From: an uncultured delta proteobacterium
Lineage (GTDB): Bacteria > Desulfobacterota > RBG-13-43-22
Assembly (NCBI GenBank): GCA_963843145.1
Contig: CAWJJC010000002.1
Coordinates: forward strand, 64,001-128,000
Length of the DNA: 64,000 nucleotides
Reading direction: 5' to 3'
This document shows positions 1 to 64,000 of the stretch, piece by piece. The position numbers were made by a program, and so were the translations under genes. The first letter of the stretch is position 1; the number at the start of each line of letters is the position of its first letter. The notes below the pieces were generated by a model. The model searched no databases, was not told the DNA's origin, and was given only the letters and a program-made list of their open reading frames with translations.

Positions 1-218
1 GATTGAAAAAAAGGGTCCTCCAGGCCGGGCTGTCGCCGACCATCAGTCCCCACGCCCTGCGCCACAGTTTTGCCACCCACCTGCTCAATGCCGGGGCGGA
101 CCTGCGGGTGGTTCAGGAGTTGCTGGGTCACCGGAGTTTGTCGACCACCCAAAAATATACCCATATCAGCCTGGGTAAATTAATGGAAGTTTATAAGAAG
201 TCCTTCCCGAGACCTTAA
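1..218 (+). CDS. xerC: Tyrosine recombinase XerC, C-terminal part (5' end outside the window)
   Basis: Motifs [12 protein letters not shown] and [13 protein letters not shown]; lies directly upstream of hslVU, the usual xerC position. Confidence 0.75.
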
Positions 219-501
219 AAACGAAATAGCCAGGGATTAAGGGCCGATTAACCCAATTTTCGTGAATGGGTTTTTCCCCCGTAAGCAGCTAAAAACCGGT
301 TATCCTTTTGGCCAAAAACCACGGTATTTCACCTATCTCAGCGGTTGAAATTTTTTATTTGGGTAGCAAATCCTCGTTCGATTTTTTTCTGTTTAGGCGG
401 CCCTTTGGGCCAGGATTATTAAGGTATTAATTTTCATGGACTTTTTTGCCAATATGTAGTAAATATAAAATTTTTTTTTTAATAAGAGAAAGTTAACTAA
501 A

Positions 502-1056
502 ATGGACAATCGATCGGAAGCTGAACAAGTGTTCCACGGAACCACCATTATCGCTTTGCGGCACCAGGGGAAGGTGGTCATTGCCGGGGACGGGCAGGTC
601 ACCCTGGGTCAGACCGTGATGAAACAACGGGCCAAGAAGCTCCGGCGCATGTACCAGGACCAGATCATCGCCGGGTTTGCCGGGGCCACGGCCGATGCCT
701 TGACCTTGTTTGAGAAGCTGGAGGCCAAACTGGAACAGTACAACGGCAACCTGACCCGGGCGGCGGTGGAGATGGCCAAGGACTGGCGGACCGATAAGAT
801 CCTGCGCCGTCTGGAGGCCCTGCTGGTGGCGGCCGATCAGGAGCATATTTTGATCCTTTCCGGGAACGGGGACGTCATGGAGCCGGATGACGGGATAACG
901 GCCATCGGCTCGGGAGGCCCCTATGCCTTGGCCGCGGCCAGGGCCCTGGTGCAGTATTCCTCCCTGACCACGAAAGAGATAGCCCAGGAGGCCATGAAGA
1001 TCGCGGCCGGCCTGTGCATCTACACCAACGACCAGATCATGATGGAGGAACTCTAA
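502..1056 (+). CDS. hslV: ATP-dependent protease subunit HslV
   Basis: HGTTII N-terminal threonine, AGDGQVTLG and GSGG motifs. Confidence 0.97.
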
Positions 1057-2436
1057 GTGGTTCGGGAATACCTGACGCCTCGGGAAATTGTCTCTGAGCT
1101 GGATAAATATATCATCGGGCAGAATGAAGCCAAGCGGACCGTGGCTATTGCCCTGCGTAATCGCTGGCGAAGGCAGCAGGTCCCGGCCGAACTCCGGGAC
1201 GAAATCGCCCCCAAAAATATCATCATGATCGGTCCCACCGGGGTGGGCAAGACCGAGATCGCCCGCCGGTTGGCCCGGCTGGCGGAATCCCCTTTTTTAA
1301 AGGTGGAGGTGACCAAGTTCACCGAGGTGGGCTATGTGGGCCGGGACGTGGAATCCATGATCCGCGATCTGATCGAGCTGGCCATCAACCTGGTGAAGTC
1401 CACGGAAAAAAAGGAGGTTTTAGCCAAGGCCGAGGAAGTGGCGGAAGAACGGCTGCTCGACCTTTTGCTGCCGCCCAAATCAGTCGCCGCCAAGGACGAC
1501 CACGGGGAAAATCTGAGCAGCGCCGCCCTGCCCCCGGAAAAAACGATCGGCGAGACGTCCGCCACCAGGGAAAAGCTGCGCGTCCTGTTTCGGGACGGCA
1601 AATTGGCGGAACGCTTTGTGGACCTGGAAGTAACCCACCGGGCTATCCCGTCCATCGAGATTTTTTCCAACGCCGGGCTGGAAGAAATGGACCTGAACCT
1701 GAAGGATATGTTCGGGAATCTCTTTCCGAAGAAGACCAAACAACGCAAAATGAAGGTCCCCGAGGCCTTTCAGATCCTGGTGCAGGAGGAGTCCCAGCGG
1801 TTGATCGACATGGACAAAGTGACCGAGGAGGCTGTCCGCAAAGTGGAACAAACCGGGATTATTTTTCTGGATGAGATCGACAAAATTGCCGCCCGGGGTT
1901 CCGGCCACGGACCGGATGTCTCCCGGGAAGGGGTGCAGCGGGACCTGCTGCCCATTGTCGAAGGTTCCACGGTGACTACCAAATACGGGCTGATCCGGAC
2001 CGATCACATCCTCTTCATCGCCTCGGGGGCTTTTCACAACGCCAAACCTTCGGACCTGATTCCCGAGCTGCAGGGGCGGTTTCCGATTCGAGTGGAACTG
2101 GATACCTTATCGGAAGAGGATTTTTTCCGTATTCTGACCGAACCCCAGTCGGCCCTGACCACGCAATATAAGGAATTGATGAAAACCGAAGGGATCGACC
2201 TGGTTTTTACCCGGGAAGCGGTCGCCGAAATCGCCCGGACGGCTTTTTCGGTCAACCAGCGTACGGAAAACATCGGGGCCCGGCGTCTGCATACGGTGAT
2301 CGAAAAATTACTCCACGACCTTTCCTTCGAGGCGCCGGACATGGAAGCCCGGGAATTCGTGGTGACCGATGAGTACGTGCGGGGCAAATTGTCCGCTATC
2401 GAAAAAGATGAGGATTTCAGCCGGTACATCCTATAA
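1057..2436 (+). CDS. hslU: ATP-dependent protease ATPase subunit HslU
   Basis: GPTGVGKTE Walker A, GYVG pore loop, C-terminal RYIL. Confidence 0.97.
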
Positions 2437-2487
2437 ATGTTGCACGTTGCAGGTGGAAATGACCGATTTTTAGCTTTTGTTTTTGCC

Positions 2488-2564
2488 GTCATCCCGGACT
2501 CGATCCGGGATCCAGGTGACCCAAGACCCTCCCTGTCCTGGATTCCGGCGTTCGCCGGAATGAC
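2488..2564. repeat. REP-like palindromic doublet
   Basis: GTCATCCCGGACTCGATCCGGGATCCAGG ... CCTGGATTCCGGCGTTCGCCGGAATGAC; inverted pair, each half with an internal hairpin. Confidence 0.7.
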
Positions 2565-2644
2565 GACCTGACAATATGAATAAATACAGATTTGCAGGTC
2601 TTTTGGTACCGAAGCAGGTCCGGCAAGGTACTCCGAAGACCTAA

Positions 2645-3560
<916 letters not shown>

Positions 3561-3562
<2 letters not shown>

Positions 3563-3660
3563 ACGTCCAACATCGAACACTGAACATCGAACGTCGAAAT
3601 GATGAAATAAATAATACATTTTTGGACATTCGATGTTGGATGTTGGACGTTCGATGTTTA
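3561..3660. repeat. Inverted array of heptamer repeats (AACATCG-type / CGATGTT-type)
   Basis: gaacgtccaacatcgaacactgaacatcgaacgtcga ... ttcgatgttggatgttggacgttcgatgtt. Confidence 0.75.
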
Positions 3661-3686
3661 ATAAATAGTATTTATTTGGATAAATT

Positions 3687-4896
3687 ATGAATCCCAAAAC
3701 CAACGAGAATTCATTGTCCACACGGGCCGCACGGGTCCTGATGAGCACCTATGCTCAGACGCCTATCGCTCTGATTCGGGGGGAGGGCTGCCGGGTCTGG
3801 GATCAGGAGGGTCGGAGTTACCTGGATTTTTTGGGCGGCATCGCGGTGACGGCCCTGGGGCACAGCCACCCGCGGGTCGTCCAGGCCATCAGGGACCAGG
3901 CCGGCAAGATCCTCCATACTTCGAACCTGTATCTTATCGAGCCGCAAATCGCCCTGGCCGAGCAATTGATCGGACCATTCCTTTGCCCAAAAGGTTTTTT
4001 TCTGCAACAGCGGCACCGAGGCCAATGAAGCGGCCATCAAGCTGGTCCGGCGGTATGCCGCGGAGGTTTTTGGTCCGGGTAAAAAGACCATCCTCTGTAT
4101 GGATAACAGCTTTCACGGTCGGACCATGGCCTCCCTTTCGGCTACCGGTCAACGCAAGTTTCAGCAGGGATTTGAACCGTTGCTGCCCGGCTTTGTCTTT
4201 GCCCCTTTTGACGATCTAGCGGCCCTGGATCGGATCTGGGACGATTCCATCTGCGCCGTTTTGCTGGAGCCTATTCAAGGGGAAGGGGGAATTCGGGTCC
4301 CGGGATCCGATTTTTTGAAAGGAGTCCGGGAACGGTGTTGGGAGCGGAAAGCGCTGCTGATTCTGGACGAGGTGCAAACCGGCCTGGGCCGCACCGGGAC
4401 CCTCTTTGCTCACGAGCAGTTCGGGTTCGAGCCCGACCTGATGACTTTAGCCAAGGCCTTGGGCAACGGACTGCCCATCGGGGCCCTGCTGGCCACCGAC
4501 GAGGTGGCCCGGGCCTTTGTACCGGGGACCCACGCGGCCACCTTCGGCGGGAATCATCTGGTGACGGCGGCGGCCCAAGCCGTGCTGGCCGTCCTTTTGG
4601 AACCGGGATTCCTGGAGCGGGTCAGAAGGGTAGGGGGGTATTTTCAGGAGAGGTTGCAGTCGCTGGCTGGCGAATATTCCCGGGTAATAGAAGCCCGGGG
4701 ACGGGGGCTGCTCCTGGGTCTGGTTCTGGATTCACCGGGAAAACCCGTGGTGGAGGCCTGCCGGGAAAAGGGTTTTCTGATCAACTGCACCCAGGAAACG
4801 ATCCTGCGCTTTGCCCCCCCCTTGATCGTTACTCCCGCGGAAATCGATCAACTCATCGACGTCCTGCGAGGTATTTTTAAGGAGTTGGGTTTTTAA
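3687..4896 (+). CDS. argD: Acetylornithine aminotransferase, split by one frameshift near 3972
   Basis: YLDFLGGIAV in the first frame; FFCNSGTEANEAAIK, FHGRT, DEVQTG and TLAKALG in the second; removing one G from atcggac restores the frame. Confidence 0.9.
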
Positions 4897-5810
4897 TGAA
4901 ACGTGATTTCTTGCGATTGTTGGATCTTAAGGCCGGGGAAATCGAGGCGGTCTGGAACAGGGCCCGGGAGTATAAGCTGGGCCGGGTCCCAGAGGAGCCC
5001 CTCAAAGGGAAAATAGTGGGGTTGCTTTTCGAGAAACCCTCTACCCGGACCCGGGTTTCTTTTGAGGTAGCCGTGCTGCGGACCGGCGGTCAGGCCTTAT
5101 TCATTAGCTCCCGGGACACACAGTTGGCCCGCAACGAGCCGCTTAAGGATATGGCCCGGGTGCTTTCCCGCTATTTGGACTGCCTGGTGGTGCGGACCTA
5201 TTCCCAACAGACCTTGGAGGAATTGGCCCGCTATACCGATATCCCGGTGGTCAACGCCCTGAGCGACCGTTACCATCCCGCTCAAATTCTGAGCGACCTC
5301 TTCACGGTCTGGGAGCGGATCTCGGCCCTGGAGGAGGTAAAAATTGCCTGGGTAGGCGATGGGAATAATGTGGCCCATTCCTGGATGGAGGCGGCTTGCC
5401 GTTTTCCTTTTCACCTGGCCATGGCCTGTCCCCAGGGGTTTGAGCCGAAAGAGGAGGTCTGGAAGGCCTTGAAAGCCGAAGGCTGCACCCCCCGGATTTC
5501 CCTGAGCTACGATCCCCGGGAGGCCGTTCGGGAGGCCCAGGTCATCAATACCGATGTCTGGGCCAGTATGGGTCAGGAAGACCAGGCCGCCGAGCGGATT
5601 AAATTTTTCAAGTCCTTTCAGGTGAACGGGGAACTGCTTTCCCTGGCCCGGCCGGATTGCCTGGTGCTCCATTGCCTGCCGGCCCATCGCGGGGAGGAGA
5701 TCACCGAGGAGGTCCTGGAGGGGCGAAATTCGGCCGTTTTCGAACAGGCGGAAAACAAGCTTCATGTGCATAAAGCCTTACTGGAGTTTCTATTGAGAGG
5801 GGAATGGTAA
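4896..5810 (+). CDS. argF: Ornithine carbamoyltransferase
   Basis: STRTR, HPAQ, DVWASMG and HCLP motifs. Confidence 0.96.
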   Translation: MKRDFLRLLDLKAGEIEAVWNRAREYKLGRVPEEPLKGKIVGLLFEKPSTRTRVSFEVAVLRTGGQALFISSRDTQLARNEPLKDMARVLSRYLDCLVVRTYSQQTLEELARYTDIPVVNALSDRYHPAQILSDLFTVWERISALEEVKIAWVGDGNNVAHSWMEAACRFPFHLAMACPQGFEPKEEVWKALKAEGCTPRISLSYDPREAVREAQVINTDVWASMGQEDQAAERIKFFKSFQVNGELLSLARPDCLVLHCLPAHRGEEITEEVLEGRNSAVFEQAENKLHVHKALLEFLLRGEW

Positions 5811-7004
5811 ATGAAAATCGTTCTGGCCTATTCGGGGGGATTGGACACCTCGGTAATTTTAAAATGGCTTAAGGAAACCTACGAGGCTGAGGTGATCGCC
5901 TTCTCGGCCGATCTCGGGCAGGAGGAAGACTGGGAGTCCGTGAGAGACAAGGCCCTCCGAACCGGGGCCTCCAAGGTTTTTATCCAGGACCTGAAAGAGG
6001 AATTTGCGGAGGACTATGTCTTTCCGGCCTTTCGGGCCAATGCCGCCTATGAGCAGGCCTATTTGCTGGGGACCTCCCTGGCCCGCCCGATTATTGCCAA
6101 ACACCAGGTCCTGGTGGCCGAGGCCGAAGGGGCCGAAGCCGTGAGCCATGGGGCCACCGGCAAGGGCAACGACCAGGTCCGTTTCGAACTGACCTATATG
6201 GCCCTCAACCCGGCCTTAAAAATAATCGCTCCCTGGCGGGAATGGAACCTGAATTCCCGGACGGCCCTGATTGAATACGCCCGGGAAAAAGAGATTCCCA
6301 TACCGATTACGCCCGCCAGGCCCTATAGTTCCGACGCCAACCTGCTGCACATCAGCTACGAGGGCGGGATATTGGAAGACCCCTGGAGCGAACCTCCGGA
6401 GGATATGTTTCAACTGACCCAATCACCGGAAAAGGCCCCCGACCAGCCGGAGTACGTGGAGATCGCTTTCGAGGGGGGCAACCCGGCGGCGGTCAACGGG
6501 AAACCGCTCTCTCCGGCCCGTCTCCTGACCCGACTCAACCAGATCGGCGGGAAACACGGGATCGGCCGGGTGGACCTGGTCGAAAACCGCTACGTGGGCA
6601 TGAAGTGCCGGGGGGTCTATGAAACGCCGGGGGGGACCCTGATCCGGACCGCCCACCAGGCCCTGGAATCCCTGACCCTGGACCGGGAGGTGATGCACCT
6701 GCGCGATTCCCTGATCCCCCGCTACTCGGAAATGATTTACTACGGCTACTGGTTTTCGCCGGAGCGGGAACTGTTGCAGCGCCTGATCGACGAATCCCAG
6801 AAACGGGTATCCGGTTTGGTCCGGTTGAAGCTCTATAAAGGCAATGCCTTGGTGGTGGGAAGGAAATCCGCCTTCTCCCTTTACCGGGAGGATTTCGCCA
6901 CCTTCGAGGCCGATCAGGTTTACCGGCAGAAAGACGCTGAGGGTTTTATCCGCTTGAACGGCCTGCGGCTCAGAATACAATCTCTGGTCGGTCGGGATCA
7001 ATGA
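5811..7004 (+). CDS. argG: Argininosuccinate synthase
   Basis: AYSGGLDTS and [12 protein letters not shown] motifs. Confidence 0.97.
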
Positions 7005-8422
7005 AGAAAAAGCGGGATCGAGATAACAGCCCGGAAAAGCTGTGGGCCGGCCGGTTTTCTCAAGCCGTCGATCCCTTGGTGGAGTCTTTTACGGCCTCGA
7101 TTCCTTATGATATTCGCCTGCTGCCCTACGATATTGCCGGCAGCCTGGCCCACGTCAAGATGCTGGCCCGGCAAGGTATCCTCGCGAAAAAAAATAGCCT
7201 TCTGATCCAGAAGGGGCTTCTGGAGATTCTGGAGGAGTGGTCCCGGGGAGGGTTGACCTTCACCCTGGCCGATGAAGACGTCCACATGTTCGTAGAAAAA
7301 CAACTGACCGCCTTGATCGGGCCGGTGGGGGGGCAATTGCATACCGGTCGGAGCCGTAACGACCAGGTGGCCCTGGATCTGCGGCTGTTCCTGCGGGACC
7401 AGATCAACACCCTCCGGCAGGAGATGAAGACCCTCCAGCAAAATATCCTGGCCGCCGCCCGAAAGCATGAAGGCCTGGTCCTGCCGGGCTACACCCATCT
7501 CCAACGGGCCCAACCGGTATTGCTGGCCCATCACCTGCTGGCCTACCTGGAAATGTTCTGCCGGGACCAGGAAAGGTTAGGGGAGATCTGGAACCGGGTG
7601 AATGTGCTTCCTTTGGGCAGCGCCGCCCTGGCCGGGACGACCTTTCCCATTGACCGACTCTGGGTAGCCCGGGAACTGGGATTCCGGACGATCTCCGCCA
7701 ACAGTATGGACGCCGTCAGCGACCGGGATTTTGTCCTGGAATTCCTCTCGGCCGGGGCCATCCTGATGATGCATTTTTCCCGGCTGGCGGAAGAATTGGT
7801 CCTCTGGTCCGGGTCCGAATTTAATTTCGTGGCCATCGAGGACGCCTTTTGTACCGGCAGCAGCATCATGCCCCAGAAGAAGAACCCCGATGTGGCCGAA
7901 TTGATCCGGGGGAAGACCGGGCGGGTCTACGGAAATTTAATGGCCGCGCTGACCTTGATGAAGGGTCTTCCCCTGACCTATAACCGGGACCTCCAGGAGG
8001 ACAAGGAGCCGGTCTTTGATACCCTGGATACCCTCTTGCCCTCCACCCGATTGCTGGCCCGCATGTTTCCCCGGATTGTTTTTAAGGGGCAGGTGATGAA
8101 AAAGGCCACCGCTCAGGGATACCTCCTGGCCACCGACCTGGCGGATTACCTGGTTGGAAAAGGCCTTGATTTCCGCAACGCCCATCGGGTAGTTGGTGAA
8201 ATCGTGGCCCAGGCGCTCAAAGAGGAAAAAGAACTGCCGCAGCTCCCTTTAGACCTTTTGCAGCAATATAGCCCGGTTTTCGATGAGGATGTTTACCAGT
8301 GGTTGGACCTGGAAACGGCCCTGGCCCGCCGAAACACACCGGGAGGAACGGCTCCCGGCCAGGTGCATAAGGCCCTAAAAAACATGGAGAAGAAGCTATG
8401 CCGACCCGATTACCCCTTTTAA
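7001..8422 (+). CDS. argH: Argininosuccinate lyase
   Basis: [18 protein letters not shown] and [12 protein letters not shown] motifs. Confidence 0.97.
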
Positions 8423-9483
8423 GACCTATCCTGCTGATCATGGGATTAACCCTGGCGGTACTCGTCCTGGGATCCTGCGGGAAAAAAGCCAACCCCGTGG
8501 TCCCGGTAAAATATGTTCCCAAGGGGATCGAAGGCCTGAGCTATGCGATCCAAGGGCAGTCGTTAATTGTTTCCTGGTCCGTACCTAAGCTCAATACGGA
8601 CGAAAGTCCCTTGGTCGATTTAAAGGGTTTCACCTTGCGGAGAGGGGAGTTTCCGGCCAAGGACTATTGTCTCACTTGCCCGGATGTTTTCCAAAAGAGT
8701 CTCTGGATCGATCTTAAGGGGCCCGAATCGCCGGGTATTCAAGTGGCTTCCGATCGTGTGGAAATTACCTATCAAGGGCTGGAACCCGGCCGGGTTTACC
8801 TCTACCAGGTGGCGGCCGTCAATACCCAAGGGGTTTCCAGCGAACCGTCCTCTACCCTGAAGGTGGTCTGGGAGACCCCGCTGTCGCCACCCCGGTTGAC
8901 CGACCTGAAACTGAAGAACGAAGGGGTCGAAGTCCTCTGGGACGCCCCCCAAACCTTGGTCGACGGCCGACCGGCCGAGGGAGTGGCCGGTTATTTGGTT
9001 TACCGGCAATCCGCCCCCGGGCCCTGGGAAAAGCTGACTCCCCAACCGGTAAAAGACCGGATTTTCGTCGACACCCGGGTCAAAGAAGGGGCTACGTATC
9101 GGTACCAGCTCAAAGCGGTTCGAGAGGCCCAGGGCGCTTTCTTGGAAAGCCCGGTGTCCGAAGAAAAGTCGATCGAGTTTCTCCGGGTGACCCCTCCTCC
9201 GGCAGTCCAAGAGCTGGTGGCGGTTTCCAGGCCGAAAGGGGTGCAATTGCGCTGGCAGGGGTTGGATAGCCAATTGGTCCAGGGCTATTACCTCTACCGA
9301 AGAACAGCCCAGGAAAAGACGCCTCGGCGAATTACCCCCCAGGTCGTCTCGGATACCATTTTTGAAGATGCCCAAGTTCAGCCAGGGGTTCCTTATTTTT
9401 ATTCCATCAGCGCCGTGGGAGCGGCACCCCATGCCGTCGAAGGGCCTCGTTCTCAGGAAGTTGAAATCCAATTCGTACCCTAG
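8398..9483 (+). CDS. Lipoprotein with fibronectin type III-like repeats
   Basis: Lipobox LGSC-GKKANP; three FN3-like units (W...GY.VYR...D....G..Y.Y.V.AV). Confidence 0.8.
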   Translation: MPTRLPLLRPILLIMGLTLAVLVLGSCGKKANPVVPVKYVPKGIEGLSYAIQGQSLIVSWSVPKLNTDESPLVDLKGFTLRRGEFPAKDYCLTCPDVFQKSLWIDLKGPESPGIQVASDRVEITYQGLEPGRVYLYQVAAVNTQGVSSEPSSTLKVVWETPLSPPRLTDLKLKNEGVEVLWDAPQTLVDGRPAEGVAGYLVYRQSAPGPWEKLTPQPVKDRIFVDTRVKEGATYRYQLKAVREAQGAFLESPVSEEKSIEFLRVTPPPAVQELVAVSRPKGVQLRWQGLDSQLVQGYYLYRRTAQEKTPRRITPQVVSDTIFEDAQVQPGVPYFYSISAVGAAPHAVEGPRSQEVEIQFVP

Positions 9484-9524
9484 AAACAAATTCCCAGACC
9501 GGATAAAGAAGGAAGCGGATAAGC

Positions 9525-10784
9525 ATGCATCATTTTCTCTACCGAAAGGGGACCCTTTACGCCGAAGAAGCGGCGATTCCAGCGATCGCCCGGGACGTGG
9601 GCACCCCTTTTTATTTATACAGTTCAGCCACGCTGACCCATCATTTTAAGGCCTTTGACGGGGCCTTCTCCCGGGTACCGCATCTGACCTGTTTTGCGCT
9701 GAAGGCCAACCCCAGCGGGGCGCTTCTTCGTCTCCTGGCAGGCCTGGGAAGCGGGGCGGACATTGTCTCCGGGGGGGAGTTGTACTGCGCCCTGCGGGCC
9801 GGGATTCCTCCCGAAAAGATCGTTTATTCCGGCGTCGGCAAAACCGAGGACGAGATCGCCCTCGCCTTGAAAAAAAAGATCCTGCTGCTTAACGTGGAGT
9901 CGCCGGAAGAGCTGCGGTTGATCGACCGGGTGGCCGCCCGCCTGAAGAAAAAGGCCCCCATCGCCATCCGGGTCAACCCGGATATCGACCCCCAGACCCA
10001 CCCCTATATTTCCACGGGATTGAAGAAAAATAAGTTCGGGATCAATATCCAGGAATCCATCCACCAATATCGATTGGCCCGGGAGTTGCCTCATATCGAA
10101 ATCCGGGGGGTGGACTGCCATATAGGTTCCCAATTGCTGAAGACCGATCCTTTTTTGGAGGCCGTAAAAAAATTGAAGAAATTGATTCAGCAATTGACCG
10201 AATGGGGAATTCGGATTCGCTATCTGGACCTGGGAGGAGGGCTGGGCATCACCTATGACCAGGAAGAACCTCCCCAGCCGCGGGACTACGCCCGATCCAT
10301 CATTCAGGAATTGGGCCGGGGACCGTATACCCTGATACTGGAGCCGGGCCGGGTCCTGGTCGGAAATGCCGGGATTCTAGTCACTCGGGTTTTGTATCTC
10401 AAGAAGGGGGAGGAGAAAAATTTTATTGTGGTGGACGCCGGGATGAATGACCTGCTCCGGCCGTCCCTGTACGGTTCCTTTCACCTCATTCAGCCGGTAG
10501 TCAAAAGCCGGCGCCGGAAAATTACGGCCGATGTGGTTGGCCCCATCTGTGAAAGCGGAGACTTTCTGGGAAAAGACCGGTCTTTACCTCTGCCCGAGGC
10601 CGGTGATCTGCTGGCCGTGATGAGCGCCGGAGCGTACGGTTTTTCCATGTCCAGCAACTACAATGCCCGGCCCCGGATGGCGGAAGTACTCAGTGAGGGA
10701 AAGAAATATCATGTGATTCGCCGCAGGGAAACGTACGCGAACCTGGTGGCCAGAGAACAGATCCCGGAATTTTTGAAAAAATGA
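9525..10784 (+). CDS. lysA: Diaminopimelate decarboxylase
   Basis: ALKAN PLP lysine, HIGSQ, EPGR and CESGD motifs. Confidence 0.97.
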   Translation: MHHFLYRKGTLYAEEAAIPAIARDVGTPFYLYSSATLTHHFKAFDGAFSRVPHLTCFALKANPSGALLRLLAGLGSGADIVSGGELYCALRAGIPPEKIVYSGVGKTEDEIALALKKKILLLNVESPEELRLIDRVAARLKKKAPIAIRVNPDIDPQTHPYISTGLKKNKFGINIQESIHQYRLARELPHIEIRGVDCHIGSQLLKTDPFLEAVKKLKKLIQQLTEWGIRIRYLDLGGGLGITYDQEEPPQPRDYARSIIQELGRGPYTLILEPGRVLVGNAGILVTRVLYLKKGEEKNFIVVDAGMNDLLRPSLYGSFHLIQPVVKSRRRKITADVVGPICESGDFLGKDRSLPLPEAGDLLAVMSAGAYGFSMSSNYNARPRMAEVLSEGKKYHVIRRRETYANLVAREQIPEFLKK

Positions 10785-11611
10785 CCAACAATCTACCCAT
10801 AACTAAAATGAGCGGCTCGGGGAATGATTTTATCCTCTTCGACCACCGGACCAGACAATTTGACGACGCGGCGATGGTCGGGCTGACCCGTCTTCTCTGT
10901 CGGCGGGGATTAGCGGTCGGGGCCGACGGGATGATATTTATCGAGCCTTCGGAACGATACGATTTTAAATGGCGGTTCTTCAACGCCGACGGCAGCGAAG
11001 CCGAGATGTGCGGTAACGGGGGCCGGTGCGCGGCGCGTTTTGCCCATCTGCTGGGTATGGCCGGCACCGAAATGACCTTCGAAACCCTTGCCGGTCCCAT
11101 TCAGGCCCGGGTAGCAGGCCGCGTCGTTAAACTGCAACTCCCGGTCCCCAGGGACATCCGCATGAATCAGGATATTGGGTTGGGGGACTGGCCGCATCCC
11201 GTCGATTTTATCAACACCGGGGTCCCGCACACGCTCCTCTGGGTGGAGGAGATAGATGCAGTGGATATCTCCGCGCTCGGTCCGCAAATCCGATTTCATC
11301 CCCATTTCCAACCGGCCGGGACCAACGTGAACTTTGTCCGGCGGGAGGAGGACAACACCCTTTCCTTGCGCACCTATGAGCGGGGGGTGGAGGCCGAGAC
11401 CCTGGCCTGCGGCACGGGAGCGGTGGCCGCGGCTTCCATCGCCTATCGGAGAGGGTGGCTCCGATCGCCCGTAGCGGTCCGGACCCGCGGGGGGGAGATT
11501 TTGGTGGTCCACCTAGAAGAGGATGGGAGCGGTGGGATGGGGGCCGTGTATCTGGAAGGAATGGTGACCCTGGTCTTCCGGGGAGAGGTATTCCCGGAGG
11601 TCCTGGAATAA
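10781..11611 (+). CDS. dapF: Diaminopimelate epimerase
   Basis: GNDF, MCGNG and ERGVEAETLACGTG motifs. Confidence 0.96.
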   Translation: MTNNLPITKMSGSGNDFILFDHRTRQFDDAAMVGLTRLLCRRGLAVGADGMIFIEPSERYDFKWRFFNADGSEAEMCGNGGRCAARFAHLLGMAGTEMTFETLAGPIQARVAGRVVKLQLPVPRDIRMNQDIGLGDWPHPVDFINTGVPHTLLWVEEIDAVDISALGPQIRFHPHFQPAGTNVNFVRREEDNTLSLRTYERGVEAETLACGTGAVAAASIAYRRGWLRSPVAVRTRGGEILVVHLEEDGSGGMGAVYLEGMVTLVFRGEVFPEVLE

Positions 11612-11616
11612 AGACG

Positions 11617-11942
11617 CTTCGCCTTTTTGGGTGGGTACCTCACAGATCTGGGTTGGCCGTCTGGTCTCGGCGAAAGGGTTTTCCAAAGGTACTCCGGACT
11701 TCGAACCCGGGCCTAAATTACTAATTTTATTTGAAGCAGGCCCAAACTCAGAGGCTTTTGTTGCTTCCCGGGCTGGCCCTGCCTCCGTGAAGATTTAGAA
11801 ACATAGGGGCCGGGTTAGAACCTATAAAGGCCCGCCTAGGCGGGCTGGAAAACCCTTTCGCCAAGACCAGATGGCCACGAAGGCCTGATTTCAGTCTAAT
11901 CTAACAGATATTGTGGCCACCCACCCAAAAGGGCGAACAACC
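11617..11942. repeat. ~320-nt nested-palindrome element, copy A (MITE-like)
   Basis: Terminal IR TTCGCCTTTTTGGGTGGG / CCCACCCAAAAGGGCGAA; 32-bp inner IR at 11654-11685 / 11846-11877; homologous to the reverse complement of 33750-34062. Confidence 0.85.
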
Positions 11943-11979
11943 GGAATAGAAAGTGCGAAGCGACAAAAGGAGTAAGGCG

Positions 11980-12798
11980 ATGATCAAGACCATTGTTACC
12001 GGGGCCGGCGGGAGGATGGGGGGCATAATTATCCGACTGATCCAGGAAAGTCCGGATATGGTCCTATCCGGGGCCTTGGAAAAGGAAGGACATCCCGCCG
12101 TCGGTCAGGATCTGGGCGAATGGCTGGGGCTGGGGAAAATGAATCTGCCCATCGTTTCCAAGCTTGAAAAATTGATTCCCGGAGGAGAGGTCATTATCGA
12201 TTTCACCTTTCATTCCGCTTCGATGGAACATATCCGTCTGGCCGCCGCCGGTCAAACCCCGATAGTGATCGGCAGCACCGGGTTTACCTCAGAAGAAATG
12301 GAGGAGGTCCGGCGGTTGAGCCAACAAGTCCCCTGTGTGCTGGCGCCCAACATGAGCGTGGGGGTCAATGCCTTGTTCAAAATCGTGGGGGACCTGGCCC
12401 GGATTTTAGGGGAGGGGTACGACCTGGAAATCCTCGAGGTACACCACAAAATGAAAAAAGATGCGCCCAGCGGGACCGCCTTAAAGCTGGCCCAGATTCT
12501 GGCCGAGGCCCGCTCGCTGGATCTGAATCAAGCGGCCGTCTATGCGCGCCAAGGGATCATCGGGGAACGCAAGCCGGATGAAATCGGTATCCAAACCTTC
12601 CGGGCCGGGGATATCATCGGAGAACATACGGTGCTATTCGGCGGGATGGGGGAGCGGATCGAGATCACCCATCGGGCCCACAACCGGGATACTTTTGCCC
12701 GGGGCGCCCTGCGGGCGGCCCGTTGGCTGATCGGAAAGCCGAACGGGTTGTACGACATGCAAGAGGTGCTGGGGCTTAAAGGACCGGATTATGCCTAA
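11980..12798 (+). CDS. dapB: 4-hydroxy-tetrahydrodipicolinate reductase
   Basis: GAGGRMG, IDFT and EVHHKMKKDAPSGTA motifs; AGGAG RBS before ATG 11980. Confidence 0.96.
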   Translation: MIKTIVTGAGGRMGGIIIRLIQESPDMVLSGALEKEGHPAVGQDLGEWLGLGKMNLPIVSKLEKLIPGGEVIIDFTFHSASMEHIRLAAAGQTPIVIGSTGFTSEEMEEVRRLSQQVPCVLAPNMSVGVNALFKIVGDLARILGEGYDLEILEVHHKMKKDAPSGTALKLAQILAEARSLDLNQAAVYARQGIIGERKPDEIGIQTFRAGDIIGEHTVLFGGMGERIEITHRAHNRDTFARGALRAARWLIGKPNGLYDMQEVLGLKGPDYA

Positions 12799-13573
12799 AT
12801 TCATACGCTATCTTTATCAGGAAAAAGAAGCCTACGGACTCCTGGAGAGCGAGGATCGAATCCGCCGGATTTCAGGGGATCCGTTCAGTGGCTATCAACC
12901 TGCCGGGGGGGCGTTGGCCCTGGCGGAGATTGAAATTCTACCTCCCTGCCGTCCCAGCAAGATCATTGCCGTGGGTCTGAACTACCGGGACCATGCCCGG
13001 GAATTCAATCTGGAAGTGCCGGCGGAACCCCTGATTTTCATGAAACCACCCTCGGCGGTCATCGCCGCTAACGAAAAGATCATTGTCCCGGCCATGAGCC
13101 GGCAGGTCGATTACGAAGCCGAATTGGCGGTCATTATCGGCCGAAGCTGTCGAAATGTCTCCCGGGAAGAGGCTTTTTTAACCATCCTGGGGTATGCCTG
13201 TCTGAATGATGTCACCGCCCGGGATCTGCAAACCAAAGACGGGCAATGGACCCGGGCCAAGAGTTTTGATACCTTCTGCCCGATCGGCCCCTGCCTGGTG
13301 ACCGGGATCGATCCCGGGGATCTGGCCGTCCAGTCTTACTTGAACGGAGAACTGCGCCAATCCTCCCGGACGAGCCAGTTGATTTTTCCCGTCCCGGAAC
13401 TGGTGGCGTTTATCTCCCGGGTCATGACCCTCTATCCGGGCGATATTATTTCCACGGGTACCCCCTCAGGCGTGGGCCCCATGAAAGCCGGAGACACTAT
13501 CGAAATCAGGGTTGAAAAAGTGGGGCGGCTGATCAATACCGTGGCGGCTGAAGGAACCCTTACAAATCGATAA
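12791..13573 (+). CDS. Fumarylacetoacetate hydrolase family protein
   Basis: GLNYRDHA, DYEAEL, NDVTARDLQ, WTRAKSFDTF and TGTPSGVG motifs. Confidence 0.92.
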   Translation: MPKFIRYLYQEKEAYGLLESEDRIRRISGDPFSGYQPAGGALALAEIEILPPCRPSKIIAVGLNYRDHAREFNLEVPAEPLIFMKPPSAVIAANEKIIVPAMSRQVDYEAELAVIIGRSCRNVSREEAFLTILGYACLNDVTARDLQTKDGQWTRAKSFDTFCPIGPCLVTGIDPGDLAVQSYLNGELRQSSRTSQLIFPVPELVAFISRVMTLYPGDIISTGTPSGVGPMKAGDTIEIRVEKVGRLINTVAAEGTLTNR

Positions 13574-13609
13574 CCAATAATCAATTATTAATTGTTAATG
13601 AAGGAGACT

Positions 13610-14788
13610 TTGTCTAAAATGGATTGGATAACCAAGGCCGAGCGGCTGCAGCAGTTGCCGCCCTATTTGTTCATGGAAATTGACCGTTTAAAGGCCGAGG
13701 TCCGGGCTAAGGGGGTGGATATTATCGACCTGGGAGTTGGTGATCCGGACCTGCCCACCCCGGAGCACATTCTGAAGCGACTGATTGAAGCGAGCCAGGA
13801 CCCCGCGAACCATCGTTATCCCTCCTATTCCGGGATGAATGACTTTCGAAGATCGGTAGCGGCCTGGTACCAACGCCGCTTTAACGTCACCTTGGACCCG
13901 GTGGAGGAGGTGGTCACCCTGATCGGTTCCAAGGAAGGGATCGCCCATTTCCCCCTGGCCTTCATCAATCCCGGTGACTACGCCCTGATGACCAGCCCCG
14001 GCTATCCGGTTTATTTCAGCGGGACCTTGTTTGCCGGAGGCCGGTCCTATTTCCTGCCTTTACGAAAAGAGAATCATTTCCTGCCCGATTTATCCCAAAT
14101 TCCGGGGGAAGTGCTTCGGCAGACCAAGGTCCTGTTCATCAATTACCCGAATAACCCTACGGGGGCGGTGGCCGACCGGTCTTTCTTTGAAGCGGTGGTG
14201 GCCTTCGCCCGGGAACACCGGATCATCGTCGGCCACGATGCCGCTTATTCGGAGATCGCCTATGACGGCTACCGGCCCTTAAGTTTTCTGGAGGTCCCGG
14301 GGGCCAAAGAGGTGGGGCTCGAGTTTCATTCCCTGTCCAAGACCTACAATATGACCGGCTGGCGCATCGGGTTTGCCGTAGGTAATGCCCAACTGATCGG
14401 CGGTTTGAGCCAGGTCAAAAGCAACATTGATTCCGGGGTCCCCCAGGCCATCCAATGGGCGGGTATTGAGGCACTGGAAGGTCCCCAATCCTGCCTGGAG
14501 GAAATGTTGACCGTTTATCGGATACGTCGGGATCTGATGGTCCGGGGATTACGACAAATCGGCTTGTCGCTCGATTCCCCTCAGGCCTCCTTCTATTTGT
14601 GGGTGGAAGTCCCCAAAGGATATACTTCCGCGCAGGCCAGCCTGCATTTGCTCCAGGAGGCCGGCATCGTGACCACTCCGGGCAACGGTTTTGGGGACCC
14701 GGGAGAAGGCTATTTTCGTATATCGCTGACTGTCTCCCAGGAAAGATTGGAGGAGGCGGTCGACCGCCTTAGTCGGGTCGGATTTTAA
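13610..14788 (+). CDS. dapL: LL-diaminopimelate aminotransferase
   Basis: Class I/II aminotransferase ([22 protein letters not shown]) with LIGSKEG, inside the dap cluster; start is TTG 13610 or ATG 13619. Confidence 0.85.
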
Positions 14789-15293
14789 TGGGCCGCCATC
14801 GGGTTTTCATTGCCCTGGGGTCCAACCGGGGGAATAAAAAAAAAATTGCGAACAGGCCCTGGAATGGCTGACTGAGGGACCCAATAATCGTATTTTGCGG
14901 AAATCCTCCTGGTACCTGACCCGTCCGGTGGGGTTGGACGATCCGGAATGGTTCATCAATGGGGTTATTCTACTGGAAACCGGGCAGTCGCCGAGGGAAC
15001 TGTTGGAAACACTGCTGAAAATTGAAAGCCGGCTGGGCCGGGAGCGGACCATAAAATGGGGTCCTCGGACCATGGACTTGGATATCCTGTTTTTTGATGA
15101 TCGGGTGATTCGGGAGGTCGACCTGGTCATCCCGCATCCCGAACTGGAAAAAAGACGCTTTGTGTTGGACCCTTTGGAGGAAATTGCCCCCGATCTGATT
15201 CATCCGGGGTTTAATAAAACCATCAAGGAATTAAAGATAGGTCTGGAGACCGGCGGGCAGGAGATTATGAAATTGCCGGTAGTTAAGGAATAA
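14788..15293 (+). CDS. folK: Hydroxymethyldihydropterin pyrophosphokinase, frameshifted in an A10 run at 14836-14845
   Basis: FIALGSN from ATG 14788; WGPRTMDLDIL and PHP in the second frame; one extra A restores the frame. Confidence 0.9.
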
Positions 15294-15366
15294 GCACCAC
15301 TTAGTTCGAAATTTGGATTTTCCAACCAAGAAAATTGAATAATTGGTTAGATTTTTGGTTTAAATA

Positions 15367-15639
15367 ATGCTGAAATGGATTATAATTTTAATTGCGCTTT
15401 ATCTGGCCTACCGGTTTGTCCGCCGAAGCGTGATTATTAAAGCACCCCCGGGAAAAAGTGCGCCGGCGGAAATACAGGACGAGATGGTTCAGGACCCGGT
15501 CTGCAAAACGTATGTGCCCAAGCGACTGGCCCTGGAAGGGAGCCGGTCAGACGGAATGAAGGTTTATTTTTGCAGCCCGGAATGTCGGGATAACTATTTA
15601 ATTAAAGAAAAAACCGCCGCAACCGAAAAGAAGGAATAG
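15367..15639 (+). CDS. Membrane-anchored YHS/TRASH-domain protein
   Basis: N-terminal TM helix; MVQDPVC...YFCSPEC motif. Confidence 0.8.
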
Positions 15640-15656
15640 GCCGGAAAGGGTTCGAA

Positions 15657-16307
15657 ATGAAATTTTTTATTGATAGCGCCAACTTGAAAGAGATTGAAGC
15701 CGCCGTGGAACTGGGCCTGGTGGATGGCGTCACGACTAATCCCAGCCTGCTTTCCCAGGAACAGGGTAAGCCTCTGGAAATATTTAAAAAAATATGTCAA
15801 AGGGTCAACGGACCGGTCAATGCCGAAGTGGTTTCGGAGGAAGCCCCGGGGATGATTAAAGAGGGCCAATCCCTGGCCCGGATTCATAAAAACATCTGTG
15901 TGAAGATTCCCATGACCACGGAAGGCCTGAAGGCGGTAAAAAAACTTTCCGGTCTAGGGATTCCGACCAACGTTACGCTGATTTTTTCACCGATCCAGGC
16001 CCTACTGGCCGCCAAGGCCGGGGCGGCCTATGTCAGCCCCTTCGTCGGACGCCTGGATGATATCGCTCAGGATGGTATGGAACTGGTCGATCAGATCGTG
16101 ACCATTTATAATAATTACGGCTTTGAAACCGAAGTTATCGTCGCTTCCGTACGAAATCCGGTCCATGTTCTGACCGCGGCCCTGATGGGGGCCGATATTG
16201 CCACCATTCCCTATAAGGTCCTCATTCAATTAGCCAATCATCCCTTGACCACCATCGGCCTGAAGAAATTTTTGGAAGATTGGAATAAAATCCCGAAAAA
16301 AAAATAG
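15657..16307 (+). CDS. fsa: Transaldolase / fructose-6-phosphate aldolase family protein
   Basis: [12 protein letters not shown] and [11 protein letters not shown] motifs. Confidence 0.9.
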
Positions 16308-16311
16308 CCCT

Positions 16312-16968
16312 ATGAGCAATAAAGTCCGATTCACAGCCGTTATTTTTACTCTGTTGACTCTCCTCGCGGTCTTCCTGCCCGTCCCCTCCCGGGGGGATAT
16401 TTATCGGCATCAGGACGAGAACGGCGTCATCTATTTTACCAATGTGCCGAACGATTCCCGATACCGGCTATTTTTGAAGGAGGTTCAAAAGGCGACCGGG
16501 ACAGTTCCGGGTAAGGTGTCCGCCAAAGGGCTGCCTCCCCTCATGCCCGCGTACGCCCATTATCTGCCCGAGATAGGCCAGCACATTGCGGAGGCCGCCA
16601 AATACTATGAACTGGACCAGAAGTTGATCCAGGCCGTCATCCAGGTGGAATCCAATAACAACCCCCTAGCGGTTTCCCCGAAAGGGGCGCAGGGGCTGAT
16701 GCAGCTTATGCCCGGAACGGCCAAGGACCTCCAGGTGGGAGATCCTTTTAACCCCCGGGAGAATATTAACGGCGGCTCCCGCTATTTGCGTTACCTGCTG
16801 GATCTGTTCAACAACAACCTGGATCTGGCTTTAGCCGCCTATAACGCCGGGCCGGAACGGGTGAACCAGCATCGGGGCATTCCTCCCTACCTGGAAACCC
16901 GCAATTATGTTCAGAAGGTGATGCAAAAATATCACTCCTTAAAAGGGGATGTTCCTTCTTCCTGGTAA
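16312..16968 (+). CDS. Lytic transglycosylase (SLT domain) with N-terminal DUF4124-like region
   Basis: [24 protein letters not shown] and ETRNYV motifs; signal peptide. Confidence 0.92.
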
Positions 16969-17577
16969 ATGGTGAGCCTCGTGTCACCGAACGGCTCCCG
17001 GCCTTCCTCCGACCCCTCGGTAGTTAATCTTTCCAATTCCCTGACGGTCCTGCGGATCGTGGCGATTCCCTTTATCCTGGTTTTGATGCAGGCGGATACC
17101 CCCCCGTCCGGTCTTTACGCCACCGGAGTTTTCATCGCGGCCTTTATTACCGATTGGTTGGACGGTTTTATCGCCCGGAAGAAAAATCAGGTCACCCGGT
17201 TCGGCAAGATGTTAGACCCCCTGGCCGATAAATTGCTTATCGGCAGCGCGCTCATTATGTTAATTAGTCTGGATCGGGTGCCGGTCTGGATGGTCATTGT
17301 GATTATCAGCCGAGAGATCGCCGTAACCTGGCTCAGGGCCAGCCTGGCCGGGAAAGGGTTCATTCTGGCCGCCGACCGCTGGGGGAAAAACAAGACCTTT
17401 TTTCAGGCCCTGTCCCTGATCCCACTGATCATTTATTATCCCTATTTCGGCCTGGACCTTCACCGGGTGGGCATGGTGTTTCTCTGGATCGCCCTGGCGC
17501 TGACGGTCTGGTCCGGCCTGCTTTATTTTTATCGCTATTTTCCGATGCTGATGGGGGGAAACGGGAAAAGTACCTAG
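16969..17577 (+). CDS. pgsA: CDP-diacylglycerol--glycerol-3-phosphate 3-phosphatidyltransferase
   Basis: DWLDGFIAR...GKMLDPLADK motif; followed by tRNA-Gly and tRNA-Cys. Confidence 0.93.
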   Translation: MVSLVSPNGSRPSSDPSVVNLSNSLTVLRIVAIPFILVLMQADTPPSGLYATGVFIAAFITDWLDGFIARKKNQVTRFGKMLDPLADKLLIGSALIMLISLDRVPVWMVIVIISREIAVTWLRASLAGKGFILAADRWGKNKTFFQALSLIPLIIYYPYFGLDLHRVGMVFLWIALALTVWSGLLYFYRYFPMLMGGNGKST

Positions 17578-17667
17578 CCAAAAATATTTGAAATATTTTT
17601 GGCTGAAATAAAAACCACTGCGACAAATTCTCAGAACAATGGATGTCAGAATCTAACGTTTTTTCCT

Positions 17668-17696
17668 TTGACAAAATAAACCGGTTGGCCTATATT
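17668..17696 (+). promoter_or_regulatory. Sigma70-type promoter of the tRNA operon
   Basis: TTGACA-17 bp-TATATT ending 10 nt upstream of tRNA-Gly. Confidence 0.75.
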
Positions 17697-17706
17697 AAGG
17701 GGCTAA

Positions 17707-17781
<75 letters not shown>

Positions 17782-17823
17782 TTTTTTAATTTATTTCCAA
17801 CCTGTTACCCCCTGGAGATCCAG

Positions 17824-17899
17824 GGCGGCATAGCCAAGTGGCTAAGGCAGCGGTCTGCAAAACCGTTATTCACCGGTTCGAGTCCGGTTGCCGCCTCCA
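17824..17899 (+). tRNA. tRNA-Cys (GCA)
   Basis: GGCGGCA...TGCCGCC-TCCA; anticodon loop CTGCAAA; GGTTCGAGTCC T-arm. Confidence 0.97.
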
Positions 17900-17900
17900 A

Positions 17901-17954
17901 ACAGAAATTAAAGAGGGGCTGACCTCTAACGGTCAGCCCCTCTTTAATTTCTGT
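17901..17954. terminator. Perfect 24-bp hairpin, probably the terminator after the tRNAs
   Basis: ACAGAAATTAAAGAGGGGCTGACC-tctaac-GGTCAGCCCCTCTTTAATTTCTGT. Confidence 0.8.
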
Positions 17955-17960
17955 CATCCA

Positions 17961-17989
17961 TTGACTTGAAAGACCTTTTCCCTTAAGAT
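17961..17989 (+). promoter_or_regulatory. Sigma70-type promoter, possibly leaderless
   Basis: TTGACT-17 bp-TAAGAT ending 6 nt before ATG 17996; no Shine-Dalgarno. Confidence 0.5.
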
Positions 17990-17995
17990 CAACCT

Positions 17996-18850
17996 ATGCG
18001 AAAATGGGTCCTGATCCTGTTGAGCCTCATTTTATCTTGGACCTGGATGTTACTGCCTTCAAGTGCGGAGGTCCAACCGCCGGGACCGCCCTGGAAGGAA
18101 TTGGCCCCGGGGCTTTCCTTTTACCGCTGGCCGGTCCAGTCCCGATCCGAGGCGGTGGTCCTGGACGTCATCACCATCCTGCGCTTTAAACCCGACCAGT
18201 GGGCCTTCAAAGTCTTCTATAGCCACACGCCAAAAACTATTCAGGAATGGCGACTGGCCACCAATGCCCCCATCGTCTGCAACGGGGGATTCTATCAGGA
18301 AGATTTTAAGCCGGCCGGTCGCATCCTGGTCAATGGCGTTTCCATCGGACCCCTGAAGAACAGTTCCATGAAGGGTATGTTTTTGGCTGAACCCAAAAAG
18401 GGATTTGAGCAAATCCCGAAGGCCAGGCTGATTGACCTGAAAGAAGCTTCCAGCGAAGAAACCGCTGCTCAATACGATCAGGGAATCCAATCCTTCCCGA
18501 TTCTGCTGGATCCCAAAGGGCAGGTGCGCGTAAATCCCAGTAATTTCCAGGCCAATCGCACGGTAATTGCCCAGGACCGGCAGGGGAATATCCTGGTCTT
18601 GATTACGGAGAAACCTTATTTTACGCTCTATCAATTGGGACAGTACCTTAAAAAAATGCCCCTCTCCTTGAGTTTCGCCCTAAATCTGGACGGAGGTAAC
18701 CGAACCCAGTTGACCGTTCGGCTTAAAGATTTTAGTTACAAGCATACGGGATTGGAGGGAACTCCGGAAGCCTCTCTTCTTTTTTTTCCGGATGGAACCG
18801 CTAAATTGCCTTCGGTGATCGGGATCTTTCCCCGAGGGGGTGCTTTTTGA
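17996..18850 (+). CDS. Secreted phosphodiester glycosidase (NAGPA-like) family protein
   Basis: Signal peptide; NGGFY, RTVIA and ALNLDGG motifs. Confidence 0.8.
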   Translation: MRKWVLILLSLILSWTWMLLPSSAEVQPPGPPWKELAPGLSFYRWPVQSRSEAVVLDVITILRFKPDQWAFKVFYSHTPKTIQEWRLATNAPIVCNGGFYQEDFKPAGRILVNGVSIGPLKNSSMKGMFLAEPKKGFEQIPKARLIDLKEASSEETAAQYDQGIQSFPILLDPKGQVRVNPSNFQANRTVIAQDRQGNILVLITEKPYFTLYQLGQYLKKMPLSLSFALNLDGGNRTQLTVRLKDFSYKHTGLEGTPEASLLFFPDGTAKLPSVIGIFPRGGAF

Positions 18851-19488
18851 TTCAGGTTTTTATCGTCGGTTTCGGAAAATTCGGCCAATTGGCCTTGCCG
18901 AAAATCAGTAGGCGGTGGCCCGAAGCCCGGATCTGGATTGTGGATCCGGTCCCGGAACATTTGACTCAGGGTGGGAGATTTTCGGCCGTCAGGGTGCTGG
19001 ATAAAGGAGAGGATTTCCTCTGGAAACATCAGGATCAATTGGCGCCCGAAGATTGGATCATCCCGGCCGTACCCTTTCACCTGGCCGGGGACTGGTTCAA
19101 AAGGGTTCTCTCCCGAAACGGGACGGTCAGGAAAATTAATCCTCCTCGGAATCTGGGCAAGGGATTGCCTTTTACCCTGTATCTCAAAAAGGACTTCTAC
19201 GTCAGCCTGGCGGATTTTGTCTGCCCGGAGAATTGCCCTTCTCCACAGGGAATCTGTTTTAAAACCCGGGACCCGAGGCCCCAACGGCTCCGGGAAATTC
19301 TGGCCGCTCAGCCCTTGTCCCGGGGGACTTTGGAGATCATTGAGAGCCAGCAACTGGCTCCTGGTTTGGGAGGGTTTACTTTCGAGGAATTGAAACGGAC
19401 CGAGGAAATTCTCCGTCGGACCGACCCCCCCTTGTTTCTGGCCACTACCTGTCCCTGTCATGGGGTAATTAGCGGATTTACTTGGTGA
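18847..19488 (+). CDS. Hypothetical protein with N-terminal Rossmann motif and Cys-rich motifs
   Basis: VGFGKFG; CPENCP..C and TTCPCHGV; overlaps the upstream stop. Confidence 0.7.
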   Translation: MIQVFIVGFGKFGQLALPKISRRWPEARIWIVDPVPEHLTQGGRFSAVRVLDKGEDFLWKHQDQLAPEDWIIPAVPFHLAGDWFKRVLSRNGTVRKINPPRNLGKGLPFTLYLKKDFYVSLADFVCPENCPSPQGICFKTRDPRPQRLREILAAQPLSRGTLEIIESQQLAPGLGGFTFEELKRTEEILRRTDPPLFLATTCPCHGVISGFTW

Positions 19489-19603
19489 CTTGAATCGCTT
19501 TCCCTTGACTTTTCGTCGGCCAACTGCTATTCATCTATTTAAATTTAATTGAAATTTTCAAGCGAACCGTAACAAAATTCTTGTACAGGAAAGGAGTCTT
19601 ATC

Positions 19604-20083
19604 ATGAGAATTTTTTCAGGCAGAGGGTATGTAGGACTGGCTGTTTTAGGGTTGACCTTGATCGCCTTTCTCTCGGGGTGCGGCAGTGTCTTGCAGGAAC
19701 AGAAGAAAGAGGGGGCGACCGTCACAGCGCCGCAGGTCTCCAAAAAGGCCGATCTCCCCAATGCCCGCTATTATGACTTTGACGATATCCAAATCCCCAA
19801 TGAACTTTCGATGAATGCCGACAAGTCCAAAATTTTCCAAACCCCTAATATGACCGCCGGTTTGTTGGTCCTGAACGGAAATGTGGATGTGAAATCCCTG
19901 GTCGATTTTTTTAAAGGTAGCATGGCCCGGGACAACTGGCAGATGAAAGGCAATTTTCAACTGCCTCCCAAATCGGTCCTGCTTTTTGAAAAGAAAAACA
20001 AGCGTTGCGTCATCATGATCGAGGACAACACCTTCAGTACCCGGGTGGATGTCTGGTCCATTCCGGTGGCCAGCGGGCAGTAG
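19604..20083 (+). CDS. Hypothetical lipoprotein
   Basis: AGGAG RBS; lipobox LSGC. Confidence 0.8.
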   Translation: MRIFSGRGYVGLAVLGLTLIAFLSGCGSVLQEQKKEGATVTAPQVSKKADLPNARYYDFDDIQIPNELSMNADKSKIFQTPNMTAGLLVLNGNVDVKSLVDFFKGSMARDNWQMKGNFQLPPKSVLLFEKKNKRCVIMIEDNTFSTRVDVWSIPVASGQ

Positions 20084-20160
20084 CCGAGTCTGGTAGTGAG
20101 CCTCGAAACCGAGTTTGAGTGTGGCGGTGGCTAAAAATTAGTTGCTTACACAAGGACCTA

Positions 20161-20332
20161 AAAATTCGAAATACGAAGCACGAAATTCGAAACAAGCACG
20201 AAGTTCCAAAATCTCAATGTTCGAAACAGGAACGTTTTGAATTTTAAAATTTGAACATTTGAATTTGTTTCGGATTTCGAAATTCGGATTTCGAGTTTAA
20301 GCCGAAAAATAAAATATTTTTGGTTAGATACT
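20161..20332. repeat. Inverted heptamer-repeat array (AAATTCG/CGAAATT type) with trailing small hairpin
   Basis: aaattcgaaatacgaagcacgaaattcgaaac ... gtttcggatttcgaaattcggatttcgagttt; near-identical core at 50183-50250. Confidence 0.8.
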
Positions 20333-20339
20333 GGGGAAA

Positions 20340-21545
20340 ATGCACCTTTTCAAGGGGCTGAAAATAGTCCTAGGGGTTACCGGAGGGATCGCCGCCTACA
20401 AGGCCGTGGAATTGCTTCGCCGACTCACGGATTTGGAAAGCCGGGTGGCGGTAATAATGACCCGCAATGCCCAGCGATTTATCGCTCCCTTAACCTTCCA
20501 GGCCCTGACTCCCGAGGGGGTCTACACCGAACTTTTTGATGCCTATCGGCCCGGGGCGATGGATCATATCCAATTGGCCCAGTGGTCGGATCTGGTGGTC
20601 CTGGCCCCGGCCACGGCCAATAGTATCGGCAAAGCGGCCAACGGCCTGGCGGACGACCTCCTGTCCACTTTTCTTTTGGCCTGTCCGGCCCCCAAGCTTT
20701 TTTGCCCGGCCATGAACGTCCGCATGTACGAAAATCCGGGGGTCCAGGCCAATCTCAGTCTTTTGAAAGAACGGGGAGGGGCGGTTTGTGAACCGGCCGC
20801 CGGCCTTCTGGCCTGCGGGGATACGGGGAAAGGCCGTTTGGCAGATCTGGAAGATATCCTGGAGGCCATGCTAGACCTGTTGTCGCCCCAGGATCTTCAA
20901 GGAGAGCGGATTTTGATTACCACCGGCTGTACCCGGGAGGCCATCGATCCGATCAGGTTTTTAACCAATTATTCCACCGGAAAAATGGGTTTCGCCCTGG
21001 CCAGAGTGGCCAGACGGAGAGGCGCCGAGGTCACCCTGATCAGCGGACCCACCCATCTCCCGCCTCCCAAAGGCATTACCCACCTGCCGGTGGTTACCGC
21101 CCGGGAGATGGAAAAAGCGGTACTGGAAGCCTTTCCCCGGACGACGACAGTCATCAAGGCGGCTGCCGTTTCCGATTATCGGCCCGAACAACAAGCCAGC
21201 CAGAAAATTAAAAAGAGCTCCCAAAAGATGACGCTTTCAATGGTTCCTAATCCGGATATCCTTAAACGACTGGGTCGAATGAAACAGGGGCAATTTCTCG
21301 TCGGATTCGCGGCGGAGACCGATCACCTGCTGCAAAACGCCGGAAAAAAACTCAAAGAAAAAAATCTGGACCTGATGGTGGCCAACCCGATCGGGGTCCC
21401 CGGGGCGGGATTCGGCAGTGAGACCAATCGGGTCCATTTCCTCTACCCCGGTGGGCGAAAGGAATCTTTACCTCAGATGTCCAAGGAAGAAGTGGCCTAT
21501 CAAATCTTCGACCGGGTCCTCCAATTAAAACGAGCGGGAGGGTGA
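20340..21545 (+). CDS. coaBC: Phosphopantothenoylcysteine decarboxylase/ligase
   Basis: GVTGGIAAYK, PAMN, LACGD.G.GR, NYSTGKMG, AAVSDY and GFAAET motifs. Confidence 0.96.
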   Translation: MHLFKGLKIVLGVTGGIAAYKAVELLRRLTDLESRVAVIMTRNAQRFIAPLTFQALTPEGVYTELFDAYRPGAMDHIQLAQWSDLVVLAPATANSIGKAANGLADDLLSTFLLACPAPKLFCPAMNVRMYENPGVQANLSLLKERGGAVCEPAAGLLACGDTGKGRLADLEDILEAMLDLLSPQDLQGERILITTGCTREAIDPIRFLTNYSTGKMGFALARVARRRGAEVTLISGPTHLPPPKGITHLPVVTAREMEKAVLEAFPRTTTVIKAAAVSDYRPEQQASQKIKKSSQKMTLSMVPNPDILKRLGRMKQGQFLVGFAAETDHLLQNAGKKLKEKNLDLMVANPIGVPGAGFGSETNRVHFLYPGGRKESLPQMSKEEVAYQIFDRVLQLKRAGG

Positions 21546-21569
21546 TCCCTGCCGGTAGGAAAGGTCTAT

Positions 21570-22274
21570 TTGAGTTATCAGACTGCCAAAACAGTCTCCG
21601 CACTGATCGTTAGTCTGGAGAATGAAAAGTCACGGGGACGAAGGTTTATTGGATTGGGTCCGGGCGGACGGGAAGTCTTGGCTTCCTGGCGAGGGGGGCC
21701 GGTTTGTTTCCAGACGCTGGAAGGACTGACGGAGGGCGTTCAGCGTTGTCGCCGCTGTTCGCTTTTTCGGGGTCGCACCCGGGCTGTCCCCGGTGAAGGC
21801 CCTCCTCAAGCCAAGATCATGCTTGTGGGGGAGGGGCCGGGGGCGGAAGAAGATCGGGAAGGCCGACCCTTTGTGGGCCCGGCCGGGCAGCTTTTAACTA
21901 AAATGCTCCAGGCGATTCACTTGGACCGCCAGGAGGTATTTATTACTAATCGAGTTAAATGCCGGCCCCCCGGGAACAGAAAACCGGAAGAGGGGGAGTT
22001 GAGGGCCTGTTTTCCTTACTTACAAGAGCAGATTCGATTGATCAAACCTATGATTTTGGTGGCCCTGGGGACCTTCGCCGCCCAGGGGTTGACCGGCTTG
22101 GATCGGAGCATTTCCACCCTCAGGGGGAAATCCTATTTTTTTCAGGATATTTTATGTGTTCCCACCTATCATCCGGCCTTTCTGCTGCGCAGCCCGGAGT
22201 TCAAACGCCAGGCCTGGGAAGACCTGCAGAAAATTCGTCGGGAGTATGATCGATTGACCGGATCGCTTAAATGA
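21570..22274 (+). CDS. Family 4 uracil-DNA glycosylase
   Basis: CRRCSL Fe-S ligands, GEGPG..ED..GRPFVG, KCRPP.NR and YHPA motifs. Confidence 0.92.
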   Translation: MSYQTAKTVSALIVSLENEKSRGRRFIGLGPGGREVLASWRGGPVCFQTLEGLTEGVQRCRRCSLFRGRTRAVPGEGPPQAKIMLVGEGPGAEEDREGRPFVGPAGQLLTKMLQAIHLDRQEVFITNRVKCRPPGNRKPEEGELRACFPYLQEQIRLIKPMILVALGTFAAQGLTGLDRSISTLRGKSYFFQDILCVPTYHPAFLLRSPEFKRQAWEDLQKIRREYDRLTGSLK

Positions 22275-23605
22275 TGATTAGAAATAGATTCTTCAAGACC
22301 ACCGCCATCTTGATTTTCTTGCTGAGTCTGCTGGCCGGCGGACCGGCCAGGGACCGGGCTTTTTCCGCGGAACAACCCCCGGGGAAATCCATCCCGGTGG
22401 TGACTCTGGCCGGATCCATCAATCCGGCGGTGGCCGAGTTCGTCGTCCGGCAGATCGCCAAGGCGGAAAAGGATAACGCCCCCGTCCTGGTCATTCAATT
22501 GGATACCCCGGGCGGTCTGGACACTTCCATGCGGGTTATCGTCCAGGGACTCCTCAATGCCCGGATCCCGGTGGTGGTTTTTGTGTCTCCCAGCGGCGCC
22601 CGGGCCGCCTCGGCCGGGGTGATGATCGTCCTGGCCGCGGACGTGGCCGCCATGGCTCCGGGAACCAATATCGGCGCCGCTTCACCGGTTAATATCGGGG
22701 GGAAAGATATCGAAAAGACCATGGCCCGGAAGGTGGAAAACGACATGGTGGCCTACGTGCGCAGCATCGCCGCCCAAAGGCAGCGAAACGCCGATTGGGC
22801 GGCCAGTGCCGTCTTAAAAAGCGAGTCCCTGCCGGCGGAAAAGGCCCTGGAACTGAAGGTAATTGACCTGATCGCCAAGGACCTCCCCGATCTGCTCCAA
22901 AAAATCGACGGCTGGCAGGTCACCACGGGCAAACAACCCAAGGTCATCAGGACCAAGGGAATCCCCGTGACCTATGTCCAGGAGGGGTTTCGGGACAAGG
23001 TCCTGAAGACGATCAGCGATCCCAACATTGCTTACCTGTTGATGATGCTCGGCACCATGGGGATTTTCTTTGAGTTACTGAACCCGGGGAACATCTTTCC
23101 CGGGGTGATCGGGGGCATCTCCCTGATCCTGGCCTTTTTCGCCTTGCAGACCCTGCCGGTAAATTTTGCCGGGATTCTTTTGATTCTGCTGGCCATCATC
23201 TTTTTTATTGCCGAGGTCAAAGTGATCAGTCATGGTGTGCTCTCCGTGGGGGGAGTCATCTCCCTCACCTTAGGGTCATTACTACTCTTTCGCACGGCCG
23301 ATTCCCATCTGGGAGTCGCCCTGGGTGTTCTGGTTCCGGTGGTCATCATCGTCTCCGCTTTTTTCCTGGCCGTGGCCTCCCTGGCCATCAGGGCCTACCA
23401 GAGAAAACCGCAGACCGGGGACCAGGGAATTTTGGGAGAAGTCGGCCGGGTGCGGCAACCTATCCGCCCGGAGGTTCCGGGAAAGGTCTTTGTCCACGGG
23501 GAGATCTGGAACGCGCGCTCCCTGGAAATCCTGGAAAGAGGAGAGATCGTGGAAGTGGTCGGCATCGATCATTTGTTGCTGACCGTAAAAAAAAGGGTCC
23601 GTTAG
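22271..23605 (+). CDS. nfeD: NfeD family membrane-bound serine protease (long form)
   Basis: LDTPGG, AASAG and TNIGAA motifs; TM block; C-terminal GEIW OB domain. Confidence 0.92.
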   Translation: MMIRNRFFKTTAILIFLLSLLAGGPARDRAFSAEQPPGKSIPVVTLAGSINPAVAEFVVRQIAKAEKDNAPVLVIQLDTPGGLDTSMRVIVQGLLNARIPVVVFVSPSGARAASAGVMIVLAADVAAMAPGTNIGAASPVNIGGKDIEKTMARKVENDMVAYVRSIAAQRQRNADWAASAVLKSESLPAEKALELKVIDLIAKDLPDLLQKIDGWQVTTGKQPKVIRTKGIPVTYVQEGFRDKVLKTISDPNIAYLLMMLGTMGIFFELLNPGNIFPGVIGGISLILAFFALQTLPVNFAGILLILLAIIFFIAEVKVISHGVLSVGGVISLTLGSLLLFRTADSHLGVALGVLVPVVIIVSAFFLAVASLAIRAYQRKPQTGDQGILGEVGRVRQPIRPEVPGKVFVHGEIWNARSLEILERGEIVEVVGIDHLLLTVKKRVR

Positions 23606-23640
23606 ACCAGAGGCTTTGAACCTTTTCAGAGGAGGATCGT

Positions 23641-24405
23641 ATGTATACTTTAGCGGCCATCATTGTTCTGGTGATTTTTTTTCTGAGCAGCGCCATCCGG
23701 ATCTTAAATGAATACGAACGAGGGGTCATCTTTCGTTTGGGAAGGGTCATCGCGGCCAAAGGGCCGGGGCTGATTATCTTAATTCCGATCATTGATAAAA
23801 TGGTCAAGGTGGATCTACGGACGGTGACCATGGACGTGCCTTCCCAGGACGTGATTACCCGGGACAACGTCTCGGTCAAGGTGAATGCCGTGGTCTATTT
23901 TCGGGTCATGGATGCGGTTAAAGCCACGGTCGAGGTCCAACAATACCTCTACGCCACCTCGCAATTGGCCCAGACGACCCTGCGAAGCGTCTGCGGCCAG
24001 GCGGAGCTGGATAAAATTCTTTCGGAACGGGAAAAGGTCAATACCGAGATCCAGGAGATCCTGGATGCCCACACCGACCCTTGGGGGATCAAGGTGTCGG
24101 TGGTGGAAGTGAAACAGATCGATCTTCCTCAGGAGATGCAGCGGGCCATGGCCAAACAAGCCGAGGCGGAGCGGGAACGGCGGGCCAAGGTGATCAACGC
24201 CGAGGGAGAATACCAGGCAGCGGCCCGACTGGCGGAAGCGGCCGGGATCATCGCCGAATATCCGATCGCCCTGCAATTGCGCTACCTGCAAACACTAAAG
24301 GAAGTGGCGGCGGAAAACAACTCCACCACCTTGTTCCCGATCCCGATCGACCTGTTTAAACCTTTCCTGAAGTTGACGGAGATGCTGGAGACGAAGAAAG
24401 GGTAA
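23641..24405 (+). CDS. SPFH/stomatin (slipin) family protein
   Basis: [32 protein letters not shown] and LQLRYLQ motifs; paired with nfeD. Confidence 0.95.
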
Positions 24406-24438
24406 CCAAAAAAAACTCAAAAAGGAGAATCAGACGGT

Positions 24439-24768
24439 ATGGGTAAGAAAGAGAAAGCCGCAAAAAAAGAAAAACCGTTAGAAAAAATGACGGCTAAGGA
24501 ATTGCGTGAACTGGCCCTAGGCCTGGGCAGCATCAGCGGGGTCCACGGCATGAACAAGGAAGAAATTTTAGCCGCCGTGAAGGAAGCCCGGGGGATCGTC
24601 AAGGAACCCCTTAAAAAAGGGGATCGTTCGATGCGCCAACTGAAAGAAAAGCTGGGTGAACTGAGGACCAAGAAAGAAGAGGTCCGGGCCGGCGGCGATA
24701 AAAAGGCCGTGGATCTTATGCGAAAACGAATCAGCCGGTTGAAAAAAAAGACTCACCAGGCAGCGTAG
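24439..24768 (+). CDS. Small basic protein with Rho N-terminal-like domain
   Basis: LEKMTAKELRELA...GVHGMNKEEIL resembles the Rho_N helical motif. Confidence 0.65.
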   Translation: MGKKEKAAKKEKPLEKMTAKELRELALGLGSISGVHGMNKEEILAAVKEARGIVKEPLKKGDRSMRQLKEKLGELRTKKEEVRAGGDKKAVDLMRKRISRLKKKTHQAA

Positions 24769-24776
24769 ACGGTCCC

Positions 24777-26033
24777 TTGAAACGACTGAAAATACCCTAC
24801 GGAACGCAAAGCCTGGAGCTGGCCGTCCCCCCGGTCCACTGGGGGGAATTACTGGCTCCCGGGACGGAGGCGCAGCCCCGCTCTGTGAACCTCCAGGCCG
24901 CCCTGGAACAACCGCTGGATTCCCCGGGCCTGGACGATTTCCTGGATGGCTGCCGTTCCCTGTTGATTCTGGTTAATGATGAAACCCGCCCGACACCCAC
25001 CGGGCGGGTTCTGGAAGGGCTCTGGCCCCGGATCTCCGGTTTAAACTTCAAAATTCTGGTGGCTACCGGTACCCACCGGCCGAGCCGGGAGGAAAATCTG
25101 GAAAGGATTTTTCACCCGCTCTGGCCGGAACTCCGAAGTAAAGTCCTTTTTCACGACAGCCGGCAGGAAGGGACCATGATCTTTCTCGGGACGACCTTCC
25201 GCGGCACCCGGGTCCTGCTCAACTCCCAGATTATGTTGGCCGACCGGGTACTGGCGATCGGGTCAGTGGAGCCTCATTATTTCGCCGGCTACACGGGGGG
25301 ACGGAAATTGATCGTGCCTGGGATCGCCGCCTATTCCACGATCGTTTCCAACCATTCCCTGGCTATGGAACCGGGCGCTCAACCCCTCCGACTGCTGGGC
25401 AATCCGCTGCATGAAGACCTGATGGAAGCCCTGCAGTTCCTGACCATGCCCCCGATCTTTTCCATTCAACTGGTGTTGACTCCTGACCATGACGTGGCGG
25501 CCGTCTACGCCGGGTCTTTATTGAAGAGCTTTCTAGAGGCCACGCGAAAGGCGGATGAGGTCTTTACCGTGCCGTTCCGGGAGAAGGCCGATATACTGGT
25601 TTCCGTGGCCCTGCCGCCCATGGATCTGGATCTCTATCAGTCCCAGAAACCCATCGAGCACGGGAAACTGGCCCTGAAGGAAGACGGGATCCTTATCCTG
25701 GTCATGCCTTGCGGGCGAGGGGCGGGTCCGGGGGATTTTCAGGAATTATTGAGTCAGACCGGGGAATTTGAACAGGCGAGGCGTCTGTTATACCAGCCTT
25801 ATCGGCTGGGTTTTCACCGGATTTCCCGGAATCTGCGTTTTGTATCCGAGGGCGGGGAAATCTGGGGCATCACCGACCTGGATTCGGTCTTCCTCGCCCG
25901 GACCTTCATCCACCCTAAACCCTCCCTGCAGGCCGCCGTCGATGAGGCCGTCGCCCGCAAAGGACCGCGGGCCAGGGTCAACGTCCTCATGAATGCCAGC
26001 CTGTGCGTCCCGAAACAGGTGGTATTTCAGTGA
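24777..26033 (+). CDS. larA: Nickel-pincer-dependent lactate racemase (LarA) family protein
   Basis: NDETRPTP, ATGTHR, PHYFAGYTGGRK and DLYQSQK motifs. Confidence 0.85.
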   Translation: MKRLKIPYGTQSLELAVPPVHWGELLAPGTEAQPRSVNLQAALEQPLDSPGLDDFLDGCRSLLILVNDETRPTPTGRVLEGLWPRISGLNFKILVATGTHRPSREENLERIFHPLWPELRSKVLFHDSRQEGTMIFLGTTFRGTRVLLNSQIMLADRVLAIGSVEPHYFAGYTGGRKLIVPGIAAYSTIVSNHSLAMEPGAQPLRLLGNPLHEDLMEALQFLTMPPIFSIQLVLTPDHDVAAVYAGSLLKSFLEATRKADEVFTVPFREKADILVSVALPPMDLDLYQSQKPIEHGKLALKEDGILILVMPCGRGAGPGDFQELLSQTGEFEQARRLLYQPYRLGFHRISRNLRFVSEGGEIWGITDLDSVFLARTFIHPKPSLQAAVDEAVARKGPRARVNVLMNASLCVPKQVVFQ

Positions 26034-26041
26034 GGGTTTTA

Positions 26042-26977
26042 TCAGTACGTCAGTTTCTTCAGGGCCTCGACCAACCCCTTGACCGCCTCGGCTGATTTTT
26101 TTAAGGCCGCATCCTCTTCGGGCTTCAAGGCAATCTCGATCACCTGCTCGATTCCGCCTCGACCGAGCTTCACCGGTACCCCGATAAATAAATCGTTGAT
26201 CCCATATTCCCCGGTCAGGTAGGCCGCGCAGGGCAGGATTTTCTTTTTGTCCTTGATGATGGCTTCGGCCATTTCGCAGGCCGCCGAGGCCGGGGCATAA
26301 TAGGCGCTGCCGGTTTTCAGCAGGCTGACGATCTCCGCTCCCCCCTCCCGGGTCCGCTTGACCAGCCGTTCGATGGCGGCCGGGTCCAGGAGTTCGGTGA
26401 TCGGGATCCCGGCCACATTCGAGAACCGGGGTAACGGCACCATGGTATCGCCGTGTCCGCCCAGGACGAAGGCGTGGGTGTTTTCCACGGAAACGTTCAG
26501 TTCCCGGGCGATGAAGGTGCGAAAACGGGCCGAATCCAGGACCCCGGCCATGCCCAACACCCGCTGCTTAGGGAAAGCGCTGGCCTCCAGGGCCACGTGG
26601 CACATGGCATCGAGGGGATTGCTGACGATAACCAAGACGGCCTGGGGAGAATATTTGGCCACCTGGCCGGCCACGGATTTCATGATCTTGGCGTTGGTGG
26701 CCAAAAGGTCGTCCCGGCTCATGCCCGGCTTTCGGGGTATTCCGGAAGTGATGATGACGACCTCCGAATCCTTGGTGGCCTCGTAATCATTGGCTCCCGT
26801 CAATCCGGCATCGTGCTTTTCAATCGGTGCCGCTTCGGCCAGATCGAGGGCCTTGCCGAAAGGGACCCCTTCGAGTATGTCTATCAAAACCACATCCGCC
26901 AATTCTCTTTCGACGATCCGCTGGGCCGTCGTGGCGCCCACGTTTCCCGCTCCGACCACGGTAATCTTATGTTGCAT
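26042..26977 (-). CDS. mdh: Malate dehydrogenase (LDH-like)
   Basis: [21 protein letters not shown] and GGHGD motifs. Confidence 0.96.
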
Positions 26978-27018
26978 GATTTAGGCTCCTTTAAATGGTT
27001 TTTTTAAAATCGATGAAT

Positions 27019-27843
27019 TTAATGGGGGGAGATATAGCAGCCGGCGGTCGTCATCCAGGGTTTTATCTGATCCAGAAAGGCTTGTTTGATGACCGCATAC
27101 CCGGCGTCGTTCGGGTGTTCGCATCCGACTAGCGGATCCGTTGAGATGAGCGTCGATTCCCAGTTCGGATTGCCGATAAATGCACTGAACACGTCGGCCA
27201 GCGGGATACTGAAGTCTACAGCAATCTTATGGATATACTGTTGGAAGCCCTCAATTTGCTGCTGCAGGAAGCCCAAGTCGCCGCAGACCGGCGGCATGGT
27301 GCCCAGGATGACCTTGATCTCTTGCTGCCGGGCGATGGCCACCATGGCTCGAAGATTGCTGTCCACCTGCGCGTAGACCTGGTCGGAGGGGATGAACGGA
27401 TCATTGAGGTCGTTGGTGCCTTCCATGAGCAAAATCAACTTCGGCTTCACCTCCGGATGAGCGGTCGGGTAAATACAGCCGGAATCATAATGACAGGTTT
27501 GAATCGGTTCGGTAACGGTGGGATTGAAGAGGGCCAATCCATCGTCGGTGGTCTGACCCCCGATCCCCATATTATAAAACACAATATCCTGTTCTGGAAA
27601 GAGGGACTTAAGATCCTCATATAAACGTCCCACGTAGCCGCTGTGGGGAATACTGAACAAATCAAAGGGGAAAACAGTGGCTCCATAGCCGGCCGTGATG
27701 CTGTCGCCGTAAGCCATAAAAACAAAATCGGTGCAGACGTCTTTGAAAATCAAGGGTAAATAAAGGGGGTCTCCGGCCTCGACCGACCCCCCCCCAAATG
27801 CCAGCAAGATCCCCAGGGCTAAAAAGACTTTCCTAATCTTCAT
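27019..27843 (-). CDS. Secreted SGNH/GDSL hydrolase with N-terminal LYLPLIFK tag
   Basis: Signal peptide; GDSITAG, G.GG, EGTND and HPNDAGY blocks. Confidence 0.88.
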   Translation of the reverse strand: MKIRKVFLALGILLAFGGGSVEAGDPLYLPLIFKDVCTDFVFMAYGDSITAGYGATVFPFDLFSIPHSGYVGRLYEDLKSLFPEQDIVFYNMGIGGQTTDDGLALFNPTVTEPIQTCHYDSGCIYPTAHPEVKPKLILLMEGTNDLNDPFIPSDQVYAQVDSNLRAMVAIARQQEIKVILGTMPPVCGDLGFLQQQIEGFQQYIHKIAVDFSIPLADVFSAFIGNPNWESTLISTDPLVGCEHPNDAGYAVIKQAFLDQIKPWMTTAGCYISPH

Positions 27844-27933
27844 CCTCGTCTACCTTCCTCAACTTTAGATTCGTGGCCGAACTCCAGTCCCGACCCTAAT
27901 AAAACGTAATATAACACAAGATTAGATTCTTCT

Positions 27934-28776
27934 TCAACAAGGGATTTTAGAATTTTTCGAGAGAAGCGGTTGGCAGGTCGGGCAGAGGTGCGTTCCCCGA
28001 CCCCCGACCCGTGTTTTGTGGATAGGGTTTCGGCAGGTGGGGCAGGGCAAGCCCTGACGGTCGTAGACCCGAAGATAGGCTTGAAATCCTCCGATAATCC
28101 CTTCCGGGCCCCGATAATCGCTGACCGTGGTGCCTTTGGCCTTGATGGCCTGCCGGAGGACCTGTCGTATACGCTGATGTAACCCTCGAGCCTGGTCCCA
28201 GTTCAAGGTATGGGCCGGGGTCAAGGGATGGATCCGGGAGCGGAAAAGGCTTTCATCGACATAAATGTTGCCCAACCCGCTGACAAAGCGCTGATCCAGA
28301 AGCAAGGGCTTGATGGCCCTTTTCTTCTTTTGCAGGCGCCCATAAAATTCACTGGCGGTCAGGTCGAAGGGATCCGGGGCCAGGTCGACCAGTGGGGGCC
28401 ATTCCTGCCCGGGGTTCAGGAGGACCAGAAATCCAAATTTCCGCACATCCCGATAACGCAGTTGCAGGTCCCGGGGGTGCAGATTGAAAATGAGGTGGGT
28501 ATGCTTGTCCGCCGGTTGGCCTTCAGGAATCAACAACAATTGCCCGGTCATCCTGAGGTGAATGACCAAGGTGGCTTCGTTTCCCAGGCCGATCAGAATG
28601 AACTTGCCTTTTCGTTCTATTTTTCTGATGACGGCGCCCGTAAGCTGTTTTCGGAAGCTTTGCCGGGGGGACCTCAGCAGGCTGGAGGTCCGGATCTGGA
28701 CCGATCTAATTTGCCGTCCGATCAGCTTTTCCTGAAGGCCGCGGACTATGGTTTCTACTTCAGGCAGCTCAGGCAT
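27934..28776 (-). CDS. mutM: Formamidopyrimidine-DNA glycosylase
   Basis: MPELPEVE, HLRMTG, GLGNIY and C-terminal zinc finger. Confidence 0.96.
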   Translation of the reverse strand: MPELPEVETIVRGLQEKLIGRQIRSVQIRTSSLLRSPRQSFRKQLTGAVIRKIERKGKFILIGLGNEATLVIHLRMTGQLLLIPEGQPADKHTHLIFNLHPRDLQLRYRDVRKFGFLVLLNPGQEWPPLVDLAPDPFDLTASEFYGRLQKKKRAIKPLLLDQRFVSGLGNIYVDESLFRSRIHPLTPAHTLNWDQARGLHQRIRQVLRQAIKAKGTTVSDYRGPEGIIGGFQAYLRVYDRQGLPCPTCRNPIHKTRVGGRGTHLCPTCQPLLSKNSKIPC

Positions 28777-29566
28777 GGTTTTTGACGAACCACTTGAGCT
28801 GGCGGCAGACGCCCCGGATCATCCGCACCTCCGGGGAATAGAGCTGGATCCGGGAAAAAAATCGGCGGATGCTCATCATCCAATGTTCCGGATTTTGTTT
28901 GTCCAGGAAGTCCATCATTTGCAGCACTTCCGAAAGGTGTTGGTACATGCCCTCCAACTCGAAAGAAGTGGCCAGGGGGGGTTCCTCCAGTGACCGTTGG
29001 GCTTTCAGTGTTTGTTCGTCGATCGACCGGCGGGAAGGGTCCTGAACGGCCGGTCCCTCCTCAGGGAGCCGGTGGGCCAGGAAGATTTCGTAGGCCAGGA
29101 TCAGGACCGCCTGGGCCAGATTCAAGGAACTGGCCTGGACGGTGGGGATGTTCACCACCGTATGACAGTAGCGCAGTTCCTCGTTACTGAGTCCGCGGTT
29201 TTCCGGCCCGAAAAGGAGGGCTACCCGGGTATCCGGACCCAGGGCCAGAATTTTTTGGCCGGCCTGGGCCGGGGTGATGATTTGTTTCCTTTCCCCCCCC
29301 AAACGGGCCGTCGTGCCGACGATATAGTGAAAAGGGGCCAGGGCTTCCGCTAAGGTGGGCTTGCTCTCCATAGTCTCCAGGAGGCCGACGGCGGTATGGG
29401 TGGCTAGTTTAGCCATCCGTTCCCGGTCGGTGTCCTCCGGATTAACCACCGTGATATGCCGGAGGCCCAAGTTCATGGCCGCCCGGGCCGTGGAGCCGAT
29501 GTTCTCGGCAAAACGTGGCTGATGCAACACAATCGTAATATGATCCAGATTAGCTTGGGCCCGCAT
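28769..29566 (-). CDS. trmJ: TrmJ/LasT-family SPOUT RNA methyltransferase
   Basis: ENIGSTARA, FGPENRGLSNEEL and SLNLAQAV motifs. Confidence 0.8.
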   Translation of the reverse strand: MRAQANLDHITIVLHQPRFAENIGSTARAAMNLGLRHITVVNPEDTDRERMAKLATHTAVGLLETMESKPTLAEALAPFHYIVGTTARLGGERKQIITPAQAGQKILALGPDTRVALLFGPENRGLSNEELRYCHTVVNIPTVQASSLNLAQAVLILAYEIFLAHRLPEEGPAVQDPSRRSIDEQTLKAQRSLEEPPLATSFELEGMYQHLSEVLQMMDFLDKQNPEHWMMSIRRFFSRIQLYSPEVRMIRGVCRQLKWFVKNHA

Positions 29567-29665
29567 GGTCCTTTCCTTATCATAAAAAGTCCTTCAACAC
29601 AACCATCCGGATATTTTCCGGTCAAACTCCCTCCCTTCCCATCGCGGCGGGCCTTATCTTTCCCC

Positions 29666-29695
29666 TTGACCCTCCTTCCTTCCCTATTTTATAGT
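29666..29695 (+). promoter_or_regulatory. Sigma70-type promoter upstream of the ABC operon
   Basis: TTGACC-18 bp-TATAGT. Confidence 0.5.
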
Positions 29696-29836
29696 CAGAC
29701 CCTGAAGCAAGTTCGATTCCCTGGGGCCCTCGGGGCTTTCAAGGTCAAGAGGATAAAAGACAACGGTGGTAGCAGGAGAGCAACATCCAACTGCGGGAGG
29801 CTGGGATTTAAGGCTCGGGCCGCACCGGGGATTCAA

Positions 29837-31804
29837 GTGCTGAGGGGAAGCGGTCCGAACAAGCGCCGGGGAGGCCTCCTGGGGTTGGCCTTTTTACTGC
29901 TGTTCCTGCTCCCGGGCTGCGGGAATAATCCCTATCCTCCGGAAGGCCGAGCCTTAATCGGCTACGCCGCGCTGGGGGAGGATCCCCGGACCCTCGATCC
30001 GGCGCAGGTTTCCGACACCACCTCCGCCGAGATCCTCTGTCAGATTTACGACTCCCTTTACCAGAACGCCTACCTCGACCGGCCTTACAAAGTCGTTCCC
30101 GCGCTGGCGGCCGCTTATCCGCAGTCGCGCGTTTATTACGAGGATCTGTCCGAGAAAGGAGAGAAAGTCCGGAAGGCCCGCATGGAATATATCTTCACGC
30201 TGCGGAACGACATTTTTTTCCAGGATGATCCCTGCTTCCCCGGGGGGAAAGGCCGTCGCGTTACCGCCCAGGATGTGATCTATTCGATAAAAAGGCTGGC
30301 CGATCCCGCGGTCCAGGCCACCGGCTACTGGCTCGTGGCGGGCAAGATCAAGGGGCTCGACGATTTTTTTAACCGGGCGGCCGCGGCGGGAAAGGCGGAT
30401 TACTCCCGGGAGATCGAGGGACTCCAGGCCCTCGACGACCACCGATTGAAAATCATCCTGACTGAACCCTATCCGGCCTTTATTTACATGATGAGCATGC
30501 CCTACACGGCACCCGTGGCCCGGGAGGCCGTGGTCTATTACAACGCGTCCGGACGGGGAGGGTTTTCCCGGCATCCGGTCGGGACCGGCGCCTTCCGGCT
30601 CAAGGCTTGGGAAAGGCAGCACCGGATAGTCCTGGAAAAAAGTGCCAGCTTCCGGAAGGAAACCTATCCCTTGACCGGCGCCCCTGGGGACCGGGAGAAA
30701 GGACTCCTGGCCGACGCCGGCAAACCGCTTCCTTTTCTGGACGAGGTCTGGTACACCATCATTTCGGCGGGGCAACCGGTCTGGCTTCTTTTCCTTCAAG
30801 GGTATCTCGATGCCTCCGGGATCCCTCAGGAGCAGTTCGAGAAGGTCGTCACCAAAAACCTGGAGCTTTCAAACCAATTCATCCAAAAGGGGATCTCGCT
30901 GGAGATTTCCAGTGAACTGTCCATCTTTTATCTGGCTTTTAATATGCGTGACCCGATCTTAGGCAAGAATAAGTACCTGCGACAGGCCCTATCCCTGGCC
31001 TATGATACCGACCTCTACAACCAGATCTTTTTGAACGGACGGGCGATCAACGCCCAAGGTCCTTTGCCCCCGGGGATCTTCGGCTATGATCCGAATTTAA
31101 AGAACCCCTACAAAACCCATGATCTGGTCCGGGCCCGGGAGCTTTTGGCCCGGGCCGGCTACCCCGGGGGAATTGATCCCAAAACGGGAAAACCCCTGGA
31201 ACTGGTTTATGATATCGGTTCCGAATCCACCCGAGCCCGCGAGGTGGCCAGTTTTGACCTGCGCTGCTTCGAACAGCTTGGCCTGAAGATGAAGCTCCAG
31301 GTAAATACCTGGTCCCAGCAACTGGAAAGGAGCCACAAGGGGACCTTCCAGATGTTTTCCCTGGGCTGGAACGCCGATTATCCCGACCCGGAGAATTTTC
31401 TGCAATTGCTCTATGGGCCCAATGCCCCTCCCAACCCGAACAGTTCCGCCTTTGCCAATCCGGAATATGACCGGCTTTATGAAAAGATGAAGACCATGGA
31501 AGACACCCCGGAGCGGGAGTCGCTGATTCGGCGGATGGTGGCGATCGTCATTGAGGAATGTCCCTGGATATTCAATATTCATTCCCCTGCCTATGTGCTG
31601 CGCCACGATTGGGTGAAGAACGGCAAGTCCCACAGCATCTCCGGCAATTATCGGAAGTATGTGCGGATCGATCCGGAACGGCGGCGGGCCTACCGGGAGG
31701 CCGAGAACCGGCCTAACCTGGCTATTCTGGTTTATGCGGGGCTTCTCCTGCTGGCCCTCGTCACCCCGGCACTGGTGATCACCTATCGCCGAAGGAGAAG
31801 GTAG
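29837..31804 (+). CDS. Peptide/nickel ABC transporter substrate-binding lipoprotein (family 5)
   Basis: Lipobox LPGC; TLDPA, PVGTGAF and GWNADYPDPENFL motifs; GTG 29837 more plausible than the 29456 start. Confidence 0.88.
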   Translation: MLRGSGPNKRRGGLLGLAFLLLFLLPGCGNNPYPPEGRALIGYAALGEDPRTLDPAQVSDTTSAEILCQIYDSLYQNAYLDRPYKVVPALAAAYPQSRVYYEDLSEKGEKVRKARMEYIFTLRNDIFFQDDPCFPGGKGRRVTAQDVIYSIKRLADPAVQATGYWLVAGKIKGLDDFFNRAAAAGKADYSREIEGLQALDDHRLKIILTEPYPAFIYMMSMPYTAPVAREAVVYYNASGRGGFSRHPVGTGAFRLKAWERQHRIVLEKSASFRKETYPLTGAPGDREKGLLADAGKPLPFLDEVWYTIISAGQPVWLLFLQGYLDASGIPQEQFEKVVTKNLELSNQFIQKGISLEISSELSIFYLAFNMRDPILGKNKYLRQALSLAYDTDLYNQIFLNGRAINAQGPLPPGIFGYDPNLKNPYKTHDLVRARELLARAGYPGGIDPKTGKPLELVYDIGSESTRAREVASFDLRCFEQLGLKMKLQVNTWSQQLERSHKGTFQMFSLGWNADYPDPENFLQLLYGPNAPPNPNSSAFANPEYDRLYEKMKTMEDTPERESLIRRMVAIVIEECPWIFNIHSPAYVLRHDWVKNGKSHSISGNYRKYVRIDPERRRAYREAENRPNLAILVYAGLLLLALVTPALVITYRRRRR

Positions 31805-31805
31805 C

Positions 31806-32789
31806 TTGCTGAACTATTTGATACGTCGTCTGCTCCTGGCCATCCCCACCGTGATCGGGGTCTGTCTGGTGACCTTTCTGCTTTTCAATGTTTTTGCCTC
31901 GCCTGAGGCCATCGCCCGAAAACAGCTCGGGAAAAACCCGACCGAGAAGCAGGTCAAAGCCTGGGTCACGGCCCACGGTATGGATAAGCCCGTTTTTTTC
32001 AATTTCCAGCGGGGAAAAGATGGGGACCTCCATCCCTTCGATAGCCGTTTCTGGAACCACATGAGGGAGCTCCTGCTTTTCCAATTCCCCCAATCGGATT
32101 ATCTGCACGAAAAGGTGAGCGATCTCCTCAAAGAAAAGATCGTCCCCTCGCTGACCATAACCGTTCCGGCTTTTCTGCTTTCCATTCTGGTGACCCTGCC
32201 CATAGCCCTTTTTATTGCCTATTACCGGGGCACGTACCTCGACCGCCTGGCCTTGTTCCTTTGCGTTATCCTGATGAGTATCGTCATCTTGAATTACATC
32301 ATCGTCGGCCAATACCTTTTGGCTGTGGTTTTTAAATACTTTCCCATTTACGGCTATGCCTTCGGTTGGGGCGCCTGGAAGTTCGTGCTGCTGCCTATCA
32401 TCCTGGCCGTGGCGGCCGGACTGGGGGGAGGGGTGCGCTTTTACCGGACCGTCATGCTCAACGAGGTGCGCGCCGACTATGTCCGCACGGCCCTGGCCAA
32501 GGGAGTCAGCGAGGAAGGGGTGCTTTTTCGACATGTGCTCAAAAACGCCATGATCCCCATACTGACGGTCACCGTGCTTTCTCTCCCTTTTCTCATCACC
32601 GGGAGCCTCCTGCTGGAAATGTATTTCGGCATACCCGGTATGGGCAACCTGATGCTCAACGCCATCAACAGCCACGATTATCCGGTCATCCGGACCCTGG
32701 TCTATATCTATTCCTTGCTCTATATTGCCGGCAGCATCCTGACGGACATCAGCTATACCCTGGTCGATCCCCGGGTGGGCTTCGAATAG
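31806..32789 (+). CDS. Peptide ABC transporter permease (OppB/DppB-like)
   Basis: YLIRRLL start, DYVRTALAKG EAA loop, DPRV end. Confidence 0.93.
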   Translation: MLNYLIRRLLLAIPTVIGVCLVTFLLFNVFASPEAIARKQLGKNPTEKQVKAWVTAHGMDKPVFFNFQRGKDGDLHPFDSRFWNHMRELLLFQFPQSDYLHEKVSDLLKEKIVPSLTITVPAFLLSILVTLPIALFIAYYRGTYLDRLALFLCVILMSIVILNYIIVGQYLLAVVFKYFPIYGYAFGWGAWKFVLLPIILAVAAGLGGGVRFYRTVMLNEVRADYVRTALAKGVSEEGVLFRHVLKNAMIPILTVTVLSLPFLITGSLLLEMYFGIPGMGNLMLNAINSHDYPVIRTLVYIYSLLYIAGSILTDISYTLVDPRVGFE

Positions 32790-32797
32790 GCACATCC

Positions 32798-33733
32798 ATG
32801 GCCGAATCGCATCTGAAAATCGCCGTGAAACGGATCAGGAAGGACCGACTGGCTGTGTTTGGTTTCGGCGTCATCTGTCTCTTTGCCCTGGTGGCCCTGT
32901 TGGACTCGGTGCCCCTTCCCCGTCGGGACCGGGGGGGAGTTCAATGGAATCGGACCGTGCTGGACGCTCTCTGCCAGAAGGAGGTGGAACGGTCCTATTC
33001 ACCGCCCCTGGCCGTAACGGGTGTCCTCAACCGCCAAAAGTTTTCCCTGAAGTCACGTCATCTGCTGGGCACCAATAATCTCGGCGAAGACGTGCTCTAT
33101 AATGCCCTCAAGGGGGTCAGGACGGCCTTCATCATCGGGATCGTCCCGTCGGCCGTGGCCGTTTCCTTCGCCATCCTTCTCGGGCTCCTGGCCGGCTTTT
33201 ACGGCGGCTGGGTGGATGACCTCATCCAGTATGTCTACCAGGTCCTTTCCTCCATTCCGGGCATCCTCCTGCTGATCGCCATGCTCATGGTCATGGAGCG
33301 GGGGCTCTGGCAACTGTGCGTCGCCCTGGGGGTCACCTCCTGGGTGGGGCTCTGCCGGCTGATCCGGGGGGAAACCCTCAAGGTCAAAAAAATGGAATAT
33401 ATTGAAGCGGCCCGGGCCCTGGGGGCCGGGGACCTGCGCATCTTGCTCCGACACATCCTGCCCAATGTGATGTACCTGGTCATCATTGAGATGACCCTGG
33501 ATTTTTCTTCCCTGGTCATGTCCGAGACCGTACTGACCTATATCGGCATCGGGGTCGAGCCGGGGACCGGGAGTTGGGGGAGGATGATCATGATGGCCGA
33601 TCGGGAACTGCCTAATGCCATCTGGTGGAATCTCACGGCCGCCTCGGTCTTTCTTTTTGTTCTGGTGCTGGCCTTCAACCTTTTTGCCGACGCCTTGCGC
33701 GACGCTCTGGATCCGCGTTTGAGACAGGCTTGA
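32798..33733 (+). CDS. Peptide ABC transporter permease (OppC/DppC-like)
   Basis: HLLGTN.LGEDV, EYIEAARALG and DALRDALDPR motifs. Confidence 0.92.
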   Translation: MAESHLKIAVKRIRKDRLAVFGFGVICLFALVALLDSVPLPRRDRGGVQWNRTVLDALCQKEVERSYSPPLAVTGVLNRQKFSLKSRHLLGTNNLGEDVLYNALKGVRTAFIIGIVPSAVAVSFAILLGLLAGFYGGWVDDLIQYVYQVLSSIPGILLLIAMLMVMERGLWQLCVALGVTSWVGLCRLIRGETLKVKKMEYIEAARALGAGDLRILLRHILPNVMYLVIIEMTLDFSSLVMSETVLTYIGIGVEPGTGSWGRMIMMADRELPNAIWWNLTAASVFLFVLVLAFNLFADALRDALDPRLRQA

Positions 33734-33749
33734 GTGGCTATGAGCTTTT

Positions 33750-34062
33750 GGTTGTTCGCCCTTTTCGGCGGGTGGCCGCAATATTCAGTAGGTCACTCTG
33801 TGATCGGGCCTTCGTGGCCGCCGGGTCTCGACGAAAAGGTTTTCCAGATTTCTTTTTCGGTTCTAACCCGGCCCCCATGTTTTCAAATTTTCCAGGAGGC
33901 AGGGCCGGCCAGGAAGGTGTCAAGCGTCTCGGAGTATGGGCCTGCTTTAAATAAATTTAGTCAGTTAGGCCAGGATTCGAAGTCCGGAGTATCTTTGGAA
34001 AACCTTTTCGTCGAGACCCGGCGGCCATACCGGATAGGGGGGATACTCCCAAAGGGGCGAAG
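33750..34062. repeat. ~320-nt nested-palindrome element, copy B (opposite orientation to copy A)
   Basis: Perfect 32-bp IR at 33815-33846 / 33996-34027; colinear with the reverse complement of 11617-11942. Confidence 0.85.
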
Positions 34063-34093
34063 GCGCATTTTTTGAAAGGCCAGGCTGAAATCA

Positions 34094-35068
34094 GTGGAAC
34101 CCGTACTCGATATCGAAAATCTGAAAACGTATTTTTTCACCGATGAAGGGGTGGCCCGGGCCGTGGACGGGGTCTCGCTGCGCGTGGGGAAGAATCGGAC
34201 CTTGGGAGTGGTCGGCGAATCCGGGTGCGGTAAATCCGTCACGGCCCTGTCCATTCTTCGGTTGATCCCTTCCCCTCCCGGCCGGATCGTCGGAGGCCGT
34301 CTGACGCTTTCCGGCCGGGAACTCCTGTCGCTGCCGGAAGTGGAAATGCGCCGTATCAGGGGACGCCTGGCTTCCATGATCTTTCAGGAGCCCATGACCA
34401 GCCTGAACCCGGTCTTAACCATCGGCCTGCAGATCGTGGAGGCCGTGCGTCTCCACACCAGGCGGGGAAAAGCGGAGGCCCGGGAGATCGCCGTGGAATA
34501 TCTGGCCAAGGTCGGGATCCCCGCCCCGCGACAGCGGATGGGGCAATATCCCCATCAACTGTCGGGCGGCATGAAGCAGCGGGTGATGATCGCCATGGCC
34601 CTCTGCCTCAACCCCCGGTTACTGATCGCCGACGAGCCGACCACGGCCCTGGACGTCACCATCCAGGCCGGGATCTTGAGACTGATCAAAGACCTGCAAG
34701 CCGAGAGCGGCATGGCCGTGCTGCTGATTACCCATGACTTGGGGGTCGTGGCCGAGATGGCCGACGAAGTGGCCGTGATGTACGCCGGAAAAGTGGTGGA
34801 GTCCGGCCCCTGCCAGGCCATTTTTTCATCCTTTCGGCATCCTTATACGGAGGGGCTTTTCAAAAGTCTCCCCGGTCGGGCCGAGCGGGGCCAACGTCTC
34901 CAGACCATCGCCGGGACCGTGCCTTCGGCCACTAGATTTCCGTCCGGCTGCCGATTCCACACCCGTTGTCCCCTGGTCATCGAGCGCTGTCGGAGCGAAG
35001 AACCGCCGCTGAGTGAATTCGATCCGGGGCGGAAGTGTGCCTGTTGGGTCCGTTGCGGGGAGGGCTGA
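34094..35068 (+). CDS. Peptide ABC transporter ATP-binding protein (OppD-like)
   Basis: [24 protein letters not shown] and C-terminal GCRFHTRC. Confidence 0.94.
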
Positions 35069-35070
35069 AG

Positions 35071-36012
35071 GTGCTGGAAATTCGAGATTTAAAAATGCAT
35101 TTTCCGGTGAAGCAGGGGTTCCTGCGGCGCCCCGCGGGCCGGGTCAAGGCCGTGGACGGGGTTTCCTTCTCCATCGGCCGGGGAGAGACCCTGGGCCTGG
35201 TGGGAGAATCCGGCTGCGGCAAGACCACCGTGGGCAAATGCGTGGTCCGGCTCCTGCGCCCCAGCGGCGGGAGCATCCTCTTTGAGGGCCGGGATATTGC
35301 CGCGCTGGACCGGAAGGCGCTCAAGGAATATCGAAGGAGAATGCAGATCGTTTTCCAGGACCCCTTCGGTTCCCTTAATCCCCGGATGACGGTTTCCGAC
35401 ATCGTCGGAGAGGGACCGGCTATACTGGGAGATCCTTCGAGGGAGAAGCGGGTCCTGGAACTGCTTGAGATTGTCGGCCTCTCCCCGGAAGACGGGTCGC
35501 GTTATCCCCACGAATTTTCCGGGGGGCAGCGGCAGCGGATCGGCATCGCCCGGGCCCTGGCCGTAGGACCCTCCTTTCTCGTTTGTGATGAGCCCGTCTC
35601 GGCGCTGGACGTGTCCATCCAAGCCCAGATCCTGAACCTGCTGGAAGAGCTTCAGGAGAAATTCTCCCTCTCTTATCTGATCGTAGCCCACGACCTGTCG
35701 GTCGTGCGACACATAGCCGACAAAGTGGTGGTCATGTATGTAGGCCAGATCATGGAAGAGGCGCCCACGGAGGAGCTTTTCGCGCGACCCCTCCATCCCT
35801 ACAGCCGGGTCCTTTTCTCTTCCATCCCTTCATTGGATCCTTCCCGGCGGGGCGGTCTGAAACCAATACCCGGTGAGCCCCCCTCGCCCGTGGATCCCCC
35901 ACCGGGCTGCCGGTTCGCCTCCCGTTGCCCGCAGCGCATGGACATATGCCGGGAGGGGGAGATTGCGCTGATCGAGGTTTCCCCCCACCACCGGGTCCGC
36001 TGTCTGCTTTAA
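35071..36012 (+). CDS. Peptide ABC transporter ATP-binding protein (OppF-like)
   Basis: GESGCGKT, FSGGQRQR and DEPVSALD motifs; start approximate. Confidence 0.94.
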   Translation: MLEIRDLKMHFPVKQGFLRRPAGRVKAVDGVSFSIGRGETLGLVGESGCGKTTVGKCVVRLLRPSGGSILFEGRDIAALDRKALKEYRRRMQIVFQDPFGSLNPRMTVSDIVGEGPAILGDPSREKRVLELLEIVGLSPEDGSRYPHEFSGGQRQRIGIARALAVGPSFLVCDEPVSALDVSIQAQILNLLEELQEKFSLSYLIVAHDLSVVRHIADKVVVMYVGQIMEEAPTEELFARPLHPYSRVLFSSIPSLDPSRRGGLKPIPGEPPSPVDPPPGCRFASRCPQRMDICREGEIALIEVSPHHRVRCLL

Positions 36013-36422
36013 TGTGAGATCAAATAGGCAATAAACTCCGCTTCCAACTGGTCAACCGTCCGGCTGAAAACCTGCTGAAAAGCATCAGCAAAAGGGATCC
36101 CCGAACCCACTTTGGTCAGCACCGCTTTTGCCTGGCTCACACCCTTCTGAGTAATCAGGTAATCCAGGACGACAGCCGCTTCGAGGTAAATCCAGTCTTT
36201 ATTCGGAGTGGCCGTCTGGGCCGTCCATTGGGACTCGGTGGTCAGGGCCTGGAGAGAGATCCATTGCCCTGTCTGAACACCGGTCTTAACCTGGTTCCAA
36301 ATCAGAGGTAGGTAGATGGTTGCGTGAGCGGAAGAAAACGAAACGGCTTCCATCATTAGAATAGATACAGGGAAAACAAGTAATATGCTCTTGGCTTTTT
36401 TTAATTGGTCTCCTTTGAGCAT
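36009..36422 (-). CDS. Small secreted protein: IYLPLIW tag plus a helical region like the peptidase MA C-terminus
   Basis: Hydrophobic leader ending AHA; Y......DYL....G......L......F..AF..VF....DQLE pattern; no HExxH. Confidence 0.55.
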   Translation of the reverse strand: MLKGDQLKKAKSILLVFPVSILMMEAVSFSSAHATIYLPLIWNQVKTGVQTGQWISLQALTTESQWTAQTATPNKDWIYLEAAVVLDYLITQKGVSQAKAVLTKVGSGIPFADAFQQVFSRTVDQLEAEFIAYLISH

Positions 36423-36798
36423 TTTCAGGCTTCGCGGCTGCCTTGAGGGGAATGGCGGTTTAATCGGAATATTCTTCGAGACGGGCCGAGTGTAGAATAG
36501 GGTGAAAGGGCGGTCAAGAAGAAAAAACGAAGAGAAAACAGTGAAGTATAAGGGTGTTAAGGGGTTTCGGGCGGGTCAGCCGGGTAGTAAAGAGGTCGGG
36601 TTTTGTCCACGGACCGGGTCTGGTTGACAATGATGTTAGCATCAGCTCCCAGATGGAAAACTGAACGTTCTCCTTGCCGGCGAAAAAAATTTGAATAAAT
36701 TAGAATAATAAGTTAAATTAATAAATTGGGCTGAAAGGGATAGGGCCGTCCATTTTACTATCCCGGTCGTTCTTAAAAGATCGGATTTATTTAGCGTT

Positions 36799-38145
36799 AT
36801 GTCTTTCACCGAAAAAATTTATACCGTTTCCGAGCTGACCCGGGAGATCAAGGAAATCCTGGAGGAGGAGTTCCCCTTCATCTGGGTGGAAGGGGAGATC
36901 TCCAATTTCCGGGTGCCGCCAAGCGGCCATTTTTATTTCACCCTCAAGGACGCGGCCAGCCAACTGCGGGCGGTTTTCTTTCGGTCCGGCCAGGGGAGCC
37001 TCAACTTCGTCCCGGAAGACGGGCTCCAGGTGTTGTGCCTGGGACGGGTCAGCGTCTACGCCGGGCGGGGTGAGTACCAGGTCATCCTGGAACGGATGGA
37101 GCTGAAGGGCTGGGGCGCTCTGCAGTTGGCTTTCGAGCGGCTCAAGGAAAAGCTGCAAAAGGAAGGACTTTTCGATCCGGAGCGGAAGAAGCCCCTACCG
37201 GTCCTGCCCCGGAAGGTGGCCGTGGTCACTTCACCGACGGGGGCGGCGGTCCGGGATTTCCTGAGGATCCTCTACCGGCGGTTTGAAAATATTCAAACCT
37301 TTATTTTTCCGGTTTTGGTTCAGGGGGAAAAGGCCTCGAATGAGATTGCCGAGGCGATAGCCAAAATAAACGATTCCGACCTGGGAATTGAAGTCATTAT
37401 CCTGGCCAGGGGAGGGGGGTCGATCGAAGATTTGTGGGCTTTTAATGAAGAGCGGGTGGCCCGGGCCATGGCCGCCTCGGTCATCCCGATCATCTCCGCC
37501 GTGGGGCATGAGGTGGATTTTACCATCGCCGATTTTGTAGCCGACCTGCGGGCCTCCACGCCCTCGGCGGCGGCGGAAATCCTGGTCCGGCCTCAGGGGG
37601 AGCTGGAAACGGAACTGGATGATTTTCAGGCCCGTCTGGAATGGCTGTTGGCCCAAAAAGTGAGTCGTCTGCAGGAAAAACTTTTTCATCTGCGGAAACG
37701 CCTGGCTGACCCCCGCCGCCGCTGGCTGGAGGTAGCTCAACGTTTGGATGATGGAGCGGTCCGGCTGCGGCTGGCCTTGATGGGCGGTCTTCAGCAAAAA
37801 GCCAACCGCTTGGGGTGGACCGGAGAGCGGTTGTTCGGCCTCAGCCCCAGGGAAACCATAAATGTACGCGGGGCCCAGTTGGCCACCATGCTGTTCAAGC
37901 TCCAGGGGCACTCCCGACAACTGGTCCACCGCTGGGAACTGGAAATGAAACGGGCCGAAAATACGCTCCGGGCCTTGAGCCCTTGGGCCGTCCTCTCCCG
38001 GGGCTACGCCCTGGCCCGAACCCTGCCGGAACTGCGGGTTATTCGGGAAGTGGATCACCTCCGGCCGGGACAGGCCATCCGGGTCCAGGTGGCCCGGGGG
38101 GCAGTGGATTGCCGGGTCGAGGAAGTACTAACCAAAAATGAATGA
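36799..38145 (+). CDS. xseA: Exodeoxyribonuclease VII large subunit
   Basis: GEISN, SGHFYFTLKD, RGGGSIEDLW and GHEVD motifs. Confidence 0.96.
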   Translation: MSFTEKIYTVSELTREIKEILEEEFPFIWVEGEISNFRVPPSGHFYFTLKDAASQLRAVFFRSGQGSLNFVPEDGLQVLCLGRVSVYAGRGEYQVILERMELKGWGALQLAFERLKEKLQKEGLFDPERKKPLPVLPRKVAVVTSPTGAAVRDFLRILYRRFENIQTFIFPVLVQGEKASNEIAEAIAKINDSDLGIEVIILARGGGSIEDLWAFNEERVARAMAASVIPIISAVGHEVDFTIADFVADLRASTPSAAAEILVRPQGELETELDDFQARLEWLLAQKVSRLQEKLFHLRKRLADPRRRWLEVAQRLDDGAVRLRLALMGGLQQKANRLGWTGERLFGLSPRETINVRGAQLATMLFKLQGHSRQLVHRWELEMKRAENTLRALSPWAVLSRGYALARTLPELRVIREVDHLRPGQAIRVQVARGAVDCRVEEVLTKNE

Positions 38146-38200
38146 AAGTTTGTCTCTAATAGAAACCACTGCATCAGATGAAGAAGTAGCCTTTTAATTT

Positions 38201-38260
38201 TTAGATTCTTACATCCATTGTTAGAGACAAATTCTCAGAACAATGGATGTAAGAATCTAA
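38201..38260. repeat. Perfect 22-bp inverted repeat between xseA and xseB; partial copy at 17612-17657
   Basis: TTAGATTCTTACATCCATTGTT-16 nt-AACAATGGATGTAAGAATCTAA. Confidence 0.8.
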
Positions 38261-38277
38261 CAGGGAGGAACAATCCG

Positions 38278-38541
38278 TTGGCTAAGGAAACCTTTGAGGA
38301 TTCTTTTAAAAAGTTAGAGAAAATTATTGCTAAGATGGAGGGCGGGGACCTTCCCTTGGAGGAGACCCTTAAGCTATATGAAGAGGGGATGCGTCTCTAC
38401 ACTCATTGTTCCCAGAAATTGACTGAGGTTCAAAAAAAAGTGGAACTGCTCAGCCAGACCTCGGAAGGCAAGCTGGCGGGAAAGCCTTTTCCGATGGAGG
38501 AGGGAGAGGAGGATCGAGACGGGGGGATAACGGGTAGCTAA
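38278..38541 (+). CDS. xseB: Exodeoxyribonuclease VII small subunit
   Basis: TFEDSFKKLEKI...LPLEE...YEEG; GGGAGG RBS before TTG 38278. Confidence 0.93.
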   Translation: MAKETFEDSFKKLEKIIAKMEGGDLPLEETLKLYEEGMRLYTHCSQKLTEVQKKVELLSQTSEGKLAGKPFPMEEGEEDRDGGITGS

Positions 38542-38591
38542 AACGAGGGGAAAACAGATTTCGAATTCATGGATTAAACCCCCAGGCACTT

Positions 38592-39515
38592 ATGGATATT
38601 AACGTAAAAACCTTGCAATTAAGCTCGGGAGTGAGTCGATTGTTGGACGACTACCGGGAGCGGATAAACCTGGCCCTCCGGAGAAATCTGACGGACCCGA
38701 ATCGCTTCACCCATCGGGTTTTTAAGGCCATGGAATACAGCTTGTTCGCCGGCGGAAAGCGGCTGCGGCCCATCCTCTGCCTGCTGGCCTGCCGGCTGGT
38801 GAAGGGCCGGGCGGTCCAGGCCCTGCCGTTCGCCTGTGCCCTGGAATATATCCACACCTATTCCCTGATCCATGATGATCTCCCGGCCCTGGATAACGAC
38901 GATTTCCGTCGCGGGCGGCCCAGTTGCCATAGAAAGTTCGGAGAGGCCACGGCCATCCTGGCCGGAGATGCTTTACTGACCGAGGCCTTTTCCCTGCTGA
39001 GCAGCCTCCGGTATTTGAAGGCTGTCTCCCCGGAAATCCGGCTGCAGTTGATCCGGGAAATTGCCCTGGCCTCCGGCCTGTCCGGTATGATCGGCGGACA
39101 GGAAGCCGATCTGGCCGGGGAGAAAAAAAAGGTTTCTCTGGCCTACCTGCAGGACCTGCAGCAAAAGAAAACCGGGGCCCTGATAACGGCCTCTCTGGTT
39201 GGCGGCGGGCTGATCGGCGGGGCAGACTCGGAGACGCTGAGGACGTTGCGCCAATTTGGCCTAAGAATCGGCCTGGCTTTTCAAATCCGGGACGACCTTT
39301 TAAACGTGGAAGGCCTATTCCAGGTTACCGGTAAAGTCTCGGGAACCGACGCCCAGCGTAACAAAGCGACCTATCCGGCGAAGGTCGGGGTAGGGGTCTC
39401 CAGGGAAACGGCCCGAGGCCTGGTGGAGCAGGCGGTGGAAATCCTCCGGCCTTTTGGTCGAAAGGCTCGACCTCTGGCGGAAATAGGCTATTACATAATC
39501 TCCAGAAACCGATAG
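38592..39515 (+). CDS. ispA: Farnesyl/geranylgeranyl diphosphate synthase
   Basis: GGKRLRP, LIHDDLP..DNDDFRRG, KTG and FQIRDD motifs. Confidence 0.92.
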   Translation: MDINVKTLQLSSGVSRLLDDYRERINLALRRNLTDPNRFTHRVFKAMEYSLFAGGKRLRPILCLLACRLVKGRAVQALPFACALEYIHTYSLIHDDLPALDNDDFRRGRPSCHRKFGEATAILAGDALLTEAFSLLSSLRYLKAVSPEIRLQLIREIALASGLSGMIGGQEADLAGEKKKVSLAYLQDLQQKKTGALITASLVGGGLIGGADSETLRTLRQFGLRIGLAFQIRDDLLNVEGLFQVTGKVSGTDAQRNKATYPAKVGVGVSRETARGLVEQAVEILRPFGRKARPLAEIGYYIISRNR

Positions 39516-39520
39516 AACCG

Positions 39521-41449
39521 ATGGAAACGAAGAATAGCGCAAACCAATCGATACTACCCTCCGGGGTATTAGCCACCCTCGCCGGTCCGGAGGAACTGAA
39601 ACGGTTTTCTTTGACCCAATTAAAGGAACTGGCCGAAGAAATCAGGACGGTAATTATTCAAACCGTGGCCCGCAACGGCGGGCATCTGGCGCCCAATTTG
39701 GGGGTGGTGGAATTGACCCTGGCCCTTCATTATGTCTTCAACAGTCCGCGGGATAAGATCATCTGGGACGTTGGGCATCAATGTTATACCCATAAACTGT
39801 TGACCGGTCGGGCCGGCGTTTTTTCGACTTTGAGGACCTGCGGGGGTCTGAGCGGCTTCCCCAAAAGGGAGGAAAGTCCCCATGATGCCTTTAATACCGG
39901 TCACAGCGGGACTTCCATTTCCGCGGCCCTGGGGATTGCCACCGCCAAGGACTTGAAGCGCGAGGCCGCCAAAGTGGTGGCTGTTATCGGGGACGGTTCC
40001 CTGACCGCCGGAGAAGCCTTTGAAGGGTTGAATCAGGCCGGGCACTTGAATAAGGACCTGATCGTAGTCCTCAATGATAATGAGATGTCCATTTCCAATA
40101 ATGTGGGCGCCCTTTCTTCCTTCCTGAGTAAACGCTTGACCGGCAAAGGTTTTGTTCAGTTCAAACGGGAAATGGAATCGTTTTTTAAGTCCCTGCCGGG
40201 GATTGGAGAATCGATCCTCCAGTGGGCCAAAAAAAGTGAGGATTCCCTCACCGGGTTTTTTACGCCGGGGATGCTTTTTTCGGCCCTCCATTTCGATTAC
40301 GTGGGGCCGGTCAGAGGGCACCGACTGGAAGCCCTCATCGAGACCTTCGAAAATATCCGCCATTTGGAAGCCCCGGTTTTGGTCCATGTTCTGACCACTA
40401 AAGGGAAGGGCTATCCTCCGGCGGAAAAGGACCCCACCCGGTTCCACGGGGTCGGCCCTTTTGAGATTGAGAGCGGGGAGCCTCTCGGGCTGAAAAACGG
40501 CGCTCCGGTCACCTATACCCGGGTTTTCGGGGATACGGTAACGGCCCTGGCTGAGAAGGACTTCCGGGTGGTAGCCGTTACCGCCGCTATGACCGAAGGT
40601 ACGGGGTTGGATGAATTTGCCCGGCGCTTTCCCCGGCGATTTTTTGACGTAGGGATCGCCGAGCAGCATGCCGTCACCTTTGCCGCCGGGTTGGCCTCCG
40701 AAGGGTTGAGACCCATCGTGGCCATTTACTCGACCTTTATGCAGCGGGCCTACGACCAGATCCTGCATGATGTCTGCCTGCCCGACTTGCCGGTTATATT
40801 GGCCCTGGACCGGAGTGGGATTGTGGGAGAGGATGGTCCCACCCACCAGGGACTGTTTGACCTTTCCTACCTTCGCCCGCTCCCCAACCTGACGGTGATG
40901 GCCCCCAAGGATGAAAGGGAGCTGCGGAACCTGTTGGCCTCGGCCCTGACCTATGATACTCCGGCGGCTATCCGCTACCCGCGGGGGGAAGGTCTGGGGG
41001 TCCCACTGGAAGGAGACCCGGACATCATTCCCCGGGGGCAGTGGGAATGGCTGGAAGCCGGGGAGCAGACTGCGATCCTGGCTGTGGGAAATATGGTCAC
41101 CCCGGCCCTGCAGGCGTCTCGCCTGTTGAAGGACGAGGGGATTTCCGCGGCCGTGATCAATGCGCGTTTCATCAAACCCCTGGATGAGGCCCTGCTTCAG
41201 GAACTGGCCGCACGGTTCCCGCTGCTGTTTACGGTGGAGGAAAATGTCCTGCTCGGGGGATTTGGAAGTGCTGTGCTGGAGGCCCTGCAGCGTTTGGGAA
41301 GAACAGGGAACCGGATCCGGTCCCTGGGGGTCCCCGATCGCTTTATCACGCACGGCAGTCCCCGGGAACTACGACGACTCTGCGGTCTGGACACCGAGGG
41401 GATCATTCAAGCCATCCGGGAGGAATGGAGTGGCCCCTCCCGCGGCTAA
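39521..41449 (+). CDS. dxs: 1-deoxy-D-xylulose-5-phosphate synthase
   Basis: WDVGHQ, GDG...LNDN, IAEQHA and DGPTHQG motifs. Confidence 0.97.
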   Translation: METKNSANQSILPSGVLATLAGPEELKRFSLTQLKELAEEIRTVIIQTVARNGGHLAPNLGVVELTLALHYVFNSPRDKIIWDVGHQCYTHKLLTGRAGVFSTLRTCGGLSGFPKREESPHDAFNTGHSGTSISAALGIATAKDLKREAAKVVAVIGDGSLTAGEAFEGLNQAGHLNKDLIVVLNDNEMSISNNVGALSSFLSKRLTGKGFVQFKREMESFFKSLPGIGESILQWAKKSEDSLTGFFTPGMLFSALHFDYVGPVRGHRLEALIETFENIRHLEAPVLVHVLTTKGKGYPPAEKDPTRFHGVGPFEIESGEPLGLKNGAPVTYTRVFGDTVTALAEKDFRVVAVTAAMTEGTGLDEFARRFPRRFFDVGIAEQHAVTFAAGLASEGLRPIVAIYSTFMQRAYDQILHDVCLPDLPVILALDRSGIVGEDGPTHQGLFDLSYLRPLPNLTVMAPKDERELRNLLASALTYDTPAAIRYPRGEGLGVPLEGDPDIIPRGQWEWLEAGEQTAILAVGNMVTPALQASRLLKDEGISAAVINARFIKPLDEALLQELAARFPLLFTVEENVLLGGFGSAVLEALQRLGRTGNRIRSLGVPDRFITHGSPRELRRLCGLDTEGIIQAIREEWSGPSRG

Positions 41450-42180
41450 ACGACGATTGGACCACCTGCTGTTGGAAAGGGGGCTGGCCACTTCCCTGGA
41501 AAAAGCCAAGGCCTTGATTTATGCCGGGGCGGTCTGGATAGACCGGACCCCGTCGGTCAAGCCCGGCCGAGCGGTATCCCTGGACGTCACTCTGGTGGTC
41601 AAGGAGCCCGAACACCCCTATGTGAGCCGCGGCGGGGTCAAATTAGCCGGGGCCCTGGATCACTTTAACCTGCCTGTAGGAGGAAAAATCGCCCTGGACA
41701 TAGGGGCCTCCACCGGAGGGTTCACCCATTGTTTACTCCTGCGGGGGGCCGTCCGGGTCCATGCCGTGGATGTCGGGTACGGTCAGTTGGCCTGGACGCT
41801 GAGACAGGACCCTCGGGTCCGGGTTCTGGAACGCCGCAATGCCAGGTACCTGAGCCTGGAGGATATCGGAGAAAGGGTGGATTTAATAGTGATCGACGCC
41901 TCATTTATTTCCCTGAAAATCATTATCCCCCCCCTGTTAGCCATCGTCAAGCCGGGAGGAGATATGCTCCCTCTGGTCAAACCCCAATTCGAAGTCGGCA
42001 AGGGCAAGGTGGGGAAGGGGGGAGTGGTTCGTAATCCGGAAGATCGGAAAGAGGTCCTCCAAGTCCTTGAAGGACCACTTTGAAGAATTAGGTCTCCGGG
42101 TGGCAGGACCACTGGAGTCCCCCATCTTAGGGGCTAAAGGAAACCAGGAGTATTTTTTTCATTTGAAGAAAGAGAATTGA
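41430..42180 (+). CDS. tlyA: TlyA family RNA methyltransferase, frameshifted near 42060
   Basis: RLD, YVSRGG.KL, DIGASTGGFT and KPQFE; conserved ESPI.GAKGNQEY lies in another frame ending TGA 42180. Confidence 0.9.
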
Positions 42181-42183
42181 ACC

Positions 42184-43374
42184 GTGGTGAAATTGGCCGA
42201 TAGGGTTTCCTGTATTAAACCCTCATTAACTACAGCCGTGGATACCAAGGCCAAGGCCATGGAAAAAGCTGGTCGGGATGTGGTCAACTTCGGGGTCGGC
42301 GAACCTGATTTTGACACTCCTGAACGCATTAAGGAAGCCGCGATTCAGGCTATTAATGAGGGGTTTACCAAATATACGCCGGTGGGAGGCATCGACGAAC
42401 TCAAAGAGGCGATTCGAACCCGGTTTCAGGAAGACCTGGGTTTATCTTATCAGTTGAATGAAGTAGTCATATCCTGCGGCGGGAAGCACTCGCTGTATAA
42501 TATTGCCCAGGTCCTTTGGGGCCCTGGGGACGAGGTTATTGTCCCGGCCCCCTACTGGGTCTCTTATCCCCCCATGATTCTTTTAGCGGGGGCCACTCCG
42601 GTGATCCTGCCCACTAAGGAAGAAAACGGTTTTAAGGCCACCCCGGAAGAATTGGCCTCGGTGGTCACCAGAAAGACCCGGGCCGTCATCATTAATAGCC
42701 CCTCCAACCCCACGGGTTCCGTCTATAATCGGGGAGAATTGGAAGCCTTGGGCCGCATCATTCTGGAAAAAGACCTCACCGTGGTCAGCGACGACCTTTA
42801 TGACAAGATTATATTTAACGGCCGTTCTTTCGTAAATTTGGCCATGCTGGGGGAGGATTATAGAACCCGAACCCTCATCGTCAATGGGGTATCCAAGGCC
42901 TACGCCATGACCGGCTGGCGAATCGGATATGTCGCCGGTCCAAGGGAAGTCATTGCCGCCATTAACAAAATCCAAAGCCACAGTACTTCCAATCCGACCT
43001 CTATCGCTCAGAAAGCGGCACTGGCGGCGCTGGGGGGACCCCAGGATTTCGTTCAACATCTGCGGCAGGAATTCGACCGTCGCCGGACCTACATCGCGGA
43101 GCGATTAGCCGCTCTGCCGGAGGTCCGAACCTCCCTGCCGGACGGCGCTTTTTATATTTTCCCTAATTTTTCCGCCTATTATCACAAAAAAATAAGTGGG
43201 AAAACTATTAAAGATTCCCTTGAGTTGGCCGATTATCTATTAGAGAAGGCCCAGATCGCCGTAGTCCCCGGGGTGGCATTTGGAGAGGACCAATGCCTCC
43301 GTTTTTCATACGCCACTTCCCTGGCTTTGATTGAAAAGGGAATGGATCGGCTGGAAAAGGTCCTAAAGGGATGA
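42184..43374 (+). CDS. aspC: Aspartate aminotransferase (class I/II PLP-dependent)
   Basis: GEPDFDTP, NSPSNPTG and SKAYAMTGWRIG motifs. Confidence 0.85.
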   Translation: MVKLADRVSCIKPSLTTAVDTKAKAMEKAGRDVVNFGVGEPDFDTPERIKEAAIQAINEGFTKYTPVGGIDELKEAIRTRFQEDLGLSYQLNEVVISCGGKHSLYNIAQVLWGPGDEVIVPAPYWVSYPPMILLAGATPVILPTKEENGFKATPEELASVVTRKTRAVIINSPSNPTGSVYNRGELEALGRIILEKDLTVVSDDLYDKIIFNGRSFVNLAMLGEDYRTRTLIVNGVSKAYAMTGWRIGYVAGPREVIAAINKIQSHSTSNPTSIAQKAALAALGGPQDFVQHLRQEFDRRRTYIAERLAALPEVRTSLPDGAFYIFPNFSAYYHKKISGKTIKDSLELADYLLEKAQIAVVPGVAFGEDQCLRFSYATSLALIEKGMDRLEKVLKG

Positions 43375-43429
43375 CCTCTAAGAAAAATATTATTAATTTT
43401 GGACAGAGGAAGATTCCAACTTCCGACGG

Positions 43430-43460
43430 CGGAGCCTTCTTGGGACCCAAGAAGGCTCCG
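43430..43460. terminator. Hairpin between convergent genes
   Basis: CGGAGCCTTCTTGGG-A-CCCAAGAAGGCTCCG. Confidence 0.6.
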
Positions 43461-43486
43461 GACCTCAGGGAAAAGGGTAAGGAATC

Positions 43487-43777
43487 CTAACGAGTGCTGC
43501 GTTTGGAGGCCTTCAAGGGATTAATTTTTTGAGCAGGTTTAGTCGGGGCCTTAGGCTTTATGTGGGTGGCCAGATTGCAGTTGCCGAATTTCCACTTCTG
43601 AGCCGGATCGGGGCAGGAGATGCAAAATTTGCCGCTGGGAAAGTCTTTCGCCCGATCACAGCCGTCGCATTGTTCACTAACCGTCAGGCAGCCGCCACCG
43701 GTAAAGGAGCAACCTTTGGTATTCATGAAAGTGCAGGCCGTCCCGGCCTTTAAGGTTGTACAGTCCATGGGTTTCAC
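43487..43777 (-). CDS. PxxKW family cysteine-rich protein
   Basis: Multiple Cys; PAQKW..GNCNLATH and KINPLKASKR motifs. Confidence 0.88.
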   Translation of the reverse strand: MKPMDCTTLKAGTACTFMNTKGCSFTGGGCLTVSEQCDGCDRAKDFPSGKFCISCPDPAQKWKFGNCNLATHIKPKAPTKPAQKINPLKASKRSTR

Positions 43778-43854
43778 CCCCCTTCTTACTAAAATTTATC
43801 AATCTATAATATTTTTCTTATAAATGTCAATATTTTTTTTAATTATTAATAGCC

Positions 43855-45552
43855 ATGTTTAAAAGTCGCCGCATCGGGGAACTGTTACTCCGGGAAAACA
43901 AGATCACTCCGCAACAACTGCAGGAGGCCCTGGAAGATCAGAAAAGACAGGGGGGGCAACAAAAAATCGGAGCCATCTTGGTCAAGAAAGGATTTGTCAC
44001 CGAAGAAACGCTGACTTTCTTTTTGTCCAAGCACTTTGGTCTGCCTCAGATTCAATTGGAGGGGTTGGTCTTGGATCCGGCGTTGACCGAGGTCATCCCG
44101 GCCCAGGTGGCGCGAAAATATGAAATCTTGCCGATTGGCCGGGATGGGGCCAATTTAAAAATAGCCATCTCCGATCCCTCCAACATTTTTGCCCTGGATG
44201 ACCTGAAATTTCTAACCGGAAGCAACATCCAGCTTTTTTTGGTGTCCGATCATAGTCTCAAGGAGGCCCTCGACAAATATTACACCATCACCGATACCAT
44301 CTCCGATGTCCTGGAAGACATTAAAAACCTGGAGGTGGATGTCATTAAGCCCGAAGAGGACCAGGACGATCTGAGCCTGGAAATGGCCGCCGCGGAAGCC
44401 CCGGTGGTCAAACTGGCCAATTTGATCCTCATGGACGCCATCAAACGGGGGGCCAGCGATATCCATTTTGAGACCTACGATAAGGCCTTCCGGGTTCGTT
44501 ACCGTATCGATGGCGTGCTTTATGAGGTGATGAATCCTCCCCTAAAATTGAAAAACGCGATCATCTCCCGGTTGAAAATCATGTCCAATCTCAATATCGC
44601 CGAAAGAAGGCTCCCGCAGGACGGACGACTGAAGTTGGGGTTCGGCCAGGGCAGAGAGATGGACTTCCGGGTCTCAACGCTACCGACCCTTTTTGGCGAA
44701 AAAGTGGTCCTCCGGCTGATGGATAACCGTGATTCTCGTTTCGACTTAAACCTTCTGGGATTTGAGCCGGAGGCCTTGAAAGAGTTCCAATCGGCCATTC
44801 ATAAGCCTCATGGCATGGTACTGGTCACCGGACCGACGGGCAGCGGCAAAAGCACCACCCTTTACTCGGCCCTGAGAGAATTAAACCAGACCACCCAAAA
44901 TATATCTACCGCTGAAGATCCGGTGGAAATGAATATTATGGGCATCAACCAGGTTCAGATCCACGAAGAGATAGGACTGACTTTCTCCCATACCTTAAGA
45001 TCCTTCCTCCGTCAAGACCCGGATATCATTATGGTCGGTGAAATCCGGGATCGGGATACCGCCGAGATCGCTATCAAAGCGGCCCTCACCGGGCATTTGG
45101 TTCTGAGCACCCTGCATACCAACGATGCCCCTAATACCGTGACTCGCCTTTTGGATATGGGCGTCGAGCCTTTTTTGGTGTCCTCCTCCTTGAACCTGGT
45201 GGTGGCCCAACGTTTAATTCGAACCCTCTGTACCAAATGCAAACAGCGGATCGATGCACCGGAAGAATTGTTTCGAGAATTTAATCTGGATCCCGCGAGC
45301 GTGAGCTTATTCGGAGGCGCCGGTTGTCCGGAATGCAATTTTTCAGGCTATCGGGGCCGGATTGCCATCTATGAAGTGCTGCCTTTCCGCGACGAATTGA
45401 AAGAACTGATCTTCGAACGTTCCTCGGCGGCTGAAATCCGGAAAAAGGCTCGAACCTTAGGGATGATGACCCTTCGGGAAACCGGGATCAATAAGGTGAT
45501 TGCCGGAGTGACGACCTTGGAAGAAGTATTACGAATAACCGAAAGGGAGTAG
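43855..45552 (+). CDS. pilB: Type IV pilus assembly ATPase PilB
   Basis: MshEN-like N-terminus (RIGELL), GPTGSGKST, LRQDPDIIMVGEIRD and two CxxC motifs. Confidence 0.92.
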   Translation: MFKSRRIGELLLRENKITPQQLQEALEDQKRQGGQQKIGAILVKKGFVTEETLTFFLSKHFGLPQIQLEGLVLDPALTEVIPAQVARKYEILPIGRDGANLKIAISDPSNIFALDDLKFLTGSNIQLFLVSDHSLKEALDKYYTITDTISDVLEDIKNLEVDVIKPEEDQDDLSLEMAAAEAPVVKLANLILMDAIKRGASDIHFETYDKAFRVRYRIDGVLYEVMNPPLKLKNAIISRLKIMSNLNIAERRLPQDGRLKLGFGQGREMDFRVSTLPTLFGEKVVLRLMDNRDSRFDLNLLGFEPEALKEFQSAIHKPHGMVLVTGPTGSGKSTTLYSALRELNQTTQNISTAEDPVEMNIMGINQVQIHEEIGLTFSHTLRSFLRQDPDIIMVGEIRDRDTAEIAIKAALTGHLVLSTLHTNDAPNTVTRLLDMGVEPFLVSSSLNLVVAQRLIRTLCTKCKQRIDAPEELFREFNLDPASVSLFGGAGCPECNFSGYRGRIAIYEVLPFRDELKELIFERSSAAEIRKKARTLGMMTLRETGINKVIAGVTTLEEVLRITERE

Positions 45553-45554
45553 CC

Positions 45555-46763
45555 ATGCGGACCTATAGCTGGGAAGGAAAATTGAAAACAGGAGAAGTAA
45601 AAAAGGGCGAGCTGGTGGCCGAAACCATTTCCATTGCCCGCATTCAATTGCGCAAGCTGCGTATCACCCCCATTCGGATTCGGGAGAAAAAAGACCAAAC
45701 AAAGGCCGGCTTTTCCATCCGCCGTCGAATTCCCGAAAAGAACATCGTCGTCTTCACCCGCCAGTTTGCCACGATGATTAATGCCGGCCTGCCTTTGGTC
45801 CAATGTTTAAGCATCCTGGCCTCCCAGGAGGAAAACCCGGCCTTTTTAAAGGTCATCTCTCAGGTGAAAGGCGATGTGGAAAGCGGGCAGTCGTTGGCCG
45901 ACGCCCTCAAGAAATTCCCAAAGGTTTTCAATGACTTGTATGTTAATCTGGTGGAGGCCGGGGAAGCAGGTGGAATCTTGGATGTTATTCTCAATCGACT
46001 CTCTGAGTATATTGAGAAGGTGCAAAAGTTGAAAAAAAAGGTCAAGGGGGCGATGGTTTATCCGGCCGTCGTGGTGAGCGTGGCCGTTCTGGTCGTGACC
46101 GTCATCTTAATTTTTGTCATTCCGGTTTTTGAAAAAATGTTCTCCGAGTCCGGCCAGGCCCTCCCGCTTCCAACTCAGATAGTCATTGAACTGAGCCGGT
46201 TCGTCAAAAAGAACATTCTCTTCCTGGGCGTCGGGTTCGGATTTATCCTCTTCCTGCTCAAAAAATTTCATCGAACCTCGGCCGGAAAATACCTGATGGA
46301 CGATTTCTCTCTGCGCATGCCGATTTTCGGGCCTCTGCTGCGCAAGGTGGCCGTTGCCAAATTTGCCCGGACCTTCGGGACCATGGTCAGCAGCGGTGTG
46401 CCCATCCTGGAGGCGTTGGAAATCGTCGCCCGCTCGGCGGGAAACAAGGTCATTGAGAAGGCAATTATCAAAGCCCGCGGCAGCATCAGTCAGGGGAAAA
46501 CCATTGCCGAGCCGTTGACCGAAAGCAAGGTTTTTCCGCCCATGGTTACCCAGATGATTCAGGTGGGGGAATCCTCGGGCGAACTGGATACCATGCTCGG
46601 AAAGATCGCTGACTTTTACGATGATGAAGTCGACGCGGCCGTGAGCACCTTGACCGCCATGCTGGAACCTCTAATGATGGTTCTTCTGGGAGGACTGGTT
46701 GGCGGTTTAGTGGTGGCTATGTATCTGCCCATCTTTAAAATGGCGGCGGTCATTTCCGGATAA
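45555..46763 (+). CDS. pilC: Type IV pilus platform protein PilC (T2SS F family)
   Basis: FTRQFATMINAGLP, AGE.GG.LD and GESSGELD motifs. Confidence 0.93.
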   Translation: MRTYSWEGKLKTGEVKKGELVAETISIARIQLRKLRITPIRIREKKDQTKAGFSIRRRIPEKNIVVFTRQFATMINAGLPLVQCLSILASQEENPAFLKVISQVKGDVESGQSLADALKKFPKVFNDLYVNLVEAGEAGGILDVILNRLSEYIEKVQKLKKKVKGAMVYPAVVVSVAVLVVTVILIFVIPVFEKMFSESGQALPLPTQIVIELSRFVKKNILFLGVGFGFILFLLKKFHRTSAGKYLMDDFSLRMPIFGPLLRKVAVAKFARTFGTMVSSGVPILEALEIVARSAGNKVIEKAIIKARGSISQGKTIAEPLTESKVFPPMVTQMIQVGESSGELDTMLGKIADFYDDEVDAAVSTLTAMLEPLMMVLLGGLVGGLVVAMYLPIFKMAAVISG

Positions 46764-46766
46764 GAA

Positions 46767-48464
46767 ATGGAAGGGGATTCCTCTCTGCATCAATGGCTAC
46801 AGGCTAAGTCGGACCTGCTCAGGAAAACCCAATGGCTGATCCTTTGGCGGTTGGTCTTCAGCTCCTTCATGCTGCTGTTGACCATTTTTTTTCATGAAAA
46901 AAAAGACTTCCCCGGAGCTTTCCCCCCGGGACCGCTTTACTTCTTAATCGCCCTGCAATTCTGTTTTTCCCTGGTCTATATCCTGGCCCTGCTCCGTCTC
47001 CAGGCCGTAAAACCCATTGCCGTAGCGCAGTTGTTAATCGACGGATTAATCGTCTCGGGCGTGGTGCTGGTCACCGGAGGCCTGGAAAGCCTTTGGTTCT
47101 ACCTCTATTTTTTCGTGATTTTAACCTCCGGGATCCTCTTTTATCGCCGGGGAGGCGCTCTGATGGCCGCGTACCTCAGTTTATTGTACGGGCTCCTGCT
47201 TCTTTTCCAGTACCAGGGCATCCTGGCCGAATATCTGCCCGGGTATGAAGGGTTATCCTCCTACCGCTGGGGAACTTTTGTTTATCGGTATGGAATGGCC
47301 ACCGCCGGTTTCTTTTTGGTCGGCTATTTGGGCAGTTTTTTCCCGGAGCAATCCTATCGCCAACGAATCGAGTTGGTTGCTCAACGTAAAAATATCGATC
47401 GGTTGGCGGAGTTTAACCACCTGATCCTTCACCATTTGGATATGGGCTTGATCACCTTGGATTCCGGGGAGCACATCCTGAGCATCAATCCGGCCGGGGA
47501 GGCGATTCTGGGGCAAGACACTTCCCGATTAAAAGCTCAACCGGTGCTGGAAATCCTCCCCGGACTTCAGCATATTCCCGGATGGCCTAATCTGCTCCAG
47601 GGGGAACGATTTGAAGTAGACTACCAGCACCCTGACGGCCAGACCCTCTATCTTGGTTTTTCGCTGACCTATCCCAGAGAAGGACAATCCACCGGCCTGG
47701 AAAAAATTATCACTTTTAAAGATTTGACCCAAATTCACGAGATGGAAGATCATCTCCGCCAAATGGACCGGTTGGCCATGATGGGGCAGATGGCCGCCGG
47801 GATCGTCCATGAGATTAAAAACCCGCTGGCCTCGATCAGCGGATCCATTCAAATGATCCGAGAGGAACTGAAAGAGGACGGGCCGGGTGACCGACTAATC
47901 AATCTGGTCTCCCGGGAAGTCGAGAAACTGGATGCCTTGCTCAATGATTTTATCACCTTTGCCCGCCCCTCTCAAACTTCCGAAAAAGGAGTGGATTTAG
48001 ATGAAGTGATCCCTGGAACGATTGAAATGATCCAGAAAAACAAAGGGGTGGCCGGGACGATTCAGTGGGAGCTCAATCTGGAACCGAACCTGGTTTTGAA
48101 AATCCCGCCCAATGAACTTTCCCAAATACTCTGGAATCTGCTGACCAATGCCCTTCAGGCGGTTTCGGAAGGGGGGCATATTCGACTGGTCGGACGACGG
48201 CTCAAGGAAGGCCGTTTTCGGGACGGGGTGGAGATCCGGATAAGGGATGACGGCCCCGGTATCACGGAGGATCAAGGCAAACGAATTTTTGAACCTTTTT
48301 TCACCACCAAAGAAAAAGGCCTGGGCTTGGGATTAAGTATTGTTCAAAAACTGGTTTCCCAGCATCAGGGAATCATCAAAGTGAGTAGTCCCGTGGAAGG
48401 AGGGACCGAATTTATCCTGATTTTTCCCCCTGGGCAGGAAAAAGCGTTGACATTGTCCGAATAA
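46767..48464 (+). CDS. pilS: PilS-like sensor histidine kinase
   Basis: Multi-TM N-terminus, PAS-like region, HEIKNPL, N/G1/F/G2 boxes; follows pilC. Confidence 0.8.
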   Translation: MEGDSSLHQWLQAKSDLLRKTQWLILWRLVFSSFMLLLTIFFHEKKDFPGAFPPGPLYFLIALQFCFSLVYILALLRLQAVKPIAVAQLLIDGLIVSGVVLVTGGLESLWFYLYFFVILTSGILFYRRGGALMAAYLSLLYGLLLLFQYQGILAEYLPGYEGLSSYRWGTFVYRYGMATAGFFLVGYLGSFFPEQSYRQRIELVAQRKNIDRLAEFNHLILHHLDMGLITLDSGEHILSINPAGEAILGQDTSRLKAQPVLEILPGLQHIPGWPNLLQGERFEVDYQHPDGQTLYLGFSLTYPREGQSTGLEKIITFKDLTQIHEMEDHLRQMDRLAMMGQMAAGIVHEIKNPLASISGSIQMIREELKEDGPGDRLINLVSREVEKLDALLNDFITFARPSQTSEKGVDLDEVIPGTIEMIQKNKGVAGTIQWELNLEPNLVLKIPPNELSQILWNLLTNALQAVSEGGHIRLVGRRLKEGRFRDGVEIRIRDDGPGITEDQGKRIFEPFFTTKEKGLGLGLSIVQKLVSQHQGIIKVSSPVEGGTEFILIFPPGQEKALTLSE

Positions 48465-48493
48465 CTGCGTTATGGGAGAAGTTGAGAAAAGGG

Positions 48494-48525
48494 GATTGCT
48501 TCGTCGCTTCGCTCCTCGCAATGAC
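48494..48525. repeat. REP-like palindromic unit
   Basis: GATTGCTTCGTCGCTTCGCTCCTCGCAATGAC; shares the AATGAC end with the unit at 2488-2564. Confidence 0.6.
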
Positions 48526-48585
48526 AGTCCGAGGGGGGATTGGCGTGGAACTATCGGTTTTGAACTTTTGGGAAGGATAACCCTG

Positions 48586-49380
48586 ATGACCGGGCCTGAA
48601 AATTTTTTCAATACCTCCGAATGGGCCTTTCAAGATCTGCTGGCCGGAGTGGACCACGTTTGGGAAGTCCTGCCGAAGATCAAAAATTATATCCGAGAAA
48701 CAATCCATCCCAATCTGAAACCGCTTTTCCAAAAAGGCCCCTTCCTGGCCAAAACCGTAGTCCTCTATCAGGGGGATTTATTGGAAGATGGATTTACGCT
48801 GCTCCCCGGCGATGCCACCAAAGGCAATTTTCAGGTCAAATTTGGAGGGATGATACTAGCCGGGGCCACGGTCATTTACGGAGGCGTAACCCTGGCTGGG
48901 GAAGAAATCTCCATCGGAGAAGGGTCCGTGGTGGAATCCGGGGCCTTTATTCAGGGCCCGACCTTGATCGGCCGGCAAACGGAGGTACGGCAGGGGGCCT
49001 ATATCCGCGGGGCCTGCTTAATCGGAGACCGCTGTGTCGTGGGCCACGTCACCGAAATGAAAAATTCGGTTATGCTGGACGGGGCCAAGGCCGGGCATTT
49101 TGCCTATATTGGGGACAGCATTCTGGGAAAGCAGTGCAATCTGGGCGCCGGGACCAAATGTGCCAATTTAAAAATGGTCAAAACCCCCATCACGATAAGG
49201 TGCGACCAAAAGATCTATGAGACGGGGCTGAGGAAATTCGGTGTGGTTATGGGCGACCGGACAGAGACCGGTTGCAACGCCGTGACCAGCCCGGGGACGC
49301 TGCTCGGACCCGGATGTCTGGTGGCCCCCAACGTGACGGTCAAAGGCGGCTACTACCCTCCCAAATCCGTTATTCGCTGA
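48586..49380 (+). CDS. Hexapeptide-repeat (LbH) acetyltransferase, GlmU C-terminal-like
   Basis: EVRQGAYIRG, EMKNS and HFAYIGDSILG..CNLGAGT motifs. Confidence 0.85.
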   Translation: MTGPENFFNTSEWAFQDLLAGVDHVWEVLPKIKNYIRETIHPNLKPLFQKGPFLAKTVVLYQGDLLEDGFTLLPGDATKGNFQVKFGGMILAGATVIYGGVTLAGEEISIGEGSVVESGAFIQGPTLIGRQTEVRQGAYIRGACLIGDRCVVGHVTEMKNSVMLDGAKAGHFAYIGDSILGKQCNLGAGTKCANLKMVKTPITIRCDQKIYETGLRKFGVVMGDRTETGCNAVTSPGTLLGPGCLVAPNVTVKGGYYPPKSVIR

Positions 49381-49391
49381 GGTTTTCCGGT

Positions 49392-50171
49392 ATGGGTGGA
49401 GCGTGCATTGCTTTCAGTCATCGTTTTAAAGCCTGTCCCGACGTAGTCTTTATTCCCCCCCGTCCCAATTTTTCGGACTTTTCCCCGCGAGAAAAAGACC
49501 TGATCCGAACCGCAGAGAAGATTTATTATCCGAACCCGCTCTATGTGGACGTCTTTCTGACCCTGGGGAAATTGATTTTTCCCAGCCGGGAGACGTACGT
49601 TTATTCGGGGGATAAAATCAAACAGACCGTCCTTTTTCAACTCTTACGGATTCCCCATCCTCAAACCCGATTTTATTTTGGACGTCAAAAAGACCGGATC
49701 CCCGGAGAATTCCCCTTTCCTTTTATCGCTAAGATCCCTCGGGGGTCTTCCATGGGGGAGGGGGTTTATTTGATCACTAATGAAACCGAATTAGGGCACT
49801 ATAAGGACCGAAACCCGGTGGCCTATATCCAGGAATACCTTCCTCTGGAAAGAGACCTGCGGGTTGTTCTGATCAATCACCAGGTGATCCTGGCCTATTG
49901 GAAGAAAGGCCGGCCGGGTGAATTTCGCCACAACCTGGCCCAGGGAGGCGAGCTGGATTTTGAGGAGATTCCTGGCGAGGCCTTGCGATTCGCCCAAGAG
50001 GTTACCCGGGCTTGCAATTTTAATGACGTGGGTTTGGATTTATGCCATACTGAAAAAGACGGCTGGATGGTCATGGAAGCCAATATGAACTACGGCCGGC
50101 AGGGCTTGGCCAGCCGGGGATTCATACTGTCGGAGGTCTACCGCTCTCTGGTGGAGAAAGGCGCTATCTAA
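49392..50171 (+). CDS. RimK-family ATP-grasp ligase
   Basis: FPFIAKIP.GSSMG.GV, YIQEYL..ERDLRV, FRHNLAQGG and EAN motifs. Confidence 0.85.
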   Translation: MGGACIAFSHRFKACPDVVFIPPRPNFSDFSPREKDLIRTAEKIYYPNPLYVDVFLTLGKLIFPSRETYVYSGDKIKQTVLFQLLRIPHPQTRFYFGRQKDRIPGEFPFPFIAKIPRGSSMGEGVYLITNETELGHYKDRNPVAYIQEYLPLERDLRVVLINHQVILAYWKKGRPGEFRHNLAQGGELDFEEIPGEALRFAQEVTRACNFNDVGLDLCHTEKDGWMVMEANMNYGRQGLASRGFILSEVYRSLVEKGAI

Positions 50172-50182
50172 TTGAAGATCTT

Positions 50183-50272
50183 TAAATCCGAAATTCGAAG
50201 CACGAAATCCGAAACAAGCACGTCGGATTTCGAAATTCGGATTTCGAATTTGGACCAATAGTATTGGTTAGA
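50183..50272. repeat. Inverted heptamer-repeat array with trailing hairpin (same family as 20161)
   Basis: aaatccgaaattcgaagcacgaaatccgaaac ... tcggatttcgaaattcggatttcgaattt, then ACCAATA-G-TATTGGTTAGAT. Confidence 0.8.
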
Positions 50273-50276
50273 TTTT

Positions 50277-50699
50277 ATGATCGCCATCGACTTGAAATGT
50301 TCTCAAGACCACTGCTTTGAGGGCTGGTTTGCCGGTCTTGAGGTCTTTTATCAGCAGCAGAAGGACGGGGAAATTCAATGCCCCATTTGTGACGACCATC
50401 AAATTTCCCGGATCCTCTCCCCGGTAGCCATTCGCCGGCATGGGGCTGCGCCGCCCCAAACCGTTCCGGAAGCTAAGCCGGGAGCCGCTCTGACCAAGCA
50501 ATGGCAGGAGCTGAAAACGTACCTCCAAGAGCATTTCGAGGAGGTGGGAACGGATTTTGCCAAAGAAGCGTTGAAAATGCACTACGGGGCCACGGAAAAA
50601 CGAAATATCAAGGGATCCTCCACGGCCCAGGAGGAAGAAGTCCTTCAAAAAGAAGGGGTAGAATTCTTCAAAATCCCGATGCTCAAAGAAGGGAACTGA
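50277..50699 (+). CDS. DUF1178 family protein
   Basis: DLKC...H.FEGWF, CPIC and VG.DFAKEALKMHYG motifs. Confidence 0.88.
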   Translation: MIAIDLKCSQDHCFEGWFAGLEVFYQQQKDGEIQCPICDDHQISRILSPVAIRRHGAAPPQTVPEAKPGAALTKQWQELKTYLQEHFEEVGTDFAKEALKMHYGATEKRNIKGSSTAQEEEVLQKEGVEFFKIPMLKEGN

Positions 50700-50879
50700 C
50701 CTTTATCTTTGCATAAAAATTTGGCGAAAGGCATGGATAAATTTATTTTTACCCTTCGGGAAAGCCGGGGAGGCCTCATCTCCTTTGTTCTCCAGGGCTT
50801 GCAGTATAAGGTATACCACTTCGCCCTGGACGCCTCGGATCTGCGGCCTCCGCGACTTTTGCAAAAATAAGGTCCGCGG

Positions 50880-51569
50880 ATGGCCCTTAGCCGGCCGAAG
50901 CAAATTCAAATTTCCCTGGCGGCCAATTTGGCCTACGGCCTCTGTAAACTCTGGTTTTCCACCTGCCGCGTTAAAATTCTCCAGCCGGAAATCCATCAAC
51001 AATGGGCGTTAGGACCTCGGCCCTACATCGGCGCCACCTGGCACCGAGGGGCCATCTTCTATTGCTATTACTACGGCCCGCAGCATCACCAGGTCATGTT
51101 CAGCCAGAGCGAGGATGGAGAATATTTGGCCCGCTTCGCCCAAAAATGCGGCATGATACCGGTGCGGGGCTCTTCCACCCGGGGCGGGGAGCGGGCGCTG
51201 GTCCAAATGATCCGGCACCTGCGCCAGGGTCGGGGGCACTGCGCCACGGTCCTGGATGGGCCCCAGGGGCCGCGCTTCGTCGCCAAAAAAGGGTTGCTGG
51301 TCCTGGCCAAAAATACCGGGGCCCCGCTTCTGCCGGGTAACTGGTCCGCTTCCCGGGCCATCACCCTGGAAAGAACCTGGGACCGGACCATGGTCCCGGC
51401 CCCTTTCAGCCGGATCGCCATCGCCTACGGAGAGCCCCTGTTCATCCCCCGGGATTGCTCCGAGGATGATCTGGAGGGTTTCCGTCTGGAACTCGAAACC
51501 CGTATGAATAATGCGATGCGGGAAGCGGATGATCATTGCGGGTACAGGACCCGCTGGCTGAATTCTTAG
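50880..51569 (+). CDS. DUF374 / lysophospholipid acyltransferase family protein
   Basis: WH, S.SEDGE, VRGSSTRGG, DGPQGP, WDR and P.PFS motifs. Confidence 0.85.
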   Translation: MALSRPKQIQISLAANLAYGLCKLWFSTCRVKILQPEIHQQWALGPRPYIGATWHRGAIFYCYYYGPQHHQVMFSQSEDGEYLARFAQKCGMIPVRGSSTRGGERALVQMIRHLRQGRGHCATVLDGPQGPRFVAKKGLLVLAKNTGAPLLPGNWSASRAITLERTWDRTMVPAPFSRIAIAYGEPLFIPRDCSEDDLEGFRLELETRMNNAMREADDHCGYRTRWLNS

Positions 51570-51894
51570 GGTTGCGTTTAGGGCTGTCTCCACCATTCCT
51601 GGGAACCGTGATTTATTATCGCCGCCATTTTCAACCGAGGGATATCATCACCCGTGTTGAAACTTGCTTCCTGTAATCGTTTAAGTTGCCAATTCATAGA
51701 AATGAAAGAGTACAAACGCAAATCGTTGAAAGATGCCCCCCAGTAAGGGTTCCCGCCATAGCGAAAAATCTCCCTATTTATTATTCTCGAAACCTTGAAT
51801 AATGGGGGCCATTCAAAGGCCAGATCAATAAGGTAACCTGTCTTCCAGCAACGCCAATTTGGCTTAAAGGGGAGCCAGCAAATAGAGGAAATTA

Positions 51895-51931
51895 GGAAAC
51901 CCCGTTTCTCAAGCGAGAGAGGGGGTTTTTG
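51895..51931 (+). terminator. Leader hairpin plus T-tract upstream of a cargo gene (copy 1)
   Basis: GGAAACCCCGTTTCTCAAGCGAGAGAGGGGGTTTTTG. Confidence 0.6.
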
Positions 51932-52017
51932 ATTTTTCCCCTGATACAACAACGAAGGAAGCGAGTCCCTTTCTACGGAGATTCCTGGGCATTAAACAAC
52001 AAAAAAGGAGGTTCGCA

Positions 52018-52842
52018 ATGCGTAGCAGAGAACTATTGGCAGGATTCGTAATGGGCATTGTAATGGGGGTACTGTTTTCGGCGGCTGTGGTGCTGGCCGG
52101 GGGCCTGGAGCCGAGCGGAGGGCCGACTGCTGGCAGTTCGCAGATGTACACCCTGAATCAGATCTATAACCGGATCAACAACGGCACAGCCGCCACCAAG
52201 ATGACCACGTTCACGGAGCCGAGCAGCGGGCCAGCGGCCGGGACCATGCACACGTTGGATGAGATCTACAACCTGGTGGGGTTACGCGCCCCAGTTCCCA
52301 AGACCGGGCAGACCAAAACGGTGCCCTTCGCCGCCCCCTCCGGGTCCGACGGCGACCTGCAGAAGGGGGTAGCCCGGCCGAACCCTCGATTTACGGATAA
52401 CAACAACGGGACGGTGATGGACAATCTGACTGGGCTGATCTGGCTGACGAACGCCAACTGCGCCAACGCCACCAGAGACTGGCTGACCGCCTTGAGCGAT
52501 GTGGTGATGCTTAATACCGCCGGCACAATGAACGGAATAAACTGCGGCGATATCAGCAACGGCGGCAGTCATCAAATCGACTGGCGCCTGCCCAATGTCA
52601 AGGAGCTTCAGAGTCTGATCGATTATGCCTTTTACAACCCTGCTTTATCGAATACGGCCGGGACCGCGCAGTGGAAGGCGGGTGATCCGTTCACCGGCGT
52701 CCAGTCGGCTTACTACTGGTCGAGCTCTACGTACGCGGGCGATACGGGCGTCGCGTGGTACGTGGCCCTGGTCAATGGCCTTGTGGGTGGCGACGTTAAG
52801 TCGAACGCGCTCTACGTTTGGCCCGTCCGTGGTGGACAATGA
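52018..52842 (+). CDS. Secreted DUF1566 (Lcl C-terminal, CLec-like) domain protein; probable DGR target
   Basis: Signal peptide; VPKTGQ, RFTDNNNGTV.DNLTGLIW, DWRLPNVKELQSL and YYWSSS...AW.V...YVWPVRGG motifs. Confidence 0.9.
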   Translation: MRSRELLAGFVMGIVMGVLFSAAVVLAGGLEPSGGPTAGSSQMYTLNQIYNRINNGTAATKMTTFTEPSSGPAAGTMHTLDEIYNLVGLRAPVPKTGQTKTVPFAAPSGSDGDLQKGVARPNPRFTDNNNGTVMDNLTGLIWLTNANCANATRDWLTALSDVVMLNTAGTMNGINCGDISNGGSHQIDWRLPNVKELQSLIDYAFYNPALSNTAGTAQWKAGDPFTGVQSAYYWSSSTYAGDTGVAWYVALVNGLVGGDVKSNALYVWPVRGGQ

Positions 52843-52992
52843 AGATCATTGGGGTTTTTGATTCTTTGGGTTATTTGATCTTCTATGGGGGTGCAGGGGG
52901 CTATGCCCCCGCGGAGCGGAAATTTTTGAGGTTCCGGGATGGTGTTCTCAAAAAAGTTAGCTGATCAGTATCGCAGCAAGGGAGGGATTTAG

Positions 52993-53532
52993 ATGATCTA
53001 CACAACGAAACCGATATTGGGTTTAGCATTGTTTGCGGCCGTTGTTCTGGCCCTGCTGGGTACGTACCAGACAGGTTCAGCAGCGGGAATGGACCCTGCG
53101 GCCAAATGGGCCTGGAGCACTAACGCCGGCTGGATCAATTTCAACCCGATCATCGGCGGAGATGTGGCCGTGTACGGGGATCACCTGGAAGGCTATATCT
53201 GGGCCGAGAATGTCGGCTGGATTCGATTGGGAACCCACACCGGCGGCAGCCCCTATACCTATGCCAACACCGATGCCACCAACTATGGGATCAACCGCGA
53301 TCCCACTGGCATTTTGTCCGGCTATGCCTGGGGCGCCAACGTGGGCTGGATCAACTTTGCCCCCACCGGCGGCGGGGTGACCATTGACCCCCAGACCGGA
53401 GATTTTGCCGGTTACGCTTGGGGGGAGAATATGGGCTGGATCAGTCTCAAAGGAGGTAGCGGGCCCAAAGCCTACGGGGTGGTCACCGATTTTAGCCAAA
53501 TCTTTCTGCCCCTGATCCTGAAGTCATCGTGA
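52993..53532 (+). CDS. Secreted protein with four (Y/W)AWxxNxGWI-type repeats and a C-terminal IFLPLILK tag
   Basis: WAWSTNAGWINF, YIWAENVGWIRL, YAWGANVGWINF and YAWGENMGWISL; GGAGG RBS. Confidence 0.85.
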   Translation: MIYTTKPILGLALFAAVVLALLGTYQTGSAAGMDPAAKWAWSTNAGWINFNPIIGGDVAVYGDHLEGYIWAENVGWIRLGTHTGGSPYTYANTDATNYGINRDPTGILSGYAWGANVGWINFAPTGGGVTIDPQTGDFAGYAWGENMGWISLKGGSGPKAYGVVTDFSQIFLPLILKSS

Positions 53533-53854
53533 GGATTTAGCCGTTACCATCTTTCAAACCAAACAGAGAAGCAGGCAGGGGCACAAAAGGCCCTGCTTCG
53601 TCGCACAGTTCCATGCGTAATCGTTAGATCTCGGTAGCATACCGGCAAAACATTTGTAGGTGAATTCAATGAGGCCAGAAATATTATTTAAAATTGAAGA
53701 AATTATGTATTGGTCTCTGGAGGATACTTTTCTCATTTATTGGTTTATTTTCAGGTCCCTTTTCCCGACCATCCGGCAGACTTTTTATTTGCCTTTGAAC
53801 TCTTCATAATGGGGGGACCCCCATTAACCTCCAATCCTACCAAGGAGGTACCGT

Positions 53855-54693
53855 ATGAAGACCAAAGAGGCCATTACCTTGTTCCAAACCTATCAACGGT
53901 CCAGTCATCGAAAAAGGACCCTACAGAGCTATCTGCCGATGCTCAACCAGTTCAAGGCCCTGTACGGGGAAACGGTATTTGAAAATCTTGGGTCCGATGA
54001 GGTATACCGCTTCCTGGAGAAGCCTGACCCAGGGCTTGGCCCGATCAACCCGGAGACTACGGTATGCCCAGTTAAAATCCCTTTTCAATTTTGTGATCAA
54101 CCGGTGCGATCTGGACATGAAAAACCCCTGCAATACCTCATTGCTCTCGAAAACCTTCCGGACCCCGAAACAAAGTCCCAGGAGAATTTTCGAAAAAGAG
54201 GCAATAGACGAGATCATCTACAACACCAAAAACCTCCGGGACCGGTTGATCCTGGAACTCCAGGCCGTGTGGGCTTCGGGTCGGGGAATCCTTAAAGATC
54301 AAGGTATCGGATATCTCGGAGAGGAAAATAGTCCTCCGGGAGCCGAAGTCCGGGAAGGAGGCCGAAGTGGCCTATATGCCGGAGCCTATTGCCAAGCGAT
54401 TGGAGGAATATATCCGGAACAAAAAGCTGGGGCCGGATGATCGTCTTTTTCCGGTTTCTTATTCAACGGTCAGGTCAATGATAAAAAGTCTTGGTTCCCA
54501 GCTTAAAATTTCGATCAGGCCCCATGACCTCCGGCGGCATTCAGCCACTTATGCCAGCCGGAATGGGGTCCCCCTGGAGATCGTCTCCAAGGTGATCCTG
54601 AGGCACCAGGACCTGAAGACTACCCAGGCCTATTTGGGCAAGGTGAGCGAGACGGAAGCCATCCGGTGGATGGATATCATTCACGGAAAGTAG
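53855..54693 (+). CDS. Tyrosine recombinase/integrase, copy 1 (frameshifted at ~54020 and ~54266)
   Basis: Colinear with 62448-63287 except one inserted and two deleted bases; HDLRRH and LRHQDLKTTQAY motifs. Confidence 0.88.
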
Positions 54694-55276
54694 GCAGGTT
54701 AACCTTTGATTACCATTATAAATCTGGAGGTTTTGGGGGTATTTTTGGGGCGGTCTGGGAGAGGTTTTTAGGGAGACCGGGGGCTATCCGAAGAATAGCT
54801 TCCTGAAATCGTGACCTTTTTGCGATTTTAAAAATATCAGAAGAGTACAAGGCGTAATCGACGATAAATGGGTCTTGATCTTTATCGCCCTCGGAAATGG
54901 CAACAAGGCATGGGTTAAACCAAATTATTAACGGTCTCATAATTGTATTTACACGGGGTGTTCTTTTTATCTCTCGCCCGCTTGGCTCGAGTTCGCCGAG
55001 GGCGCAGAGAAAGACGAATTTCCTTTTTGAAAAATCGCGGAGACGCCGATTTTCCAAAAGAACTCACGCCTCAGGCGGGGTCTTATTCGCGGAGCGGGAG
55101 ATTTTGTCTTTGGTTGTGGCTGGGCGGCGTTAAGAAATCCTGTCAATATTATTTTGAGACCGTTAATAAGTATATTGGGCAAAGTAGGCTAAATAAAAAT
55201 TAGATATCAGCAAGAAAGGTATAATGTTCAGCCTTCCAAGCACAATAAACTTAAGTGGTTACGTTTAGGTGTATTT

Positions 55277-57136
55277 CCTAAATCCACCACCTAATTTTTG
55301 ACAGATCGATATTCCTATTTTTAAATGCTATTTTTACTGGCGGTTAAAGCCTATGGCCCCGGAGGAGGCCCTGCTTGCTCAATTATTTATAAAAAAACAA
55401 CCTCCATTAGCTCGGTGGGCACAAGAATGGGCGCATTTCATCCTTTTCCTGGAAAATTACCCTGACCATCACCAAACGAATCCTTTTAGGTTAATTGGGT
55501 GCCCAATTACCCTGAGGACACCGGATCAAGGGCCATGATCCGGCCTCTGGCCTCCAGAAGAAGATCAAACGCCGGATGTCCTTTCACCAACCGAATGATC
55601 AATTCTCGGGAACGTTCAACAATGCGCCCGGGTAGGTTAATAAACGAAAACCGAATCGCCTTCATTCGCTTGGATACCCAGGACTTCCCTAAAACCAACT
55701 GCTTCATGACGCTATTAAGGTTCAAGGCCAAAATCATGATCCAAAACCAGGCGGCATTCTCACCAAAATCACCAGAAGGTAATTGCCCTCCGGCCAAATC
55801 TCCTTTCATTACCGAATGGGCCTCCTCGGACTTCCCACAACGCTTTCGATGCCAGTCAATCAAGGCCCCCCCCATCCCAATTCATGTTCGTCACCACCCC
55901 GAAAAGCTTGTACCCTTGCCTGCCCATTTGCATCGTCGGAAAAGGTAACGACTGCTGTAATGCGGCCATCCCTGGCAGCGTCATCGACCCCATCCCCTCC
56001 CGGATGGCCAAGTACCGATACACCGGGGACTTCTTACTATAGCCCATCTTTCCGGGAACAAAACAAACCTCGGCCCATTCCTGATTCGTCTTGATCCGAT
56101 ACCCTTCCGACCTCCTTGTAAATCACCTTCCATTCTGATTCCTCTACTTCCAAAACCGCCCTCTTAAACTCCGGGGTCACATCACAGCCAATCGCAAACT
56201 CGATCCGACCAAATCGCTCCTCCTTCCCTTCTTCACAGTATCGGAGTAGCTCATGCTGATATCCCGCCGTGTCGGAACGTAATCGGACTTTCTCAACCCC
56301 TTCCGGCAGTAAAGCCAACGCCTCCTTCAATGACCCGCAATTGCTCATATCCCGCCGGAACATTCCCATCCCGAAACTCCGTATGCAAGACCATCTCCTG
56401 TTCCGCCCACCAGGTGTTCAATGGCTGGTAGGCTTTGTATCCTTTGTAGCCATATAAAGCCTCCCGCTTCGCCGTCTCCACCAAGGTCGCATCCTGATCC
56501 AGCGTCGCTACCTTTTGGGGATTCTGCTTCTGCATAAAATCAACCATTTCTCCGTTCACCTTCTCTAATCCCCTCAGAGCCTCATTCTTGACCGGTATGA
56601 ACGCCTTCCCCTCCACTCGTTTCTTCTCTTGCTCCGCATCGTGAAATAATGACAAATATCGAAAAACTGCAGAGGCGGAAGGCACCGTTCGTCTCCGTTC
56701 CTTTCGCCAACGACGCTCCGCCTCCCGTCTCTCCTGTCGTTTCATCCCTTTGTGTTCTATTCGCCTTAATACCTGACAAAATCCATCATCCCCCTCCAAC
56801 CGGCGTAAATCCTCCACACAATCCCCGCCCGCAAGATTCATCAATATCAACGAGAGTACCGTCTGGGCATCCGTCCAGCCTTGCTTCTTTAGGTGTAAAT
56901 GCCTCTCTATGCTGCCCGCCTATCCCCATCACCGAAGCTAAATCCAGATAAACCGGCAATCCCCCCAACGCCGTCATCCCCGTCTCTTTCTTCTCTTCTT
57001 CGTACTTGAATGAGAGAACTCCTTGTGTCATACTGCCTTCACCTCGTTGATGATAGTTTTTTCTTGTAAAAAAACTCTATCACCTCGTTCCATCGAGATC
57101 AACGAGGTTTTATATTTTTTTGATGGTGAATTAAGG
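55277..57136 (-). mobile_element. IS1380-family insertion sequence
   Basis: Imperfect 14-bp terminal IRs (CCTAAATCCACCAC / ATGGTGAATTAAGG) flanked by a 5-bp TATTT target duplication. Confidence 0.88.
55507..57031 (-). pseudogene. IS1380-family DDE transposase, several frameshifts
   Basis: Fragments TALGGLP, TLDQDAT, EFRDGNVPA, RLRSDTAGY and WHRKRCGKSEEAHSVMK...LPSGDFGENAAW. Confidence 0.85.
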
Positions 57137-57231
57137 TATTTTTGCTTTTATTGAATATGCTGAAACTTTCTGATATTATCCAGGAAACCGTTCAATGAAT
57201 TGGGCGTCGTTAACTAGAAAGGGAGTGAATC

Positions 57232-58102
57232 GTGATTCGTCAGACCATCCTTATCATCGCGTGGGTTCTCGTCAGCGCTGTCCCAGGATTGCTCGCTGCA
57301 GATTTGAACCCTCCAATTCTTCGTACTTCACAGTTCGATCAGCAATGGCTTGACACCGTCGTATCAATTGAACGACAGGTCGAAAAAAAAATGGTTCCGA
57401 TCGGTACTGGCTTCATCGTAGCGACTGCTCGTAAGCACCTACTCCTTGTCACCGCGAAGCACGTCGTTAAAGACGAAAAGGGAGGATTTCGGGGTGATCT
57501 CTTTTATCGCCTAAATCGAGCTGGCGGCTCTAGCCAACAGCTAAAGGATGCTGATCTCGTCAAAGCTGGCATAGGCGCTTGGTTCGAGTCCCCCAAAATG
57601 ATGTTGCAGTCCGCTTCTTGCCCATTGTCCAGGGCGCGTCGGTGAAAGCGATACCCCCTTGACCGCTTTATCGAACAAACACAGGTCGAGGCTGGGGCTC
57701 CGCTGGTGGCGCTTGGATTCCCAATGGGGCTACGCTCTCTGGATCATGCCTTGCCGATCGCCCGTCGGGGGATGATCGGGCCGCGCGGGCTCCAATTCGC
57801 TCCTGGCAGACCTCTTTATCTTTCCCGGAAACAGTGGCGGGCCTGTGCTGTATGTGCCAGCATTCAAGACCGGTGGGGTCTCCTTTGGCGAGGGGGTCGT
57901 TCATAACGAGATGCTCGTCGGCATTGTGTTGTCGTTCATCCCGTACCGAGATGTTGCGGTAAGCGAGCAAACTAAGCGTCCCAGGGTCGTGTTCGAAGAG
58001 AATTCGGGCTTGGCAAACCTGGTACCAGCGTGGGTCTTGAAACGGTTCATCACGACGGGATCTGTCGACTCTCTCGATCAGCAACTCGGCCTACCGAAGT
58101 AG
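57232..58102 (+). pseudogene. Secreted trypsin-like serine protease, frameshifted (pseudogene or assembly error)
   Basis: Signal peptide; GTGF, VTAKHVV, LGFP.G and FPGNSGGPV motifs spread over different frames. Confidence 0.8.
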
Positions 58103-58108
58103 GTCCCC

Positions 58109-58211
58109 CGCCAACCAGCAAATGAACCCGATAAGCAACCACGGGGCAAGTCTCCCGATTTTATCCCAAAGTTCTTAGCCGTGGTTGCTTGCGGGTTATC
58201 CGCCCGCTACT
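58109..58211 (+). other. attC-like (integron cassette) palindromic site
   Basis: CGCCAAC just after the stop; stem AACCCG.TAAGCAACCACGG / CCGTGGTTGCTT.CGGGTT; right core degenerate. Confidence 0.55.
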
Positions 58212-58558
58212 CTAACTTTCAAACCGCAATCATTAAATTTCAGTTCAGTTCCTGATCAACATTTGTAGGTGTGTAGGTGTACAGAGAAATTATGGGGTGA
58301 GGAGGCAGTTTTTTGAGGGATATCAAGATGTTCTTCCTGAAGTCATGTTTTTGATGAATGGGCCATTTTGGAAGACTTCAAACGAAAAGTGTTGCTCGAA
58401 CTCCCACCTTGCTCTTCCCACCCAACGAAATTAAAGTCCTACTTACGAGGCAAAAAATAGTGTATACTTCTGTTCATTCTAAGTTCATAACAATCGAATA
58501 ACCCTCTTCCAGTTTTGCCACTACACTTTTAGGGAGGGCACACAGATGAGAGATTTCT

Positions 58559-58596
58559 GGAAACCCCGTTTCTCAAACGAGAGGCGGGGTTTTTTG
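58559..58596 (+). terminator. Leader hairpin plus T-tract upstream of a cargo gene (copy 2)
   Basis: GGAAACCCCGTTTCTCAAACGAGAGGCGGGGTTTTTTG. Confidence 0.6.
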
Positions 58597-58610
58597 CTGG
58601 AGGGTTTATT

Positions 58611-61600
58611 TTGATTTGTCCCAAGTGTCGAACCGACCTTCCTGAGGGGGCAAATTTCTGCCTGAAGTGTGGGCATGACCTTAAGGCAGACACTGCTGCT
58701 CCCGAACCTCACCACGCTCCTGAAGCTGAGCGCAAGCACGTTACCGTCCTGTTCTCGGATCTCACCGGTTACACGGCCCTGACGGAGAAGTTTGACCCCG
58801 AGCAGGTCAAGCAAATAACCGGACACATCTTCACCAGGGTCAAAGAGATCGTTGCCAATTACGAGGGCTTCATTGATCGATTGATGGGTGACGGGGTGCT
58901 GGCCTTTTTCGGAATCCCGAAGGCCCACGAAGACGACCCGGGCCGGGCCGTTCAGGCCGCCATCGAGATCCATGCCTTCGTCAAAGGGCTCAGTCCCCAA
59001 TACGAAAGCCGCATCGGGGTTCCCCTGTCCATGCACAGTGGGATCAATACTGGTCTGGTGGTGACGGCCGAGGTGGACCTTGAGAAAGGTTCCCAGGAGG
59101 TAACGGGGGAGGCGGTCAACCTGGCCGCGCGCCTCAGCGGTCTGGCCAAACCCGGTGAAATCCTGGCGGGTGAGGAGACGGTGCGGCGGACCAGAGGGCG
59201 GTTCGAGTTTCAGGACCTGGGGGCCAAACGGGTCAAAGGGAAGGCCGAACCGGTTATCGTATTTAGGCTGATTTCCGCCAGAGCTCAAACGCAAAGCCTG
59301 GATCGCCAAGTCTCTTCCGTCATGGTGGGTCGGGACCAGGAGTTGAACCGGCTTGAGTTGCAGGTGATGAAGTCCATCAACGGTGAAGGGTCGGTGGTGA
59401 ATATCATAGGGGAAGCGGGCATCGGGAAATCCCGCCTCATGGCCGAGCTGCGCCAGCGCGAGGTTATACAAAAAGTCATCCTCCAGGAAGGCCGGGCCAT
59501 CTCCATCGGCCGGAACCTGAGTTTTCACCCCTTCATCTATCTGTTGAAACAGTGGGCCAGGATCTCCGAAGAGGACTCGGAAGGCTGCCGCCTTCGACAA
59601 GCTGGACCGGACCATCCGGTCGATCCACCCGGAAGAGGCCGATGAAATACTGCCCTTCGTGGCCACCCTCATGAGCATGAAGCTGAAGGGGAAATACTGC
59701 TGAACGAGTCCGGGGAATCGAAGGCGAGGCCCTGGAGAAGCTGATCTTCAAAAACCTCCGCGAGTTGCTCATCCAGGGGAGCGAACAAACCCCGCTGGTC
59801 ATCGTCATGGAGGACCTGCATTGGGCCGATACAAGCTCCCTTTTACTCCTGCAATCCCTCCTCCGCCTGACCGAGAAACATCGGATTCTCTTCATCAACC
59901 TGTTCCGGCCCGGCTACTGGCAGGGAGAGGACGGGTCCATGGAAAAGATCGGCGACCTGCTGCCCAAACACTACGTGGAGCTGAAAATCCAGCCCCTGGA
60001 CCCGCAGGCCGGCGAGGCCCTCATTGCCAACCTGCTGAACATCCCGGGGCTGCCCTATTCCCTCCGACAGCAGATCATCGAACGGAGCGGCGGCAACCCC
60101 TTTTTTATCGAAGAAGTGGCCCGCTCCCTGATCGAAGACGGGGCCATCATCCGTTCCGGCGAGTCCTTTGAAGTGACTGATAAGATCACCTCGGTAGTGG
60201 TCCCCTCGACCATCAACGATGTGCTGATCGCTCGGATCGACCGCTTGGAAGAACAGACCCGGGAGTTGGTCAAAACGGCCGCGGTGATCGGACGGAGTTT
60301 CTTCGACCGGATCATCAGGGATGTGGCCGCTTCGATCGACGGGCTGGACCATCGACTGGGCTACCTCAAGGATACCCAACTGATCCGGGACCGGGTGCGG
60401 ATGGAAGAGTTGGAGTATTTCTTCAAACACGCCCTTGCCCAGGAGGCGGCCTACGAATCCACCCTCATCCAGCAGCGCAAGGGCTTGCATCTCAAGGTGG
60501 CGAAGTCTATAGAAAAGGTCTTCCAAGAGAGACTCCACGAGTTCTACGGCCTGTTGGCCTTTCACTACGGGAAAGGGGAAGACCTGGAAAAGACGGAAGA
60601 ATACATGGCCAAGGCCGGGGAGGAAGCCCTGTGGGCGTCCGCCTCCAGTGAGGCCCTGCACTACTACCAGGAGGCTTTGAGACTCTATGTGAACAAACAG
60701 GGCCAGGCCGCCGACCCGGAAAAGCTGGCCCAGTACGAGAAAAACATTGCCATTGCCCTGGCCAGTAAAGGGCAGCTTGTCGAATCCGTCAAATACTTCG
60801 AAAAGGTGCTGGACCGCTGGGGGGCGCCACTGCCAAAAAAAGGCCTGGCCGCTATGGTTAGACTCATCGGTGATTTTTTGGTTATTATCAAGGCGCTCTA
60901 TATTGGTCAGCACCGAACCAGGAAGGCGCTTAACGAAAGGGAAAACGAAATATTAGAGTGCTCCTGGAGAGTCGCCACAGCGCTCAGCTATTTCGATGTT
61001 TTCCAGTATATGAAGGTTTCCATGGGCACTATGAAGAGACACATTAGAACCGGCATTTCAACCCTGCCTAATGGATGGAACGCTTGGGTGGCAATATCCG
61101 GGGCTTTTTTATGGCTTTCCTTTAAGCTCAGTAACCGGATGCTGGAGATCTCACAACGGCTTGGGAAGGCGGTAGATATCGGAGGCCGAATTCATTTTGC
61201 TTGCTGGAGCACTTTTAACCAGCACTGTCAGGGAACCTGGGACCAGATCAAGGAGATGGATAGAGATTTATTGGATTCTTCGCTTGGAATTGGAGAATTC
61301 TATAACTATGGAACCTATTTGTGGTCTTATGGCGTGGTTAAAGGGGAACAGGGGGAGTTTAAGGAGGTGCTGCAGATAATTGAAACTTTATTCAATAGCT
61401 GGTCAGTCCTATGACAAAAGCGAAATTACGTTAAATGCCATAGGCCTGAAAATAGATTTTTTGGTCCGGAAGAGGGTGGCCTATGATTTCCTGTATGGAA
61501 GCTGATCAGTTTTTTCTATATGCCCGCGAAAAAGGGACCGAACTCCATGAGCTTGGGGGGCATGGCATTCAAGGCTGAATCCCAGATACTACTCAGCGAT

Positions 61601-62164
61601 TGGGACGGGGCCAACGAATCGCTGTCACAAGCCAAGGCGATTTATGATAGGCAGAAGCGGATCATCCCTGTTGCCGCTGCCCCTTATCTTGCGGCACATC
61701 TATTGTTTAATATCCATCGCTTGGAACAGGCTGTCCTTTCGGGGGATTCCTCGAACCTGGCTCCTATCCGCAAGCAGGCCTATCAGTCCGGCCAAGCAGC
61801 GGTCCGAAATTCACGCAAATACGCCCCTTACCGGACCAAGATCTTCAGACTGATGGGGCGCTACTACTGGCTGGTCGGCAAGCAGCGCCAGGCGCTTAAG
61901 TGGTGGGCGCGGACCATCCGGGAAGGCGAACGACTCGGGGCACGCCCCGATCTGGCCCGCACCTATTTTGAGGTGGGCAAATCCCTGATAGAACCTCAAA
62001 GCAACTACCGGGAACTCAACGGCCTCAGCGCCCAAGAATATCTGGACAAGGCCGAGAAGCTGTTCCGGGAGATGGACCTCCAATGGGACTTGGAGCAACT
62101 GGAACGGGTGGGCAGTGCGTGGTTAGACTTCGAGTCCGGCAGCAAACAGATTCTTGCACGCTGA
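58611..62164 (+). CDS. Class III adenylate/guanylate cyclase with N-terminal zinc ribbon, AAA (STAND-type) ATPase and TPR-like C-terminus; several frameshifts
   Basis: CPKC...FCLKCG, ERKHVTVLFSDL.GYT, GDGVLAFFG, GEAVNLAARL, GEAGIGKSRL, EDLHWAD, GNPFFIEE and FKHAL motifs. Confidence 0.85.
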
Positions 62165-62447
62165 AAAAGAATTGCGATTAATGAACCCTTAAGGATGATG
62201 AACATTTTTAACCGTAATCGTTGAATCTTGTGTTCGGTAAAAAACAACAGTTGTAGGTGCATTCAACGAAACCTTAAATATAAAGTAAAATTAGTTATTT
62301 AAGAAAATGACCTTTGAGGGATTCCCGTTTTTTAGGTTATATTTGCCGGGTCATTTTCAGACCATACCTCAGCCTTTTTATTTGCCTTTGAAATCCTCAT
62401 AATGGGGGGACCCCCATTAACCTCCAACCCCACCGAGGAGGTGCCGT

Positions 62448-63287
62448 ATGAAGACCAAAGAGGCTATTACCTTGTTCCAAACCTATCAGCGGTCCAGTCA
62501 CCGGAAAAGGACCCTTCAGAGCTATCTGCCGATGCTCAACCAGTTCAAGGCCCTGTACGGGGATACGGTATTCGAAAATCTCGGGTCTGATGAGGTATAC
62601 CGCTTCCTGGAGAGCCTGACCCAGGGTTTGGCCCGATCAACCCGTAGACTCCGGTATGCCCAGCTCAAGTCCCTTTTCAATTTTGTCATCAACCGGTGCG
62701 ACCTGGACATGAAAAACCCCTGCAACACCTCGCTGCTCTCCAAGACCTTCCGGACCCCGAAACAGAGCCCCAGGAGAATTTTCGAAAAAGAGGCGATCCA
62801 TGAGATTATCTACAACACCAAAAACCTCCGAGACCGGTTGATCCTGGAACTCCAGGCTCGCTGTGGGCTTCGGGTCGGGGAGTCTTTAAAGATCAAGGTA
62901 TCGGATATCTCGGAGAGGAAAATAGTCCTCCGGGAGCCGAAGTCCGGGAAAGATGCCGAGGTGGCCTATATGCCGGAGCCGATTGCCAAGCGTTTGGAGG
63001 AATATGTCCGAACCCAAAAACTGGGGCCGGATGATCGTCTTTTCCCGGTTTCTTATTCAACGGTCAGGTCATTGATCAAAAGCCTTGGGTCCCAGCTTAA
63101 AATTTCGATCAGGCCCCATGACCTCCGGCGGCATTCGGCCACTTATGCCAGTCGAAATGGGGTCCCCTTGGAGATTGTCTCCAAGGTCATTTTGAGGCAC
63201 CAGGACTTGAAGACCACCCAGGCCTATTTGGGCAGGGTGAGCGAGACGGAAGCCATCCGGTGGATGGACATCATTCACGGGAAGTAG
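62448..63287 (+). CDS. Tyrosine recombinase/integrase, copy 2 (intact)
   Basis: Catalytic residues in GLRVGE, PKSG, HDLRRH and RHQDLKTTQAY; GGAGG RBS. Confidence 0.93.
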   Translation: MKTKEAITLFQTYQRSSHRKRTLQSYLPMLNQFKALYGDTVFENLGSDEVYRFLESLTQGLARSTRRLRYAQLKSLFNFVINRCDLDMKNPCNTSLLSKTFRTPKQSPRRIFEKEAIHEIIYNTKNLRDRLILELQARCGLRVGESLKIKVSDISERKIVLREPKSGKDAEVAYMPEPIAKRLEEYVRTQKLGPDDRLFPVSYSTVRSLIKSLGSQLKISIRPHDLRRHSATYASRNGVPLEIVSKVILRHQDLKTTQAYLGRVSETEAIRWMDIIHGK

Positions 63288-63547
63288 GCAGGTTAACCTG
63301 TTGATTACCATTATAAATATGGAGGTTTTGGGGGTGTTTTTGAGGCGGCCTGGTGGAGGTTTTTAGGGAGACCGGGGGCTATCCGAAGAATAGCTTCCTG
63401 TAGTTTTGTTTTAGAATTATGGCCTGACCTGCCAGATTTCAAACGAAAATTATTAGTCATCACCCAAATAGACACGGTGAAGGTATCCCCAGCTTTTTTC
63501 CACGAGCCTATCCCTACCAGGATCAATAAAATACTCTTTTTGCCTTA

Positions 63548-63576
63548 TTGACATTGAGTCTTTCCCGATCAATAAT
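63548..63576 (+). promoter_or_regulatory. Possible sigma70 promoter for the last cargo gene
   Basis: TTGACA-17 bp-AATAAT. Confidence 0.4.
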
Positions 63577-63669
63577 TCATTAATATTATGAAGATACTAA
63601 TATTTCCAGGTTAGGGGTCCTGCTGTAAGTTTGAATAAACCACTATTGAGCGATGGAGGCCTGTCAGCG

Positions 63670-64000
63670 ATGAAATTCATTCGAATCCTGATCCTCGGGA
63701 TTGTTAGCCTATTTCCAGCTTTTATAATAGTTCCTTCATCTCAAGCGGTCGATGCCGTGGTCGGGGGGGCCTGTACGGATACAGAATTCAATACGGCTTT
63801 GAACACCGTTCAAAGCACGGGAGGCGGAACGATTACCTTCAACTGCGGCACGTCGCCGGTCATCATTACCGTAACCGGGGCCAAGCCCATCAGCAGCCAA
63901 ACGACCATTGACGGTGGATCCCTGATCACTCTCAGCGGCGCGAATGCCTCTCGGGTTTTCTTGGTGAATCCGGGCATATCGCTAACGTTAAATAACCTGA
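63670..64000 (+). CDS. Secreted beta-helix / polymorphic-membrane-protein-like protein, 3' end outside the window
   Basis: GGAGG RBS; my translation MKFIRILILGIVSLF...SQA-VDAVVGGACTD...GGGTITFNCG...TIDGGSLITLSG..ASRVF.V stays open to the window end (absent from the ORF track). Confidence 0.75.
   Translation, partial: MKFIRILILGIVSLFPAFIIVPSSQAVDAVVGGACTDTEFNTALNTVQSTGGGTITFNCGTSPVIITVTGAKPISSQTTIDGGSLITLSGANASRVFLVNPGISLTLNNL

Follow-up and report, generated by a model that had tools for sequence, protein, structure and literature searches.

The right-hand part of the window (the whole 64,000-nucleotide stretch analysed here, to which positions refer unless a contig is named) carries gene modules strung head to tail between two recurrent types of site, R and L, and we put at about even the chance that this region is a chain of mobile gene cassettes moved by site-specific recombination. 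The order in the window is R-cargo1-L-int-R-cargo2-L-R-cargo3-L-int-R-cargo4, where int is a tyrosine recombinase gene, just as the first-pass annotation had it. The chain continues past the window to five modules, the fifth following the cargo 4 module and ending at 67967 (Table 1). We regard this as a cassette-like site-specific recombination system that is probably undescribed and whose mechanism can be inferred only in part; no description of such a layout was found in open-access full text.

Table 1 Features of the module chain and its left flank, in window coordinates.
Feature	Position	Strand	Description
DUF374 gene	50880-51569		Identified by Pfam
R site 1	51666-51728	+	GCTTCCTG, 33 nt, core ACAAAC-GCAAATC-GTTGA; left end of chain
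Promoter-like element and ~120-nt leader	51774-51935	+	Leader ends in terminator hairpin; no Rfam match
Cargo 1	52018-53532	+	Lcl_C/DUF1566 protein, 52018-52842; Trp-repeat protein, 52993-53532
L site 1	53609-53662	+	Core TTCCATG-CGTAATC-GTTAGAT, spacer, TTGTAGGTG
Integrase pseudogene, copy A	53855-54693	+	Two frameshifts
R site 2, variant form	54798-54861	+	
MITE-like repeat	54925-55169	.	29-nt inverted ends; many genome copies; inserted after R site 2
Degraded DDE transposase (DDE_Tnp_1_4)	55507-56850	-	Within module 2
L site 2	58218-58271	+	
Joint spacer x, no integrase gene	58272-58331	+	Resembles last 50-60 nt of integrase 3' flank
R site 3	58332-58394	+	
Cargo 3	58611-62164	+	Zinc-ribbon/cyclase/AAA_16/TPR gene, then 214-aa ORF, 61520-62164
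L site 3	62206-62259	+	
Intact int	62448-63287	+	279 aa; simple CB+CAT tyrosine recombinase
R site 4	63393-63455	+	First bases double as 3' half of terminator-like hairpin after int
Cargo 4 start, secreted protein	63631-64000	+	Module continues to L at 65382-65435

Both site types stood out clearly from chance. The L pattern matched exactly, with the fixed spacing first described, at 53616, 58225 and 62213, and none of 100 shuffles gave any match. The R pattern matched exactly at 51667, 58333 and 63394 (0 of 100 shuffles reached three), two of these starts lying one base from those originally given (51666 and 63393). In the variant R, CTTCCTG occupies 54799-54805 and CAAGGCGTAATCG begins at 54848, which is the claimed distance of 43 nt downstream. 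Genome-wide, the family comprises 27 R and 18 L sites, every one of them bipartite: GCTTCCTG or TTGTAGGTG forms the outer motif, and a 21-bp palindromic core, TTCAAAC-N7-GTTGAA, lies inside it. In R, GCTTCCTG is followed after ~33 nt by the core; in L, a core of the same kind is followed after ~15 nt by ACAGTTGTAGGTG, the bipartite ends measuring 54-63 nt. The related core suspected in both site types is an imperfect palindrome of 7+7+7 nt, 3'-terminal in R and 5'-terminal in L, in direct orientation. Its spacers differ systematically between L and R (TAATC versus AAATC/AAATT), so that an L-by-R crossover at the cores would be hindered. R was rejected as coding sequence, since the minus-strand ORFs across it translate to dissimilar, low-complexity peptides. 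Rfam gave no RNA family at 49000-64000 and no credible family in L043/L044.

The sites bracket genes. R and L delimit 2-6 kb modules of the form R-cargo-L, all on one strand; for 15 of the 18 L sites, the nearest preceding site is an R on the same strand and less than 8 kb away, and R/L pairs on opposite strands are absent. Sequence conservation ends sharply at GCTTCCTG and at GTAGGTG, and lone halves prevail (R with neither L nor x upstream, L with no R downstream). The first-pass annotation had raised the possibility of a simple IS inserting independently of cargo. Such an element, or a MITE, was rejected: most L and R sites lack int and bracket cargo, only 5 L-to-R joints exist among the 27 R and 18 L sites versus 15 R-to-L brackets enclosing cargo, and a bracket has been duplicated with sharp ends.

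A typical cassette consists of R, usually a promoter-like element and leader, one to five co-strand cargo genes and L. The promoter-like element lies at a fixed distance 3' of R (CCTATTTAC, 17 nt, TGTATAAT); the leader type of module 1 is common to at least seven modules, and many other R sites precede different leader types. Overall, cargo is biased to secreted and signalling proteins. Early assignments held for cargo 1, where Pfam recognized Lcl_C/DUF1566 and the Trp-repeat protein (C-terminus FLPLILKSS) has no Pfam match, and for the cyclase-AAA protein of cargo 3, although the latter gene is broken into two ORFs (58611-59645 and 59765-61414); an intact 1133-aa paralogue of it exists. The protease proposed for cargo 2 was not recovered, as Pfam found only minus-strand DDE_Tnp_1_4 fragments and six of eight tested ORFs had no family. 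Nor did the part of cargo 4 in the window, proposed to be beta-helix-like, match any Pfam family; beta-helix and PMP-repeat matches come from the genome's other R-L modules.

The intact int reading frame, noted as such from the start, matches PF00589 at 70.7 bits (cut-off, 27.1) and PF02899 at 24.8 bits (cut-off, 22.3). Catalytic residues R142, K165/168, H224, R227, H251 and Y260 are present together with a SAM-like core-binding domain, and there is no arm-binding domain, which makes it a simple CB+CAT recombinase in the class terms of PMC8138268. The closest solved structures are XerA (4a8e, 5hxy) and XerD. Copy A is 92.6% identical to the intact gene but has gained one base at 54020 and lost two after 54266. 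All three int copies in the genome lie between L and R, only one of them intact, and each joint holds at most one int gene. The L-int-R element spans 1.3 kb and L-x-R roughly 170 bp, with about 50-60 nt of the int 3' flank retained in int-free joints. Lone modules flanked by x were unsupported, as a profile of spacer x recovered only its training members. Homologues of int form a family of 2543 proteins at E<=1e-10, many clusters of which are confined to contigs 1-1.4 kb long.

The proposed tie between L/R and this integrase family extends to other genomes. R occurs ~110 nt past the int stop in five of nine relatives' loci and after int in all four loci of two other families, f12 and f29 (63-66% protein identity), two of which also have L ahead of int. 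In the 21 genomes of the family that were compared, R and L numbers rise and fall together, from none of either to 57 R and 60 L. In other families, three int-bearing genomes (G259, G086 and G406) have 23, 4 and 1 R sites, and two genomes without int have none. Calling the recombinase dedicated went too far: the draft genomes G010 (57 R, 60 L), G014 (38 R, 53 L), G005 and G001 have no detectable homologue of the 279-aa integrase, which may be an artefact of draft assembly (unassembled repeats) or a sign of another enzyme. Joints with x of ~52 nt, judged from neighbouring coordinates, recur in G010, G012 and G014.

Modules come and go between strains. Comparison of the DUF374 locus, as the first-pass annotation had suggested, revealed that the 16.4-kb chain (51666-67967) is strain-specific: G002, with flanks of 94-97% identity, lacks it, and the locus has other content in G001 and G003, with different R/L modules in G003 that end in L beside the same right-hand gene. 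The 'empty' site of G002 is not a clean footprint. One 3.8-kb module occurs at two loci with unrelated flanks (C26:8416-12818 and C20:535139-538972; 98-99% identity), and this identity begins at GCTTCCTG and stops at GTAGGTG. Conversely, one locus exists in three versions (C12, C26 and G003) that hold three different modules with the same end junction, GTAGGTG followed by GAGTCCG. Paralogous cargo 1 modules have very different R outer arms. At the end of the copy on C27, a core without outer motif runs straight into the kind of sequence that follows R, as expected if recombination proceeds core by core.

Breakpoints are inconsistent, some falling at outer motifs and some at cores. The predicted empty site CTTCCTG(T/A)AGGTG had no exact match in the genome, and its six one-mismatch matches, all inside unrelated coding-looking sequence, were dismissed. 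For the modules on C27 and C12 and at C20:79938 and C28:604738, no precise empty footprint was seen in relatives, where the flanks were non-syntenic or other variable DNA lay in place. No circle or excision junction, and no join at L or R, appeared in two soil-metagenome sets, in which there were only short contigs (shares, 0.14 and 0.05). A recombinase that shuffles modules, as first proposed, is partly supported by the tie of L and R to this integrase family, the tandem modules, the strain-specific chain and the module found in two contexts.

If cassettes do move, the recombinase, in cis or in trans, would perform conservative site-specific recombination at the bipartite ends; cassettes, or joints plus cassettes, would be excised as circles and re-insert next to cassettes already in place or elsewhere at secondary sites; and repeated insertion at hot spots, the one after the DUF374 gene among them, would build chains that differ from strain to strain. 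From the sequences we infer that the 279-aa integrase is the likely catalyst and that the intermediates would be circular. A fuller version is more tentative, and we consider it less likely than not: an undescribed system of Desulfobacterota in which promoter-bearing, often multi-gene cassettes with bipartite double-stranded ends (R, GCTTCCTG plus core; L, core plus TTGTAGGTG) would be captured, excised and re-ordered by a joint-encoded Xer-like recombinase, with up to ~60 cassettes per genome and cargo of secreted repeat proteins with a (Y/F)LPLI.(K/R) C-terminal tail and cyclase-type signalling. Movement of R-cargo-L by the integrase would amount to a second, mechanistically different route to gene capture and array building beside integrons, with double-stranded palindromic cores in contrast to folded attC sites, cassettes with their own promoters and recombinase genes scattered within the array. 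It would also account for how surface and signalling genes vary between strains in a large, mostly uncultured phylum, and offer new compact recombinase and site pairs. Under the rival readings too, R and L would be a defined repeat family marking variable islands in these genomes.

Among those rivals, it seems rather unlikely that the joint alone is mobile, L-int-R being an IS-like integrative element and L-x-R its non-autonomous derivative, which would insert core by core into a resident palindromic core and leave the cargo as ordinary, unmoved island DNA. L-int-R does have the classic attL-int-attR layout (direct-repeat cores outside, arms inside), kept at 63-66% protein identity; the many homologue clusters confined to 1-1.4 kb contigs in the 2543-protein family resemble multicopy elements, joints with x recur in three relatives, and the C27 site resembles an excised joint. 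Yet most sites are lone halves at which conservation stops sharply, one complete R-cargo-L unit occurs, with precisely these ends, at two loci, and the core part of the L pattern matches at just three places in the genome, which leaves no supply of free target cores.

The cassettes could instead be real and be moved by another enzyme (host XerC/XerD or a second recombinase pair), with the integrase gene riding on the joints as a passenger or a parasite, which we consider improbable. Site-rich genomes in which no int homologue is detectable speak for it, as does the arm-spacer-arm form of the core, typical of Xer-type sites. So does a recombinase pair (379 and 297 aa) inserted exactly at the CTTCCTG of R; on C10, CTTCCTG borders this pair left and right, on C28 the same end of the pair abuts an R, and on C13 the pair runs into the contig end. 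The constant geometry of int and L/R across families points instead to a cognate relation, repeated int copies may be missing from the draft assemblies, and the core has no canonical dif-like match. Very improbable, finally, is a regulatory or architectural role for R and L in a large regulon, with one operator ahead of a shared promoter, another after the terminator, and an integrase element that merely targets them. The promoter-like element at fixed distance after R, the leader conserved in at least seven modules, a palindromic core suited to binding by a dimeric regulator and the bias of the cargo to secreted and signalling proteins would all suit a regulon, but a copy number of 0 to about 60 within one genus, module presence and absence between near-identical genomes, an identical module at two loci, integrase genes at joints and the many R sites preceding other leader types would not.

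Read as mobile cassettes, the chain shares with integrons its tandem, co-oriented cassettes, diverse cargo, an adjoining simple tyrosine recombinase and arrays that vary between close strains (absent from G002, different in G001 and G003). The label 'integron-like' was apt for this variable array but not for the mechanism. The int protein has no IntI insertion, and its scores fall well short of the integron-integrase cut-offs (TIGR02249, 55.4 bits versus 265; NF011946, 29.7 versus 435), the matches covering only residues 15-191 of 279. Integron attC sites, imperfect inverted repeats, fold into hairpins as single strands, whereas L and R are not hairpin-forming inverted repeats. Folded with DNA parameters and compared with dinucleotide shuffles, hairpin excess was absent from R (mean z, -0.38 top and -0.41 bottom; n = 27), L (0.07 and 0.01; n = 18) and the three L-x-R joints (0.92, -0.82 and -0.56). 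Cassettes here are also 2-6 kb, often multi-gene and equipped with their own promoter-like leader, and the integrase gene lies between cassettes, co-directional and several times per array. Integron identity was rejected on the absence of attC-like hairpins and the IntI insertion, in agreement with the first-pass view that the layout differs from a classical integron. That view also separated it from RIT elements, which are three adjacent tyrosine recombinase genes; these were rejected given the single int gene per joint.

Other systems share parts of this anatomy. According to PMC6449649, PMC7399989 and PMC13141974, Acinetobacter dif (pdif) modules likewise string accessory genes between short Xer-type sites and shuffle between replicons, but these are 28-bp XerC/XerD sites of alternating orientation on plasmids, where host Xer proteins are thought to act; the ends described here are bipartite, in direct orientation and chromosomal, with an Xer-like gene at joints. 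An approximate dif-like pattern found no site resembling the core. Tycheposons reportedly use tRNA genes as integration sites and have partial tRNA repeats on their flanks. ARAGORN found no tRNA or tmRNA gene in seven module-bearing loci elsewhere in the genome, and a tRNA-targeting island or tycheposon was rejected on this result and on the absence of an Rfam RNA family at 49000-64000 and in L043/L044. The resemblance lies in tandem cargo elements with and without an integrase at hot spots that drive strain-level variation, as in Prochlorococcus tycheposons (bioRxiv 10.1101/2020.12.28.424599). L-int-R also recalls lambda-type attL-int-attR and Xer-exploiting elements (IMEX), in that its direct-repeat cores lie on the outside and arms specific to the element within; unlike them, it is only 1.3 kb, its integrase lacks an arm-binding domain, and its half-sites also stand alone, capping cargo.

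The two motifs that the first-pass annotation had read as fixed-spacing sites were confirmed. Its L pattern matched the window exactly at 53616, 58225 and 62213 and never in 100 shuffles, and its R pattern matched exactly at 51667, 58333 and 63394, a count of three that no shuffle (0/100) reached; a variant R at 54799 is legible directly in the sequence with its 43-nt spacing. Profiles started from these first sites and iterated across the whole 5.35-Mb assembly revealed 27 R and 18 L spread over 13 contigs. The outer motif, GCTTCCTG in R and TTGTAGGTG in L, is distinct for the two sites, and conservation stops abruptly there. The consensus sequences (gCTTCCTGaAgTCtTgttttTga...tGcaAGAtTtCaAACGnaAATcgTTg for R and TTcaAaCcgTAATCnTTnAnTct...AacAgTtGTAGGTG for L) therefore both hold an imperfect 21-bp palindrome, TTCAAAC-N7-GTTGAA, and this core lies in direct orientation on the cargo-facing side of each site. 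Most L (15/18) were the next site downstream of a same-strand R within 8 kb, with no R/L pair on opposite strands anywhere in the genome. Coding sequence was rejected as an identity for the sites after reading frames across R were checked, and neither had an Rfam match.

We consider movable R-cargo-L cassettes to be the best-supported reading of the chain behind the DUF374 gene, with roughly even chances of being correct. The DUF374 locus varies among relatives: genome G002 is without the 16.4-kb chain, its flanks are 94-97% identical, and ~200 nt separate its DUF374 gene from the chain's right-hand neighbour gene. At the same locus G001 carries 2 kb of different DNA and G003 has 11.5 kb with a different R, R and L, the last L again adjoining the right-hand gene; no clean empty site was found there in relatives. 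Within the source assembly, contig C26 (21.6 kb) is 90-99% identical (97-99% in one comparison) to C12:389-20934 apart from its module, which differs from that of C12 and matches one on C20 at 98-99% identity, the identity spanning exactly GCTTCCTG to GTAGGTG, the outer end of L. The C12, C26 and G003 versions of this locus hold three different modules with a common end junction. Because C26 repeats part of C12, the assembly combines two strains or else carries a recent duplication (estimated contamination, 6.89%). The numbers of R and L sites co-vary among 21 family genomes, from 0/0 to 57/60 per genome.

The integrase found at joints is a simple tyrosine recombinase (a term from the classification in PMC8138268), made up of core-binding and catalytic domains, and its closest solved relatives are archaeal XerA, and XerD. 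Copy B is intact with all catalytic residues present, and copy A carries two frameshifts (+1 and -2); the two share ~90% identity starting near 53736 and reaching the G of CTTCCTG, where similarity ends. The proposal that this gene always sits between L and R held, with equal spacing, for all three copies in the genome (two in the window, one on C20) and only partly beyond it. In relatives, an R lay behind the gene or fragments of it at five of nine loci. In families f12 and f29, whose proteins are 63-66% identical, R follows at 4/4 loci and L precedes at 2/4, and at 21 loci with homologues ≤56% identical neither site occupied the expected position at E <0.05 (matches, E ≥0.6). For both the DUF374 protein and the integrase, the relatives that carry a name belong to Desulfobacterota/Thermodesulfobacteriota metagenome-assembled genomes. 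The integrase family is very large in metagenomes: a threshold of E ≤1e-10 gave 2543 proteins, and many occur only on 1-1.4 kb contigs, a pattern produced by a repeated element. No homologue was detectable in four genomes with 18-57 R and 7-60 L, which leaves room for another enzyme; this absence is weak evidence, because all four are drafts in which repeats break contigs.

Similar logic is found in integrons, Acinetobacter dif modules and tycheposons. Unlike an integron integrase, the enzyme here falls far below every curated cut-off, integron models included, and the sites have no excess hairpin potential. Whereas dif modules have 28-bp sites in alternating orientation, the core here is 7+7+7 nt in direct orientation, and a scan with a dif-like pattern gave no site similar to it. 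Tycheposons integrate at tRNA genes; seven module-bearing loci elsewhere in the genome held none, and Rfam recognised no RNA family at window 49000-64000. A layout of L, R, cargo and integrase at joints had no description in the open-access literature searched.

Where exchange would occur differs between comparisons. Breakpoints in the C26/C20 and C12/C26/G003 comparisons lie at the outer motifs. A ~2.1-kb second element is also inserted exactly at the CTTCCTG of an R site, which makes the outer motif a recombination target in its own right. Inverted ends (CTATACGTAC...) bound this element, whose two tyrosine recombinase genes overlap (379 and 297 aa, with ~27% identity to the integrase of the window); on C10 CTTCCTG flanks it on both sides. 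Its C10 and C28 copies stop ~158 nt short of an R, the C13 copy is cut off by the end of its contig, and such recombinase pairs adjoin R sites in G019 and G001 too. In contrast, paralogous cargo 1 modules on C2, the window's contig, and C27 share 71-84% identical cargo with very different R arms, and the one on C27 closes with a bare core that leads straight into R-type downstream sequence; these alignments suggest that the cores were exchanged. The systematic difference between the core spacers of L and R speaks against a simple L-by-R crossover. Joints lacking the integrase gene retain 50-61 nt resembling the end of its 3' flank. How the cassettes move is inferred: the mobile forms could be circular R-cargo-L units, or excised L-int-R or L-x-R segments (x, a joint spacer lacking the gene), with a crossover at the core or at the outer motif. 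A genome scan found no predicted scar, and the excision junctions anticipated at L/R were absent from the short soil-metagenome contigs examined.

Locations of features discussed in the text (G000, source assembly; C, its contigs)
Feature	Location	Strand
Integrase copy A	window 53855-54693	
Integrase copy B	window 62448-63287	
Fourth L and joint	window 65382-65547	
Second element, locus L007	G000:C10:91691-95482	minus
Second element, further copies	C28:349917-351561; C13:73080-74724	
Promoter-like element and leader	window 51774-51935, 58440-58600; also C27, C28 (x2), C10, C21	
Frame ending in (Y/F)LPLI.(K/R)	window 52993-53532	
Cargo 3 cyclase-AAA_16-TPR gene	window 58611-61414	
Paralogue of cargo 3 gene	C28:604981-608382	
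MITE-like repeat	window 54925-55169	
REP-like repeat	window 50177-50260	
Dispersed short repeat	G000:C2:133324-133443 (window coordinates 69324-69443, beyond the window)	

The chain extends past the window end through a fourth L and joint, and its fifth module terminates at window coordinate 67967. Pfam bore out DUF374, Lcl_C/DUF1566 (cargo 1) and the cyclase-AAA protein (cargo 3). It gave no support for the protease proposed in cargo 2; most of that module is a degraded DDE transposase. Module cargo includes Lcl_C proteins, beta-helix and PMP-repeat proteins, SBBP propellers and two cyclase-AAA-TPR proteins; the cargo 3 gene is split into two ORFs (344 and 549 aa) and has an intact 1133-aa paralogue. 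Cargo proteins often carry the tail (Y/F)LPLI.(K/R) at or near their C-terminus, where it may be a sorting signal; genome-wide it closes 33 of the 16596 frames that reach ≥100 aa, 13 of them inside R/L modules. A promoter-like element (CCTATTTAC, 17 nt, TGTATAAT) stands directly after R in at least seven modules, and behind it comes a shared ~120-nt leader that combines a UCUUCC/GGAGGA stem with a strong terminator hairpin; the leader had no Rfam match and could be an attenuator or small RNA. Three repeats were also observed: a MITE-like repeat whose inverted ends measure 29 nt (84-93% identity to dozens of copies spread over many contigs), a REP-like short palindromic repeat (AAATCCGAAATTCGAAGCACGAAATCCGA and its complement) with many near-identical copies genome-wide, and a dispersed short repeat represented on most contigs by copies of 80-90% identity.
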